The position numbers and the translations under genes were made by a program. A stretch of DNA of 49,874 nt, taken from contig JAJZQS010000003.1 in assembly GCA_021806745.1 (NCBI GenBank), positions 1-49,874 of the forward strand. The letters are read 5' to 3'. Shown here piece after piece: positions 1 to 49,874 of this stretch (positions are counted from its first letter, which is position 1; the number at the start of each line of letters is the position of its first letter). Source of the stretch: a bacterium. GTDB taxonomy: Bacteria; Elusimicrobiota; Elusimicrobia; UBA1565; UBA9628. The notes below the pieces were generated by a model that ran no database searches, was not told the DNA's origin, and was given only the letters and a program-made list of their open reading frames with translations.

Positions 1-2
1 TC

Positions 3-128
3 AACACCGACAAGGACTGCCCAATGATGCAGTTGGCCAGCGTCTCGGTGCAGGGCGACTACGCCGAGCTCGTGCCCGCGATCACCGCCGAGATCAAGAA
101 GCGCCGGGGCGCGCCGGTCGCGGCCTAA
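3..128 (+). CDS. etfA: Electron transfer flavoprotein alpha subunit, C-terminal fragment (gene starts before the window)
   Basis: Frame 3 reads NTDKDCPMMQLASVSVQGDYAELVPAITAEIKKRRGAPVAA*, matching the EtfA/FixB C-terminal pattern (IN.D..APIF..AD....GD....VP.L). TAA at 126-128 overlaps the convergent MFS stop. Confidence 0.8.
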   Translation, partial: NTDKDCPMMQLASVSVQGDYAELVPAITAEIKKRRGAPVAA

Positions 129-2236
129 GCCTTTTTCGGCTGCGGGCGGTTTCCGTCCGGGAAAATCCAGCGCGGGATCATCCACTCCAGCGCCGCGGTC
201 AGTGTGATGGCGGCGGCGATGACGCCCATCGCCACGGGCATGCTCAGCCAGTCGAGCATTAAGCCGGCCGCCAGCGCACCAGCGGCCGCGAAGAGCATGT
301 CGACCATCGAGAACGCACTCTCCACGCGTCCGAGCTTGGAATCGTCGATCTCTCGGCGCACGATCGGAGCCATCACGATGCCCACGGGCGCGTGGAATAT
401 CTGCATGCCGAACTGGACGAGCAGCATCGTGCCAAGGGCGATCCAGAACATGTGCGGCGCCAGGAAAGTGGGCACGGCCCAGGTCAGCCAGAACAGCAGC
501 GAGGAGACCGCCGCCATCCGATAGAAGCGGCCGTGGCCGAGCTTCTCGATGAGGCGGTCGCCGCGCTCGCCTTCCATGCGCCAAGACGACAGGAAGCGCC
601 CCAAAGACTCGGCGCCCAGAAGCAGCCCGAAGATGCCGCCGGCGGTGGTCAAGAGACCGCCAATCAGCGGCAGGGCCAAGTGCGGGCCCGTGCCGACGAC
701 GAGCTTGATGTAATTGGGCAAGACGACGAAGGGCATCGCGTCGCCGAGAAAGGCCTCGACGGCGCCAACGGAGATCAAGGTCGACAAGGTCTTATTGCGC
801 AGGATGTAGGAAAAGCCCTGCGTGGCCTCGTGGGCGTCGAAGGCGCGCGCCAGGCGCTCGCGCCAGCCGAGGTCCGCCGGTGCCGCCGAGCCGGCGCCTC
901 TCTTTTTGAGAAGGTCGCGCAGTTCGCGCGCGATCGACAGCGGCGACAGCGCAAGGCCCTTGAGCAGGGCCCACAAAAACGACCCGGTGCCGCGCAGGAA
1001 TTCGACGAAGCCGCGCAGGCCCATCTCGCCGTGATCGCGCGCGTCGCGGACCATCAGCCAGTAAAACGGCACGGAGGCGACGAGCAGCGCGGCGTAGACG
1101 CCGTAGGCCAGTGCGTAGCCGCCCATGCCGAAAGCGCTCACCAAGCCCGCCACCGTGGCGCCGGCGGCCAGCGGCACGAACACCTCGACGAGCGCCGACC
1201 ACTTGCCCAGCACCGCGCTGGCCTCTTTGTTGAGTTTCTCGTCCTTGCCCAAAAAGGACATGCGCGCCGCGCCGTCGGCGACGATCATCGTGCTTTGGAA
1301 CAGCGGATTGATCGCGACTATGGCCACGAGCACCGCGAAACTCAGGTGACCGGACAAAAACAGAATGGGGATGGCGCCCATGAGAGCCGCGCGCGCCAGC
1401 GCCATGCTCACAAAGAGCACTCGGAAATCGGTCTTGTCGATGAGCAGCCCCACCGGCAGGAGGTTGACCAGCGACATCGAGCCCATGTGCACATTGCGCA
1501 CAAATCCCATCACCGCCAGGCTTTTCTTAAGCGCGTTCATGACCAGAAACGGCTGGCTGATCATGTGCAGTTCGATGCCGGACACGGTGAGCAGGTCGTG
1601 CCCGATGAACACGCCCCACAGCGAGCGCGGCAGCTTGGTCTTGCCGCCCTTGGGGGCGGGAGCCAGTGGAGCGGCGGGTGCCTTCGCGTCGCCGGGAACC
1701 GGCGCCGCCGCCGGAGCGTCCGCGGGCCCCGAGACTCCGTCGAAGATCTTGCCTGATCTGTCGCCGGAATCCGCCGCGGCCGACAGGCCGACGAACGCCC
1801 GGCGCGGCGCGGCCGCGGAACGCGAAGCCGCAACGGGAGCGCCCGCGGCGGCTGCGGCCCACGCCGAAGGGGCGGTCCCGTAACCGTCGAGCTCAGGTGC
1901 GGAGGCGGGCGGCGCCGCTTCGACTGGTGAGGCCGCGGGGGCGGCCAAAATCGCGGCGCGAGCGGCCGAGGGAGCCGCGGCGCCAAGAGCGGGCAGGGCG
2001 GGAGCGGCGGCGGCCGGAGCCGCCAACGACGACGCGAGCGGCACGGAAACCACCGCGAGGGCCGGTGAAACGGGGGTCGCCGCGAGGGGTGCGATCTCCG
2101 CGGGAACCGCCAGTCCCGCCGCGGAAGCGACGCCGGCCGCCTCGGCCACGGCCGCATACGCGCGCGGACCCGGGCAGAGGGCAACCACGGAAACGGCCGC
2201 GACCAACGCCGTCAGACGAGCGCAAATCCGCATCAC
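125..2236 (-). CDS. MFS transporter with N-terminal signal peptide and ~200-aa Ala/Pro-rich extension
   Basis: Two blocks of hydrophobic helices with MFS motif-A-like GLLIDKTDFR and a C-terminal 'KLGRVESAF...G.MLD' segment. N-terminus MMRICARLTALVAAVSVVALCPGPRAYA resembles a Sec signal peptide. Confidence 0.8.
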   Translation of the reverse strand: MMRICARLTALVAAVSVVALCPGPRAYAAVAEAAGVASAAGLAVPAEIAPLAATPVSPALAVVSVPLASSLAAPAAAAPALPALGAAAPSAARAAILAAPAASPVEAAPPASAPELDGYGTAPSAWAAAAAGAPVAASRSAAAPRRAFVGLSAAADSGDRSGKIFDGVSGPADAPAAAPVPGDAKAPAAPLAPAPKGGKTKLPRSLWGVFIGHDLLTVSGIELHMISQPFLVMNALKKSLAVMGFVRNVHMGSMSLVNLLPVGLLIDKTDFRVLFVSMALARAALMGAIPILFLSGHLSFAVLVAIVAINPLFQSTMIVADGAARMSFLGKDEKLNKEASAVLGKWSALVEVFVPLAAGATVAGLVSAFGMGGYALAYGVYAALLVASVPFYWLMVRDARDHGEMGLRGFVEFLRGTGSFLWALLKGLALSPLSIARELRDLLKKRGAGSAAPADLGWRERLARAFDAHEATQGFSYILRNKTLSTLISVGAVEAFLGDAMPFVVLPNYIKLVVGTGPHLALPLIGGLLTTAGGIFGLLLGAESLGRFLSSWRMEGERGDRLIEKLGHGRFYRMAAVSSLLFWLTWAVPTFLAPHMFWIALGTMLLVQFGMQIFHAPVGIVMAPIVRREIDDSKLGRVESAFSMVDMLFAAAGALAAGLMLDWLSMPVAMGVIAAAITLTAALEWMIPRWIFPDGNRPQPKKA

Positions 2237-2242
2237 TCGTCT

Positions 2243-2310
2243 ATTGTCGCGAGTTTATATGTGGGACACGAGGGCCGATCGTCCTAGACGAGTCGCAACA
2301 ACTGGCCCAA
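2243..2310 (-). promoter_or_regulatory. Putative activator-binding element plus -10 box upstream of the MFS gene
   Basis: Minus strand reads TGGGCC..CGTCTAGGACGATCGGCCCTCGTGTCCCAC..GACAAT-N6-GTG. A near-identical element lies at 30858-30903. Confidence 0.6.
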
Positions 2311-2312
2311 TG

Positions 2313-3110
2313 TTAAGCCTCCATTGTTGGGGGAAGCGACGGCGGCGGCGCAGGGGGCGCAGGGGGCGCAACAGGCGGGTCGCCCAGTTTCATTTGCATT
2401 GGAGGGTCGTCGTTGATGCCTTTTAGTTGCAAGGGGTTGTTTGTCGCGCCGTTTTGCGCGGCAGTTGTGCTCTGGTTTTGAGCTACGTTCTGAGAAGCAT
2501 TTTGCTCCGCCTGGGTCGTCTGCTGAGTTGCTTTATCCTTGGCGTCCGCTTCTTTTTCCATCGCCATCTTCACACCCAGAACGACGAAGATCATTCCCAG
2601 CGCCATGAGCAGTCCGCCCTGCATGGTCTGACCGAACTGGTGCTGGATTTTGGACCCAACCATGACCAGCGCCAGTCCCAGGGCGGCGACGGTGAAGCCG
2701 ATGATCTTCTTCGCCTGCGTTCCGGGAAACTTGACCATGCTGCCGAGAGCCAAAAGGCCTCCCGCCAAAATCACCAAAAGCGTGGCAAGGTTGATGTCAC
2801 CCTGCCACGGCGTCGCGTTCACTGCGGCCGGCGTCGGAACATTGGCACTCGGAGAGTAGCCCTCGGCGTAATTATAGGACAGCGGAACGGTGCCGGAATT
2901 ATAGGGGACGACCGGCGCGCCTGAACCAGAACTGTCCACGTTCGCGGCCGCAGAGGCGTTGTCGTAGGTGCGTCCGGCGCCGGCGCTCGTCTGCGCGTGC
3001 GCGTTGTCTCCTAGGGCAGCTTGGGCCTGGGCACGGGTTTTGTCGGCCGTCGCCCGGCTCGTGGAAAACAGAAGAAAAAGGGCCGCGAACGCCAAGAGGG
3101 TTCTCTTCAT
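2313..3110 (-). CDS. Hypothetical exported/membrane protein (signal peptide, low-complexity region, 3 TM helices, Gln/Pro-rich tail), 265 aa
   Basis: Start re-called at ATG 3110 (MKRTLLAFAALFLLFSTSRATA), supported by the promoter immediately upstream. The upstream part of the 595-aa ORF is a shadow of the DHH gene. Confidence 0.75.
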   Translation of the reverse strand: MKRTLLAFAALFLLFSTSRATADKTRAQAQAALGDNAHAQTSAGAGRTYDNASAAANVDSSGSGAPVVPYNSGTVPLSYNYAEGYSPSANVPTPAAVNATPWQGDINLATLLVILAGGLLALGSMVKFPGTQAKKIIGFTVAALGLALVMVGSKIQHQFGQTMQGGLLMALGMIFVVLGVKMAMEKEADAKDKATQQTTQAEQNASQNVAQNQSTTAAQNGATNNPLQLKGINDDPPMQMKLGDPPVAPPAPPAPPPSLPPTMEA

Positions 3111-3117
3111 AATCGGA

Positions 3118-3146
3118 AGTATCGAGCTAAAACCTCTCCTTGTCAA
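3118..3146 (-). promoter_or_regulatory. Sigma70-type promoter, leaderless geometry
   Basis: TTGACA-N17-GATACT-N7-ATG(3110). Confidence 0.7.
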
Positions 3147-3184
3147 GGCGCGCGCCCGCGAATTACCGAACTTTAATTTTCGGC

Positions 3185-4219
3185 CTATTCGCGAAACGGC
3201 CAGCGGCGCTCGAGCGGGTCCAGGCCGAGGCTGGCCAGGAAATCGGCGGCAACCTTGTCCTCGGTCTCGCGCCAGCGCTCCTCGGGCGCGGCCTCGCCGA
3301 CCTCGCGCGAACCGCCGGCGATCATCGCGTGCCCCCCGCCGCGATTGCCGCCGCCGAGAAGCCTCTTGAGCAGGCGCCCCGCCCCGGCGCCGGGATCGTT
3401 GGAACGCAAGGAGACATGCAGACGCCCGTGGAAGCGCGCGGTGACGATCGACCAGCGCATGCCCTCGAGCGTCAACAGAAAATCGGCGATCTGGGCCACG
3501 CGGTCTGGAGTCTCGACTTCCCCCAGATGCACGCCGACCACGCGCCCGACGACGAACGCCCCGCGGATGGCGCGCGCGGTCGTCGCGAAGAAAGACTCCG
3601 AGCGCTGCGGGTAGGAGATGCGCCACAAGGCCTTCATGCTCGCCTTCGGCCAAAAAGCCTGGTAGGCGTCCATGTCGCGCGGCGTCGCCTCGCGACCCAA
3701 ATTCTGAGTCTCCGAGCCGATCCCGTAGACGATGCCCGTGGCCATGCGCCGCGGCACGCGCACGCCGGCCAACGCCAGCGCCTCCACCAGGACCGTCGTC
3801 GTCGCCCCCACCGCCTCGTCGATCAGCGCCAAGCCGGCCTGGGTGTCGGCGTGGCGGGGGTGATGATCGACGATCAGATCCGGCACGCGGCGCGGCGGGC
3901 AGCGGTTGTTCTTGAACGGAGGCTGCGTGTCGACCAGCGCCAGGTGCGGCGAGGCGGCGAGTTCTCCCTTGCGCAGAGGCCGCGCCGGCACGAGCAGACG
4001 CTCGGCCATCATCCGATTTTCCGCACGACCGATGGCGCCGCCGTAGACGACGCGGCAGCGGATCTTGCCCAGATGCTGCGCCAGGTGCGCCAGCGCCCAT
4101 GCGCTGGCCAAGGCGTCGGGATCGGGATGGTCGTGCGTCAGGATGGTCAACGGCGAAAGCGCGCGGCCCTTCTCGGTCAGGAACTTGACCAGTCGCCGCG
4201 CGTGGAAACCCGGAGTCAT
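3185..4219 (-). CDS. DHH/DHHA1 family phosphoesterase (candidate c-di-AMP/pApA phosphodiesterase or NrnA-like)
   Basis: Motifs THDHPDPDALAS, VDT, VDHH, SLRS, GGGH. The ATG at 4219 overlaps the cdaA stop (ATGA). Confidence 0.85.
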   Translation of the reverse strand: MTPGFHARRLVKFLTEKGRALSPLTILTHDHPDPDALASAWALAHLAQHLGKIRCRVVYGGAIGRAENRMMAERLLVPARPLRKGELAASPHLALVDTQPPFKNNRCPPRRVPDLIVDHHPRHADTQAGLALIDEAVGATTTVLVEALALAGVRVPRRMATGIVYGIGSETQNLGREATPRDMDAYQAFWPKASMKALWRISYPQRSESFFATTARAIRGAFVVGRVVGVHLGEVETPDRVAQIADFLLTLEGMRWSIVTARFHGRLHVSLRSNDPGAGAGRLLKRLLGGGNRGGGHAMIAGGSREVGEAAPEERWRETEDKVAADFLASLGLDPLERRWPFRE

Positions 4220-5097
4220 CGGCCCCCGCCTCCCAGCCCCACGAACAGAAACCAGAGGATGATCGAGGCGGCGGCCGCGCCCAGCTTCTCGCGCCAGTTC
4301 TCGGTGAAGAAGCCGACGACGACGCCGCGCGACGGATCGGGCATCAATCGATTGAGGAACATCCCGATCTCGTCTTGCAGTTCCTCGAGGCCCGACAACA
4401 CGCGCAAATCGCCGCGCCGCGCCACGGAGATCGTACCGTGCTCCTCGCTGACCACCAGGCACAGCGCGTCGCAGCGCTCCGAAAGCCCCAGCGCCGCGGC
4501 GTGGCGCGTGCCCATGTTGGTGATCTTGGAAAAATCCTTGGACAGGGGGAGTTGGACGCCGAAGCGGCTCACGCGCCCCTCCTCCACGACGAAAGCGCCG
4601 TCGTGACCGAGCGAGTGCGAATCGAAGATGCTCTTGATCAGGGCCTCGGACAATTCCCCGTGCAGGTCCCAGCCGCCCTCGACGTGCCGATCAAGCGGGT
4701 CGAGCCCGCGCAAGACCACCAGAGCGCCGATGCGGTCGCGCGCGAGATCGCCCAGAGAGCGCACGAGGATCTCGACTTGACGATGCGACGGCGCCGCCTT
4801 CACCCGGCCGCCGGTGAGACTGAGCACCGCCAGGCGCTCGAAGGCCGAGCGTATCTCCTCCTGGAAGATCACGATCACCGCCACGATGAACACCGCGAAA
4901 AACCCCTGGAACAGGCGGATGGTCATGTACATGCCGGCAAACAGCGCGATCACGTAGACGACGATCATCAAGAACAGCCCCAGCGCCACGAAGGCCGCCT
5001 TTGTGCGCTTGAACCAAAGCAAAAGAGCGTAGATCAGCGATCCGACCAGGAGCATGTCGAGCACGTCGGGAACGCCGATGCGTTTGAACGCGAACAT
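4216..5097 (-). CDS. cdaA: Diadenylate cyclase CdaA/DacA (c-di-AMP synthase)
   Basis: Three N-terminal TM helices, IIFQEEIR, GALVV, HDGA (DGA motif) and GTRHAAALGLSE (RHR-like motif), VVSEE. Confidence 0.9.
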   Translation of the reverse strand: MFAFKRIGVPDVLDMLLVGSLIYALLLWFKRTKAAFVALGLFLMIVVYVIALFAGMYMTIRLFQGFFAVFIVAVIVIFQEEIRSAFERLAVLSLTGGRVKAAPSHRQVEILVRSLGDLARDRIGALVVLRGLDPLDRHVEGGWDLHGELSEALIKSIFDSHSLGHDGAFVVEEGRVSRFGVQLPLSKDFSKITNMGTRHAAALGLSERCDALCLVVSEEHGTISVARRGDLRVLSGLEELQDEIGMFLNRLMPDPSRGVVVGFFTENWREKLGAAAASIILWFLFVGLGGGGR

Positions 5098-5105
5098 CGC
5101 GGCTC

Positions 5106-5135
5106 AGTATGGCGCGCCGGTCGCGCCGGCGTCAA
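5106..5135 (-). promoter_or_regulatory. Sigma70-type promoter for cdaA-DHH
   Basis: TTGACG-N18-CATACT-N8-ATG(5097). Confidence 0.6.
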
Positions 5136-5156
5136 GAGCGCCCGGGCGCGCCGCGG

Positions 5157-5684
5157 TCACCGGTCCGCGACCGGCGCGGACGGACGCTTGGGCTTGTCGC
5201 CCATGAGTTCGGCCATGTCCCAGATCATGTCCTTGCGGCTGTAGCGCGAGGTGTCGACGTCGTCGGCGTCCATGTGGATGGCGTCCACCGGGCAGGCCTC
5301 CACGCAGTAGCCGCAGTACACGCACATGCCCAGGTCGATCTGGAAGGTCTTCGCGCGCTTCTCGATCATCGCGTCGGGGGCGTTCTCGGCGGTGATGCGG
5401 ATGCACTTGGCGGGGCAAATCGTCTCGCAGAGCAGGCAGGCGGTACAGCGCGGAGCGCCGTCGTCGCGCTTGAGCAGGCGGTGGCGCGTGCGCGCACGCC
5501 GGCCCAGCACGGCGGGATCCTCGGGATATTGGATGGTGACCGAGGCGTCGGGGCGGCGCAGGAGATGACGATAGAGGTTGACGAACAGATGGCGGAAGGT
5601 GATCGCCAGGCCTTTCCAGACCTCGATCAGGTAGATCTGGGTCGCCAGCGTGCGCTTGGGCCGTTCGACGGCCTTTACGGTCAT
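5157..5684 (-). CDS. nuoI: NADH-quinone oxidoreductase subunit I
   Basis: TIQYPE and two CxxCxxCxxxCP motifs (CTACLLCETICP, CVYCGYCVEACP). ATG 5684 overlaps the nuoH stop. Confidence 0.93.
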   Translation of the reverse strand: MTVKAVERPKRTLATQIYLIEVWKGLAITFRHLFVNLYRHLLRRPDASVTIQYPEDPAVLGRRARTRHRLLKRDDGAPRCTACLLCETICPAKCIRITAENAPDAMIEKRAKTFQIDLGMCVYCGYCVEACPVDAIHMDADDVDTSRYSRKDMIWDMAELMGDKPKRPSAPVADR

Positions 5685-6715
5685 CGCCACAGGTAAATCC
5701 CCCACGCGGTCACGAGGAAGTTCAGAAGCGACAAGGGCAAGAGGTTTTTCCAGCCCAGGTCCAGCAACTGGTCGAAGCGGAAGCGCGGCAGAGTCCAGCG
5801 GATCTGCATGAGCAAAAACAGCAGCGCCAGAACCTTGACCGTGAAGCTGGCCAGCATCAACACGCCGCCCAGCAGGCCCATCGAAGGCAAGTCCAGGCCC
5901 GGGATCAGCCAGCCGCCTAGAAACAGCGCCGCGGTCACGCCGCAGATGACGATCGACTCCATGAAGTCGGTGATCAAAAACATCCCGAACTTCATGCCCG
6001 AATACTCCACGTGGAAGCCCACGATCTCGCTTTCGCCCTCGGGCAAGTCGAAAGGCGTGCGCTTGGTCACCGCGGCGCCCGCGGTCAAGAACAAGATGAA
6101 GGCCAGCGGCTGGAACACGATGCCCCACGCATGCGCGCTCTGCCAGGCCACCGCCTGCTGGAAATCGAGCGTGCCGTAGAGAAACAAAAGGCCCGCCAGA
6201 GACGAAGCCAAGCAGACCTCGGAGGCCACCATCTGCGCGGCGCCCCGCAGGCCGCCGAGCATGCCGTAATTGGAGCCGGACGCGTAGCCCGCCATCATGA
6301 CCCCGTGCACGCCGAAGGCCAGCGCGGCCAGCACCAGCGGCACGCCGCACGAGCACTCCAGCGGCTGCAGGCTCCAGGCTCGCCCCAGAAACTGGATCGT
6401 GCCGCCGTAGGGCAGCGCGGCCAGGCAGAAAAGCCCTCCTCCCATCGCGATGACGGGAGCGATCGTGTGCAGAGGCTGGACCACCGAGGAGGACACGAAG
6501 TCCTCCTTGGTCAGCATCTTGATCGCGTCGGCCAGCGGGTGAAACAGACCCAGGATGCGAAAGCCGAAGATGTCGGCGCGGTTGGCGCCGATGCGGTCTT
6601 GCATGACCGCGCTTTGCTTGCGCTCGACCCAGCCCAACAGCCCCGCGATGTTCATGCCGAAAGCCACGCCCGCGGCGACCTTGACCACCGTCCAAATCGC
6701 GTCGACGAAGTTCAT
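5681..6715 (-). CDS. nuoH: NADH-quinone oxidoreductase subunit H
   Basis: WVERK..AVMQDRIG.N, LADAIKMLTKED, RTPFDLPEGESE, EYSG, TLPRFRFDQL. Start re-called at 6715 (MNFVDAIW). Confidence 0.93.
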   Translation of the reverse strand: MNFVDAIWTVVKVAAGVAFGMNIAGLLGWVERKQSAVMQDRIGANRADIFGFRILGLFHPLADAIKMLTKEDFVSSSVVQPLHTIAPVIAMGGGLFCLAALPYGGTIQFLGRAWSLQPLECSCGVPLVLAALAFGVHGVMMAGYASGSNYGMLGGLRGAAQMVASEVCLASSLAGLLFLYGTLDFQQAVAWQSAHAWGIVFQPLAFILFLTAGAAVTKRTPFDLPEGESEIVGFHVEYSGMKFGMFLITDFMESIVICGVTAALFLGGWLIPGLDLPSMGLLGGVLMLASFTVKVLALLFLLMQIRWTLPRFRFDQLLDLGWKNLLPLSLLNFLVTAWGIYLWR

Positions 6716-8190
6716 GCCGCCACCTCCCGCCGCGCGGCGGGCGCTGCGGCCGCGATGAGGCGGAAAATCTCCGCGTCGGGGCGAGCTTGGCCGATGGGCT
6801 CCAGCGCCTTGCAATAGGCCTGGACCTTGCCCTCGAAGTTCGTGAAGTGGCCGCTTTCCTCCACATAAGCGGTCGCGGGAAGCCGGAAGTCGAAAGACTC
6901 CGAAAGCTCGTTCTTGTTGGGGCCCTGGTAGACGCGAAACGCCGCCTTGGCGATCAGCGCCTTGGCGCGCTCGGCGCCCCAGATCTTGGCCAAATCCCGC
7001 TCGACGACGTAAAGCGTCTTGACCTTGCCCGACTCCAGGTCCCGCGCAAGTTCGTCGAAAGAGCCGCTCTTGAGGCCCAACGCCTCGGCACCCTTGAGGT
7101 TGGGCACCTTCTCGCGCCGGCGCAGGAAGTCGTCCTCGACGCCGATCTGGTCGGGCTCCGGACAGAAGTAGAGCTTGGCGCCCGCGAACAACTCCTTGGC
7201 CGCGGCCCAATCCTCGTTGGAGAGCATGCCGGAAGCGACGAACGCGACGCCGCCGGCCTTCAACGCCTTGGCGATCTCCTCGGCCGCCGACTCCCAGGAC
7301 GCGTCGCGGCGCTCGGGCGTGAGCTTGAGCACCCGGCCCAGACGGCCGGAGTCGAGCGCGCCGATCCCGTAACGACCGTCGTCGCACATCCAATGGCCGT
7401 TGACGTCGTGGTTGTGGCGGGGCTTGAGGCGCGCCACGCGCTTGCCGTCGTTGTGCCACGGGCGCTTGGTGTTGGTGTGCACGGAGATGTTGCAGCCGCG
7501 CGAGCAGCCGGTGCAAATCGAGTCGGTCTCGTCCAGGTACCAGACGCGGACCTTGTAGCGGAAGTCGCGGTCGGTCAGCGCGCCGACCGGGCAGACGTCG
7601 ACGACGTTGCCCGAGTACGCGTTGTCGAGGATCAGGCCCGGGGTCAGTTCGACTCGCTCGGAATGGCCGCGCCGGAATATGCCGAGTTCGTGGGTCTTGG
7701 TCACGTTGTCGACGAAACGCGTGCAGCGCGTGCACAGGATGCAGCGCTCTTGATCGAGCATGACATGGGGGCCGACCTCGATGCGCTTGCCCTTGTGATC
7801 CTTGTTCTCGCGAACCTGGCTCTGGTACTGGCCGATCTCCATGTAGTAGTTCTGCAGACCGCACTCCCCGGCCTGGTCGCAAACCGGGCAGTCCAGCGGG
7901 TGGTTGACGAGGTGAAGCTCCAGCATCGCCGCGCGGGCGCGCTTGATGGGCTCGGATTCGGTCTTGACGTCCAAGCCCTCGCGCACCGGGGTGCGGCAGG
8001 AGACCTGGGGCTTGGGAGCCCCCGCCACCTCCACGACGCACATCCGGCAGTTGCCGGGATTGCCCAGCGCCGGGTGGTAGCAATAATGCGGGATGTTCAC
8101 GCCCGCGTCCTTGGCGGCGTCGATGACGAGGCGGCCCTCGTCGGCCTCGATCTCGCGTCCGTCGAGCTTGAACTTAACTTTTTTGGCCAT
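6712..8190 (-). CDS. nuoG: NADH-quinone oxidoreductase subunit G (short form, 492 aa)
   Basis: IPHYCYHP..GNCRMC, HPLDCPVCDQAGECGLQ, RCILCTRC, CPVGAL and N7-type CTGCSRGC...C. Confidence 0.93.
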   Translation of the reverse strand: MAKKVKFKLDGREIEADEGRLVIDAAKDAGVNIPHYCYHPALGNPGNCRMCVVEVAGAPKPQVSCRTPVREGLDVKTESEPIKRARAAMLELHLVNHPLDCPVCDQAGECGLQNYYMEIGQYQSQVRENKDHKGKRIEVGPHVMLDQERCILCTRCTRFVDNVTKTHELGIFRRGHSERVELTPGLILDNAYSGNVVDVCPVGALTDRDFRYKVRVWYLDETDSICTGCSRGCNISVHTNTKRPWHNDGKRVARLKPRHNHDVNGHWMCDDGRYGIGALDSGRLGRVLKLTPERRDASWESAAEEIAKALKAGGVAFVASGMLSNEDWAAAKELFAGAKLYFCPEPDQIGVEDDFLRRREKVPNLKGAEALGLKSGSFDELARDLESGKVKTLYVVERDLAKIWGAERAKALIAKAAFRVYQGPNKNELSESFDFRLPATAYVEESGHFTNFEGKVQAYCKALEPIGQARPDAEIFRLIAAAAPAARREVAA

Positions 8191-9406
8191 CGGGGATCCG
8201 TTTCTTGAAATCTTCGGGAAATCGCTGGAGATAGGCGCGCGAGACCATGCCCACGGTGTCGCCGAGGGCGCAGATCGTCTTGCCGGTGACGTTCTCCCCC
8301 AGGCGCGTCAAGTTCGGGATGTCCTCGCTCACGCCGCCGCCCGACATCACTCGCTCGAGAATCTCCACGGTCCAGACCGCGCCCTCGCGGCAGGGCGTGC
8401 ACTGGCCGCAGGACTCGTGGGCGAGGAAGCGCTCGATGTTGTGCGCGACATCGACCGCGTCGGCGGTCTCGTCGAGAACGATCATGCCGCCCGCGCCCAG
8501 GAAAGTCCCCGCGGCGCGGATCTGGTCGAAGTCGAGCTTCAAATCGAGGTCTTTCTCCATCAGCGGCGGCATCGAGGTGCCGCCGGGAATCACGCACTTG
8601 AGTTTGTGGCCCTCGCGCACGCCGCCGGCCTCGGCCAGAACCGCGCGCAGCGTGCTGCCCATGGGCACCTCGTAAATGCCCGGGTTGCGGACATGTCCGG
8701 AGACGGAAAAGACCACGGTTCCGCCGTTCTTGGGAGAACCGATCTTGGCGAAGGCTTCTCCGCCCTCGCGCAGGATGAACGGCAGCATCGACAAAGTCTC
8801 GACGTTGTTGACGACCGTGGGCTTTCCCATCAACCCGGCGACGGTCGGAAAAGGCGGGGGCTGGCGCGGCCAGGCCTTCTTACCCTCCATGGTTTCCAGA
8901 AGCGCCGTGTCCAGACCCGAAATGTAGGCGCCGGCGCCGCGCATCAAATCGATGGAGGCGTGCTTGGTGAGTCCGGCGGCGTTCGCCTCATCGATGGCGC
9001 GGCGCAAGACGTCGTACTGATTTTGGTATTCGCCGCGGATGAAGATGTAGGTCTCTTTGGCCCCGAGCGCGTGGGCGGCGATGAGCAGGCCCTCGATGAG
9101 TTGGTGCGGCGCGCGCGTGACGAGCACTCGATCCTTGAAGCAGCCGGGCTCGGACTCGTCGCAATTGACGACCACGTAGCGGGGACCCGGAACCTTGTCG
9201 ACGGGAGGCACCGTGCCCCACTTGGCTCCGGTCGGGAATCCCGCGCCGCCGAGGCCGCGCAGGTTGGACTTGAGCACCTCGGCCGTCACCTCGGCGGGAG
9301 CCATCGTCAGCGCCTTGGCCAGGCCCTTGTAGCCGTCCAGGCGGCGGTAGGTCTCAAGCTCGTGGAGCTTGGGCTCGTCGAAATGCTTCGTGAGGATCTT
9401 GGTCAC
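8174..9406 (-). CDS. nuoF: NADH-quinone oxidoreductase subunit F (divergent nucleotide-binding motifs)
   Basis: LRGLGGAGFPTG, NCDESEPGCFKDR, NNVET, ESCGQCTPCREG...ICALGD. Confidence 0.92.
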   Translation of the reverse strand: MTKILTKHFDEPKLHELETYRRLDGYKGLAKALTMAPAEVTAEVLKSNLRGLGGAGFPTGAKWGTVPPVDKVPGPRYVVVNCDESEPGCFKDRVLVTRAPHQLIEGLLIAAHALGAKETYIFIRGEYQNQYDVLRRAIDEANAAGLTKHASIDLMRGAGAYISGLDTALLETMEGKKAWPRQPPPFPTVAGLMGKPTVVNNVETLSMLPFILREGGEAFAKIGSPKNGGTVVFSVSGHVRNPGIYEVPMGSTLRAVLAEAGGVREGHKLKCVIPGGTSMPPLMEKDLDLKLDFDQIRAAGTFLGAGGMIVLDETADAVDVAHNIERFLAHESCGQCTPCREGAVWTVEILERVMSGGGVSEDIPNLTRLGENVTGKTICALGDTVGMVSRAYLQRFPEDFKKRIPDGQKS

Positions 9407-9897
9407 TTCTTGCCTTTTTTAAGCGCGGCGATCGCGGCCGCGTCCGCGCGGCCGATGAGGCGGTCGTTGACGAGCAGGGCCGGCGCCTGCTCGCAGGCGC
9501 CCAGGCACTCCATCGCCTCCCAGGAAAATTCCCCGTCCGCGGTGCAGGTCTTTTCCGGCACGCCCAAAGTCTCGCGCAGCGCCTTTTCGGCCGCGTCGGA
9601 GCCGGCCAGCCAGCACGACAGGCCGTGGCAGAGGCCCACGCGCTTGCGCCCGGTCTGCCACTGCGTGAAGCTCGGGAAAAAAGTGGCCACGCCCCAGACG
9701 CGGTTGAACGGCAGGCCGAAGATCTCGGCCACGCGCGCGGCGTCGGCCTCGGTGATGCGGCGGTGCCAGTCCTGGACCGCGCGCAAAGCCTCGACCAAGC
9801 CCATGTTCGAGTGCGGGTAGCGCTTGGTCCAGGCGACGAGCTCCTTCTCCTGCTCCGGCGTGAACGGCGTCTTCGACTTGGTCGCGGTCGCGCTCAT
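9403..9897 (-). CDS. nuoE: NADH-quinone oxidoreductase subunit E
   Basis: VATFF, CHGLSC and ECLGACEQAP 2Fe-2S ligands. ATG 9897 overlaps the nuoD stop. Confidence 0.9.
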   Translation of the reverse strand: MSATATKSKTPFTPEQEKELVAWTKRYPHSNMGLVEALRAVQDWHRRITEADAARVAEIFGLPFNRVWGVATFFPSFTQWQTGRKRVGLCHGLSCWLAGSDAAEKALRETLGVPEKTCTADGEFSWEAMECLGACEQAPALLVNDRLIGRADAAAIAALKKGKK

Positions 9898-11243
9898 CGG
9901 TCCAACTCCCCGGCGATCATGTTCACCGAGCCGAACGTGGGGATCACGTCGGCGATCATCGAGCCGCGCAGCAGGTGCGGCAGCGCGGCCATGATGTAGA
10001 GGCACGGCGGCCGGCAGCGCACGCGGTAAGGGCCGTCGGAGCCGTCGCTGACGATGTGAAAGCCCAACTCCCCGTTGCCGCCCTCGACGGCGAAGTATCC
10101 CTCGGACGGCGGGATCTTGATGCCCCAGCTCCACATGACCAGCTCGAAATGGTTCATCAAGCCTTCGATGTTGCCGTAGGTCTGCTCCTTGGGCGGCAAG
10201 GTCGCCCAGCGGTCGGGGGCGCGCACCACGCCGAAGGTGTCCTTGCCCATGCCTTCGAGAGTCTTGTCCACCTTGGCCGAGTACTTCTGAAGCAGGGCGG
10301 TGTCGCCGCGCTTGCCCATGTCCTCGAACTCGTAGGCGTATTTCATCTCGGCCGCCGAAAGCGAGTGCGGGCCCTCGGGAATCTGCTTGAGCGCCTGCTC
10401 GATGATGCGCAGCGACTGCTCGATCTCGGCCATCCGGCACAGGTAGCGGTCGAAGTTGTCGCCGGTCGTGCCGACGGGAATCTCGAAGTCGAAGCGGTCG
10501 TAGATCAGATACGGGTGCGCGCGGCGCACGTCGTAGGGCACGCCGGAGGAGCGCAGGAACGGGCCGGTCACGCCGAAGGCGAGGGCGTCCTCCTTGCTCA
10601 GCACGCCGGTCCCGTCCACGCGGTCCATGAAGATGCGGTTGCGCGTCAGCAGTCGGTCGGACTCTGAGACGGCCTCGCGCACCTGGGCCGCGACGACCGC
10701 GAATTTTTCGGCGAAATCGGGCGGCAGGTCGCCCTTGACGCCGCCCACGCGCGTGAACGCGGTCGTGATGCGGGCGCCGGTCAGTTGGTCGACGAGTTGA
10801 TACAGGTACTCGCGCGCCTTGATCATGTACAGGAACACCGTGAAGGCGCCCAGCTCCATCGCCGAGGCGCCCACGCAGGTCAGGTGGTCGGTCACGCGCG
10901 AGATTTCGCAGGCGATCACGCGTATGTACTGGCCGCGCTCGGGGACCTCGATGCCGGCCAGGCGCTCCACGGCCAGCGCGTAGCCGACGTTGTTGATCAG
11001 AGGCGAGACATAGTTGAGCCGGTCGGTCCAGGGCACGACGTTGTTCCAAGTCTCGGATTCGGCGTGCTTCTCGAAGGCTCGGTGCAGGTAGCCGATCTCG
11101 CAGTCGACGTCGACGATGCGCTCGCCTTCGAGCTCCAGCATGAGGCGCACGACGCCGTGCATGGCCGGGTGCTGGGGACCCATGTTGAGCATGAAGGTCC
11201 TGCGGTCGCGTGCGGCGGGAGCGTCGGCGGTGGTCGTGGTCAT
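9894..11243 (-). CDS. nuoD: NADH-quinone oxidoreductase subunit D
   Basis: LNMGPQHPAMHGV, GYLHR, DRLNY, GPYRVRCR, GELDR C-terminus. Confidence 0.95.
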   Translation of the reverse strand: MTTTTADAPAARDRRTFMLNMGPQHPAMHGVVRLMLELEGERIVDVDCEIGYLHRAFEKHAESETWNNVVPWTDRLNYVSPLINNVGYALAVERLAGIEVPERGQYIRVIACEISRVTDHLTCVGASAMELGAFTVFLYMIKAREYLYQLVDQLTGARITTAFTRVGGVKGDLPPDFAEKFAVVAAQVREAVSESDRLLTRNRIFMDRVDGTGVLSKEDALAFGVTGPFLRSSGVPYDVRRAHPYLIYDRFDFEIPVGTTGDNFDRYLCRMAEIEQSLRIIEQALKQIPEGPHSLSAAEMKYAYEFEDMGKRGDTALLQKYSAKVDKTLEGMGKDTFGVVRAPDRWATLPPKEQTYGNIEGLMNHFELVMWSWGIKIPPSEGYFAVEGGNGELGFHIVSDGSDGPYRVRCRPPCLYIMAALPHLLRGSMIADVIPTFGSVNMIAGELDR

Positions 11244-11244
11244 G

Positions 11245-11379
11245 TCAGAACCTGATCTTGGGCAAAGTCAGGAAATCTTTCTTGAAGCCCGTCTCGGTGT
11301 TGCGCATGCTGATGGTGCTGCAGCCCGCCGCAGCCAGCGCCAGCGCGAGGAGCAGACCCAGGGGAGCGATCATTCTCAT
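11245..11379 (-). CDS. Small predicted lipoprotein (44 aa) inside the nuo operon
   Basis: MRMIAPLGLLLALALAAAGCSTISMRNTETGFKKDFLTLPKIRF with lipobox AAG|C. Start overlaps the nuoC stop (ATGA); stop is 1 nt before the nuoD ATG. Confidence 0.75.
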   Translation of the reverse strand: MRMIAPLGLLLALALAAAGCSTISMRNTETGFKKDFLTLPKIRF

Positions 11380-11867
11380 TCCCCCACGACCGTCGGGCGC
11401 AGAATGTTGAACGACGGGCTGTCGGCCTTCTCGCCGCTCTTGGGGCCGATCAGCGGCTGGCGCTTGGCGATCGGATAATCCTTGCGCAGCGGGTGGCCGA
11501 CGAAGGATTCGTACATCAAAAGACGCTTGATGTCGGGCCGGTCGATGAAACCGACGCCGAACATGTCCCAAACCTCGCGCTCCAGCCAGTCCGCGACCGG
11601 CCACAGGTCGCGCACCGAGCGCAGGACCGGCTCGACGCCCACCGCGCAGTGGACCTCGACGCGGCCCAGATCGCGGCCTTCGGCCGCGTCGAGCTTCATG
11701 ACGCGATAGATCACATCGAAACGCGGCTCGCGCTTGAGCGCGAGATAGTCGACGCAGGTGAGGTCGACGAGCACGTTGTAGCCCTCGGCCTTCAGCGCGG
11801 CCATCCCATCGTGGAGGTCCGCCGCGGCGATGTCTCGCCGCTCGCCCGCAATCGCCGCACCGCTCAT
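11376..11867 (-). CDS. nuoC: NADH-quinone oxidoreductase subunit C
   Basis: DLTCVDY, WLEREVWDMFG, GHPLRKDYP. Confidence 0.93.
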   Translation of the reverse strand: MSGAAIAGERRDIAAADLHDGMAALKAEGYNVLVDLTCVDYLALKREPRFDVIYRVMKLDAAEGRDLGRVEVHCAVGVEPVLRSVRDLWPVADWLEREVWDMFGVGFIDRPDIKRLLMYESFVGHPLRKDYPIAKRQPLIGPKSGEKADSPSFNILRPTVVGE

Positions 11868-12364
11868 CCCAGGACCTCCGTGGTCCGCCGCGGCCGTCCA
11901 CCGGTCTTTTGGATTTTCTCCTGAAGAAGAACCAGGCCCTGGATCACGGTCTCGGGACGCGGCGGGCAACCGGGGATGTAGAGATCCACCGGCACGATCG
12001 TGTCGATGCCCTGCACCGTCGAGTAGTTGTTGTAGAAGCCGCCGGTGCACGTGCACACGCCGAAGGCGATCACCCACTTGGGCTCGGCCATCTGGTCGTA
12101 GATGCGGCGCAAGACGGGCGCGATCTTGTGGCTGATCGTGCCCACCACCATCAGGCAGTCGGCCTGGCGCGGCGAGAAGCGCGGGAAGCCCGCGCCGAAG
12201 CGATCCAAATCGTAATGGCTGGCGGCCGTGGACATGAACTCCATGCCGCAACAGGCGGTCACGAACGGGTACTGGAAGATCGAGTACTTGCGCGCCCAGC
12301 CCAGCGCCGCGTCGATCTGAGTGGTCATCGTGCCCGCGGGCGCGATCGTCTCTTCTAGCGGCAT
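11864..12364 (-). CDS. nuoB: NADH-quinone oxidoreductase subunit B
   Basis: ACCGMEF, SPRQAD, QMAEPKWVIAFGVC, PVDLYIPGCPPRPE. Confidence 0.95.
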   Translation of the reverse strand: MPLEETIAPAGTMTTQIDAALGWARKYSIFQYPFVTACCGMEFMSTAASHYDLDRFGAGFPRFSPRQADCLMVVGTISHKIAPVLRRIYDQMAEPKWVIAFGVCTCTGGFYNNYSTVQGIDTIVPVDLYIPGCPPRPETVIQGLVLLQEKIQKTGGRPRRTTEVLG

Positions 12365-12717
12365 TCCAGGACTCCCTTGCGCCAGAAATAGGCCAGCATC
12401 ATCAAAACAACGACGGTGAAGGCCGTGATCGCCCAAAGCGCGGCCAAATCCAGAGAACCGCGGTTGAGCGCCCAGGGCAGGAAAAACGCCAGGTCCACGT
12501 CGAAGACCACGAACAAGACCGCGAAGCGGTGGTAGAGGGCGGTCATGCGTTCGTGAGCCGGAGACAGCGGCGGCATGCCGGTCTCATAGGGCATGTCCGC
12601 GTCCCCGCGGTGAACGGAGTGCGGGCCCAGGAGCTTGCCGGCGCTGATGAACACCCCGGTCAGGCCCAGCACGGCCAACGCGTCGACGGCCAGAGCGAAC
12701 AGCGCGATCGAGTTCAC
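12355..12717 (-). CDS. nuoA: NADH-quinone oxidoreductase subunit A
   Basis: PYETG, LFVVFDVD, PWA, YFWRKGVLE. GTG 12717 overlaps the nuoN stop (GTGA). Confidence 0.9.
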   Translation of the reverse strand: MNSIALFALAVDALAVLGLTGVFISAGKLLGPHSVHRGDADMPYETGMPPLSPAHERMTALYHRFAVLFVVFDVDLAFFLPWALNRGSLDLAALWAITAFTVVVLMMLAYFWRKGVLECR

Positions 12718-14066
12718 GGGCGAATCCTCAACAGCGGCGCCAAACCAAGGACGACGGCGCCAACCGCGCACGCCAGCACCAAGATGCGTTCCCGCGCGCG
12801 CGCGGACGCGTCGATGGGAGCGCAGTTCGCGGCCGGGACTTCGAAATACATGTCGCGCACCAAGCCCAGATAGTAGCCCAGAGACACGATCGAGGCCAGC
12901 GCCGCCAGCGCGGCCGGCCAGACGAGGCCGGCGCGCAGGGACTGCCAGAACACGAGCAGCTTGGCCATGAATCCGCCCGTGGGCGGGATGCCGCCCAGAG
13001 CGAAGAGCAATGCAGCGAAAGCCGCCGCCGTTCCACCCGAGCGCGCGGCCCACCCCTTGAGGTCGTCGCGCGTCTGCACTCCGGTCGCGGCGACGAACAA
13101 AAACGCGCCATTGCTCATCAGCGCGTAGGCGGCCAGATAGAACAGGATCGCCCGCAGAGCGTCCGGATCTCCGCCAAGACGCGCCCACGCGCCCACGCCC
13201 AGAACCAGCAGTCCCGCGTGGGACAAAGACGAGTAGGCGAGCAGGCGCCGCAGGCCCTTCTGGCGCAGCGCCAGCGCGGCGCCGTAGAGCGCGGTGGCCG
13301 CGCCCAGCCACGGCAGAACGACCGCGAACATCGGATCCGGCGCGATCTGAACCAGCCGGACCAGGAAGAGCACGGCCGCCGCCTTCATGGACGTCGACAG
13401 AAAACCCGAGACTTCCGGGGAGGCCGCCTCATACACGTCGGGCAGCCACCAGTGCAGGGGCACCGCGCCGATCTTGAAAAGCGCCGCCGCGGCCATCAAG
13501 GACACTCCCGCGCGGCCCAGGCCGCCGAGCGCGCCGGCGCCCGGCCCCAAACGCCCCGTCTCGCCGTAGTAGAGCGCGAGGCCGAACAGGAACAGCGCCC
13601 CGGCCATCGCGCCCGCGAAGAAGTACTTGACCGCCGCCTCGAGCCTGCGCGAGCGGCCCTGCGCGCCGGCGCGCGCGACCAAGAGGTAGGCCGGCAGCGA
13701 CATGAACTCCAGGCCCACGAAGAGCATCACCAAATTCCCGGCCGCGCACAACAGACCCATGCCCAAGGTCGCGCCCAGAAACAGCGCCGTCTCCACGTCA
13801 TCGCCGGACGAGCAAATCGCCAACGGCAACGCGCCCGCGTAGATGACCAACTGCCAAGCCAGACCCTTGAAATCGACGTCGACAAGCGGCGGCAGATAGG
13901 CCGGCACGACCAAGCGCAACGCCGCGAGCGCGGCCAGCGGAGCCAGCACGGCCAGCGCTCGCGCCCACATCGGGCTTGGCCGCGCCATCAGCCCCAGACC
14001 CAGCGCGCCGAACACGCCCGCGGCCAAGACCGCCTGCGGCGCCAACGCGATCGCGAGTCCGGTCAT
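12714..14066 (-). CDS. nuoN: NADH-quinone oxidoreductase subunit N
   Basis: FVGLEFMSL, EAAVKYF, FKIGAVPLHWWLPDVYE, RRLLAYSS.SH, GIPPTGGFMAK. Confidence 0.92.
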   Translation of the reverse strand: MTGLAIALAPQAVLAAGVFGALGLGLMARPSPMWARALAVLAPLAALAALRLVVPAYLPPLVDVDFKGLAWQLVIYAGALPLAICSSGDDVETALFLGATLGMGLLCAAGNLVMLFVGLEFMSLPAYLLVARAGAQGRSRRLEAAVKYFFAGAMAGALFLFGLALYYGETGRLGPGAGALGGLGRAGVSLMAAAALFKIGAVPLHWWLPDVYEAASPEVSGFLSTSMKAAAVLFLVRLVQIAPDPMFAVVLPWLGAATALYGAALALRQKGLRRLLAYSSLSHAGLLVLGVGAWARLGGDPDALRAILFYLAAYALMSNGAFLFVAATGVQTRDDLKGWAARSGGTAAAFAALLFALGGIPPTGGFMAKLLVFWQSLRAGLVWPAALAALASIVSLGYYLGLVRDMYFEVPAANCAPIDASARARERILVLACAVGAVVLGLAPLLRIRP

Positions 14067-15523
14067 CGCACAAGCCCCTGCAGCGACGGCGCCAGCGTCG
14101 CCAGCCACGGCTGCGGCGCCAAGCCGATCCACAACATCAACGCGCACAGCGTCCACAGGATGGCCGACTCGCGCCCGCCCAAATCGAAGACTTTCGGACT
14201 GACGGAATTGGGCCCCTCGGCCGCCCAGAACACGGATTGGAACGCGGGCAACGCGTACGCGGCGGCCAAGGTCACGCCGATCGCGCCGATGAGAGCGTAG
14301 AAAGGAAGGCCGCCGAAGAGAATCGGCGACTGCGCCGCGCCCGACAGGCACATGAACTCGCCGACGAAGCCGTTGAGCCCCGGCAATCCGATGGAGGCCA
14401 GGATCGAGAAGCCGAAGAAGAAGGCCATGCGCGGCGCGCGCGTGGCCAGCGCACCGAAGTCGGAAAGGCCGCGGCGGTGAGCGCGCTCGTAGAGGAAACC
14501 CACGAGCAAAAACAGCGCGCCCGTCGTGACGCCGTGGTTGATCATCAGCAAGGCCGCTCCGGCCAGTCCCTGAGCGGTCCCGGAGAAAACCCCGATGAGG
14601 CAAAAACCCAGATGCGCGATCGATGAATAGGCGATCAGACGCTTGAGGTCGGTCTGCGCCATCGCGCACAGAGCGCCGTAAACCGCGTTGACGCCGGCAA
14701 GCAGCGCCAGGATCGGCATCCACGCCGCGGCCGCTCCCGGCACCAGCGGCAACGCCACGCGAATGATGCCGTAAACCCCCATCTTGAGCATCACGCCGGC
14801 CAGCATCACCGAGCCGGCGGCGGGCGCTTCGGTGTGGGCGTCGGGAAGCCAGGTGTGCAGCGGCACCATCGGCACTTTCACGCCGAAGCCCGCCATCAGC
14901 GCCAGCAAAATCCACGGCGCGCCCGCGCCCAAGTCCGTGCCGGTCAGTTCCGGCAGGCTCCAAGTCCACACGCCCGTCGCGCGCTGATGGGCGATCACGA
15001 CGGCAAGCAAAGCCAGCAGCATGAAAATCGAGCCGGTGAAGGTGAACAGGAAGAATTTCAGCGCCGCCTTGCGCCGGTTGTCCGAACCCCAGAGGCCGAT
15101 GATGAAGAACATCGGAATCAACGAGGCCTCCCAGAACACGTAGAAGAGGAAAAGGTCGCGGGCGAGGAAGACACCGTTGACCGCCGCGGCCAGCGCTTGG
15201 AACGCCGCCCAGTAGCCGGCGGGAACCTCGAGCTCCCAGGACGCGAACGCGCAGATCAGGTTCAGGAACGCGGTCAGCGCGACCAGCGCCAGCGAAAGGC
15301 CGTCGGCCGACAACGAATAGGAAATTCCAAACAACCCCGACGCGCCGCCCTCCACGAGCAGGCCCGCGCCGTGGGAGACCAAGATCGGCCTCAGCGCGGC
15401 CATGGAAAGTCCCAACGCGGCCAGGCTGAAAACGAGCGCGGTCCAGCGCGCCGCGCGCCCCGACAGCGCGCACGCCGCAGCTCCCAGCGCCGGCACGGCC
15501 CACAGCGAGGTCAACAGGCTCAT
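14063..15523 (-). CDS. nuoM: NADH-quinone oxidoreductase subunit M
   Basis: FYVFWEASLIPM, KVPMVPLHTWLPDAHTEAP, LKMG, DLKRLIAYSS, GLPGLNGFVGE. Confidence 0.95.
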   Translation of the reverse strand: MSLLTSLWAVPALGAAACALSGRAARWTALVFSLAALGLSMAALRPILVSHGAGLLVEGGASGLFGISYSLSADGLSLALVALTAFLNLICAFASWELEVPAGYWAAFQALAAAVNGVFLARDLFLFYVFWEASLIPMFFIIGLWGSDNRRKAALKFFLFTFTGSIFMLLALLAVVIAHQRATGVWTWSLPELTGTDLGAGAPWILLALMAGFGVKVPMVPLHTWLPDAHTEAPAAGSVMLAGVMLKMGVYGIIRVALPLVPGAAAAWMPILALLAGVNAVYGALCAMAQTDLKRLIAYSSIAHLGFCLIGVFSGTAQGLAGAALLMINHGVTTGALFLLVGFLYERAHRRGLSDFGALATRAPRMAFFFGFSILASIGLPGLNGFVGEFMCLSGAAQSPILFGGLPFYALIGAIGVTLAAAYALPAFQSVFWAAEGPNSVSPKVFDLGGRESAILWTLCALMLWIGLAPQPWLATLAPSLQGLVR

Positions 15524-17445
15524 CGCGCCGCCCCCAAGGCCAGCAGCAGCGCCGCACCGGCCGCCATCCACCACAAAGCCTCGTTCAACCGGCCGCGTGC
15601 GGCGTCGGAAAACAACGAGCCCGCGGCCTGCACGACGCGGCCGCTGCCCTCGATGGCGCCGTCCCACCACTTCTTGTCGAGCACGCGCCCGACGAAATCC
15701 GCCAGCGACGACACGCCGCGCGCAAACCAGTCCACCAAGGTCTTCCAGCCGAAATCGGAGTCGAACACGCGCTCGAGCGCCGGCGAGGACTTGCGCCAGC
15801 GCCAGTCCCAGCCCGCGTCAACCATCGTCAGCGCGTAGGCCGCGGCGGCGCCCAGAGCGGCCATGCCCATGCCGATGAGCAGCGCCTTCAGCGCGACGCC
15901 GGGAATTTCCGTGGAGCCGGGAAGATTCATCGTCTGCGCGTAGCCGGGAATGCCCACCGGCAGCGCCGTCCAGCCGCCGGCGACGAGAGTCTCGACGACC
16001 GGCCGAGCGGCGCCGATGACGACCGCGCCCAACGCCAGCAGCCCGACCGGCGCCAAAAGGCCAGAGCCGGACTCGTGCGGGTGCGCCGAAAGGCCTTTCT
16101 GCTCCGGACGCTCTCCGTGGAAGGTCAAGAACAGCATCCGGAAGATGTAGAACGCCGAGCCCGCCGAGATCAGCAGGCCCGACAGCGCGAACAACCCTCC
16201 ACGCTCCATCGCCGCATCGACGATCGCGTCCTTGCTGAAAAACCCTCCGAACGGGAAAATGCCGGCCAGCGACAGCGACGCCGCGACGAAAAACACGTAG
16301 GTCCACGGCAGGGCCTTGCGCCAACCGCCCACCTCGTCGACGTTGGCCGTGGGCTGGTGAATCGCGTGGCCGACGTTGCCCGCGCAAAGGAACAACGCCG
16401 CCTTGAAGAATCCGTGCACGATCAGATGGAAGATCGCCACCGACACGCGGCCCAGCCCCAGCGCCAGCATCATCAGGCCCAGGTGGCTGACGGTCGAGTA
16501 CGCGAGGATGCGCTTGAGGTCCTTGCGCGTGCCCGCGACGATCGCCGAGGAGACCGCGGTGAACGCACCGATTCCGGCCACGAGGTCGGGCAGGCCCGGC
16601 ACCGCCGCGATCAGCGGCCAGGAGCGCACGAGCAAAAAAACGCCGGCCGTCACCATGGTGGCCGCGTGCATCAGCGCCGAGGTGGGCGTGGGGCCTTCCA
16701 TCGCGTCGGGCAGCCAGAAATAGAGCGGGAACTGCGCGGACTTCGCGCACGCGGCCCAGATCAACAGCAAACCGATGGCCGGCAAGAACTGCGGCGCATG
16801 TCCCGCGGCCGTCGCACGCGCAACCAGGAAATAAAGGAGGTGGAAGTGCGTGATCTTGAAGGAGTCGATGATCAGCAGGATGGCCAGCAGGAAGCCGAAG
16901 TCACCGACGCGGTTCGTCAGGAACGCCTTCAGCGCGGCCTTGCGCGCGCTTTCCTTGTGGTACCAGAAACCGATGAGCAGATAGGACGCCGCGCCGACCA
17001 GTTCCCAGAAGAGGTAGAGCTGAACGTAGTTGTTGGCGGTGAGAAGCCCGATCATCGCCAGGAAAAACAGATGGAAGACCAGCATGAAGCGAGAAAAACC
17101 AGGGTCTCCCTCCATGTAGGACGCCGCGTAGAGGTGTATGAGCGAGCCGACCACGGCCACCATCGACAAGACGGCCACCCCGGGGCCGTCGATGCGCAGG
17201 CCGAAGTCCACGCCCCAGGAGCCGACTCCCGCCCAACGGTAAAAATTCAGGTCGAAACTTCCGCCCATCAGCACGCGCTGAAGCAGCAGCAGCGCGCAAA
17301 CGGTCACGACCGCGCAGGAGGCGAGAATGGGCAGGTGCGTCCACTCGGGTTTGAGCGGGCGCACGACGAACATCCCGATCAAGATCGCGCTCACGGGCGC
17401 CAAGAAAAGCAACCATGCCGCCCACGGCACTTGAGCGGCGTTCAT
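15520..17445 (-). CDS. nuoL: NADH-quinone oxidoreductase subunit L
   Basis: FWELVG, AFLTNRVGD, KSAQFPL..WLPDAMEGPTP, HAATMVTAG, GFFSKD. Confidence 0.95.
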   Translation of the reverse strand: MNAAQVPWAAWLLFLAPVSAILIGMFVVRPLKPEWTHLPILASCAVVTVCALLLLQRVLMGGSFDLNFYRWAGVGSWGVDFGLRIDGPGVAVLSMVAVVGSLIHLYAASYMEGDPGFSRFMLVFHLFFLAMIGLLTANNYVQLYLFWELVGAASYLLIGFWYHKESARKAALKAFLTNRVGDFGFLLAILLIIDSFKITHFHLLYFLVARATAAGHAPQFLPAIGLLLIWAACAKSAQFPLYFWLPDAMEGPTPTSALMHAATMVTAGVFLLVRSWPLIAAVPGLPDLVAGIGAFTAVSSAIVAGTRKDLKRILAYSTVSHLGLMMLALGLGRVSVAIFHLIVHGFFKAALFLCAGNVGHAIHQPTANVDEVGGWRKALPWTYVFFVAASLSLAGIFPFGGFFSKDAIVDAAMERGGLFALSGLLISAGSAFYIFRMLFLTFHGERPEQKGLSAHPHESGSGLLAPVGLLALGAVVIGAARPVVETLVAGGWTALPVGIPGYAQTMNLPGSTEIPGVALKALLIGMGMAALGAAAAYALTMVDAGWDWRWRKSSPALERVFDSDFGWKTLVDWFARGVSSLADFVGRVLDKKWWDGAIEGSGRVVQAAGSLFSDAARGRLNEALWWMAAGAALLLALGAAR

Positions 17446-17738
17446 CCGCGCAACTCCGAAAGCTCGCCCGCGTCGAGGCCACGCCCCGAGCGCAAAACGC
17501 GCAGGATCAGCGACAAGCCCACCACCGCCTCGGCCGCCGCGACGGCCAGAACGACGGCCACCGCGGCCAGCGCCTCGGGGTCCATGAAGCGGCAGGCGCC
17601 CCGCACGAGCGCCAAGTCGGCCGCCGCCACCATCAACTCGACGCCCAACAGCATCGCCAACATCTGGCGGCGCAACACGACCGTCGCCAGGCCCACCGCG
17701 AACAGAGCGCCCGAGGTCGCCCAAACCGCGCCGCTCAC
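17442..17738 (-). CDS. nuoK: NADH-quinone oxidoreductase subunit K
   Basis: LRRQ..MLLGVELM, VAAAEAVVGL, ELRG end. GTG start overlaps the nuoJ stop. Confidence 0.88.
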   Translation of the reverse strand: MSGAVWATSGALFAVGLATVVLRRQMLAMLLGVELMVAAADLALVRGACRFMDPEALAAVAVVLAVAAAEAVVGLSLILRVLRSGRGLDAGELSELRG

Positions 17739-18220
17739 GACGGCTCCCGGTCGGGCAGAATCGCCAGCGACGCCAAGAACATCAACAAGGTCACGGCCTC
17801 CGTGGCCAACGCGTACGCATGAAAGAGGTTCGCGCCAAACGCCGCCGACAGCCCGGCGGCGGCGGGCGTCGGCGCCGACGCGCGCGTCGACGCCAGAGTC
17901 AGCGCCAGCTCGACGGCCACCGCGAGCACGCCGAGCGCGGCCAGCGGGCGCGGCAGGGAGAAATCGGCGAAGCGCTCGCCGGAGGGACCGCCGCCGGAAG
18001 CCATGATCGTGACCACCGCCAGCACCATCACGGCGCCCGCGTAGATCATCACCTGCAGCAGGCCCAGCAGCGGCGCGCCCAGCAGCATGTAGATCAGCGC
18101 GGTCTGAAGGAGAACGGCCAGCAGGCACACCGCACCGACATACAGCGACCGGCTCCACAGCATCGCAAGCCCGAACGCGACCGCGCCAAGTCCCGCCGCC
18201 GCAATGGCACACTGCGTCAT
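17735..18220 (-). CDS. nuoJ: NADH-quinone oxidoreductase subunit J
   Basis: LQVMIYAGAVMVL and final YALATEAVTLL helix. First gene of the operon. Confidence 0.88.
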   Translation of the reverse strand: MTQCAIAAAGLGAVAFGLAMLWSRSLYVGAVCLLAVLLQTALIYMLLGAPLLGLLQVMIYAGAVMVLAVVTIMASGGGPSGERFADFSLPRPLAALGVLAVAVELALTLASTRASAPTPAAAGLSAAFGANLFHAYALATEAVTLLMFLASLAILPDREPS

Positions 18221-18229
18221 AACGCGGCC

Positions 18230-18260
18230 ATTGTACTCTTTCGCCGCGCGCAAGTCCAAT
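18230..18260 (-). promoter_or_regulatory. Promoter of the nuo operon
   Basis: Minus strand TTGGAC-N18-TACAAT-N9-ATG(nuoJ). Confidence 0.55.
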
Positions 18261-18261
18261 T

Positions 18262-19047
18262 TTACGGCGCGATCAGCAGGCTGCTCCCGTCGGGAGAAAC
18301 GGAGACGCTCGCGGGTTGCCCGCCGTGAAGCTGCACGCGTCGATATCCGGACTCCAAGTCCGACAGCAGGAACCGATAGGACTCGAAGCTCCCGTCCGGC
18401 GCGTCCGCGCCGTCGTAGACCAGGCAGATGCCGACGGCCTGAGACGGAAACACCGTCGAACCGCCGGCGGAAGGCAGACGCGAGACGAAGAGTCGGTAGG
18501 GCGCGCCGAAGAGCGTGACGGCCTCGCCCGCGGCTTCGGTGCGGCGAAACAAGTCGATGATGCGGCTGCGCCACAGCGTCCGGCCGCCGTCGGCATCCCT
18601 GATCACGAAGAGGTTGTTGAGGCGCGCGCGAAAGATGCTGACGTCGAGATACATCTCGTAGTTGCGTCCCCCGCAGGTCCAGCGCGCCGACATGCCGCGC
18701 TCGACTTTGATCATCATGGGCTTGAGTCCGGGCGGGCTGACCACCAGCCACGGCGTTCCGGAATAGTCGAGCGTACCGGCCGCGTAGGTGCGCCCCGAGG
18801 AGTCGTCGAACCAATCGACGCCCGTCCAGTGCCGGTCGAGCAACCCCGCCAGCGCGACGGCCTGGGGCTCGAAGGCGACGCGCGCCGGCGGCGGCAGGCG
18901 CGGAGCGATGATCGCGGGAAACCCGCCGCTGGGCAGCGCGAAGCCCGCGCCGGCGGCCTGAGCCGCGAACGAGTCCATGTCCAGCGGCGCGGCGCTTGCC
19001 GGGCGAAGCCACAAAGCCGTCAGCGCGGCCAGGAGGGCTGTCTTCAT
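18262..19047 (-). CDS. Hypothetical secreted protein
   Basis: Signal peptide MKTALLAALTALWLRPASA, Ala/Pro linker, beta-rich body. TATGAT-N7-ATG upstream. Confidence 0.7.
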   Translation of the reverse strand: MKTALLAALTALWLRPASAAPLDMDSFAAQAAGAGFALPSGGFPAIIAPRLPPPARVAFEPQAVALAGLLDRHWTGVDWFDDSSGRTYAAGTLDYSGTPWLVVSPPGLKPMMIKVERGMSARWTCGGRNYEMYLDVSIFRARLNNLFVIRDADGGRTLWRSRIIDLFRRTEAAGEAVTLFGAPYRLFVSRLPSAGGSTVFPSQAVGICLVYDGADAPDGSFESYRFLLSDLESGYRRVQLHGGQPASVSVSPDGSSLLIAP

Positions 19048-19127
19048 AGCGCGTATCATACTCGCGCCGGACCGCGCCGGGCGGCCGCGCACGCCCGCGC
19101 CGCGACGGCAAAAGACCTGGACGCGAA

Positions 19128-20198
19128 CTAGGCCTTATGGTCCCTGTGATCGCGCAAATCGCGGCTCAGGTCCGCCGCCTCGCGCAAGACGGCGGGCTCG
19201 GAGACCTTCAGGCCCCACAGCACCAGCACGCTCAGCAGGGACGGGACGACGTAGTAGCACAGGCGAAACAGCAGCGCGGCCACCAGGGACGCCCCCGCAT
19301 CCACGCCCATGCCCGCCATCAGCGCGGCGATGGAGCCCTCCGCCGCGCCCAAGCCTCCGGGCAGGACCGGAATCAGCGTCGCGGCCTGGCCCGCGGTGAA
19401 GGCCGCCACCAGCGCGGCCGGCGGCAGGTGCACGCCGACCGCGCGAAAGCACAGGCCGAACGCCGTCATCGCGAAGCCCCAGTCCAGGCACGTGTAGAGC
19501 ACGGTCGCCGTCAGCCGGCCCCGCCCGGAGCGAATGCGGGCCAAGCCTTGGGTCAATTGCATCTCGAAGGCCGTGAAATCCTCGGGCGGGATCTCCCTCT
19601 GGGACAGCGAGAAGGCCGCGCGATTGGTCATGCGAAAAAGCCGGTGGGTCAGGCGGCCGCGCGCCGTGCGGTTGAAAAAGGCCGCCAGGATCATCGCCGC
19701 CAGCGCCAGCAAGACGACCAGCCCGAACGCGCTCTCCAGCACCGCCACGCGCGCGCCGCCGGCGCGCAACAGCAAGGTCGCCAAGCCCTGCGCCAGGATC
19801 ACCGCGAGCACCGCGTAGAGAATGGCGGAGGTGACGGCCGAGGCGGTGATCGTCGTGGCGATGGGTACGCGCCGCTTGTGCAGAAGGTGCGCCTTCAGCG
19901 CGAAGCCGGTCGCGCCTCCGGCCGAGAGCATGTAGTTGGCCGTCGTCGACACCAGCGCGATGCCCAGAACCGTCGGCGCGCCGAGCGCGTGGCCGAGCAC
20001 CGCCAGCGTCTCCGACAGCGCCAGCCCGGCCATCGCGTGGCCGATCAGCGCGCAGACCAGCGCGCCCGCGACCCAGGCCCAGGACACGGCCTCGCCGGCG
20101 CGAAGGACCTGGTCCAACCGCGAGCCGACGACCGCGCCCAGCAAAAGCAACGCCGCTGCGGAGCCAACGCCCCAGACGATCACGCGCCGCCACTTCAC
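19128..20198 (-). CDS. Lysylphosphatidylglycerol-synthase TM / flippase-like (UPF0104/YbhN) membrane protein
   Basis: About 8 TM helices with IPVLPGGLGAAEG and LLFRLCYY motifs. GTG 20198 overlaps the upstream stop. Confidence 0.8.
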   Translation of the reverse strand: MKWRRVIVWGVGSAAALLLLGAVVGSRLDQVLRAGEAVSWAWVAGALVCALIGHAMAGLALSETLAVLGHALGAPTVLGIALVSTTANYMLSAGGATGFALKAHLLHKRRVPIATTITASAVTSAILYAVLAVILAQGLATLLLRAGGARVAVLESAFGLVVLLALAAMILAAFFNRTARGRLTHRLFRMTNRAAFSLSQREIPPEDFTAFEMQLTQGLARIRSGRGRLTATVLYTCLDWGFAMTAFGLCFRAVGVHLPPAALVAAFTAGQAATLIPVLPGGLGAAEGSIAALMAGMGVDAGASLVAALLFRLCYYVVPSLLSVLVLWGLKVSEPAVLREAADLSRDLRDHRDHKA

Positions 20199-21148
20199 GG
20201 CGCCGTCCCCGCGGGCGCGGCCGTCGACGAGACCGCGCTCCACGCCGCCGAAGACGCCGTGACGGCGAACGCATACGCCCGGCGCTTCTGATCGGACGTC
20301 GCATCGCCGTTGAGCACCGCGAGTAGCGCCTGGCCCGCCGCGGGATCCATCCCGGAGGCCATCGCGCCGGAGGCGAGAGAGCTCATGCGCGGCAGAGCGC
20401 GCGGAAGCCACACGCCCAGAGCCAGCGACGCCGCCGCCAGCGCCACGATCAAGAACGCGGAGAGGGCCGCGACAAGACCCGCCAGCCACGACGGCGGGCG
20501 GGCGTCGGGACTGGCCGCGCGCAGGTCCTCGGCCAGGCGCGACGTCGCGACCAGGCCGAAGGGCGCCCAGAGCATGGCCAAAAGCCAGCCGATCACGGGC
20601 ACCAGGCCGGGCAGCCACGCCAGAAGGCCCGCGGTCAGCAGACGCAGCGCCGCCGGGCCCGGGCGCGCGGACACCCGCGCCCAGGACAACCCGAGCGCCT
20701 CCACCCCCGCGGCCTCGCCGGAGACCTCATAATAAGGAGCGAAAAACAAAAGGCCGCTCAAAAACAGTCCTGGAATCACGAACAGCGCGAACGCGCCGCC
20801 GACGGCCAGGCAGGTCAAGGTGACGACCCAGCCGAAAGAGGTCGTCTGCGCCCAAGCCCGCGACAGGCTCTCAGACGCGCTCTCGTCGAACCTCGCCGCG
20901 CGCAGGGCCGCGGCCTGTCCCCAAGTCGACATCCAAAACGCCGCGCAGAGAGCCGCCAGAAAGCCCCCGCCCAGAACCAGCCACGGCGGCCCCACGCGCA
21001 GAAACGCCAGGACGGCGGCGACCGCCATCGGAAAGGCGGCCGCGGCCAGGGACGCGGCGCCGGCCGCGCCGATCACGGCCATCAGCCGTCCCCAGACGCG
21101 GCGATAGTCCTCCCACGACGCGATGAGCCAGTCGCCGAACGACGGCAT
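20195..21148 (-). CDS. Hypothetical polytopic membrane protein
   Basis: LFVIPGLFL...FAPY...ALGLSW pattern of DUF7847/GDPD-anchor-like membrane proteins. TGnTATTCT-N7-ATG upstream. Confidence 0.7.
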   Translation of the reverse strand: MPSFGDWLIASWEDYRRVWGRLMAVIGAAGAASLAAAAFPMAVAAVLAFLRVGPPWLVLGGGFLAALCAAFWMSTWGQAAALRAARFDESASESLSRAWAQTTSFGWVVTLTCLAVGGAFALFVIPGLFLSGLLFFAPYYEVSGEAAGVEALGLSWARVSARPGPAALRLLTAGLLAWLPGLVPVIGWLLAMLWAPFGLVATSRLAEDLRAASPDARPPSWLAGLVAALSAFLIVALAAASLALGVWLPRALPRMSSLASGAMASGMDPAAGQALLAVLNGDATSDQKRRAYAFAVTASSAAWSAVSSTAAPAGTAP

Positions 21149-21172
21149 GGCGCGAAGAATAGCATTTCGCCG

Positions 21173-21201
21173 TTGACGCCGCGCCCAGGACCGGCTACAC
21201 T
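21173..21201 (+). promoter_or_regulatory. Sigma70-type promoter, leaderless geometry
   Basis: TTGACG-N17-TACACT-N7-GTG(21209). Confidence 0.65.
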
Positions 21202-21208
21202 TGGCGCG

Positions 21209-21580
21209 GTGAAGAAGATCGTGGTGGTCGATGACGACGAGGACATGCGCCACATGATCGCGCACGTCCTGCGGGAGCGCTTCGAGGTGGAGGTGGCCGA
21301 AGACGGAGAGGCGGGTCTGGCGCTGATCCGTCGCGAGAAGCCGGACCTGGTCGTGCTGGATCTTCTGATGCCGCGCATGCACGGCTTCGAGGTCTGTCGG
21401 CGCGTGCGCGCCGATTCGCAGCTCAAGCACACGAAAGTCCTGATCAGCTCCTCCAAGTCATACACCCACGACGTGAAGACCGCCGTCGAGGAGGCGGGCG
21501 CCGACGGCTACCTGATCAAGCCCTTCCGCGTGGCCGACCTGCAAAAGCGCGTCGCCGAGCTTCTCGGCGAACCGGGATGA
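21209..21580 (+). CDS. Single-domain response regulator (REC)
   Basis: VVDDD, LDLLMPRMHG (phospho-acceptor Asp), GADGYLIKPF. Confidence 0.9.
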   Translation: MKKIVVVDDDEDMRHMIAHVLRERFEVEVAEDGEAGLALIRREKPDLVVLDLLMPRMHGFEVCRRVRADSQLKHTKVLISSSKSYTHDVKTAVEEAGADGYLIKPFRVADLQKRVAELLGEPG

Positions 21581-22431
21581 AGGTCCGCTTCTGGGGCGTG
21601 CGCGGCTCGGTACCCTCCCCGGGACCGAACACGGTGCGCTACGGCGGCAACACGCCGTGCGTGGAGATCCGCGCCGGCGGCCGTCTGATGATCGCCGACG
21701 CCGGCACCGGCATCCGCGCCCTCGGGGAGGCGCTGGTGCGCGAGCGCGCCGGCGCCCCCATCGAGGCGCACGTGTTCATCGGCCACACCCACTGGGACCA
21801 CATCCAGGGCCTGCCCTTCTTCGCGCCGCTCTATCGCGCCGAGAGCCTGATCACTCTTTACGGACTTCCCGGCACGACCAAGGCCTTCCAGGAGGTCCTG
21901 GCCGGCCAGATGTCGTCGGCCTACTTCCCCGTGAGGCCGGAGGATTTGGCGGCCAAACCCGTCCATGTGGAACTGCGCGGGCCGGTCCCCATCGGCGACG
22001 CACGCGTGACCTACCATTATTTGAACCATCCGGGCGTGACCGCGGGATTTCGCTTCGAGCACGCGGGCCGGTCGGCGTGCTACCTCAGCGACCACGAGCC
22101 CTACTCGCGCCTCAACGCCGGCGGAGAATTCATGGATAAGGAGGACGCCGCCGTCGCGCGCTTCGCCGCCGACGCGGACCTCATGATTTGCGAGTCGCAA
22201 TACACCCCCGACGAGTACCGCCAGCGCCGCGGCTGGGGCCACAGCGCGTTCGAAGACGTGCTCGAGCTCGCGCTGCGCGCGAAAGTCCGCCGCCTGGCGC
22301 TGTTCCACCACGACCCGGCCCACGACGACGCGAAAATAGACGAGATCGAGCAAGCCTGCGCGAAGGCCAGCGCCGCCCGAGGCGGACCGGAAGTCTTCGC
22401 GGCTCGCGAGGGTCAGGAACTCACGCTGTAG
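21577..22431 (+). CDS. Metallo-beta-lactamase-fold hydrolase (PhnP/RNase Z-like)
   Basis: WGVRGS.PSPG, YGGNTPC, DAGTG, HTHWDHIQG, WGHS, FHHDP. ATGA overlap with the REC gene. Confidence 0.9.
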   Translation: MKVRFWGVRGSVPSPGPNTVRYGGNTPCVEIRAGGRLMIADAGTGIRALGEALVRERAGAPIEAHVFIGHTHWDHIQGLPFFAPLYRAESLITLYGLPGTTKAFQEVLAGQMSSAYFPVRPEDLAAKPVHVELRGPVPIGDARVTYHYLNHPGVTAGFRFEHAGRSACYLSDHEPYSRLNAGGEFMDKEDAAVARFAADADLMICESQYTPDEYRQRRGWGHSAFEDVLELALRAKVRRLALFHHDPAHDDAKIDEIEQACAKASAARGGPEVFAAREGQELTL

Positions 22432-22437
22432 CAACGC

Positions 22438-24006
22438 TCACGGAGCGTCCGCCGCCGTCGGCGCGACGCTCGCGGGAAGAGACCGCCACCGCCCGTCCTT
22501 GCCGTACAGGTAGTACGCGCCGCGGTAGAAAAACGTCTTCCACTGCGAGCTTTCCGACAGGAAATCGGTCTCAGGCAGCGACGCGACCTCGCGATCGAGC
22601 CTCGCCGCGTCCGCGCCGAGCGTCGGATCGGCCGCCAAGTCGGCGACGAGTTTGGCCAACGCCAGGTAGCTGACCGGGCGACGGTCTTGCCTAGAACCGG
22701 CCCGCGCGAAAACCGGCCCGATCAGACGCACGGCGACGGGAACGCGGGTGATCGCGGGCAGCGGGATGTCGCGAAGCTCGCGGGCCTGGACCGGCGAGCC
22801 GCGCAGGGCCGCGCCGTGCTCGGGCACGATCAAGACGACGGCGCTGCGCCCCGAGGAGACGACCTCCTTGCACAACGCGTCGACGGCCTCGCCCAGGCGA
22901 CGAAGCGTGCGCGCGTAGAGCGCGTTTTCCGGCGTCTGCCACCATCCGCTGCGATCCGGATGCGCTCCTCCGTGCAAGGACACCGTGTTGTAGAACAGCA
23001 TCGCGCGCGGCGCGCCCGAGGCGAGGCGAGCCGTCCACCAGCGCCGGAGCAGCGCCTTGTCATCGTAGATCGGGCGGCCGTCGAAGTTCAGGAGCGCGAC
23101 GGGCAGGCCGGAGACGGGAACGGGCTCGTCGAGCCCCGCCGTCGCCTGAAGCTCCTCGGTCATGCCGAAATAATTCGGCTCGGAGTTCAGCGCGGCGTAG
23201 GTCTTGAAGCCCGCCGCGCGCAGTCCGTCGAGCCAACGGCATTCCTCGGGCCAAGGACTGCGCAGCGAGGATTGCGGGATTTGGCCGCAGGGCGCCCGGA
23301 GCAGGCGCAAGGCCGCGGGCGCGCTGTAGGATGAGGCCGAGTTGAAGCCGTGAAGAAGGATCGACGCGCCTTTCAGCAGCCGCGGCGAGGAACGCCCGAT
23401 CTCGCTCAGGTCGTCCCAGGACAGAGAACAGACCTGCAGCACGATCACGTCAAACGGTCTGCCCGCCGCGCGCGGCGTCAAGACGCGCCGGCCGCTTTCG
23501 GCGGCGTAGAATCGTTCAACCGCCGCCGAGACTCCTTCGTCGGCGCGTCCCCGCGCCAGCAGCGGCGACGCCAAGAGAAAGATCAGCGCCGCCGGAGCGG
23601 CGGACAATCCTCGCCGACCCAAAGCCATGAACACGCCAAAACTCGCCGCGACCGTCGCGAATCCTGAAGCGCTGGTCCAAAACCCGGGGAGGAATCGACC
23701 AAGAAAACCGCTGGTCAATACGCCGGGGTGCGCCCAAGCAAAGCCGACCGATTCACTCAGCGGCGGGAGGTAGGAGTCATACCACAGAAGGGTAAATCCA
23801 GCGAGAGCGGCGGCGACGCGCGCGACGCGCGGAGCGGGCAAAAAGCGCCGCCACGGAACATAAACGAACGCCAGGAGAATCGCGTTCCAGGCGAAATGGA
23901 CGCGCAGCGATCCGTGCCACTCAAGAAGCAGCTTCAGGAAGAAATAATACGCCCACAACCACGCGCTCGTCGTCGCGCCGCGCGCGCGCGCGCCGACGCG
24001 CGTCAC
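22438..24006 (-). CDS. bcsG: BcsG-family phosphoethanolamine transferase
   Basis: WAYYFFLK..HFAWN N-terminus, FDVIVLQVCSLSWDD, FNSASSYSAPAALRLLRAPCGQ, FYNT..LH.G, VPEHGAAL, LRDIP. These match BcsG signatures including the Cys/Ser/Glu/His active-site residues. Confidence 0.85.
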   Translation of the reverse strand: MTRVGARARGATTSAWLWAYYFFLKLLLEWHGSLRVHFAWNAILLAFVYVPWRRFLPAPRVARVAAALAGFTLLWYDSYLPPLSESVGFAWAHPGVLTSGFLGRFLPGFWTSASGFATVAASFGVFMALGRRGLSAAPAALIFLLASPLLARGRADEGVSAAVERFYAAESGRRVLTPRAAGRPFDVIVLQVCSLSWDDLSEIGRSSPRLLKGASILLHGFNSASSYSAPAALRLLRAPCGQIPQSSLRSPWPEECRWLDGLRAAGFKTYAALNSEPNYFGMTEELQATAGLDEPVPVSGLPVALLNFDGRPIYDDKALLRRWWTARLASGAPRAMLFYNTVSLHGGAHPDRSGWWQTPENALYARTLRRLGEAVDALCKEVVSSGRSAVVLIVPEHGAALRGSPVQARELRDIPLPAITRVPVAVRLIGPVFARAGSRQDRRPVSYLALAKLVADLAADPTLGADAARLDREVASLPETDFLSESSQWKTFFYRGAYYLYGKDGRWRSLPASVAPTAADAP

Positions 24007-26282
24007 GCCGACCCGGCCCGCCGCCAGCGCAGCGCCAGCGCAGCGGCCGAGGCCAACGCGATCAGAAGTCCCGTGTAGAACGAGTAAGGAACATAGCGGA
24101 AGCTCGCCGTCGAGCGCCCCGCGGGCACGGCCACGGCGCGGAAGCAGTAGTCCGCACGGCGCAGGGACGCGGGAGCGCCGTTGACGGTGACGCGCCAGCC
24201 GGGAAACCACGAGTCCAGAAGAACGATCCACCCGGGACCGTCGCCGTCCGCCTCGACGTCGACGCGGCCGGGGGAATCGTAGACGATGCGCGCGCTCCCG
24301 CGCGAACGCGGCGCCGACGGCGGCGTGAACCAGTCGTCGAGAAGAACGGCCCGCGCCGGATCAAAGCGCGGATCGCGCGCCAGCCTCCAGGCGGACTCGG
24401 ACGGCACGGACAGAGCCTCCGGCACGAACAGAGCGCGCGGCGCGGGCGCGTCGGCGCGAAAGACCCGCAGCGCGCCGTCGTGTACCAAGGTCCACCCGGG
24501 CACGGCGGCCGGAGCGGCCTCGCTCGCGGCGGCGAAAGCCGTGATCGCCAGCAGACGGCGCGAGGCGGGAATGCTCTCGGCCGAGCCGAAAAAGCCGAAG
24601 TCGCCGACTCCGCCGCGCACCAGGCGCTCGTAGCGCGACGGCGTGGTGAAGTCCTGGCCGCGCGCGTCGCGAAGCCCCCAGACCATGCCGACGTCCGCGG
24701 GCAGCGCCGAGCCGAGCGCGATCATCCGGTCCGAACCCGCCGCTTGAGCCAGCGCCGCGATGCCCGGCGTGACGGGATAGAGCGCGGCCTGCGGAGCGCT
24801 CGGGTTGACGCCCCAATCCAGGCGCATCAGGAACGCGGCCGCGATCAGCGGCGCCCAGCGCCGCGCCCGCGGCCGGACGACGAGCGCCGCGGCCGCCGCG
24901 ATCTCGACGAGCGCCATGACCAACTGGCCCGCGCAGAAGCCGCGCGCCGCCGCGGGAAGCAGGCTCCACACCGCGCCGTAGACGAACGCGCAGGCCGCGG
25001 CGAAGGCCAGCGCGACGCCCAGGGCGGCGGCCGCCAAGCGCCTCTCGTCGCCGAGCTCGGGCGCGTCGGCGCCGAGTCCCGCCAGCGTCGCCGCGCCAAA
25101 GCAAAACATAAGCAGAAGTCGGGTCGGGTTGGCCGCGGAAAGTCCCGGCACGAGGCGCCAAATCCACGGCAGCGGCGGCAGACCGACGGCCGCCGCCAGC
25201 CCGAAGACCGCGAGCGCGAGGTGAAAGCGCGTCTCGCGCTTCTCCCAGCCCCGCCGCACGGCCAGAGCCGCCAGCATCAGCGCCGGAATTCCGACCCAAC
25301 CCGCGCGCTCCAGGAAATTCGACGAGAAATCCAGCCCGAAGGCCGCCTGCAAGACGGGATCGGAGTTCGTCGCGGTGCCGGCCGACAGCGGCAAGATCAG
25401 ATGCAGCGGCAGCGACCACGGCAGGTGGAAACGCCAGCGCGCCAGCGCGGCCGCCGCAGCGGCCGTCGAACTGAACTTCAGATACTCCGCGTAGGGCAAA
25501 AGCGCCGGAGCGGCCAGCCCCGCACCCAACAGCGTCGAAATTCCCGCCGAGGTCAACAAGCTCCGGCGCAGCGGCGCGGGCTTGGGCCAAGATAAAAACA
25601 GCGCGTACGCGGCGCCGGCCCCCAGAACATGCAGCGCCGTGGGCGGATGGCCGCCGAGAAAAATCAGCCCGACGACCAGCGACGACGCGGCCCAGCGCCT
25701 CGCAGAAGGCGCGTCGACGGCGCGCCCCAGCGTCCAAAACAACGCGGGCAAAAGACAGGCGACATTGGTCTGGGGATGTCCAAGCCAAGCGATCATGAAG
25801 CCCGACAGGGCGAAGACGACGCCCGCAAGCGCCGCGCCCGTTCTTCCCGCGCCCAGTCGTCGGGCATGCAGCGCCGTGAAGATTCCCGCAGCCGCCAATT
25901 TCAGGAACGCCGACGCCATGCTCCACGCGGCCGCGGGCAGCCAGGCCAGGCCGATCTCCGTCGGAAAAAACATCGCCGCCTGGGCGCAGCCGGCGAACGG
26001 CACTCCGGCTTCGATGAGCGGATTCCAGAGCGGAAGACGCCCCGACAGGATCTGGGCGCGAAGAAAAAGCCGCCACGGCCAAAACTCGAGCACGGGGTCC
26101 GACCACAGCGCGCCCCGGCCCGGCGGGAAGTAGCGGCTCCAAGGGGCGTAAAGCGCCAGCGCTCCTGCCGGGAAAAGCCCGCGTCCGCGCAACAAGACCG
26201 GCGCCAGGAAAAGCGCGACGGCCGCCGCCACGACCGCGGCGGCATAAATGGCATCGGGCACTGGACGCCGACCCGGCTTCAT
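24003..26282 (-). CDS. YfhO-family (GT-C fold) membrane glycosyltransferase
   Basis: SD..EFWPWR, GRLPLWNP..AG.PF, LGGHP and C-terminal LLDSWFPGWRVTVNG..RADYCFRAVAVPAG..FRY.P. TATCAT-N6-ATG upstream. Confidence 0.85.
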   Translation of the reverse strand: MKPGRRPVPDAIYAAAVVAAAVALFLAPVLLRGRGLFPAGALALYAPWSRYFPPGRGALWSDPVLEFWPWRLFLRAQILSGRLPLWNPLIEAGVPFAGCAQAAMFFPTEIGLAWLPAAAWSMASAFLKLAAAGIFTALHARRLGAGRTGAALAGVVFALSGFMIAWLGHPQTNVACLLPALFWTLGRAVDAPSARRWAASSLVVGLIFLGGHPPTALHVLGAGAAYALFLSWPKPAPLRRSLLTSAGISTLLGAGLAAPALLPYAEYLKFSSTAAAAAALARWRFHLPWSLPLHLILPLSAGTATNSDPVLQAAFGLDFSSNFLERAGWVGIPALMLAALAVRRGWEKRETRFHLALAVFGLAAAVGLPPLPWIWRLVPGLSAANPTRLLLMFCFGAATLAGLGADAPELGDERRLAAAALGVALAFAAACAFVYGAVWSLLPAAARGFCAGQLVMALVEIAAAAALVVRPRARRWAPLIAAAFLMRLDWGVNPSAPQAALYPVTPGIAALAQAAGSDRMIALGSALPADVGMVWGLRDARGQDFTTPSRYERLVRGGVGDFGFFGSAESIPASRRLLAITAFAAASEAAPAAVPGWTLVHDGALRVFRADAPAPRALFVPEALSVPSESAWRLARDPRFDPARAVLLDDWFTPPSAPRSRGSARIVYDSPGRVDVEADGDGPGWIVLLDSWFPGWRVTVNGAPASLRRADYCFRAVAVPAGRSTASFRYVPYSFYTGLLIALASAAALALRWRRAGSA

Positions 26283-26327
26283 GCCGCCATGATAGGAAAT
26301 CCGGCGCAAAATGGACGCCGGCTCGCG

Positions 26328-27203
26328 TCAGGCCGGAACGATGTCGCGATATTGAAAGCGCCCGTCGCGCGCGAACGCACCGCCCAATCGCACGCGCAAC
26401 GGCCGGGGAAATATCGGTCCGGCGTAGACGAGCGTGTGGTATTCGCCGCGCTCGCCGCAAGGATCGGCGGACGCGGGAAGCTCGCGCAGGAGCTTCTCAT
26501 CGAGTTCGCGCCCGGCGAAGGAAGCGTCGAGCGCGCGCGTGTCCACGCACGACAGCACCGCGCGGAAACGCCGGGAGACGAATTCGCGCGCCAACGCGGC
26601 CGTGTCCTGTCCCCAAAGCGGATAGAGTCCGAGGAATCCGGCCTTGGCCAGGCGCTCGTCACGCCAGCGCCGCAGGTCTTCCAGAAAGATGTCGCCAAAC
26701 GCCGCGGTCCGCACGCCCTCGGCGCGCAGCTCCTCCAGGCACTCTCCCAGGCGTTTCTCATACAGGGAGTCCGGACAATCGCGCGCGATCGGCATCAAGC
26801 GAAGCGGCAGGCCCAGCCGCAGGGCCTGCGCCCGGATGAGCTCCGTACGCACGCCGTGCATGCCGACGCGGTCTTCCCCCTCCACGACCGAGGTGACCAG
26901 CGCGGCGACGCGGTATCGTCCGCCGGCCGCCAAGCGGTCTAGGGCCAGCGCGCCGTCCTTGCCTCCGCTCCAGAACAGCGCGACGCCTTCGCGTCCCGCG
27001 AGTTTTTCCTCACGGGCTTTCGCCAGGCGCTCGATTTGCGCGCGGGCGCAGTCGGGGCAGGCGCAATCGTCGCCGGTGAAGGGGAGGGCGTGCGGCAGGT
27101 CCTCGCACCAGCACGACGCGCGGCCGTCTTGCGGGCCGCAGACGAATCGGCGTCCGCACGACGCGCAGATTTTCTCTTTCGGGCGGCGATGATCGGAAGC
27201 CAT
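26328..27203 (-). CDS. Fusion of a Cys-rich CWC domain and a Dph6/DUF71-like PP-loop ATP-binding (diphthine-ammonia-ligase-like) domain
   Basis: N-terminal CASC..FVCG..CWC..CACPDC; C-terminal WSGGKD, MHGVR, FGDIFLEDLR, PLW, DPCGERGEYHT. Confidence 0.85.
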   Translation of the reverse strand: MASDHRRPKEKICASCGRRFVCGPQDGRASCWCEDLPHALPFTGDDCACPDCARAQIERLAKAREEKLAGREGVALFWSGGKDGALALDRLAAGGRYRVAALVTSVVEGEDRVGMHGVRTELIRAQALRLGLPLRLMPIARDCPDSLYEKRLGECLEELRAEGVRTAAFGDIFLEDLRRWRDERLAKAGFLGLYPLWGQDTAALAREFVSRRFRAVLSCVDTRALDASFAGRELDEKLLRELPASADPCGERGEYHTLVYAGPIFPRPLRVRLGGAFARDGRFQYRDIVPA

Positions 27204-27206
27204 GAT

Positions 27207-27290
27207 TTAGAGCGGCGGCTTGACGCCGCCAAGACCGAGCGCGCCGTAAACAATGTCCGCGAAGTTAGGCCGCATTTTGTCGATGACTCT
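27207..27290 (-). pseudogene. Degenerate duplicate of the btuB 3' end
   Basis: Translates IDKM..YGALG-LGGVKPPL* versus BtuB IDNM..YGTLGAAGYGGVKLSF*. Exact 13-bp match GCTTGACGCCGCC at 27218-27230 and 28722-28734, at the same offset from the stop codon. Confidence 0.6.
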
Positions 27291-27429
27291 CCCGCGCACA
27301 GCGTAGTCCGTCTTCGCGCCATTCGCAAGTGCGCTTGACTCGCCGCGAAGACATGCGATCCGGACCGCCGTCCTATTCCGCATCGATTTCGCTTGAGCGT
27401 CCAACATGAAAATGCGATCTTGACCTTTC

Positions 27430-28011
27430 ATGGAATCAAACCCTCCACTTCGCGTTCTCGGCGGCGCCGCTTTTGCCGCCCTGGGATTAATGGGGGCCGG
27501 TTGCGGCATGCCCGTGCTGCGAGTCCCCACTCATTACACGGCGGAACAATTGCCGGTCGCCGAAAAACTCCCTCTGCGCGTCGGCCTCCTGATCCCCGAG
27601 TCGACGCTCGACTATCAGTATCACGCGTCATCCGAAGTTGCATATCAGTTCGGCCTGAATCTGCCCGAAGTTTGTCGTCAGATATTTCTGCAGGTTTTCG
27701 ACAGCGTCGTTTTCGTACAGGAGCGGGACTACCGATCGTACGATTTGATCATCGAACCCAGTTTCGACGATGCGAAGACGCGCATCGATGCCCCGCCGTT
27801 ATTCGCATTCTCGCGCGCGACCCACGCGGTCATCGGCATGACCTTCGAAGCCGGGAATGCCTCCGGCATGAGGTGGCGCAAAAGCTTCGTCGAAGACATG
27901 ACGACGGGTGCCGACGGGATGTTTCAGGGCTCGGCCGTTTCAAAAGCGGTGGCCGCGGCGGCGCTGGCGTTGCGTTCCGAACTGGCCTCGGCCGCGTCGG
28001 GGGCGAAGTAG
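27430..28011 (+). CDS. Hypothetical lipoprotein
   Basis: Hydrophobic leader with lipobox-like GAG|C; lower GC than the flanks. Confidence 0.7.
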   Translation: MESNPPLRVLGGAAFAALGLMGAGCGMPVLRVPTHYTAEQLPVAEKLPLRVGLLIPESTLDYQYHASSEVAYQFGLNLPEVCRQIFLQVFDSVVFVQERDYRSYDLIIEPSFDDAKTRIDAPPLFAFSRATHAVIGMTFEAGNASGMRWRKSFVEDMTTGADGMFQGSAVSKAVAAAALALRSELASAASGAK

Positions 28012-28032
28012 CATGCGGCCCTGGATAATGCG

Positions 28033-28674
28033 ATGAGAACAGAGCCCGCCGCCGCATTCCTCATCGCGGCACTTTCCGGCTGCGCCTTCAAGGTCACGAC
28101 GCCGGGCGTTGCCTTGAATGCTCCTCCCCCCCAATCGCCGACCTTGTCGATCGGAGCCGTCGCGTCCGGCATCGATGTCTCGGACGCGGAACAGCCGAAC
28201 GACTACTTCAGTTTCCGGAACGACTTCTACTCGACGCTGACCACCGAATCGCACGGGCTGATCACCCCCTATACCCACCAGCGGCTCCATTTGTACGCGG
28301 CCATTCATTGCCAGTACGACGAGCTCGGCATGGGAAGCATGCTTTGGGATACGCTCACGATGTTTATCCCGCCCCTCGGCTTCATTCCGGTCGCCAGTTC
28401 GGAAAAATACACCATCACTTATTCAATCCGGGACCGTGATGACCGCGTCGTCTATTCGCGGTCGCTCAAGGGTGCGGTGGGAGGCTCCATCAAAGGCTGG
28501 TATCTCGGGCAAATCAATGCTTATGAAGATCTCCTGGACGCCGAAGGGCCGCTCATCGCAAAAAACGCGGCGCGTCTCGTCCTTCAAGACGTGTTTGAGA
28601 ACGCCGCGGTGATTTCCGAGGACGCAGCTCACGATTTGCGCGAGAAGGCGGCCGCGGCGCCCACCAGCGAGTAA
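28033..28674 (+). CDS. Hypothetical lipoprotein
   Basis: Lipobox LSG|C; internal hydrophobic hairpin (TLTMFIPPLGFIP); lower GC than the flanks. Confidence 0.7.
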   Translation: MRTEPAAAFLIAALSGCAFKVTTPGVALNAPPPQSPTLSIGAVASGIDVSDAEQPNDYFSFRNDFYSTLTTESHGLITPYTHQRLHLYAAIHCQYDELGMGSMLWDTLTMFIPPLGFIPVASSEKYTITYSIRDRDDRVVYSRSLKGAVGGSIKGWYLGQINAYEDLLDAEGPLIAKNAARLVLQDVFENAAVISEDAAHDLREKAAAAPTSE

Positions 28675-28710
28675 AAGCCACTCCACGCGCCGCAGGCGCA
28701 GAGCTTGCGT

Positions 28711-30639
28711 TCAAAACGACAGCTTGACGCCGCCGTAGCCGGCCGCGCCAAGCGTACCGTAGCCCTCCACCTGCTCGTAGCGCTTGTCGAACATGTTGTC
28801 GATGCGCGCCGTCAGCGTGAGATGCGAGGCGAGCTGATACTCGGCCGAGGTGTGCCAAAGCCCGTAGCCCCCCAAGGTCACCGGCGTGGCCGGATAGTTG
28901 GAGTAGTTCATGTCTTGGCTCGGCCCCGTGTAGGTCGCGCCGATAAGCCACGACAGGCCTTTGACCGGATGCAATTCCAGATCGCCGCCGAACTTGATCG
29001 CCGGGCGGCGCAACAGTTCGGTGTTGTTGTCGAGATCGCGCGCGTCGGTGTAGGTGAAGTTGCCTCGGACGGTAACCGAGGACGCCGCCAGGACTTGGCC
29101 CGTCAGTTCGACGCCTTGAGAGCGGCTGCGGCCGACGTTGTAGTAGACGTTGGTGGCGGAATTGAAGTCGATGAGGTCGCGGACGTCTTCGTGGAAATAG
29201 GTCGCTCCCAGGCTGGCGCGTTTGTCCCAGAAGTCTTGAGAGATCCCCGCGTCGTAGGAGAAACTGCGCTCGGGCGAGAGTCCCGCGTAACCGTATTGGG
29301 AGTAGAGCTGATAGATCGACGGCGCCTTGAAGCCGGTGCCGATGCTGGCCTTGAGCTGCGTCTGAGTCTCCGGGATCAGGAAATTCGGCGAGACGCGGTA
29401 GGTGTCGGCCGAGCCGAACTGGGAGTTGTCGTCGTGGCGGCCGCCGATGGAGATGAAAAATCGGTCGTCGTATTTCAGCAATTCCTCGGCGAAGGCGCTT
29501 TTCGTGTAGATGTCCTGGTTGCCGAAGATCGAGTCATAGGGGCCATACGAACTCACCGAGGTGTAGGATTCGTGCGCGCGCTCCTCTTGGGATTCCACGC
29601 CCGCGGTGAGCGTATTCCAAGAGGCGGGCTTGGCGACTATTTGATAGCTGAATTTCGTCGTCTGGCCGTAGGTGGATTCGTTGGATTGGCTCGTTGGATT
29701 GACATAGGAGGGATTGTCCAGGAACAGGCGGCTGGTCGTGGACTCGCCCGCCAGGACTTTCTGCACGAGTCGGCCGTCGAAATCCGAAACCGTCAAATGG
29801 GCGGACAAGTCCGTTTCCCGGAAAGCCCCGGTGTAGGCCGGGTCCTGTCCGCCCGCTCCGCCGTAATCGGCCAAGCCGTAAAACGAGTTCGAATCCCGCG
29901 CGTCCAAATCCAACCGGACGCCCTTTGCAGGCTTGATTCCCAAGGACCCCGACAGCGTCGTGTCGCGATATGGATCGCGGATCGTGTTGCCGTAGTCGCT
30001 GCCCGCGGCGGGAATGCTTCCGGTCGCCTGGCGTGACGCCGAGGCCGAGTAGTCGAGAAATTTCGACCCGCCGTTCAAGTCCCCCTTGTAAATGTCGGTG
30101 TTGTAGGAGCCCCACTCGGCCGAGACGGAGCCTTTCGCCTTCCCCGAGCCCTTGCGCGTGACGATGCTGATCACGCCGCCGATGGCGTCGGAACCATACA
30201 TCACGCTCTGCGGACCGCGCAGGATCTCGATGCGCTCGATGTTGTCGGTGGTCATGTTGGCGAAGTCGTAGGAAGCCGAGGTGCTCGCGGCGTCGTTGAC
30301 GGGCATCCCGTCGACGAGCACCAAGGTGTGGCTTGAATCCGAGCCGCGGATGAACACCGAGGTCGTCCCGCCCGGCCCTCCGGCCTGCACCACGTCCACG
30401 CCCGGCACCGTGCGCAGCAGGTCCGCGAGAAACGGCTCGCCGCGCAGTTCAATCTCCTTGCGGTCGATGACGGTGGCGTCGTTGCCCACCTGTTCGAGCG
30501 TCTCGTCGATGCGGTCCACGGAACTCAGGTGAGTGGAGGCGGGATCGACGGCGAGCGCGGAGTCTATTTGGGCCCGGGAGGATGCGGCAAGAAGGAACGC
30601 GGCGGCGGCGGCGGCGGCGACAAGACGGCGATGGTCCAT
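28711..30639 (-). CDS. btuB: TonB-dependent cobalamin receptor
   Basis: Signal peptide, plug motifs (LRTVPGV, SVFIRG, LVLVDG, IERIEILRGPQS.MYGSDAIGGVI), C-terminal Phe, and an upstream cobalamin riboswitch. Confidence 0.88.
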   Translation of the reverse strand: MDHRRLVAAAAAAAFLLAASSRAQIDSALAVDPASTHLSSVDRIDETLEQVGNDATVIDRKEIELRGEPFLADLLRTVPGVDVVQAGGPGGTTSVFIRGSDSSHTLVLVDGMPVNDAASTSASYDFANMTTDNIERIEILRGPQSVMYGSDAIGGVISIVTRKGSGKAKGSVSAEWGSYNTDIYKGDLNGGSKFLDYSASASRQATGSIPAAGSDYGNTIRDPYRDTTLSGSLGIKPAKGVRLDLDARDSNSFYGLADYGGAGGQDPAYTGAFRETDLSAHLTVSDFDGRLVQKVLAGESTTSRLFLDNPSYVNPTSQSNESTYGQTTKFSYQIVAKPASWNTLTAGVESQEERAHESYTSVSSYGPYDSIFGNQDIYTKSAFAEELLKYDDRFFISIGGRHDDNSQFGSADTYRVSPNFLIPETQTQLKASIGTGFKAPSIYQLYSQYGYAGLSPERSFSYDAGISQDFWDKRASLGATYFHEDVRDLIDFNSATNVYYNVGRSRSQGVELTGQVLAASSVTVRGNFTYTDARDLDNNTELLRRPAIKFGGDLELHPVKGLSWLIGATYTGPSQDMNYSNYPATPVTLGGYGLWHTSAEYQLASHLTLTARIDNMFDKRYEQVEGYGTLGAAGYGGVKLSF

Positions 30640-30640
30640 G

Positions 30641-30748
30641 GTCTTCCCTCGAAGTTGCGGACTCGAGTCGGTCGACCGGACTGATCGCTTGCGCGAATCA
30701 CCGTTGCGGGGCAGCCCCGGAATCTCACCGGGTTCCTCCGACTCTGAG
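30641..30748 (-). ncRNA. Cobalamin riboswitch (compact, class II-like)
   Basis: Minus strand GAGTCGG-AGGAAC-CCGGTGAGATTCCGG-GGCTGCCCCGCAACGGTGAT...AGTCCGGTCGA-CCGACTC, with closing stem, T-loop hairpin and B12-box-like elements. Followed by a CTTC-GAGG-GAAG hairpin over the RBS just before the btuB ATG. Confidence 0.85.
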
Positions 30749-30857
30749 GAGTGGACCTTATCATTTGCGCGGGATTACGCGCAACGGCTCGGCCGGCCCC
30801 GGGATGGGACTGAAACGAAACCATCTCAAATCCAACGCCGAAAGCCCCAAGCCTTTC

Positions 30858-30924
30858 TGGGCCCATCGGCACGCGCGTCTAGGACGATGGCCCCATGTCC
30901 CACCATGCGGGAGGCCGCTACGCT
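30858..30924 (+). promoter_or_regulatory. Putative activator-binding element plus -10 box (second copy)
   Basis: TGGGCC..CGTCTAGGACGATGGCCCCATGTCCCAC..TACGCT-N6-ATG(30931); matches the 2261-2310 element. Confidence 0.6.
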
Positions 30925-30930
30925 GTGCGC

Positions 30931-31719
30931 ATGAAATACCTCCTCGCCGCGCTTGCGACCGCCGCGGCCGCCTCCTCCGCCGCCGCTCAAAGCGCCCCCG
31001 ACGCGCGCATCGAAGCGTTGCTGTCGAACACCGGCTCTTTCGCGCAGCCGCTGGCCCTGCCCGCCGCGCCGTCCGCGGCGCCGCCCGCCGCGGCTCTCGC
31101 GCCCGCGCCGGTCGCCTCCGGTGCGCTCGTGCCTCCAGGGCTTTGGTCGACGCTGTCGGCGCCGGACTCCGCCACGCTGGCCTGGCTGGGCGCGCGAATT
31201 CCCGGGCTGGACCTCGGCCGGGTCCGCGTGCTGACCTTCGCCGACGCCGACGCGATCTTCGCCACCGCCGCCGATCGGCGGATGTCGCCGCTCGACGTGT
31301 TCTCCGATTCGGCGTTTCGCGGCGCCGAAATCTACTACATCCCCAAGGAGGTGATCGTGGAGATCTTCGCGCGCTACGAGATACGCGTGCTGACCCCGAT
31401 TTCCGGAACCTCCACGGACGGCCGGCCGTTCTCGATGCAGGCGCTTGTGCTCGGCGGCGGACGCGTCGAATCGCTCTACGATCTAAGCGATTTCGACGCG
31501 AACAACCCGATGTTCCCGGACTACACCTACAAGTTCTCCGGACGCGTGACCGAGACGATCAACGGCCCCGGCGACCTCGGCATCCAGGGCGTCTGGGTGC
31601 GCGACGGGTTCTTCACGCCGCGCATCGAGCGCATCGTGAAGATCTCCCCGACCGAAGGGCGCGTGGAGACCAACTACGGCAGCCGCGTCAAGCCGGTAAT
31701 GCCCATCAGCCGGCGCTGA
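30931..31719 (+). CDS. Hypothetical secreted protein with Ala/Pro-rich linker
   Basis: Signal peptide MKYLLAALATAAAASSAAA; strongly biased high-GC3 codon usage. Confidence 0.78.
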   Translation: MKYLLAALATAAAASSAAAQSAPDARIEALLSNTGSFAQPLALPAAPSAAPPAAALAPAPVASGALVPPGLWSTLSAPDSATLAWLGARIPGLDLGRVRVLTFADADAIFATAADRRMSPLDVFSDSAFRGAEIYYIPKEVIVEIFARYEIRVLTPISGTSTDGRPFSMQALVLGGGRVESLYDLSDFDANNPMFPDYTYKFSGRVTETINGPGDLGIQGVWVRDGFFTPRIERIVKISPTEGRVETNYGSRVKPVMPISRR

Positions 31720-31720
31720 A

Positions 31721-32527
31721 TCAGCGCGACTCGCCGGGTTTTGCCGACAAGAGGAGCTTGGAGCCGACCTCCGGACCGATGACCACGGTCTTCGCGTTGG
31801 AGGAATCGGCCAAGCGCCCCAACTCCTGGATGCGGTCGAACTGCAGGATGTCGGCGCTGAGGCTCTTGGACACGATCGCGTTGTAGTCGGCGATGCCGGA
31901 AGCCTCGACGCGCTTCTGGTCCGCCTGCGCCTGCGCGACCTGGAGCACATACTTCATCTTCAGCACGTCCTGCTCGGCGGCGAGCTTCTCGTCGATCGCG
32001 CGACGGATCGCGTCGGGAAGCTCCACGTTGCGCACGAGCACGGCCTCAAGCGCGATGTGCTTGCCCGCGAGCTTGGCCTCCAGGCCCTCGCGGATCTCGC
32101 GCTCGATGACCTCGCGCTTGGTCGAGTAGATCTCTTCGGGCGTGTAGCTTCCAAACACCCGCCGCGCGTCGGAGCGTAGCAGCGGCGCAAGAATTTTATC
32201 GTAATACTCCGGCCCGATCTGCTCGTGCAGCGCGACGATCTGGTCGCCCAGCAGGTGGTAGCGGATGGTCGCGTCGATGTTGATCTGCAGTCCGTTGCTG
32301 GCGATGACGTTGAGCACCTCGTCATTGCTCATCGTGCGCAAATCGTAGACGTAGAGTTCGTTCCAGGGCGCCACGACGTGGCGTCCCTCGCCCCAGGTGC
32401 GCTGCTGCGTGCCGCCGACGCTGTCCCACATCACGCCAATGCGACCCGGACCCACGCTCGCGCAGCCCGACGCCAACGCCGCCGCGGCGATCGCCGCCAG
32501 ACCCGCGGAATTTCTCGTCTTGATCAC
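31721..32527 (-). CDS. SPFH/prohibitin family protein (lipoprotein-type N-terminus)
   Basis: EGRHVVAPWN..YDLR, YTPEEIYSTKRE, VRNVELP..I..AI..K..AEQ; lipobox ASG|C. Confidence 0.88.
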   Translation of the reverse strand: MIKTRNSAGLAAIAAAALASGCASVGPGRIGVMWDSVGGTQQRTWGEGRHVVAPWNELYVYDLRTMSNDEVLNVIASNGLQINIDATIRYHLLGDQIVALHEQIGPEYYDKILAPLLRSDARRVFGSYTPEEIYSTKREVIEREIREGLEAKLAGKHIALEAVLVRNVELPDAIRRAIDEKLAAEQDVLKMKYVLQVAQAQADQKRVEASGIADYNAIVSKSLSADILQFDRIQELGRLADSSNAKTVVIGPEVGSKLLLSAKPGESR

Positions 32528-33360
32528 GGTTCCACCTCCACCAGATTCTTATCGCCGTTTTCCGACGCCAACACGACCGTCGCCGGGGAGTTCAACAGAC
32601 GCTGCCACGCGCGGCGGTCCTCGTCTTCCAGAATGTCGGCCGTCAGCGTCGGCGCCACGCGCGCGTGCGCGTCCGCGGTGCCGCGCGCCCGCTGCCGCCT
32701 CGCGTCGGCCCGCCCCCGGGCCAAAGCCACGTCCTGACGCGCCTGCAGGGCCTTCTGCTGCCACACCGAGGTGTCCGCGATCGCCGCGTTGGCGCCCGGA
32801 AGGTCCAGGAATATCCCGCGCAAAACCAACGCGTCCAGCGCGACATGACGCGGACGCAGGCGGGCCGCCGCCGCCTCGGTGATCGCCTTTTGCGCGGCCA
32901 AGACCGCGCCCGGGTCCACGAGTTCGCGCCAGCGATAGCGCGCCAGCACCCGGCGAACCTCGGACATCAAGATGGGCCTCACCAAGACCGCGTAGTAGTC
33001 CGTCCCCGTCTCCCGCTCCAGAGCGACGAGTTCCCCGGCGACTGGCCGATAGGAGACCAACGACGAGCCCGCCGTCACCGGCGCGCCGTCGGCCGTCAAC
33101 GCGTGAAGGTCCTCGTTTCGCTCCTGCTCGCGCACGTCGTAGAGCCGCGTCATCGACAGCGGGGCGATCGGCGCCTCGCCCTCGCCCAGTTCGCTCATCG
33201 CGCCCGTGGGCCCCATCACCACCGCGCGGCGGCCCGGCGGCACGCTCACGCAGCCCGCCAAGAGAAAAATCGCGCAGACCGAGGCGAGGCGCAGCAACTC
33301 GATGCCGCGTGCGGCCGCCGAGACCATCGCCGTCTTGCCCGCCACGCCCGCGTCCGTCAT
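32524..33360 (-). CDS. SPFH/prohibitin family protein, divergent paralog
   Basis: Collinear similarity to the downstream SPFH gene (VPPG..V, EG, YDVR, YY..LVRP). LAG|C lipobox. TATAAT-N6-ATG supports the start at 33360. Confidence 0.75.
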   Translation of the reverse strand: MTDAGVAGKTAMVSAAARGIELLRLASVCAIFLLAGCVSVPPGRRAVVMGPTGAMSELGEGEAPIAPLSMTRLYDVREQERNEDLHALTADGAPVTAGSSLVSYRPVAGELVALERETGTDYYAVLVRPILMSEVRRVLARYRWRELVDPGAVLAAQKAITEAAAARLRPRHVALDALVLRGIFLDLPGANAAIADTSVWQQKALQARQDVALARGRADARRQRARGTADAHARVAPTLTADILEDEDRRAWQRLLNSPATVVLASENGDKNLVEVEP

Positions 33361-33424
33361 CGCGCAATTATAGATCATCGCGGGGGTCCGAACGGCGCCG
33401 GACAAAAGTGTTAAAATTCCGCCC

Positions 33425-34291
33425 ATGTCCGAAAAGACCAAGTCGGGCGCCAAGGCCGCGCCCGTCTACGCCGGAGACTGCGCCAAGCCCGTGACCACGG
33501 CTTCGCTCGTCGACATGAAGCGCAAAGGCGTCAAGATCACGATGCTGACCGCCTACGACTGTCCGACCGCGCGCGCGGCGGAGGAGGCCGGCATCGACGC
33601 CGTGCTCGTCGGCGACTCGGTGGCGATGACCAAGCTCGGCTACGAAAGCACTCTGCCCGTGACGATGGAGGAGATGCTCCACCACGTGAAGGCCGTCAAG
33701 CGCGGGCTGTCGCGCGCGCTGCTCGTGGCCGACATGCCCTACCTCAGCTACGAACTCGATGCTAAGGAGGCCGCGCGCAACGCGGGCCGATTTCTGAAGG
33801 AAGGCGGCGCGCACGCGGTCAAGCTCGAGGGCGGCCTGGAGGTCGCGCCGATCGTCAAGGAACTCGTCAAGGTCAACGTCCCCGTTTTCGGACATCTCGG
33901 ACTCACCCCCCAGGCGGTGCACCGCCTTGGCGGCTACCGCGTCCAGGGGCGCAAGCCCGAAGACGCCGAGCGCATCGCCACCGAGGCGCGCGTGCTGGAA
34001 GGCGCCGGAGTCTGCGCCATCGTGCTCGAATGCGTGCCCGCCGAACTCGCGCGAGACATCACCCGCCGGGTCTGCGTGCCCACCATCGGCATCGGCGCCG
34101 GAGCGCACTGCGACGGCCAAGTCCTGGTCAGCGACGACATGCTCGGTCTGACCGAAGGCGGACCGACGAAGTTCGTCAAGCGCTACGCGGACCTGCGCGC
34201 TCAGGCGGTGCGCGCCATGGCCGACTACTGCCGCGAGGTGCGCGAAGGCCGCTTCCCCGGACCCGAGCACTCGTTTACGAATCCTTCATGA
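33425..34291 (+). CDS. panB: 3-methyl-2-oxobutanoate hydroxymethyltransferase
   Basis: MLTAYD, LVGDS, ADMPY, VKLEGG, GHLGLTPQ, IGIGAG..CDGQVLV. TGnTAAAAT-N7-ATG upstream. Confidence 0.96.
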   Translation: MSEKTKSGAKAAPVYAGDCAKPVTTASLVDMKRKGVKITMLTAYDCPTARAAEEAGIDAVLVGDSVAMTKLGYESTLPVTMEEMLHHVKAVKRGLSRALLVADMPYLSYELDAKEAARNAGRFLKEGGAHAVKLEGGLEVAPIVKELVKVNVPVFGHLGLTPQAVHRLGGYRVQGRKPEDAERIATEARVLEGAGVCAIVLECVPAELARDITRRVCVPTIGIGAGAHCDGQVLVSDDMLGLTEGGPTKFVKRYADLRAQAVRAMADYCREVREGRFPGPEHSFTNPS

Positions 34292-35169
34292 TCTGGGCCG
34301 TCGCAGGCGTCATCGCGCTGTCGGCGGGCGTGCTCGGCCTGTGCTGGTGGGGCTCGGGAATCGTCATGCACCCGCCGGCGATGTCGCCGATGTGGGTTTT
34401 CCCGGAGCAGTTCGGCCTGCGCTACGAGAAAGTCTCCTTCAAAACCCGCGACGGGCTGGAACTTAGGGGCTGGTTCATCCCCTCGCCGACCGGCGACCCG
34501 CGCACCCTGGTCATGTGCCACGGCTGGGGCGACAACAAGGGCGAACTGCTCAAGATGACCGGCTTTCTCAACGAACGCCCCGGCCTCAACCTCCTCTATT
34601 TCGACTTCCGCTCCCACGGCGAGAGCGAGGGCGAGTTCACCACGATCGGCGGCCTGGAAACGCAGGACTTCGACGCCGCCGTCGAATGGCTGCGGAGAGA
34701 AAAGCCCGGGCTCGCCGCGCGCGCGGGCGTCTTCGGACTGTCGATGGGCGCGGCGGTGGCCGTGGCCTCCTTGCCCAATCACCCGGATCTGCGCTGCGCC
34801 GTGGTGGAAAGCCCGTTCTCGGACTACGCCGGCGTCGTCGAGCGCTGGAGCTGGAACAACCTGCGCATCCCGCGCTTTCCGCTCATCGACATCGCGATGG
34901 TGCTGCTGCGGCTTCGCGTCGGAAACCCCCGCGTGGATCGCTTCAACCCCGTCGAGGCCGCGCCACGCATCGCGCCCAGGCCCGTGCTGATGATCGCGGG
35001 CGAAAAAGACGACCTGATGCCGGTCTGGGACGTGCGCCGCGTCTACGAGGCCGCGCGCGAGCCCAAGCAACTCTGGATCGTGCCCGACGCCCGCCACGCG
35101 AAATGCCGCGAGACGGCAGGTCTGGAATACGACACTCGCGTCGCGGCGTTCTTCGACAAGCACCTATGA
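34288..35169 (+). CDS. Membrane-anchored alpha/beta hydrolase
   Basis: N-terminal TM helix, CHGWG, FDFRSHGESEG, GLSMG nucleophile elbow, Asp (KDD) and His (RH). ATGA overlaps on both sides. Confidence 0.88.
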   Translation: MIWAVAGVIALSAGVLGLCWWGSGIVMHPPAMSPMWVFPEQFGLRYEKVSFKTRDGLELRGWFIPSPTGDPRTLVMCHGWGDNKGELLKMTGFLNERPGLNLLYFDFRSHGESEGEFTTIGGLETQDFDAAVEWLRREKPGLAARAGVFGLSMGAAVAVASLPNHPDLRCAVVESPFSDYAGVVERWSWNNLRIPRFPLIDIAMVLLRLRVGNPRVDRFNPVEAAPRIAPRPVLMIAGEKDDLMPVWDVRRVYEAAREPKQLWIVPDARHAKCRETAGLEYDTRVAAFFDKHL

Positions 35170-36026
35170 GCCGAAGCGCCCCTCTCCTCAGAACCAAGCG
35201 CGAGCTCCGCGCGCTCGTCGGAGGCTGGAGGACGCGCGGCCTGTCGATCGGCTTCGTGCCGACGATGGGTGCGCTGCACGCGGGTCACGCCGCCCTGATA
35301 CGCCGCGCCGCGTCCGAGTGCGCGCGCGTGGTCGTGTCGGTTTTCGTCAACCCGCTCCAGTTCGGCCCCGGCGAGGACTACGGCCGCTATCCGCGCGCGC
35401 TTGCGGCCGACCGCAAACTTTGCGCCGCCGCAGGCGCGGCGGCGGTCTACGCTCCCTCGGCGGGGGAAATGTACCCGGAAGGATTTCGCACCCACGTCGA
35501 AGTCGAGGGGTTGTCGCAGCTCTACTGCGGCGCCTACCGCCCCGGACACTTCCGCGGCGTGGCGACGGTCGTGCTCAAGCTCTTCAACCAGGTTCGACCC
35601 GACCGCGCGTATTTCGGCGAAAAGGACTTTCAGCAGGTCGCGTTGCTTGAGCGCATGGCGCTCGATCTCGACGTACCCTGTCGGATCGTGCGCGTTCCGA
35701 CGGTGCGCGAAGCCGACGGCCTGGCGATGTCCAGCCGCAACGCCTACTTGAGCCCCGAGGAACGCGCCGCCGCTCCGACCCTGCGCGCGGCCCTGGCCGC
35801 GGGAGCCGCGGCCGCGCGGCGCCCGGCCGCGACGCCCGCGAGCGTGACGGCCGCCGTGCGCCGCGCGCTCGCGCACGGCCCGCTCAAGCTCCAGTACGCG
35901 GCCGTCGCCGACGCGCGCACGCTTGAGCCCGCGCGCGACCTGCGCGGCCCGCGACGCCTGCTCGTCGCCGCCCATCTCGGGCGCACGCGCTTGATTGACA
36001 ACCTCGCGCTGGGACGGGTAGGATAG
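35166..36026 (+). CDS. panC: Pantoate--beta-alanine ligase
   Basis: GFVPTMGALHAGH, SVFVNPLQF, RPGHFRGV, FGEKDFQQ, READGLAMSSRN, TRLIDN. Confidence 0.96.
   Translation: MSRSAPLLRTKRELRALVGGWRTRGLSIGFVPTMGALHAGHAALIRRAASECARVVVSVFVNPLQFGPGEDYGRYPRALAADRKLCAAAGAAAVYAPSAGEMYPEGFRTHVEVEGLSQLYCGAYRPGHFRGVATVVLKLFNQVRPDRAYFGEKDFQQVALLERMALDLDVPCRIVRVPTVREADGLAMSSRNAYLSPEERAAAPTLRAALAAGAAAARRPAATPASVTAAVRRALAHGPLKLQYAAVADARTLEPARDLRGPRRLLVAAHLGRTRLIDNLALGRVG
35995..36024 (+). promoter_or_regulatory. Promoter embedded in the panC 3' end
   Basis: TTGACA-N18-TAGGAT-N7-ATG(36032). Confidence 0.55.
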
Positions 36027-36031
36027 CCGCG

Positions 36032-36613
36032 ATGCACTCCAAGCCCGCCGCGACGCCGCCCCAGCCCTACAAGCGCCAGCAGTACTGGATCGACGCGCCG
36101 CTGCAGCTTCAGATGGTCGCCTACGTGCTGACGCTGATCGCGGTGAGCTTGGGCCTGAGCGCTTTCAGCGTCTACCAGGGCCTGCAGGAGTCCTCGCGCC
36201 AGTCCGAGCAGATTTTCCACTCGATGGATTGGATCGCCGCCGCGATGCGCGCGCCGCTGATCCTGTCGGCCTCGATCAGTCTGCTGGCGGGAGGCCTTCT
36301 GACGCTGTTCTGGTCGCACCGCTTCGCCGGGCCCCTGCGCGTGCTGGCCGCGGGCATCGCCCGCGTTCGCCACGGCAATCTCGGGGTACCCGTGCGCGTG
36401 CGCTCCGGCGACGCGCACCAGGAGCTCGTGCGCGAATTCCAGCAGATGCAAGACGAACTCAAGAAGATGATCGCCGCCGACCGCGAGTGCGTGGCCGAGG
36501 CCGTCGCCCAACTCGAGACCGCCGAAAAGACCCTGCACGCCGGTCAAGCTCGCGAGCACGTCGAAAAGGCGATCGCGCGCCTGCGCGGCGCCTGCGCGCA
36601 CTACCACCTTTAG
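36032..36613 (+). CDS. Two-TM HAMP-domain protein without output domain
   Basis: KRQQYWID..LQ N-terminus, two TM helices, SHRFAGPL..L..G.L..VRVR.GD..EL..F..M HAMP pattern, short coiled-coil tail. Confidence 0.8.
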   Translation: MHSKPAATPPQPYKRQQYWIDAPLQLQMVAYVLTLIAVSLGLSAFSVYQGLQESSRQSEQIFHSMDWIAAAMRAPLILSASISLLAGGLLTLFWSHRFAGPLRVLAAGIARVRHGNLGVPVRVRSGDAHQELVREFQQMQDELKKMIAADRECVAEAVAQLETAEKTLHAGQAREHVEKAIARLRGACAHYHL

Positions 36614-36638
36614 GCCGCGCCCGCCGAAGCCGGATCGA

Positions 36639-38142
36639 TCAGGGCGTTTCGTAGACCGCCAGGCCTTTCATCGAGTCGTTTTCATCCGGGCGGAACAGTC
36701 TTGAGAACGCGACGATCGTCCGGGGCGGGGCCGCACCGCCCGGTCTTGGCACGATCAGGAAAGCACGCCGATTTCCTCTCAGCCTCGCTCGGAGGTCGCC
36801 GGAAAAATACGAACCGTAATCGCGAACCGTCTCGTTTCGCTCGCAATCGAATGGATACGCTTTCCCCAACAGAGACAGGCGCGCTGCGGCGACCTTGAAC
36901 GGCCAGGCTCTCTGTGAAGTTCCCACGAGCACCAGGTCGGACGGCAACCGCGCGGCCAACTCCAACGCCGCCTCATCGCGACGAGAGAGCGAGAGTTCGC
37001 TCCTTTCCCGCGCGAACGCAGACAAGACCAGCGACGCCGCGATCGCTCCCAGCAAGGCCGCACGCGAGCGCGGGCCTCTCACTGCGGCGCTAATCCCGCG
37101 CGCCGAGATCAGAGCGTAGATGGGCAACAGATAGAAGAAGTTGCGCGCGTGGCCGAAGCGCGGCGTGCATGCGCCGATGAACGCGTACGCGACCGGGGGA
37201 AGAACGAACACGACGAGGAGAAAAACGCCGTCGCGGTTCTCCGTCGCCCGTGCCGCCGCGCGCCGGGCATCAGCGAGAATGGACGCGGCTCCAATGAGGA
37301 ATAGTCCCGACAGCGCCGATTGCGCCGCGGCTTCAAGGCCCACGATCATCTCATCCTTCCACCCGGATCGGCAGGCGGACGATCGCTCGCACCAGGTTCA
37401 TCACCGTCGGCGGCATCCACCAGGAATGTGCGTAATTTCCCTGGGCCGCGTTCGCCGCGATGAAGACCGCCAAGAAGATCACGGACAGAGCCGAAGCCGC
37501 CGCCAGCGGCGTGAACGCCCGACAACGGCGCCGAGCCGACCAGAGCGCGACGGACTGCGCCGAAAGAACGACGGCATAGTGGTAGAAAAGAAGAAGGCCC
37601 GCGACGTTGACCAGCGCCAGCGCCGCGGCTCGCGCGGCACGCGGCCGCCCCAAGACCGCCCGAAGCGCGAGGAGAGTCATCACGCAAACGAGCGCCTCGA
37701 AAATCGCCGGAACGGCGCGCGCCGAGTACTCCGAATACGCCGGTGAACATGCGATCAAAAGCGCGGCCGCCGAAGCCGCTTGCGCGCCGAAAGCATCGGC
37801 GCCGCCGACGAGCACGATGAAAATCAAAGCCGCGCCGGCCGCCAACGGAGGGATGCGCATCGCCGCAGGCGAATCGCCGAAAATTTCCGTCCAGGCCCGG
37901 TAGAACCAGTACAGCCCGGGAGGATGGATCGCGAGTTGACGCGACCAGTCCGTGTCCCAACGCTCATACGGTCGTGCCGCCGCCTCGCCGTTGGTCGCCG
38001 CCGCGATCCCGGTGAAATAGGCCGACGAATAGTATATTTCGTCGTGAGTCAGCGGTCTTGTGAGCAGCGGCGCGCATAGGGCAAAAAACATCCCGAACGC
38101 GAGCGCCGCGCGAAACGACGATCCTCGCACGGGCTCGTTCAT
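36639..38142 (-). pseudogene. GT39/ArnT(PMT_2)-like glycosyltransferase split into two ORFs (37351-38142 and 36639-37349)
   Basis: N-half has THDEIY, HPPGLYW, MRIPP and YSARA motifs; C-half has RNFFYLLP plus a periplasmic tail. Together ~500 aa, with a one-base frame offset at the junction. Confidence 0.6.
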
Positions 38143-39377
38143 TTCGAGTTCGGATGAGGTGCGCACAGCGCCGGGGCCGTCATGCGGTCCAGCCACTCGG
38201 CGATCCGACGGCGGTCGGAGTCCTCGAATCGGCCCAGGCCCGCGCGCAGGCTCTTAAGCGCCTCGGCGACTTCGGACTCCGATCGGCGCGGCAGCGCCAA
38301 AGCCGCCGCCTCGATGACGACCGCCGGTTCGTCGTCGCGCAGCGCGACGAGCAGATGCGGCTTGAACTGCTCCCAAGGTCCGGACGCCAAGCCGTAGAGC
38401 GCGATCTCCCGCGCAAGCGCGTCCCGGGACTTCGACAGCCGCGCGAAGGCGGCGCGGATCGCCGGCGTCGAAGGCCGTTCCGAGAGATCCCCGGCCAAGC
38501 GCCCCAATTCGCTTCCCGAAGACGCGGCGACCGCCGCGATCAACTGTGCGTCGCTCAGCGCGGCCTGCGCCAATCCGCGGCGCAGGCCGTCGACGGGCGC
38601 GGCACGCGCGTCCGCCGCCGCGCGCGGGCCACGCACGATCCGCGTCCGGCGCGAGAACGACGCGGGAACCGTGACCCCCTCCGGCACGACCGCGTAGGCG
38701 ACGTCGTCGAGAGTCACCGGCCCCCAGATCTGCGCCTCGCAGTAGTTGACGCAGGAGTTGTGATCGCGAGGGCGACGACGATAGGAAAAAGAATGCGGCA
38801 GAACCGAATTGGCCTCTCCCTCGGGCTCGTAGAGTCCGGCTCGGCGCCAAAAATCCAGGCTGTCGGCGTAGGTCCAAGTCGCCCGACTCTCGACTTCGGA
38901 CTTGAGCACGAGTTCGACGCCTCCGTAGCGGGTCGGCGGCGACGGATTTCCCAGCGCCTCCGAGCTCAAGAACGCGTATTTGGGCAGAAGCGCTCGGCCG
39001 CGCGCGCCGTAGGGCAGGCGCAACATCGCCAACTCCTGCTCCGCCTCGAAACGGACCGCGGGCGCGATTTTGCCTCCGCCGGAGGCGGTCTCATGCTGGT
39101 TTCTCAAGCCGAATTCGGCGATCGAGCCCAGCGCCGCGGCGGGAACCATCACCGAAATCCGAACCCCCGCGCCCAGCGGCGACGGACCGACCGGCGCTTG
39201 GGCGTCGTCGCAATCGGTCTTGATGCGCGCGACGATCGCGCGGGCGAGCGCGCGAGGGTCGGCCGAACGCACCTCCTCGGCCGACAACGAAAGTCCGACG
39301 ATCGCCGGCGGCCGCCCGGCCCAAGCGCGGGCCCCCGCCAAACAGACCGCGGCGCAGACGAGAACAAATCGCGGCAC
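38139..39377 (-). CDS. Secreted protein with DUF3626-like domain and C-terminal HEAT-like repeats
   Basis: Signal peptide; GLRNQHET.SGG, PKYAFL, RYG...VLK..V..RATWT.ADS and YCEAQIWGPV.L.DV resemble DUF3626; D...RE.ALY.L and L.D.EP.V..EA HEAT-like helices. Confidence 0.65.
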   Translation of the reverse strand: MPRFVLVCAAVCLAGARAWAGRPPAIVGLSLSAEEVRSADPRALARAIVARIKTDCDDAQAPVGPSPLGAGVRISVMVPAAALGSIAEFGLRNQHETASGGGKIAPAVRFEAEQELAMLRLPYGARGRALLPKYAFLSSEALGNPSPPTRYGGVELVLKSEVESRATWTYADSLDFWRRAGLYEPEGEANSVLPHSFSYRRRPRDHNSCVNYCEAQIWGPVTLDDVAYAVVPEGVTVPASFSRRTRIVRGPRAAADARAAPVDGLRRGLAQAALSDAQLIAAVAASSGSELGRLAGDLSERPSTPAIRAAFARLSKSRDALAREIALYGLASGPWEQFKPHLLVALRDDEPAVVIEAAALALPRRSESEVAEALKSLRAGLGRFEDSDRRRIAEWLDRMTAPALCAPHPNSK

Positions 39378-39384
39378 GCGCGCC

Positions 39385-40107
39385 TCAGCGCGCGAGCTCG
39401 GCCAGGAGTTTCTGCGCGTCGCGGAGGTCCTCCGGGTACTGCGCGGGATCCCGCGGGGACTTCACCTGCGAGACCGCCTTCAGGACGCGGATCGCGTCGT
39501 CTTTTCGGCCGAAATGCAGGTAAGCCTCGGCGAGGACTTGATAATTGGCCGTGTAGGACGGGTCCAGGCGCACCGCGGTCTCGTAGTCCTCGAGCGCCTT
39601 TTTCTTGTCGCCGCCCGCGAAGCCGGGAATCTGCCAGAGCATCTCTCCGAGAACTCGATAGGCTCCGCCGTGATTGGGGTCGAGCGCCAGCGTCGCGTGC
39701 ATCTCGCGCCGGATGGGCTTGATCAAAAAAAGGGACTTGAGCACGCCCTGCGTCTCGCCGCGGCGTCCCATCGCCACTCCATACCAGAAATGCGCGTCGA
39801 CGCTCTTGGGGTCGGCGGCGACCGCGCGCGAGAGGGCGTTCTCGGCGGCGAGGAAGTCCGCCAGGCGCTCTTTCTTGGCGGAGAGATCCTCGCCGCGGCG
39901 CACCAGCGCCCGACCTTCGCGCCACAGCAGCGCCGGGTCGTCCGGCGAACTCGCCAAACCGGCGCGCAACTCGTCCAGGCACCGTTCCAGATGGCCCGGC
40001 TTGTCCCTGCTCCAATAGAGCGCGTCGACGGCCGACAAATCGCCGGCCGCCCTCGCCGAAGCGGCGAGGGCGGCCGTGATCAGCAGGGCGCGCAGGCCCC
40101 GATTCAT
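39385..40107 (-). CDS. Exported TPR-repeat protein (RMDN/TatT-like)
   Basis: Signal peptide; helical repeats A...DP...AHFWYG, LDP..GGAY..LG, A..LDP. Confidence 0.8.
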   Translation of the reverse strand: MNRGLRALLITAALAASARAAGDLSAVDALYWSRDKPGHLERCLDELRAGLASSPDDPALLWREGRALVRRGEDLSAKKERLADFLAAENALSRAVAADPKSVDAHFWYGVAMGRRGETQGVLKSLFLIKPIRREMHATLALDPNHGGAYRVLGEMLWQIPGFAGGDKKKALEDYETAVRLDPSYTANYQVLAEAYLHFGRKDDAIRVLKAVSQVKSPRDPAQYPEDLRDAQKLLAELAR

Positions 40108-41418
40108 CTACGGATACATTCCCCGGATCGTCGCGGCCTTGCCCAGCCGGCGCAACCCCACCATGAACGCCGCCGTGCGCATGTCCACCTTTTCCTTCAA
40201 ATGCACGTCGTAGACCTCGGTGAAGGCGCCGACGATGATGTCTTGCAGGCGCGCGTTGATCTCCTTCTCGCTCCAGAAATACGACTGCATGTCCTGCACC
40301 CACTCGAAGTAGGAGACGGTCACGCCGCCGGCGTTGGCCAGGATGTCGGGAACGACGACCACTCCCTTGTCGTGCAGGATGTGGTCGGCGTCGTTGGAGG
40401 TCGGGCCGTTGGCGCCCTCGATGATGTACTTGGCCTGGATCCTGGGCGCGTTCGCCTTCGTGATCGCGTTTTCCATCGCCGCGGGAACAAGGATGTCGCA
40501 GGGCAGTTCCAGGAACTTGTCGATGGGCATGTGCTCGGCCTTGTCGTAGTCGGCGATCGAGTCGTGCGTGTCGCGGTAGTGGAGGATGTCGTGCAAATCG
40601 AGGCCCTTGGGATCGTAGAGCCCGCCGCCGACATCCGAGACGCCCACGACCTTGCAGCCGTGCTCGGCGAAGATGTTCGCGGCATTGGAGCCCACGTTGC
40701 CAAAGCCCTGGACGATGATCGGCGCCTTGCGCAGGTCGAAGCCGCGGCGGGCGGCCAGTTCGCGCGTGACGTAGAACACGCCTCGGCCGGTGGCCTCGCG
40801 GCGGCCCAGCGAGCCTCCGATCTCCAGGGGTTTGCCCGTGACGACTCCCGGGCACGAGTAGCCCAGCGTCATCGAGTAGGTATCCATGACCCAGGCCATG
40901 ACCTGCTCGTTGGTGTTGACGTCGGGAGCGGGGATGTCCTTGTCGGGGCCGATGATGATCGAAATCTCGGCGGTATATCGGCGCGTCAAGCGCTCAAGCT
41001 CGCCTTTGGACATCTTCTTGGGATCGCAGATGATGCCGCCTTTCGCGCCCCCGTAGGGGAGATTGACCACCGCGCACTTCATCGTCATCCAAAAGGAAAG
41101 CGCCTTCACCTCGTCGAGCGAAACCTGCGGGTGATAGCGGATGCCGCCCTTGGCCGGACCACGGTCCATGTTGTGCTGGATTCGGTAGCCCTCGAAGACC
41201 TCCACGCGCCCGTCGTCCATCTTGACGGGGACCGACACGGTCAGGATGCGCTTGCAGTGGCGCAGCCGCTCCAAGGCGAACGGCTCCAGCTTCATCGCGC
41301 GACCGGCGCGGTCGAGTTGCTCCATCGCCTGGCGCCAGGGATTGCCGTCGTGGGCTTCCATGTGCTCGGCGACTTTGACGGGTGCGGGGGACGGTTTGGG
41401 AGTGGTTTTGGTGTCCAT
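40108..41418 (-). CDS. gdhA: Glu/Leu/Phe/Val dehydrogenase (glutamate dehydrogenase)
   Basis: GPAKGGIRYHP, MTMKCA, GGAKGG, DIPAPDV, GGSLGR.EATGRG, QGFGNVG, EGANGP, NAGGVTVSYFEWVQ. TGnTAGAAT-N6-ATG upstream. Confidence 0.93.
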   Translation of the reverse strand: MDTKTTPKPSPAPVKVAEHMEAHDGNPWRQAMEQLDRAGRAMKLEPFALERLRHCKRILTVSVPVKMDDGRVEVFEGYRIQHNMDRGPAKGGIRYHPQVSLDEVKALSFWMTMKCAVVNLPYGGAKGGIICDPKKMSKGELERLTRRYTAEISIIIGPDKDIPAPDVNTNEQVMAWVMDTYSMTLGYSCPGVVTGKPLEIGGSLGRREATGRGVFYVTRELAARRGFDLRKAPIIVQGFGNVGSNAANIFAEHGCKVVGVSDVGGGLYDPKGLDLHDILHYRDTHDSIADYDKAEHMPIDKFLELPCDILVPAAMENAITKANAPRIQAKYIIEGANGPTSNDADHILHDKGVVVVPDILANAGGVTVSYFEWVQDMQSYFWSEKEINARLQDIIVGAFTEVYDVHLKEKVDMRTAAFMVGLRRLGKAATIRGMYP

Positions 41419-41462
41419 GGCCGGATTCTATCACCCCCGACGCCCGTCCACAAGAGGCGAGA

Positions 41463-43298
41463 TTACGGCGTGGGCACCCAAAAATACCGCCCGGTCGTGT
41501 CGATGTAGCCGCGCGCGCCGTTGAGCAAGACCGGAGCCAGCGCCATCGCCGGATCGAAGCGCGGCGCGGCCACCGCGCTGTGCCCTCGTCCGAGGAATCC
41601 GTTCAGCGGCCGGCCCGAGCGGGCGTTCGCCTCCCCTAAATCCGGCGTGATCACCACGTTGCCGGACGCGTCGATGTAGCGGTAGTCCCCCCCGTCCAAG
41701 GCCAGCGCGAGACCGCTCGAATAGGCGAAGACCGCGTCGAACGACGCCGGCACGATCTCGCGGCCGCTTTTGTCGATGAAGCCCCACTTGTCGCCGTCCA
41801 TGACCACCGCGCGGCCCTTGCTGAAGCTCAGCGCGGCTCCGAAAGTCGCCGAGACGGCCATGTTCCCGGAGCGGTCGATGTAGCCCCAAGACCCGCCCGC
41901 GGTCTCGACCGCCGCCAGCCCTTCCGAGAAGCCCAGCGTCGCGCGATATTGAGCCGGGATGACGAAGACGCCCGCCTTGTCCACGAAACCCCACAGGCCG
42001 TTCATGCGCACGGCCGCCAGGCCCTCGTTGTAGCCGAACGTCGCGCCGTAGCGCGGCGCGATGACCGTGGCTCCCGACTCATCGATGAAGCCCCAGCGGC
42101 CGTCTTGCTCCACGCCGGCAAGACCTCCGGCGGAAAACCCGGTGGTGTTGTCGTATTGCGTGTCGATGACCACGTCCCCGGACTCATCGATGAAGCCCCA
42201 CTGCCCGTTTTCCCGGATGGGGGCCAGCCCCTTGTAGAAGCCGTAGGCGGCCTCGAATTGCGGAGCAACCACGAGTTGGCCCGTCGTGTCGATGAAGCCC
42301 CAGGCGCCGTCCGACTTGACCGCGCACAACTGCTCCGAGCAATTCCACGCCGATTCGTATTCCGGATCGACGACCGTGGCGCCCTGCGCGTTGATGTAGC
42401 CCCAGCGCCCTCCCACGCGCACCGCCGCCAGGCCTTGGCTGAAGTCTCCGGCCTCGGAAAACTCCGGGGCGATGACGATGGCTCCCGACGCGTCGATGTA
42501 GCCGTAGCGGCCGTCTATGCGGATTGCCGCCAGACCCTCGGAAAAACCTCGCGCGAAATCGAAGTGCGCGCCGTGCTTGCGGGCGCCGACCGGCGCGTAT
42601 GCCGTGCGCCCGCCCAACGCGCTGCGTCCCACGGCCGCGTATTCCGAGGCCAATCGTCGTCCGTCGCGATCGATGTAAAAGGTCTCGCTTCCTAAGCGCA
42701 CGCGAGCGCGGCCGTCTTCGAAGCTCGAGGCGTGGTCGTAGCGCAAGGGTACGGGCCAGTTCGCGTGCGCGTCGATGAAGCCCCAATGGCCCCGCGCGCG
42801 CACCGCCGCGCGGCCCTCGGAAAACTCCCGCGCCCGGTCGAGGTCGGGCTTGATCGCCCAACGCCCGGACTTGTCGATGTAGCCCCACTTGCCGCCCAGA
42901 GCGGCCGGCGCCAAGCCGCCGGAAAACTCCCCGGCGCCTTCGAAGCGCGGCGCGATGACCCAGCGTCCGCGGCGGTCCACGTAGCCGTATTTGCCTCCGG
43001 ATTGGACCGCGGCCAGGCCTTCCGAGAAGTTTTTTGCGTCATCGAACCGCTCCCCGATGGCCAGACGGCCGTGCCGGTCCACGTAGCCGCGCTTGCCGCC
43101 GACGATGACGGGCGTCAGTTCGTCGCCGTGGACCCACTCGAAACCCGCGGGCAGATGAGGGCTCAGCACGAAATTGCCGTTGGCGTCGTGGTAGCCCCAG
43201 TAGTTGCCCGACAACGGCGCCGCGTTCGGCGCGGGGTCCGCCGCGGCCCGCGCGGCCAGCAACGCGAGCGCGAGCGCGAGCGCCGGCCGCGCGGTCAC
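41463..43298 (-). CDS. Secreted WG-repeat (KWG Leptospira-type) protein
   Basis: About 16 repeats of F.EGLAAV..GG.WG[FY]ID..G..VI.P.F; signal peptide; GTG overlaps the kinase stop. Confidence 0.88.
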   Translation of the reverse strand: MTARPALALALALLAARAAADPAPNAAPLSGNYWGYHDANGNFVLSPHLPAGFEWVHGDELTPVIVGGKRGYVDRHGRLAIGERFDDAKNFSEGLAAVQSGGKYGYVDRRGRWVIAPRFEGAGEFSGGLAPAALGGKWGYIDKSGRWAIKPDLDRAREFSEGRAAVRARGHWGFIDAHANWPVPLRYDHASSFEDGRARVRLGSETFYIDRDGRRLASEYAAVGRSALGGRTAYAPVGARKHGAHFDFARGFSEGLAAIRIDGRYGYIDASGAIVIAPEFSEAGDFSQGLAAVRVGGRWGYINAQGATVVDPEYESAWNCSEQLCAVKSDGAWGFIDTTGQLVVAPQFEAAYGFYKGLAPIRENGQWGFIDESGDVVIDTQYDNTTGFSAGGLAGVEQDGRWGFIDESGATVIAPRYGATFGYNEGLAAVRMNGLWGFVDKAGVFVIPAQYRATLGFSEGLAAVETAGGSWGYIDRSGNMAVSATFGAALSFSKGRAVVMDGDKWGFIDKSGREIVPASFDAVFAYSSGLALALDGGDYRYIDASGNVVITPDLGEANARSGRPLNGFLGRGHSAVAAPRFDPAMALAPVLLNGARGYIDTTGRYFWVPTP

Positions 43299-44785
43299 GC
43301 CCGCTCCCGGCGCGCCGAAGTCTGGGACCCGCCGCGCCACTCGGGAAGCACGAACGAGAACTCGGAACCCACGCCGAGGCGGCTGTCGATGTCCAAGCGG
43401 CTGCCGTGCGCCTCGACGATCCGGCGGGTCAGCGATAGCCCTATGCCGAAACCCCTCGGGGTCATCCGGCGCCCCTGTTCGGTGCGATAATGTCCGCGCA
43501 GAATGCGCGCCTTGTCGGCCTCGGACAGACCGATTCCCGTGTCGCGAGTGAAAACCCGCCACTCGCCCGGCCGGTTCGGCTCGGACCGTATGCCAGCGAC
43601 GACGACGCCGTTTTCATGCGTGTACTTAATCGCGTTGCTGAGCAGATTGCTGATCGCCAGATTGAGAATCGCCGGGTCGGCTTTCAAAAGGGGAGCGTGG
43701 GCGGACGCGTCGAGAGTCAGCTTGAGCTTCTTGCGCAGCGCCAGCGGCTTCATGCGCTGGATCGAGGTGCGCAGTATGCCCAAGACGTCGACGGCTTCCA
43801 CGACGGCGTCCAGCCGCCCGGCCTCCACGCGCGCGGAACTCAGGATGTTGAGCACCTCTCCCCCGAGGACGTCCACGTTGCTACGCACGATCTCGAACAA
43901 CGGGCGTGCCTCCTCGCGCTGCTCCTCGCTCATGCGCTCGCCGAGCAGGAACGCCGCGTTGCTGATGATCGACAACGCGTTGCCGAACTCATGGCTGACC
44001 GCGGACACGAGGCTCGTTTTGAATTCATTGAGGCGCTTCTCCCGGTCGTATTGCTCGTTGAGGCGCCGCGCCATGTCCGCGAAGCGAGTCGTCAAATTTT
44101 TCAGCTCCGCGATCGCAGGAAGTTTTCCTTCGGTCCACGCCACGCCGAGACTCCAACGCGCGCTCTGCTCGTCGAGCAGGGCGATCGGACGAAGAACGAA
44201 CAGATACAACAAGCCGCTGCCGATCAGAGCCGCCGTCAACTGGATCGCCAAACGCGTTAAAATCAGACGCAAGGACTCGCCACGGGCCAGCCGCAGACGA
44301 CGCTCTAGATCGTCGGACGCCGCGTCCGCGATCGAGGAAATCGCGTCCAGAAACTGTTCGCGGCGCGCACGCGCCGTCTCCTGGGCCGCGCTCACCGACG
44401 GCGTCTTCACGCGCGCGTCTTCGGCCGCGACGAACGGCTCCAGCGTGGCGGAAAGCCCGGCGCACGGGCGTTCCAACGCCGACGAGGCGCAGCGCCCGGC
44501 CAATTCCGCCAGCCGCGCGCGCAGTTCGGCCTCAGCGGAAACCCGCTTGACCGGCCAGCCGGCGCCGCGCTCCGAGATCGAGAACTGCGTCAGCAGATCG
44601 AAGCGCCGGGCTTCCCCGCGGAGGTTGGGAAGAGAACTCAGCACCGCCATGTCCTGAGACAACTCGTCTTGCAGGCGCGTCTCGCGTCGGCGGTCGGTCC
44701 AGAATGTCCCCAGCGCGCCCGCGACAAGGCCCGTCGAGAGCACGGCCAGGATCACGATGTGGGAGCGCGGCGCGCCGCGGCTCAA
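43295..44785 (-). CDS. Membrane sensor histidine kinase (HAMP, HisKA, HATPase)
   Basis: Two TM helices, SAVSHEF H-box, NLLSNAIKYT, DTGIG, GFGIGL. Start uncertain: TTG 44785 (TTGA overlap) or GTG 44800. Confidence 0.88.
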   Translation of the reverse strand: MSRGAPRSHIVILAVLSTGLVAGALGTFWTDRRRETRLQDELSQDMAVLSSLPNLRGEARRFDLLTQFSISERGAGWPVKRVSAEAELRARLAELAGRCASSALERPCAGLSATLEPFVAAEDARVKTPSVSAAQETARARREQFLDAISSIADAASDDLERRLRLARGESLRLILTRLAIQLTAALIGSGLLYLFVLRPIALLDEQSARWSLGVAWTEGKLPAIAELKNLTTRFADMARRLNEQYDREKRLNEFKTSLVSAVSHEFGNALSIISNAAFLLGERMSEEQREEARPLFEIVRSNVDVLGGEVLNILSSARVEAGRLDAVVEAVDVLGILRTSIQRMKPLALRKKLKLTLDASAHAPLLKADPAILNLAISNLLSNAIKYTHENGVVVAGIRSEPNRPGEWRVFTRDTGIGLSEADKARILRGHYRTEQGRRMTPRGFGIGLSLTRRIVEAHGSRLDIDSRLGVGSEFSFVLPEWRGGSQTSARRERA

Positions 44786-45180
44786 GCGCCCATCCGCCAC
44801 GGCCTCGCCTCTCCCGCGCCGTGGGGAAGCGCGAGCAGTCGGCGGACTTCCTCGCGCAGGACATGGACTTCGAAGGGCTTGGTCAAATACGCGTCGGCGC
44901 CCGAGTCCAGCGCTTCTTTGGCCGCCGTGGTGTCGTGTTCGCCCGTCAGCACCAGCACCGGTAGTTCCGGGCGCGCCGCACGCAGGGCGCGCAAAACCGC
45001 CATTCCGCCCAGGCCCGGCATCGCCAAATCCAGGATCACCGCTGCGGGAGAAAACTTAAGCTGCGCCAAGCCGTCACCGCCGTCAACGGCCTCCCTCACC
45101 TCGCAGAACTCCGCCAGCGCCAGGCGCACCACCCGACGCAACTCAGGATCATCGTCGACGACGAGAATCGGTCTCTTCAC
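44782..45180 (-). CDS. Single-domain response regulator (REC)
   Basis: ILVVDDD, LDLAMPGLGG, LT, GADAYLTKPF. Confidence 0.9.
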   Translation of the reverse strand: MKRPILVVDDDPELRRVVRLALAEFCEVREAVDGGDGLAQLKFSPAAVILDLAMPGLGGMAVLRALRAARPELPVLVLTGEHDTTAAKEALDSGADAYLTKPFEVHVLREEVRRLLALPHGAGEARPWRMGA

Positions 45181-45199
45181 GCTCCAGGCGCGCCGCGCG

Positions 45200-48100
45200 C
45201 TACGGCTTCTTCTTGACGATCACATACAAGGCGGGCAAAAAGTTCAAGGTGAAGAACGTCGCCGCGAGCAGGCCGCCGACCACCGCGCGCGCCAGCGGCG
45301 CGTTGACGCCCGACAGCGACGAGGGCAGAAGCGCGATCACCGTCGAAATTGCCGTCATCAGGATCGGGCGCAGGCGCGTCATGCCCGCCTCGCGCATCGC
45401 CAGGTCGGCCGGAATGCCGGAGGCCATGCGCTCGTTTGCGAAGTCGGTCAAGATCACGCTGTTGGACACGATGATGCCGATGAGCATGATCACGCCCATC
45501 AGGCTTTGGATGTTGACGGTGGTGCCGGTCAAAAACAGCATCCAGATCACGCCGAAAAAGCCCATCGGCACCGTGGCCAGGATCAGCAACGGGTCGACGA
45601 AGCTCTTGAGCTGGGCGACGATCAGCAGGAAAATCAGCACCAGGGACAAGACCATGCCGACGCCGAGGTCTCCGAACGACGCCCGCATGGCCGCGATCGT
45701 GCCGCCCCAGACCGCTTTATATCCGCGGGGCAGAGGCGACTTCTCCAATATCTTCTCCACGTCCGAGGCCACCGAGCCGATGTCGCGCCCGGTCACGTTG
45801 GCCATCACGTCGAAGGAGCGCTGGATCGCGTAGTGCGAGATCTCCACGGGCACCGTCATCATCTTCAGGGTCGCCACGTTGCGCAGCAGCGTCGGAGTCG
45901 CGCCGCTTTCCATCGCGCGCGCCGACGGGTTGATCGGGATGTTTTCGATGGTCTGGCGCGAATCGATGTCGATTTCCGGATACTGCGCGCCGATGAAGTA
46001 GTTGTTGCCGGTGACCGGGTCGTCCCAGAAGTTCAACGCGAACAGGACGCTCGAGTTCAGCGCGGTGATCACGTTTTTCATCACATCGTCCGAGGTCAGG
46101 CCCAGGTAGGCCGCCTTCGTCCGGTTGATGTTCATGTCGATGTCCGGGTAGTCCAGCTCCTGCTCCACGAACGAGTCCGTCACCCCGGGCACGCGCCGGA
46201 CCTTGTCGAGCATCTGCTGCGCCAGTGCCGATCCTTTGTCCAAATCCGGACCGACGATGCGCAAGTCCAGCGGCGACAGCGCGCCGTAGTTGAGCGCCGT
46301 CGACACCGGGTCGAGCAAGGTGTAGGTGAAGTGCGTGCCCGGATAGAGCTTCGTCAGTTCCGGACGCAGCCGCTCGATGGCCTGACCCGCCGCCACCCCC
46401 GCCTTCTCGTTCATCTCGATTTCAAGCAGAGCGTCGTGCGGCGCGGAGTTCGGGCTGTAGGCCGCCGCCCAGCTCGGCAGCACGCCGATGTTCGACAGCA
46501 CGGCATCCACGCTGTCCTTGGGGAGGATCGTGCGGATGCTCTTGGAAATGTCGGCCACCAACTTGCTGGTCAGCTCGATGCGCGTGCCCGTCTCCGTGCG
46601 CACCCGCATGGCGAACATTCCCGAGTCGTTGGCCGGGAAGAATTCGTTGCCGAGCAAAGGCGTCAACAGCAGGGACAACCCCAGCGCCCCGGTCGACAAC
46701 ACCACCACCACCTTGGGGTTGGCGATCGACCAGTCCAGCATCTGCTGATAGCGGGCGCGGAAAGCCTCCCACCCGCGGTCGAAGATCTGCACGGCCTTGG
46801 GCTTGGGACCATGCCCGTGCTCGCTCTTGGGCTTGAGCAGCCGCGCCGCCGCCAGCGGGACGATCGACATCGCCGTGAAATACGACAGCAAGATCGAGAT
46901 GCACACAGTCAGCGCCAGCGGGATGAACAGGTATCGCCCCAAGCCTTGGAAAAACACCACCGGCAGGAACACGATCATCAGCGCGATCGTCGACACCAGC
47001 ACCGGCAAGGCCACCTCGTCGGCCCCCTGCTCGGCCGCCACCCGCGGCTCGCGCCCGTGCTCGAGAAGGCGCTCGATGTTCTCGAGCACCACGACCGCGT
47101 CGTCGATCAAGCGCCCGGTCACCAGCGCCAGCCCGCCCAAGGTCATCAAATTCAGGGATTGGCCCAGGAAGTAGAGGCCGACCATGCAGCCGATGATCGA
47201 AAGCGGAATCGCCAAGCTCGCGATGAAGGTCGGCTTGATGTCGCCGAGGAAAAAGTAGATCGTGATCGCGGCCAGGATGATGCCGACGACGAGTTCCCGG
47301 ATCACGTCGTGGATCGCGTCGCCGATGCGCGTCGACTGGTCGAACAAAATGTGGATCTGGCTGTTGGGCGCGATGGCGTCGAGGATGTCGGGGATCTCCG
47401 CCTTGATTTCGGCCACCACCGACAGAGTGTTGGCCCCCAAGCTGCGGAAAATCGGAATGAAGGCCTGCTCGACCCCGTTGACCTGCACGACGTTGGTCTG
47501 GATCGCCGACGCGTCTCGCGTGTGGCCGATGTCCTTGATGAAGATCGGCGAATCGCGCACCACCTTGACCGGCAGGGTGTCGAAATCCGCGACCGTGGGC
47601 ACCATGCCGTTGGAGCTGATGCTGTAGTCGTAGCGGCCCATCTTCGCGTCGCCGGTCGGGATCATCTCGTTGCCCTTGGACAGGGTCTTGACCACGTCCA
47701 TCGGCGACAAGCCGTAGCCGGCCAGCTTGCGCCGGTCCAGGAAGGTCATGATCTCGCGCAACTTCCCGCCGAACACCACCGGCGCCACCGCCCCGGGCAG
47801 CGCGTTGAGCATGTTGCGCACGATGTAGTTCGATTCGTCCCAAATCTTGGCCTGGCTGAGGTTGGGCGTGTAGATCGTCGACACGGCCACCGGCAGGGCC
47901 GCGGTCGGATCGTATCCCATCACGATCGGCGGCAGGGTTCCCGGCGGCAGGTAGTGAAGGTCCGACATCACCAGCGTGCTGATCTGCGCCAGCGCGTTGT
48001 TCGGATCGAACCCCGGGGTGAAAAAGCAGTTCAGGATGCTGACGCCGATCATCGAGCGAGACTCGATGTGGTCGAGGCCCGACGCCTGCGCCAGCCAGCG

Positions 48101-48298
48101 CTCCAGGCGGTTGGTGATGTCCATCTCCATCACCTCGGCCGGCATGCCGGTATAGGTGGTGACCACCATGACCGCCGGAAGGCGGAACGCCGGCAGAATG
48201 TCCATGGGCAGCCGCAACATGCAGAACACGCCCAGCACCATGATCATCAGCGCCACCACGATGATCGTGTACGGCGCGCGGAAGGCGAACTTGACCAT
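45200..48298 (-). CDS. RND efflux permease (AcrB/CusA superfamily)
   Basis: 1032 aa; LPMDILP, LNLMTLGGLAL..G.LIDDAVVVLENI, RLRPILMT, PLARAVVGGL. Confidence 0.93.
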   Translation of the reverse strand: MVKFAFRAPYTIIVVALMIMVLGVFCMLRLPMDILPAFRLPAVMVVTTYTGMPAEVMEMDITNRLERWLAQASGLDHIESRSMIGVSILNCFFTPGFDPNNALAQISTLVMSDLHYLPPGTLPPIVMGYDPTAALPVAVSTIYTPNLSQAKIWDESNYIVRNMLNALPGAVAPVVFGGKLREIMTFLDRRKLAGYGLSPMDVVKTLSKGNEMIPTGDAKMGRYDYSISSNGMVPTVADFDTLPVKVVRDSPIFIKDIGHTRDASAIQTNVVQVNGVEQAFIPIFRSLGANTLSVVAEIKAEIPDILDAIAPNSQIHILFDQSTRIGDAIHDVIRELVVGIILAAITIYFFLGDIKPTFIASLAIPLSIIGCMVGLYFLGQSLNLMTLGGLALVTGRLIDDAVVVLENIERLLEHGREPRVAAEQGADEVALPVLVSTIALMIVFLPVVFFQGLGRYLFIPLALTVCISILLSYFTAMSIVPLAAARLLKPKSEHGHGPKPKAVQIFDRGWEAFRARYQQMLDWSIANPKVVVVLSTGALGLSLLLTPLLGNEFFPANDSGMFAMRVRTETGTRIELTSKLVADISKSIRTILPKDSVDAVLSNIGVLPSWAAAYSPNSAPHDALLEIEMNEKAGVAAGQAIERLRPELTKLYPGTHFTYTLLDPVSTALNYGALSPLDLRIVGPDLDKGSALAQQMLDKVRRVPGVTDSFVEQELDYPDIDMNINRTKAAYLGLTSDDVMKNVITALNSSVLFALNFWDDPVTGNNYFIGAQYPEIDIDSRQTIENIPINPSARAMESGATPTLLRNVATLKMMTVPVEISHYAIQRSFDVMANVTGRDIGSVASDVEKILEKSPLPRGYKAVWGGTIAAMRASFGDLGVGMVLSLVLIFLLIVAQLKSFVDPLLILATVPMGFFGVIWMLFLTGTTVNIQSLMGVIMLIGIIVSNSVILTDFANERMASGIPADLAMREAGMTRLRPILMTAISTVIALLPSSLSGVNAPLARAVVGGLLAATFFTLNFLPALYVIVKKKP

Positions 48299-48301
48299 GG
48301 C

Positions 48302-49471
48302 CTATTTCTCCACGGCGGCGGCGGGAGCGGCCGCCGCGGGCGACTGGACGTCCACCTTCATCCCGTCGGCCAGGGCCGCGCCGCCTTGCAAGATGACCTG
48401 GTCGCCGGCGGAAACGCCGGAAACGACTTCCACATCGGTGATGGTGTTGAGGCCGATCTTGATCGGCGCGAGATGCGCGACGCCGTTCTTGGCGACGAAA
48501 ACATACTGGTTGTCTTCCTCGCCTTGAACCGCCTCGCGCGGGAGGACCAAGGCCTTGTCCTTGTGCTCCAGCACGAGCTCCGCGTTGGCGAACATGCCCG
48601 CGTGGAGTTTCCCCTGGGGGTTTTCGATGTCGACGAGCACGCGGCGGGTCTTGGTGTCTTCCTTCATCAAGTCGTCGATGCGCGTGACGTGGCCGACGAA
48701 GACATCGTCGGGAAACGAATCGACCTTGATGTTCGCGCGCGAGCCCAGGTGGACCTCGCCGACGTCGACTTGCGGCACGTCCAGAGAGACGCGCAGGATG
48801 CTCTCGTCGACCACGATGAAAATGGGTTTGGCGGACTGGTTCTCGGTGGCTTTGGTGATCAAATCGCCGGGATAGTTGAAGCGGCGCGCGACTTGGCCGT
48901 CGAACGGGGCGGTGATGTGCGTGTAGGCGAGGTTGGCCGCCGCGTTCTGAAGCTGGGCCCGGGCCTCGGCGGCCTTGGCGACGATGTCCTCATACTCCTG
49001 CTCCGAGATCACTTGGCCTTTGACCAACTGCTCGTAACGCAGCCTGGTGGCCTGCTGGAAGTCGTCGTCGGCCTTGGCGCGGTTGTAGGCTTGGACCACG
49101 TCGGGGGCGTCGATGTCGGCCATGGGCTGCCCCGCCTTGACGGTGTCGCCCTCGTCGACGTAGAGCTTCTTCAAATAGCCGTCGACATGCGCGTAGATGC
49201 TGGCCTGGCGCAGGCCCTCGACGTCGGCCGGAAGCTTCAGCACCCGGTCCATGGGCTGATAGCGGGGGGTGGTCACGCTGACCATGGGCAGGTCGCTGGT
49301 CTTGTGGTCCAGAGCCGCGCGCGTGATCGCCACGCGCACGACCACGAGCGCCGCCATGACCGCCAGAACGGCAAGTCCCGCCCGAGATCCAAGCAGCCTC
49401 AAGGTTTGGGCCTTCCAGTCCGGGGCCACGCCTCGGGGGGTCATGTCTTTATGCTCCGCTTCCACGTTCAT
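48302..49471 (-). CDS. RND periplasmic adaptor (membrane fusion protein)
   Basis: N-terminal TM helix, VDEGD.VKAGQ, ITAPFDG.V, TRRV, L.AGMFA, V.SG.SAGDQVI. Confidence 0.93.
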   Translation of the reverse strand: MNVEAEHKDMTPRGVAPDWKAQTLRLLGSRAGLAVLAVMAALVVVRVAITRAALDHKTSDLPMVSVTTPRYQPMDRVLKLPADVEGLRQASIYAHVDGYLKKLYVDEGDTVKAGQPMADIDAPDVVQAYNRAKADDDFQQATRLRYEQLVKGQVISEQEYEDIVAKAAEARAQLQNAAANLAYTHITAPFDGQVARRFNYPGDLITKATENQSAKPIFIVVDESILRVSLDVPQVDVGEVHLGSRANIKVDSFPDDVFVGHVTRIDDLMKEDTKTRRVLVDIENPQGKLHAGMFANAELVLEHKDKALVLPREAVQGEEDNQYVFVAKNGVAHLAPIKIGLNTITDVEVVSGVSAGDQVILQGGAALADGMKVDVQSPAAAAPAAAVEK

Positions 49472-49874
49472 TTCATGTTCTCCAACGGAAGATTGACCGC
49501 GGTTTCCAGCGTCTTGACGGCGGTGGCCAGGCCGTAGACGGCTTTAAGCTCCTCGGCCTCGGCGTTGAACTCGGAAGTCTCCGCGATCAAAAGCTCAAGG
49601 ATCGTGCCCACGCCGGCGGCATAACGCTTCTGACCCAGGTCCAGGTTTTCCTTGGCGTAGACCAGCGCCTCCTCGGCCACGTCGCGATTTTGCTCCGCGC
49701 GGGAGAGGTTCAAGTAGGCGTTGGAAACGTCTTCCTCCACGAACAGGCGCTCTTTCTCCAACTGCGCGCGCGCCGCGTCGCGCCGCGCCGAGAGTTCGCG
49801 GATGTGGAAAGGCGTGTAGAGTCCGTCGAAGAAATTCCACGAGGCGGCCAAGCCGATGTTCCAGACCTTCTCCA
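49468..49874 (-). CDS. TolC-family outer membrane efflux protein, C-terminal part (truncated by the window edge)
   Basis: WNFFDG, V.NAY..L, A.ENL.L...RY.AG.GT.LELL.AE; directly upstream of the MFP and RND genes. Confidence 0.88.
   Translation of the reverse strand, partial: EKVWNIGLAASWNFFDGLYTPFHIRELSARRDAARAQLEKERLFVEEDVSNAYLNLSRAEQNRDVAEEALVYAKENLDLGQKRYAAGVGTILELLIAETSEFNAEAEELKAVYGLATAVKTLETAVNLPLENMK

Follow-up and report, generated by a model that had tools for sequence, protein, structure and literature searches.

A 16-bp palindrome shared by two promoter regions marks a predicted class-wide regulon in an Elusimicrobiota genome

Two upstream regions found in a 49,874-nucleotide stretch of an Elusimicrobiota genome (the window, that is, the whole stretch of DNA that was analyzed) have a core in common, which belongs to a 16-bp palindrome found throughout the genome (TRGGHC-YWWR-GDCCYA in its symmetrised PWM). 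Here it is proposed that the two copies, named A and B, are probably promoter-proximal operators of a class-wide regulon under an activator of the DevR(DosR)/LiaR type, P0005/P0006. In this proposal we infer binding by P0005/P0006, the transcription starts, and activation rather than repression. The features of the two copies and of the genes behind them are the following.

125..2236, minus strand: target gene 1 (P0001, 703 aa), GTG start, MFS-like membrane protein.
2248-2243, minus strand: -10-like hexamer GACAAT of copy A, 6 nt before GTG 2236.
2268-2261, minus strand, and 30896-30903, plus strand: block TGTCCCAC, in the -35 region, directly 3' of site B.
2271..2286, minus strand: site A, 16-bp box TAGGACGATCGGCCCT, PWM 12.2 bits, predicted promoter-proximal operator of the MFS-like gene.
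2290-2278, minus strand, and 30876-30888, plus strand: 13-mer CGTCTAGGACGAT, exact in both copies.
2309-2304, minus strand, and 30858-30863, plus strand: TGGGCC block, read from the sequence.
2304..2309, minus strand: the same TGGGCC as distal half-site of copy A, 23 nt upstream of site A.
30858..30873, plus strand: weak distal box TGGGCCCATCGGCACG of copy B, 22 nt upstream of site B, PWM 4.1 bits.
30880..30895, plus strand: site B, 16-bp box TAGGACGATGGCCCCA, PWM 16.6 bits, predicted promoter-proximal operator of the secreted-protein gene.
30919-30924, plus strand: -10-like hexamer TACGCT of copy B, 6 nt before ATG 30931.
30931..31719, plus strand: target gene 2 (P0002 read from Met13, 262 aa), exported, with signal peptide.

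The sequence-only reading that drew attention to these regions had described three collinear blocks in the two copies, and all of them are present at the coordinates that it gave. Its distances from the end of the 13-mer to the start codon (41 nt to GTG 2236 and 42 nt to ATG 30931), its -10 box 6 nt before both starts and its additional half-site 22-23 bp further upstream were likewise recovered, the last one as TGGGCC in copy A and as the 4.1-bit box in copy B. The TGGGCC of copy A fits T[AG]GG[ACT]C, the motif's left half-site, and is possibly a weak secondary box, with no full box scored by the PWM at this distal position; TGGGCCCATCGGCACG is the second-best PWM window of promoter B and lies 61 nt from the -10 box. 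The distance from the start of the box to the -10 hexamer is 38 nt for site A and 39 nt for site B, and the distance from the block TGTCCCAC, which includes the right-half-site-like GTCCCA, to the -10 box differs by 3 nt between the copies. Both sites have an atypical GAT[C/G] center, and the final A of the box is present in site B and missing in site A (T at A16). Copy A fills a gap of 76 bp that follows the stop codon of a gene in the same orientation (real start at about 3110), and copy B lies in a divergent region, with a cobalamin riboswitch (30671-30736, minus strand) ahead of a TonB-dependent receptor. A third look-alike had also been suggested at 19129-19145; it is not a member, scoring 2.1 bits with a center of 5 nt and not 4, overlapping the upstream stop codon and lying 85 nt away from the next gene's -10 box.

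The translation of P0001 includes a hydrophobic N-terminal signal, an Ala/Pro-rich stretch and an MFS-like membrane domain, the latter with a weak match to Pfam MFS_1 (E 1.4e-5, below the Pfam cut-off). Of the two genes previously read as encoding exported proteins, gene 2 keeps this description, while gene 1 encodes a membrane protein and not a soluble exported one. P0002 has no Pfam match and no known family, no usable hit in the Atlas look-up and no relatives in a separate related-locus search; its matches at E<=0.001 are found in 9/37 other genomes of the genus, the best five with 47-64% identity. A paralog of P0001 (G000:C58:17927-20545) also has a box upstream.

In the whole genome (G000; 2.78 Mb, 68.8% GC), 11% of which is intergenic, the pattern T[AG]GG.C.{n}G.CC[CT]A yields 54 intergenic strand-hits with n=4 and 0-10 with the other spacings tried. 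PWM sites of >=14 bits are intergenic in 38/44 cases (p=3e-29 against the 11% share), an excess that is partly circular because the PWM was trained on intergenic hits; the untrained regex scan is free of this circularity. The search for TAGG...GGCCC was the one that first revealed further upstream regions with the same spacing. The further copies that a genome scan was expected to reveal amount to 65 intergenic sites of >=10 bits, and the regulon would comprise about 40-65 sites in this genome. In the PWM columns, G4, C6, G11 and C13 reach 100%, G3 and C14 97%, and T1 and A16 88%.

The promoters into which these boxes fit were described on a gene set of our own codon-bias calls (2426 genes, 90% coverage). 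Among the 836 genes with an upstream spacer of >=50 nt, TAnnnT peaks at -15..-11 from the start codon (233 in the bin), and the promoters aligned on TAnnnT have an extended -10 (T 43% at -3, G 60% at -2) and only a faint -35. The peak and the alignment together indicate that leaderless transcription is common in this genome, so a -10 box 6 nt before the start is normal and not peculiar to the two window genes. At copies A and B, transcription would presumably begin at the start codon itself. That the box might be a general promoter element was considered and rejected, the aligned leaderless promoters having no signal at -50..-35.

All site positions were taken relative to predicted -10 boxes and start codons, with expectations drawn from 20,000 intergenic positions picked at random. 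For 14/65 sites of >=10 bits, including A and B, a -10 box followed by a start codon is found 37-40 nt after the start of the site. Under a strict promoter signature (TAnnnT, 5-8 nt, ATG/GTG, then >=80 open codons), 7/38 sites of >=14 bits lie at 38-40 nt (~0.2 expected, p=1.6e-9) and 8/38 at 61-64 nt (~0.15 expected, p=2.1e-12). The 61-64-nt class corresponds to the distal member of a pair, with tandem boxes 24 bp apart at six loci of this genome. The positional bias that the sequence-only reading had proposed to test for near -42 is sharp when expressed relative to -10 boxes and starts, and with transcription beginning at the start codon, the center of the proximal box would fall at about -42.5 to -44.5. 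The TG of the extended -10 occurs in 1/12 promoters with a proximal box and in 170/482 without it (p=0.04, a comparison resting on 12 promoters). The grammar suggested by these alignments is that of a leaderless promoter with a -10 box 6-7 nt before the start and the box 38 nt upstream of the -10.

The position of the box is also kept in other species. For orthologs and paralogs of both window genes in further species of the genus, 13 promoters were aligned by their -10 box and scanned with PWM windows at 30-74 nt; the best window lies at 38-39 or 61-63 nt in 12/13, which amounts to a footprint and not to 12 independent trials since the promoters are related by descent. In the promoters orthologous to site A the box is kept at 38-39 nt, with a box also at 60-63 nt, and in the orthologs of site B (L032-L035) it is found at 61-62 nt; these distances are the same although the sequence has drifted.

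The targets of the boxes are mainly genes for exported proteins. With a home-made and crude export-signal test (charged N-terminus followed by a 10-residue hydrophobic window), 31.6% of all 2426 genes and 34.6% of the 900 genes with >=50 nt upstream are positive, compared with 24/34 targets of sites >=18 bits (p=2.9e-5 vs the 34.6% background) and 31/50 targets of sites >=12 bits. Several of the negatives resemble signal peptides without a basic residue. The enrichment for signal-peptide genes that had been predicted is thus present. The idea of a regulon of signal-peptide proteins with Ala/Pro linkers stands for export, and it does not stand for the confinement to Ala/Pro-linker proteins, and some cytoplasmic divergent genes are included. 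Of the 48 targets outside the window, all searched against Pfam, 25 match no family. Among the exported or envelope families are RNase T2, Endonuclease_1, Phosphoesterase (PF04185) and PLD; the proteases include subtilase S8, trypsin and Met-zincin; and other exported or envelope targets are GH15 (glucoamylase), ChaN, an outer-membrane efflux protein (OEP) and a second MFS-like protein. The cytoplasmic targets, mostly on the other side of divergent spacers, include RmlC, RmlD, PGM/PMM, RecG, an aldo-keto reductase, an SDR and a helicase resembling DinG.

Two regulator families were surveyed, CRP and GerE. Only two GerE-domain proteins are encoded in the genome, P0005 (G000:C60:5218-5895) and P0006 (G000:C19:5045-5713), which are 76% identical and both combine a receiver (REC) with GerE. 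The best solved relatives of P0005 are VraR (7ve6, E 7.9e-39) and then DevR (E 9.2e-32); its C-terminal domain aligns without gaps to DevR 150-207, and P0005 and P0006 have Lys, Lys and Asn at DevR positions 179/182/183. Next to P0005 are a dCache-HAMP histidine kinase, a hybrid kinase, a lone receiver and an OmpR-type regulator. No box of >=8 bits was found in the first 12 kb of C60 and C19, the contigs holding P0005 and P0006, so autoregulation gives no support to the assignment. A second group of GerE proteins (helix 'NTVHVHRNNIM'), present in G111, G139 and G117, was also considered as the binder and rejected; it is absent from the motif-bearing G000 and G154.

The motif and its position can be compared with those of described regulators. 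PMC3177182 gives the DevR half-site as G4G5G6A7C8T9, read by the DevR C-terminal domain, and the Dev boxes as tandem, at -42.5 and -63.5, with a spacing of 21 bp at tgs1-Rv3131. In PMC13486717, the DosR box is centered at about -43.5 beside a suboptimal -35, its bases are read by Lys179, Lys182 and Asn183, and for activation the regulator touches the alpha subunit as well as region 4 of sigma. The Elusimicrobiota box most resembles the site of DevR/DosR, the dormancy regulator of M. tuberculosis: the two systems are alike in a palindrome with a GGGAC-type half-site, in tandem boxes, in a proximal box that here would lie near -42.5/-43.5 beside a poor -35, with transcription beginning at the start codon, and in the K, K and N of P0005 that align with the base-reading residues. 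It differs from DevR/DosR in the host phylum, which is Elusimicrobiota and not Actinobacteria; in a T/A-flanked box that is not extended to 18-20 bp and has A/G at position 2 and A/C/T at position 5; in a tandem spacing of 22-24 bp versus 21 bp at tgs1-Rv3131; in its leaderless promoters and the dCache kinase as the sensor adjoining P0005; and in targets that are mostly exported hydrolases and exported proteins of no known function, and not a hypoxia/dormancy set. P0005 is not a DevR ortholog, the full-length score being higher for VraR.

On the side of LiaR/VraR of Firmicutes, PMC4482077 gives the LiaR consensus as T(X)4C(X)4G(X)4A, with a primary and an adjoining secondary site bound by a tetramer. 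The T1/C6/G11/A16 of the box are exactly this LiaR skeleton; in addition, VraR is the best-scoring solved relative of P0005 and the targets concern the cell envelope. Unlike LiaR, which has Thr at the last of the three base-reading positions, P0005 and DosR have Asn there; moreover, there are no LiaF/LiaS-type neighbors beside P0005, and the Elusimicrobiota regulon is far larger. From LuxR, P0005/P0006 differ in having receiver domains, and no autoinducer-binding domain was seen in them.

The occurrence of the motif was followed with the IUPAC pattern through 201 Elusimicrobiota genomes. The own family and order have 12-51 sites per strand (21 in G000; control 0-4), families f5, f6 and f9 of the same class 0-20 (control 0-3; none in four f5 genomes), families f7, f8 and f10 0-2, and the 109 genomes of other classes 0-1. 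In G111, an f5 genome with loci of 42-52% GC, 6/10 inspected sites have a second box exactly 24 nt downstream, and at these tandem loci the -10 box lies 38 nt after the second box; by eye, at least 8/10 of the inspected sites precede genes with hydrophobic N-termini. The motif is thus class-wide, and the same layout is observed in a distant family of 45% GC. In the same 201 genomes, orthologs of the regulator (E<=1e-90, >=64% identity) are present in f1 (8/8), f2 (1/1), f3 (4/4), f5 (58/58), f6 (10/11, the 11th being split at contig ends) and f9 (2/2), and absent from f7, f8, f10 and f11 (0/8) and from the other classes (0/109). The ortholog is therefore found in all motif-bearing families and nowhere else; since motif and ortholog mark essentially one clade, a profile shared by many other genes in related genomes that are not independent observations, this co-distribution is a consistency check and not a statistical proof.

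In the proposed mechanism, a response regulator of the NarL/LuxR family and the DevR(DosR)/LiaR type, most likely P0005 and/or P0006, would bind as a dimer. Tandem boxes, of which the second and weaker one often lies 22-24 bp further upstream, would be occupied by two dimers, and from the proximal box the bound regulator would recruit RNA polymerase, as DosR does at about -43.5, at promoters without a good -35 and mostly without an extended -10. This would switch on mainly exported proteins, such as nucleases, a phosphoesterase, PLD, proteases, glucoamylase, two MFS-like proteins and many proteins of no assigned family. The fixed distance to the -10, the DosR-like geometry and the scarcity of the extended -10 TG speak for activation, which we infer from them, and do not amount to proof.

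The most serious alternative, which is unlikely but keeps an appreciable share of the probability, is that the boxes are true operators bound by another protein, of another HTH family, or that the bound factor represses. The assignment to P0005/P0006 draws on the resemblance of the motif to known operators, on three residues in the alignment and on a co-distribution at the level of one clade, from a survey limited to the CRP and GerE families, and two genomes have related regulators without a clear excess of sites: G117 (f5), with a 69%-identical ortholog, has 0 exact sites and 24 one-mismatch sites vs 35 in the control, and G125 (f8), with a 50%-identical relative carrying the same helix motif, has no excess of sites. 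A site that ends at the -35 could also occlude the polymerase. Against another binder, the motif fits both the LiaR skeleton and the DevR half-site, and the only two GerE proteins of G000 are both of this type. Against a repressor, the strict positions at 38-40 and 61-64 nt are typical of factors that touch the polymerase and not of mere blockers, and the extended -10 is rare in promoters with a box. Among the near-matches of G117, several resemble boxes with a TTTT/AAAA center.

It is very improbable that A and B are alike because a promoter was once duplicated locally, or by mere chance, and that their likeness has no regulatory meaning. The exact 13-mer occurs in only 2 places of the whole 2.78-Mb assembly, with 4 more at a one-base difference, and A and B have in common non-consensus letters beyond those needed by the motif, namely the flank CGTC, the center GAT and the block TGTCCCAC. 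A shared 13-mer somewhere in 50 kb is, taken alone, not remarkable; at <=2 mismatches the window has 4 matches vs 1.11 expected, and 4 were reached in 2/100 shuffles. The likeness rises above chance because both copies score as members of a genome-wide motif whose sites are strongly biased to intergenic DNA and to fixed positions, and because their boxes begin 38 and 39 nt before the -10. In addition, 13/2450 pairs of motif sites have an exact shared run of >=13 nt (13 for A and B), so the A-B identity lies in the upper tail, high but not unique for the motif. Other, unrelated site pairs share runs of 13-17 nt, no evident homology was found between the coding regions of P0001 and P0002, and the orthologous promoters of other species keep the box distances. 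With one mismatch allowed, the 13-mer matched in relatives chiefly within coding regions, as noise of the kind of CGTCGAGGACGAT, and this route was abandoned. The unusual [C/G]AT[C/G] center is common to A, B and one site on C173, and one may speculate on common descent or on a sub-specificity of one of the two regulator paralogs.

As a general background, class II sites, such as the lux box or those of CRP/FNR, are palindromes centered about 41.5-42.5 nt before the start, over a poor -35, and the CRP consensus is TGTGA-N6-TCACA, a palindrome of 5-6-5 geometry. A class II site of a CRP/FNR-family activator is a most doubtful reading of A and B, even if the 16-bp palindrome centered near -42.5 has this 5-6-5 geometry and G000 has 8 proteins with HTH_Crp_2 and cNMP-binding domains. 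It was rejected because the distribution of HTH_Crp_2 proteins contradicts that of the motif: no HTH_Crp_2 match (E<=1e-5) is found in G111 (15 sites, 98% complete) and G139 (18 sites, 96% complete), and all 5 motif-poor genomes tested have 1-4 HTH_Crp_2 proteins. Of the regulator types named beforehand, LuxR/NarL is thus kept, on the motif and the sole GerE proteins, and CRP/FNR is rejected on distribution. A structured RNA or DNA hairpin, whether it acts as a REP-like repeat, as the upstream gene's terminator or as a motif of the 5' leader, has next to no standing, although the box is palindromic and a GGGCC...GGCCC stem can be drawn in copy A just after the upstream stop codon. The variable symmetric positions do not covary (observed/expected complementary pairs 23/23.7, 11/16.2, 23/19.1 and 15/21.0), A and B fold differently and neither fold is unusually stable (z -1.61 and +0.74), there is no Rfam match except the B12 riboswitch, and a -10 box separates the box from the start codon. 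With 0/23 intergenic regex sites between convergent genes, the placement also speaks against the REP-like repeat that the sequence-only reading had named as a refuting outcome.

Nearly all members of the Elusimicrobiota are known from metagenome bins only. A search of a limited literature collection found no paper on transcriptional control and no described regulon in this phylum, and a search of the same kind with literal box strings found nothing relevant. What is gained here is a testable regulon, a promoter grammar and two candidate regulators. If the regulon is as proposed, DNA reading in the style of DevR/LiaR, with tandem boxes at about -43/-66, would occur outside Actinobacteria and Firmicutes, as the box sequences suggest. 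A broader reading is tentative, plausible but somewhat doubtful: one DosR-like regulator, fed by a periplasmic dCache sensor kinase, would be the master activator of much of the secretome, with its exo-nucleases, phosphoesterases, proteases, glucoamylase and many uncharacterized exported proteins, acting class-wide through rigid tandem leaderless promoters. If true, the box would be a sequence tag for the 'inducible secretome' of uncultured members, readable from their genomes. Because it flags many exported proteins of no known function together with scavenging enzymes, it would point to a nutrient-acquisition program that could be traced in metatranscriptomes. The class covered by this broader reading ranges from small genomes of 45% GC to groundwater and mine-drainage lineages of 69% GC.

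The box, a 16-bp palindrome and putative operator upstream of mostly exported-protein genes, also accompanies a relative of the MFS-like gene of the window. The genome (G000) encodes an 872-aa paralogue of this gene (G000:C58:17927-20545), with 30% identity across the membrane part, and the box TGGGCCGAAAGTCTCA lies immediately upstream of it. At G000:C30:6060-6099 and G000:C14:6112-6151, tandem boxes separated by a conserved spacer make up larger inverted repeats, as exemplified by GTCTTTGGGCCCA-N8-TGGGCCCAAAGAC; the spacer TGGCGCCA was found again at C14 and C26.

The candidate binder of the box, the REC-GerE response regulator P0005, is encoded in a signaling cluster (G000:C60:5215-10263) that also includes two histidine kinases, one of dCache-HAMP-HisKA-HATPase architecture and the other a REC-HisKA-HATPase hybrid, as well as a stand-alone receiver and an OmpR-type regulator. 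Located downstream are two hydrophobic proteins, for which no Pfam match was obtained, and an FtsH-like protease. The relative G117 (family f5, genus g24) retains a P0005 orthologue (69% identical); no exact box was found in its genome, and a TTTT/AAAA centre is frequent among its near-matches. In G117 the regulon may have been lost or the specificity shifted. The 2.8-Mb G000 has eight CRP/FNR-family paralogues (contigs C87, C117, C171 (twice), C179, C67, C75 and C175), whereas G111 and G139, relatives with genomes of 1.4 Mb, have none.

A whole-genome survey of the regions upstream of start codons showed that the leaderless design is common throughout G000, having a TAnnnT maximum at -15 to -11 relative to the start codon (233 in this bin; n = 836 genes), with an extended -10 TGn present and a merely faint -35. 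The features of the window concerned here are:

19055-19060 and 30919-30924: -10-type examples of the leaderless design
28711-30519/30639, minus strand: TonB-dependent receptor gene, downstream of the aptamer
30671-30736 (the AdoCbl model extends it to about 30745), minus strand: cobalamin/AdoCbl riboswitch aptamer, upstream of the receptor gene
about 2313-3110, minus strand: real gene inside a long ORF, by codon bias and signal-peptide start

The TonB-dependent receptor gene forms a divergent pair with the exported-protein gene of site B (30931-31719, plus strand). Upstream of site A, the long ORF (2313-4100, minus strand) is mostly a spurious, Arg/Gly-rich extension, and the product of the real gene within it is a small protein, either exported or located in the membrane, whose tail is rich in Pro.
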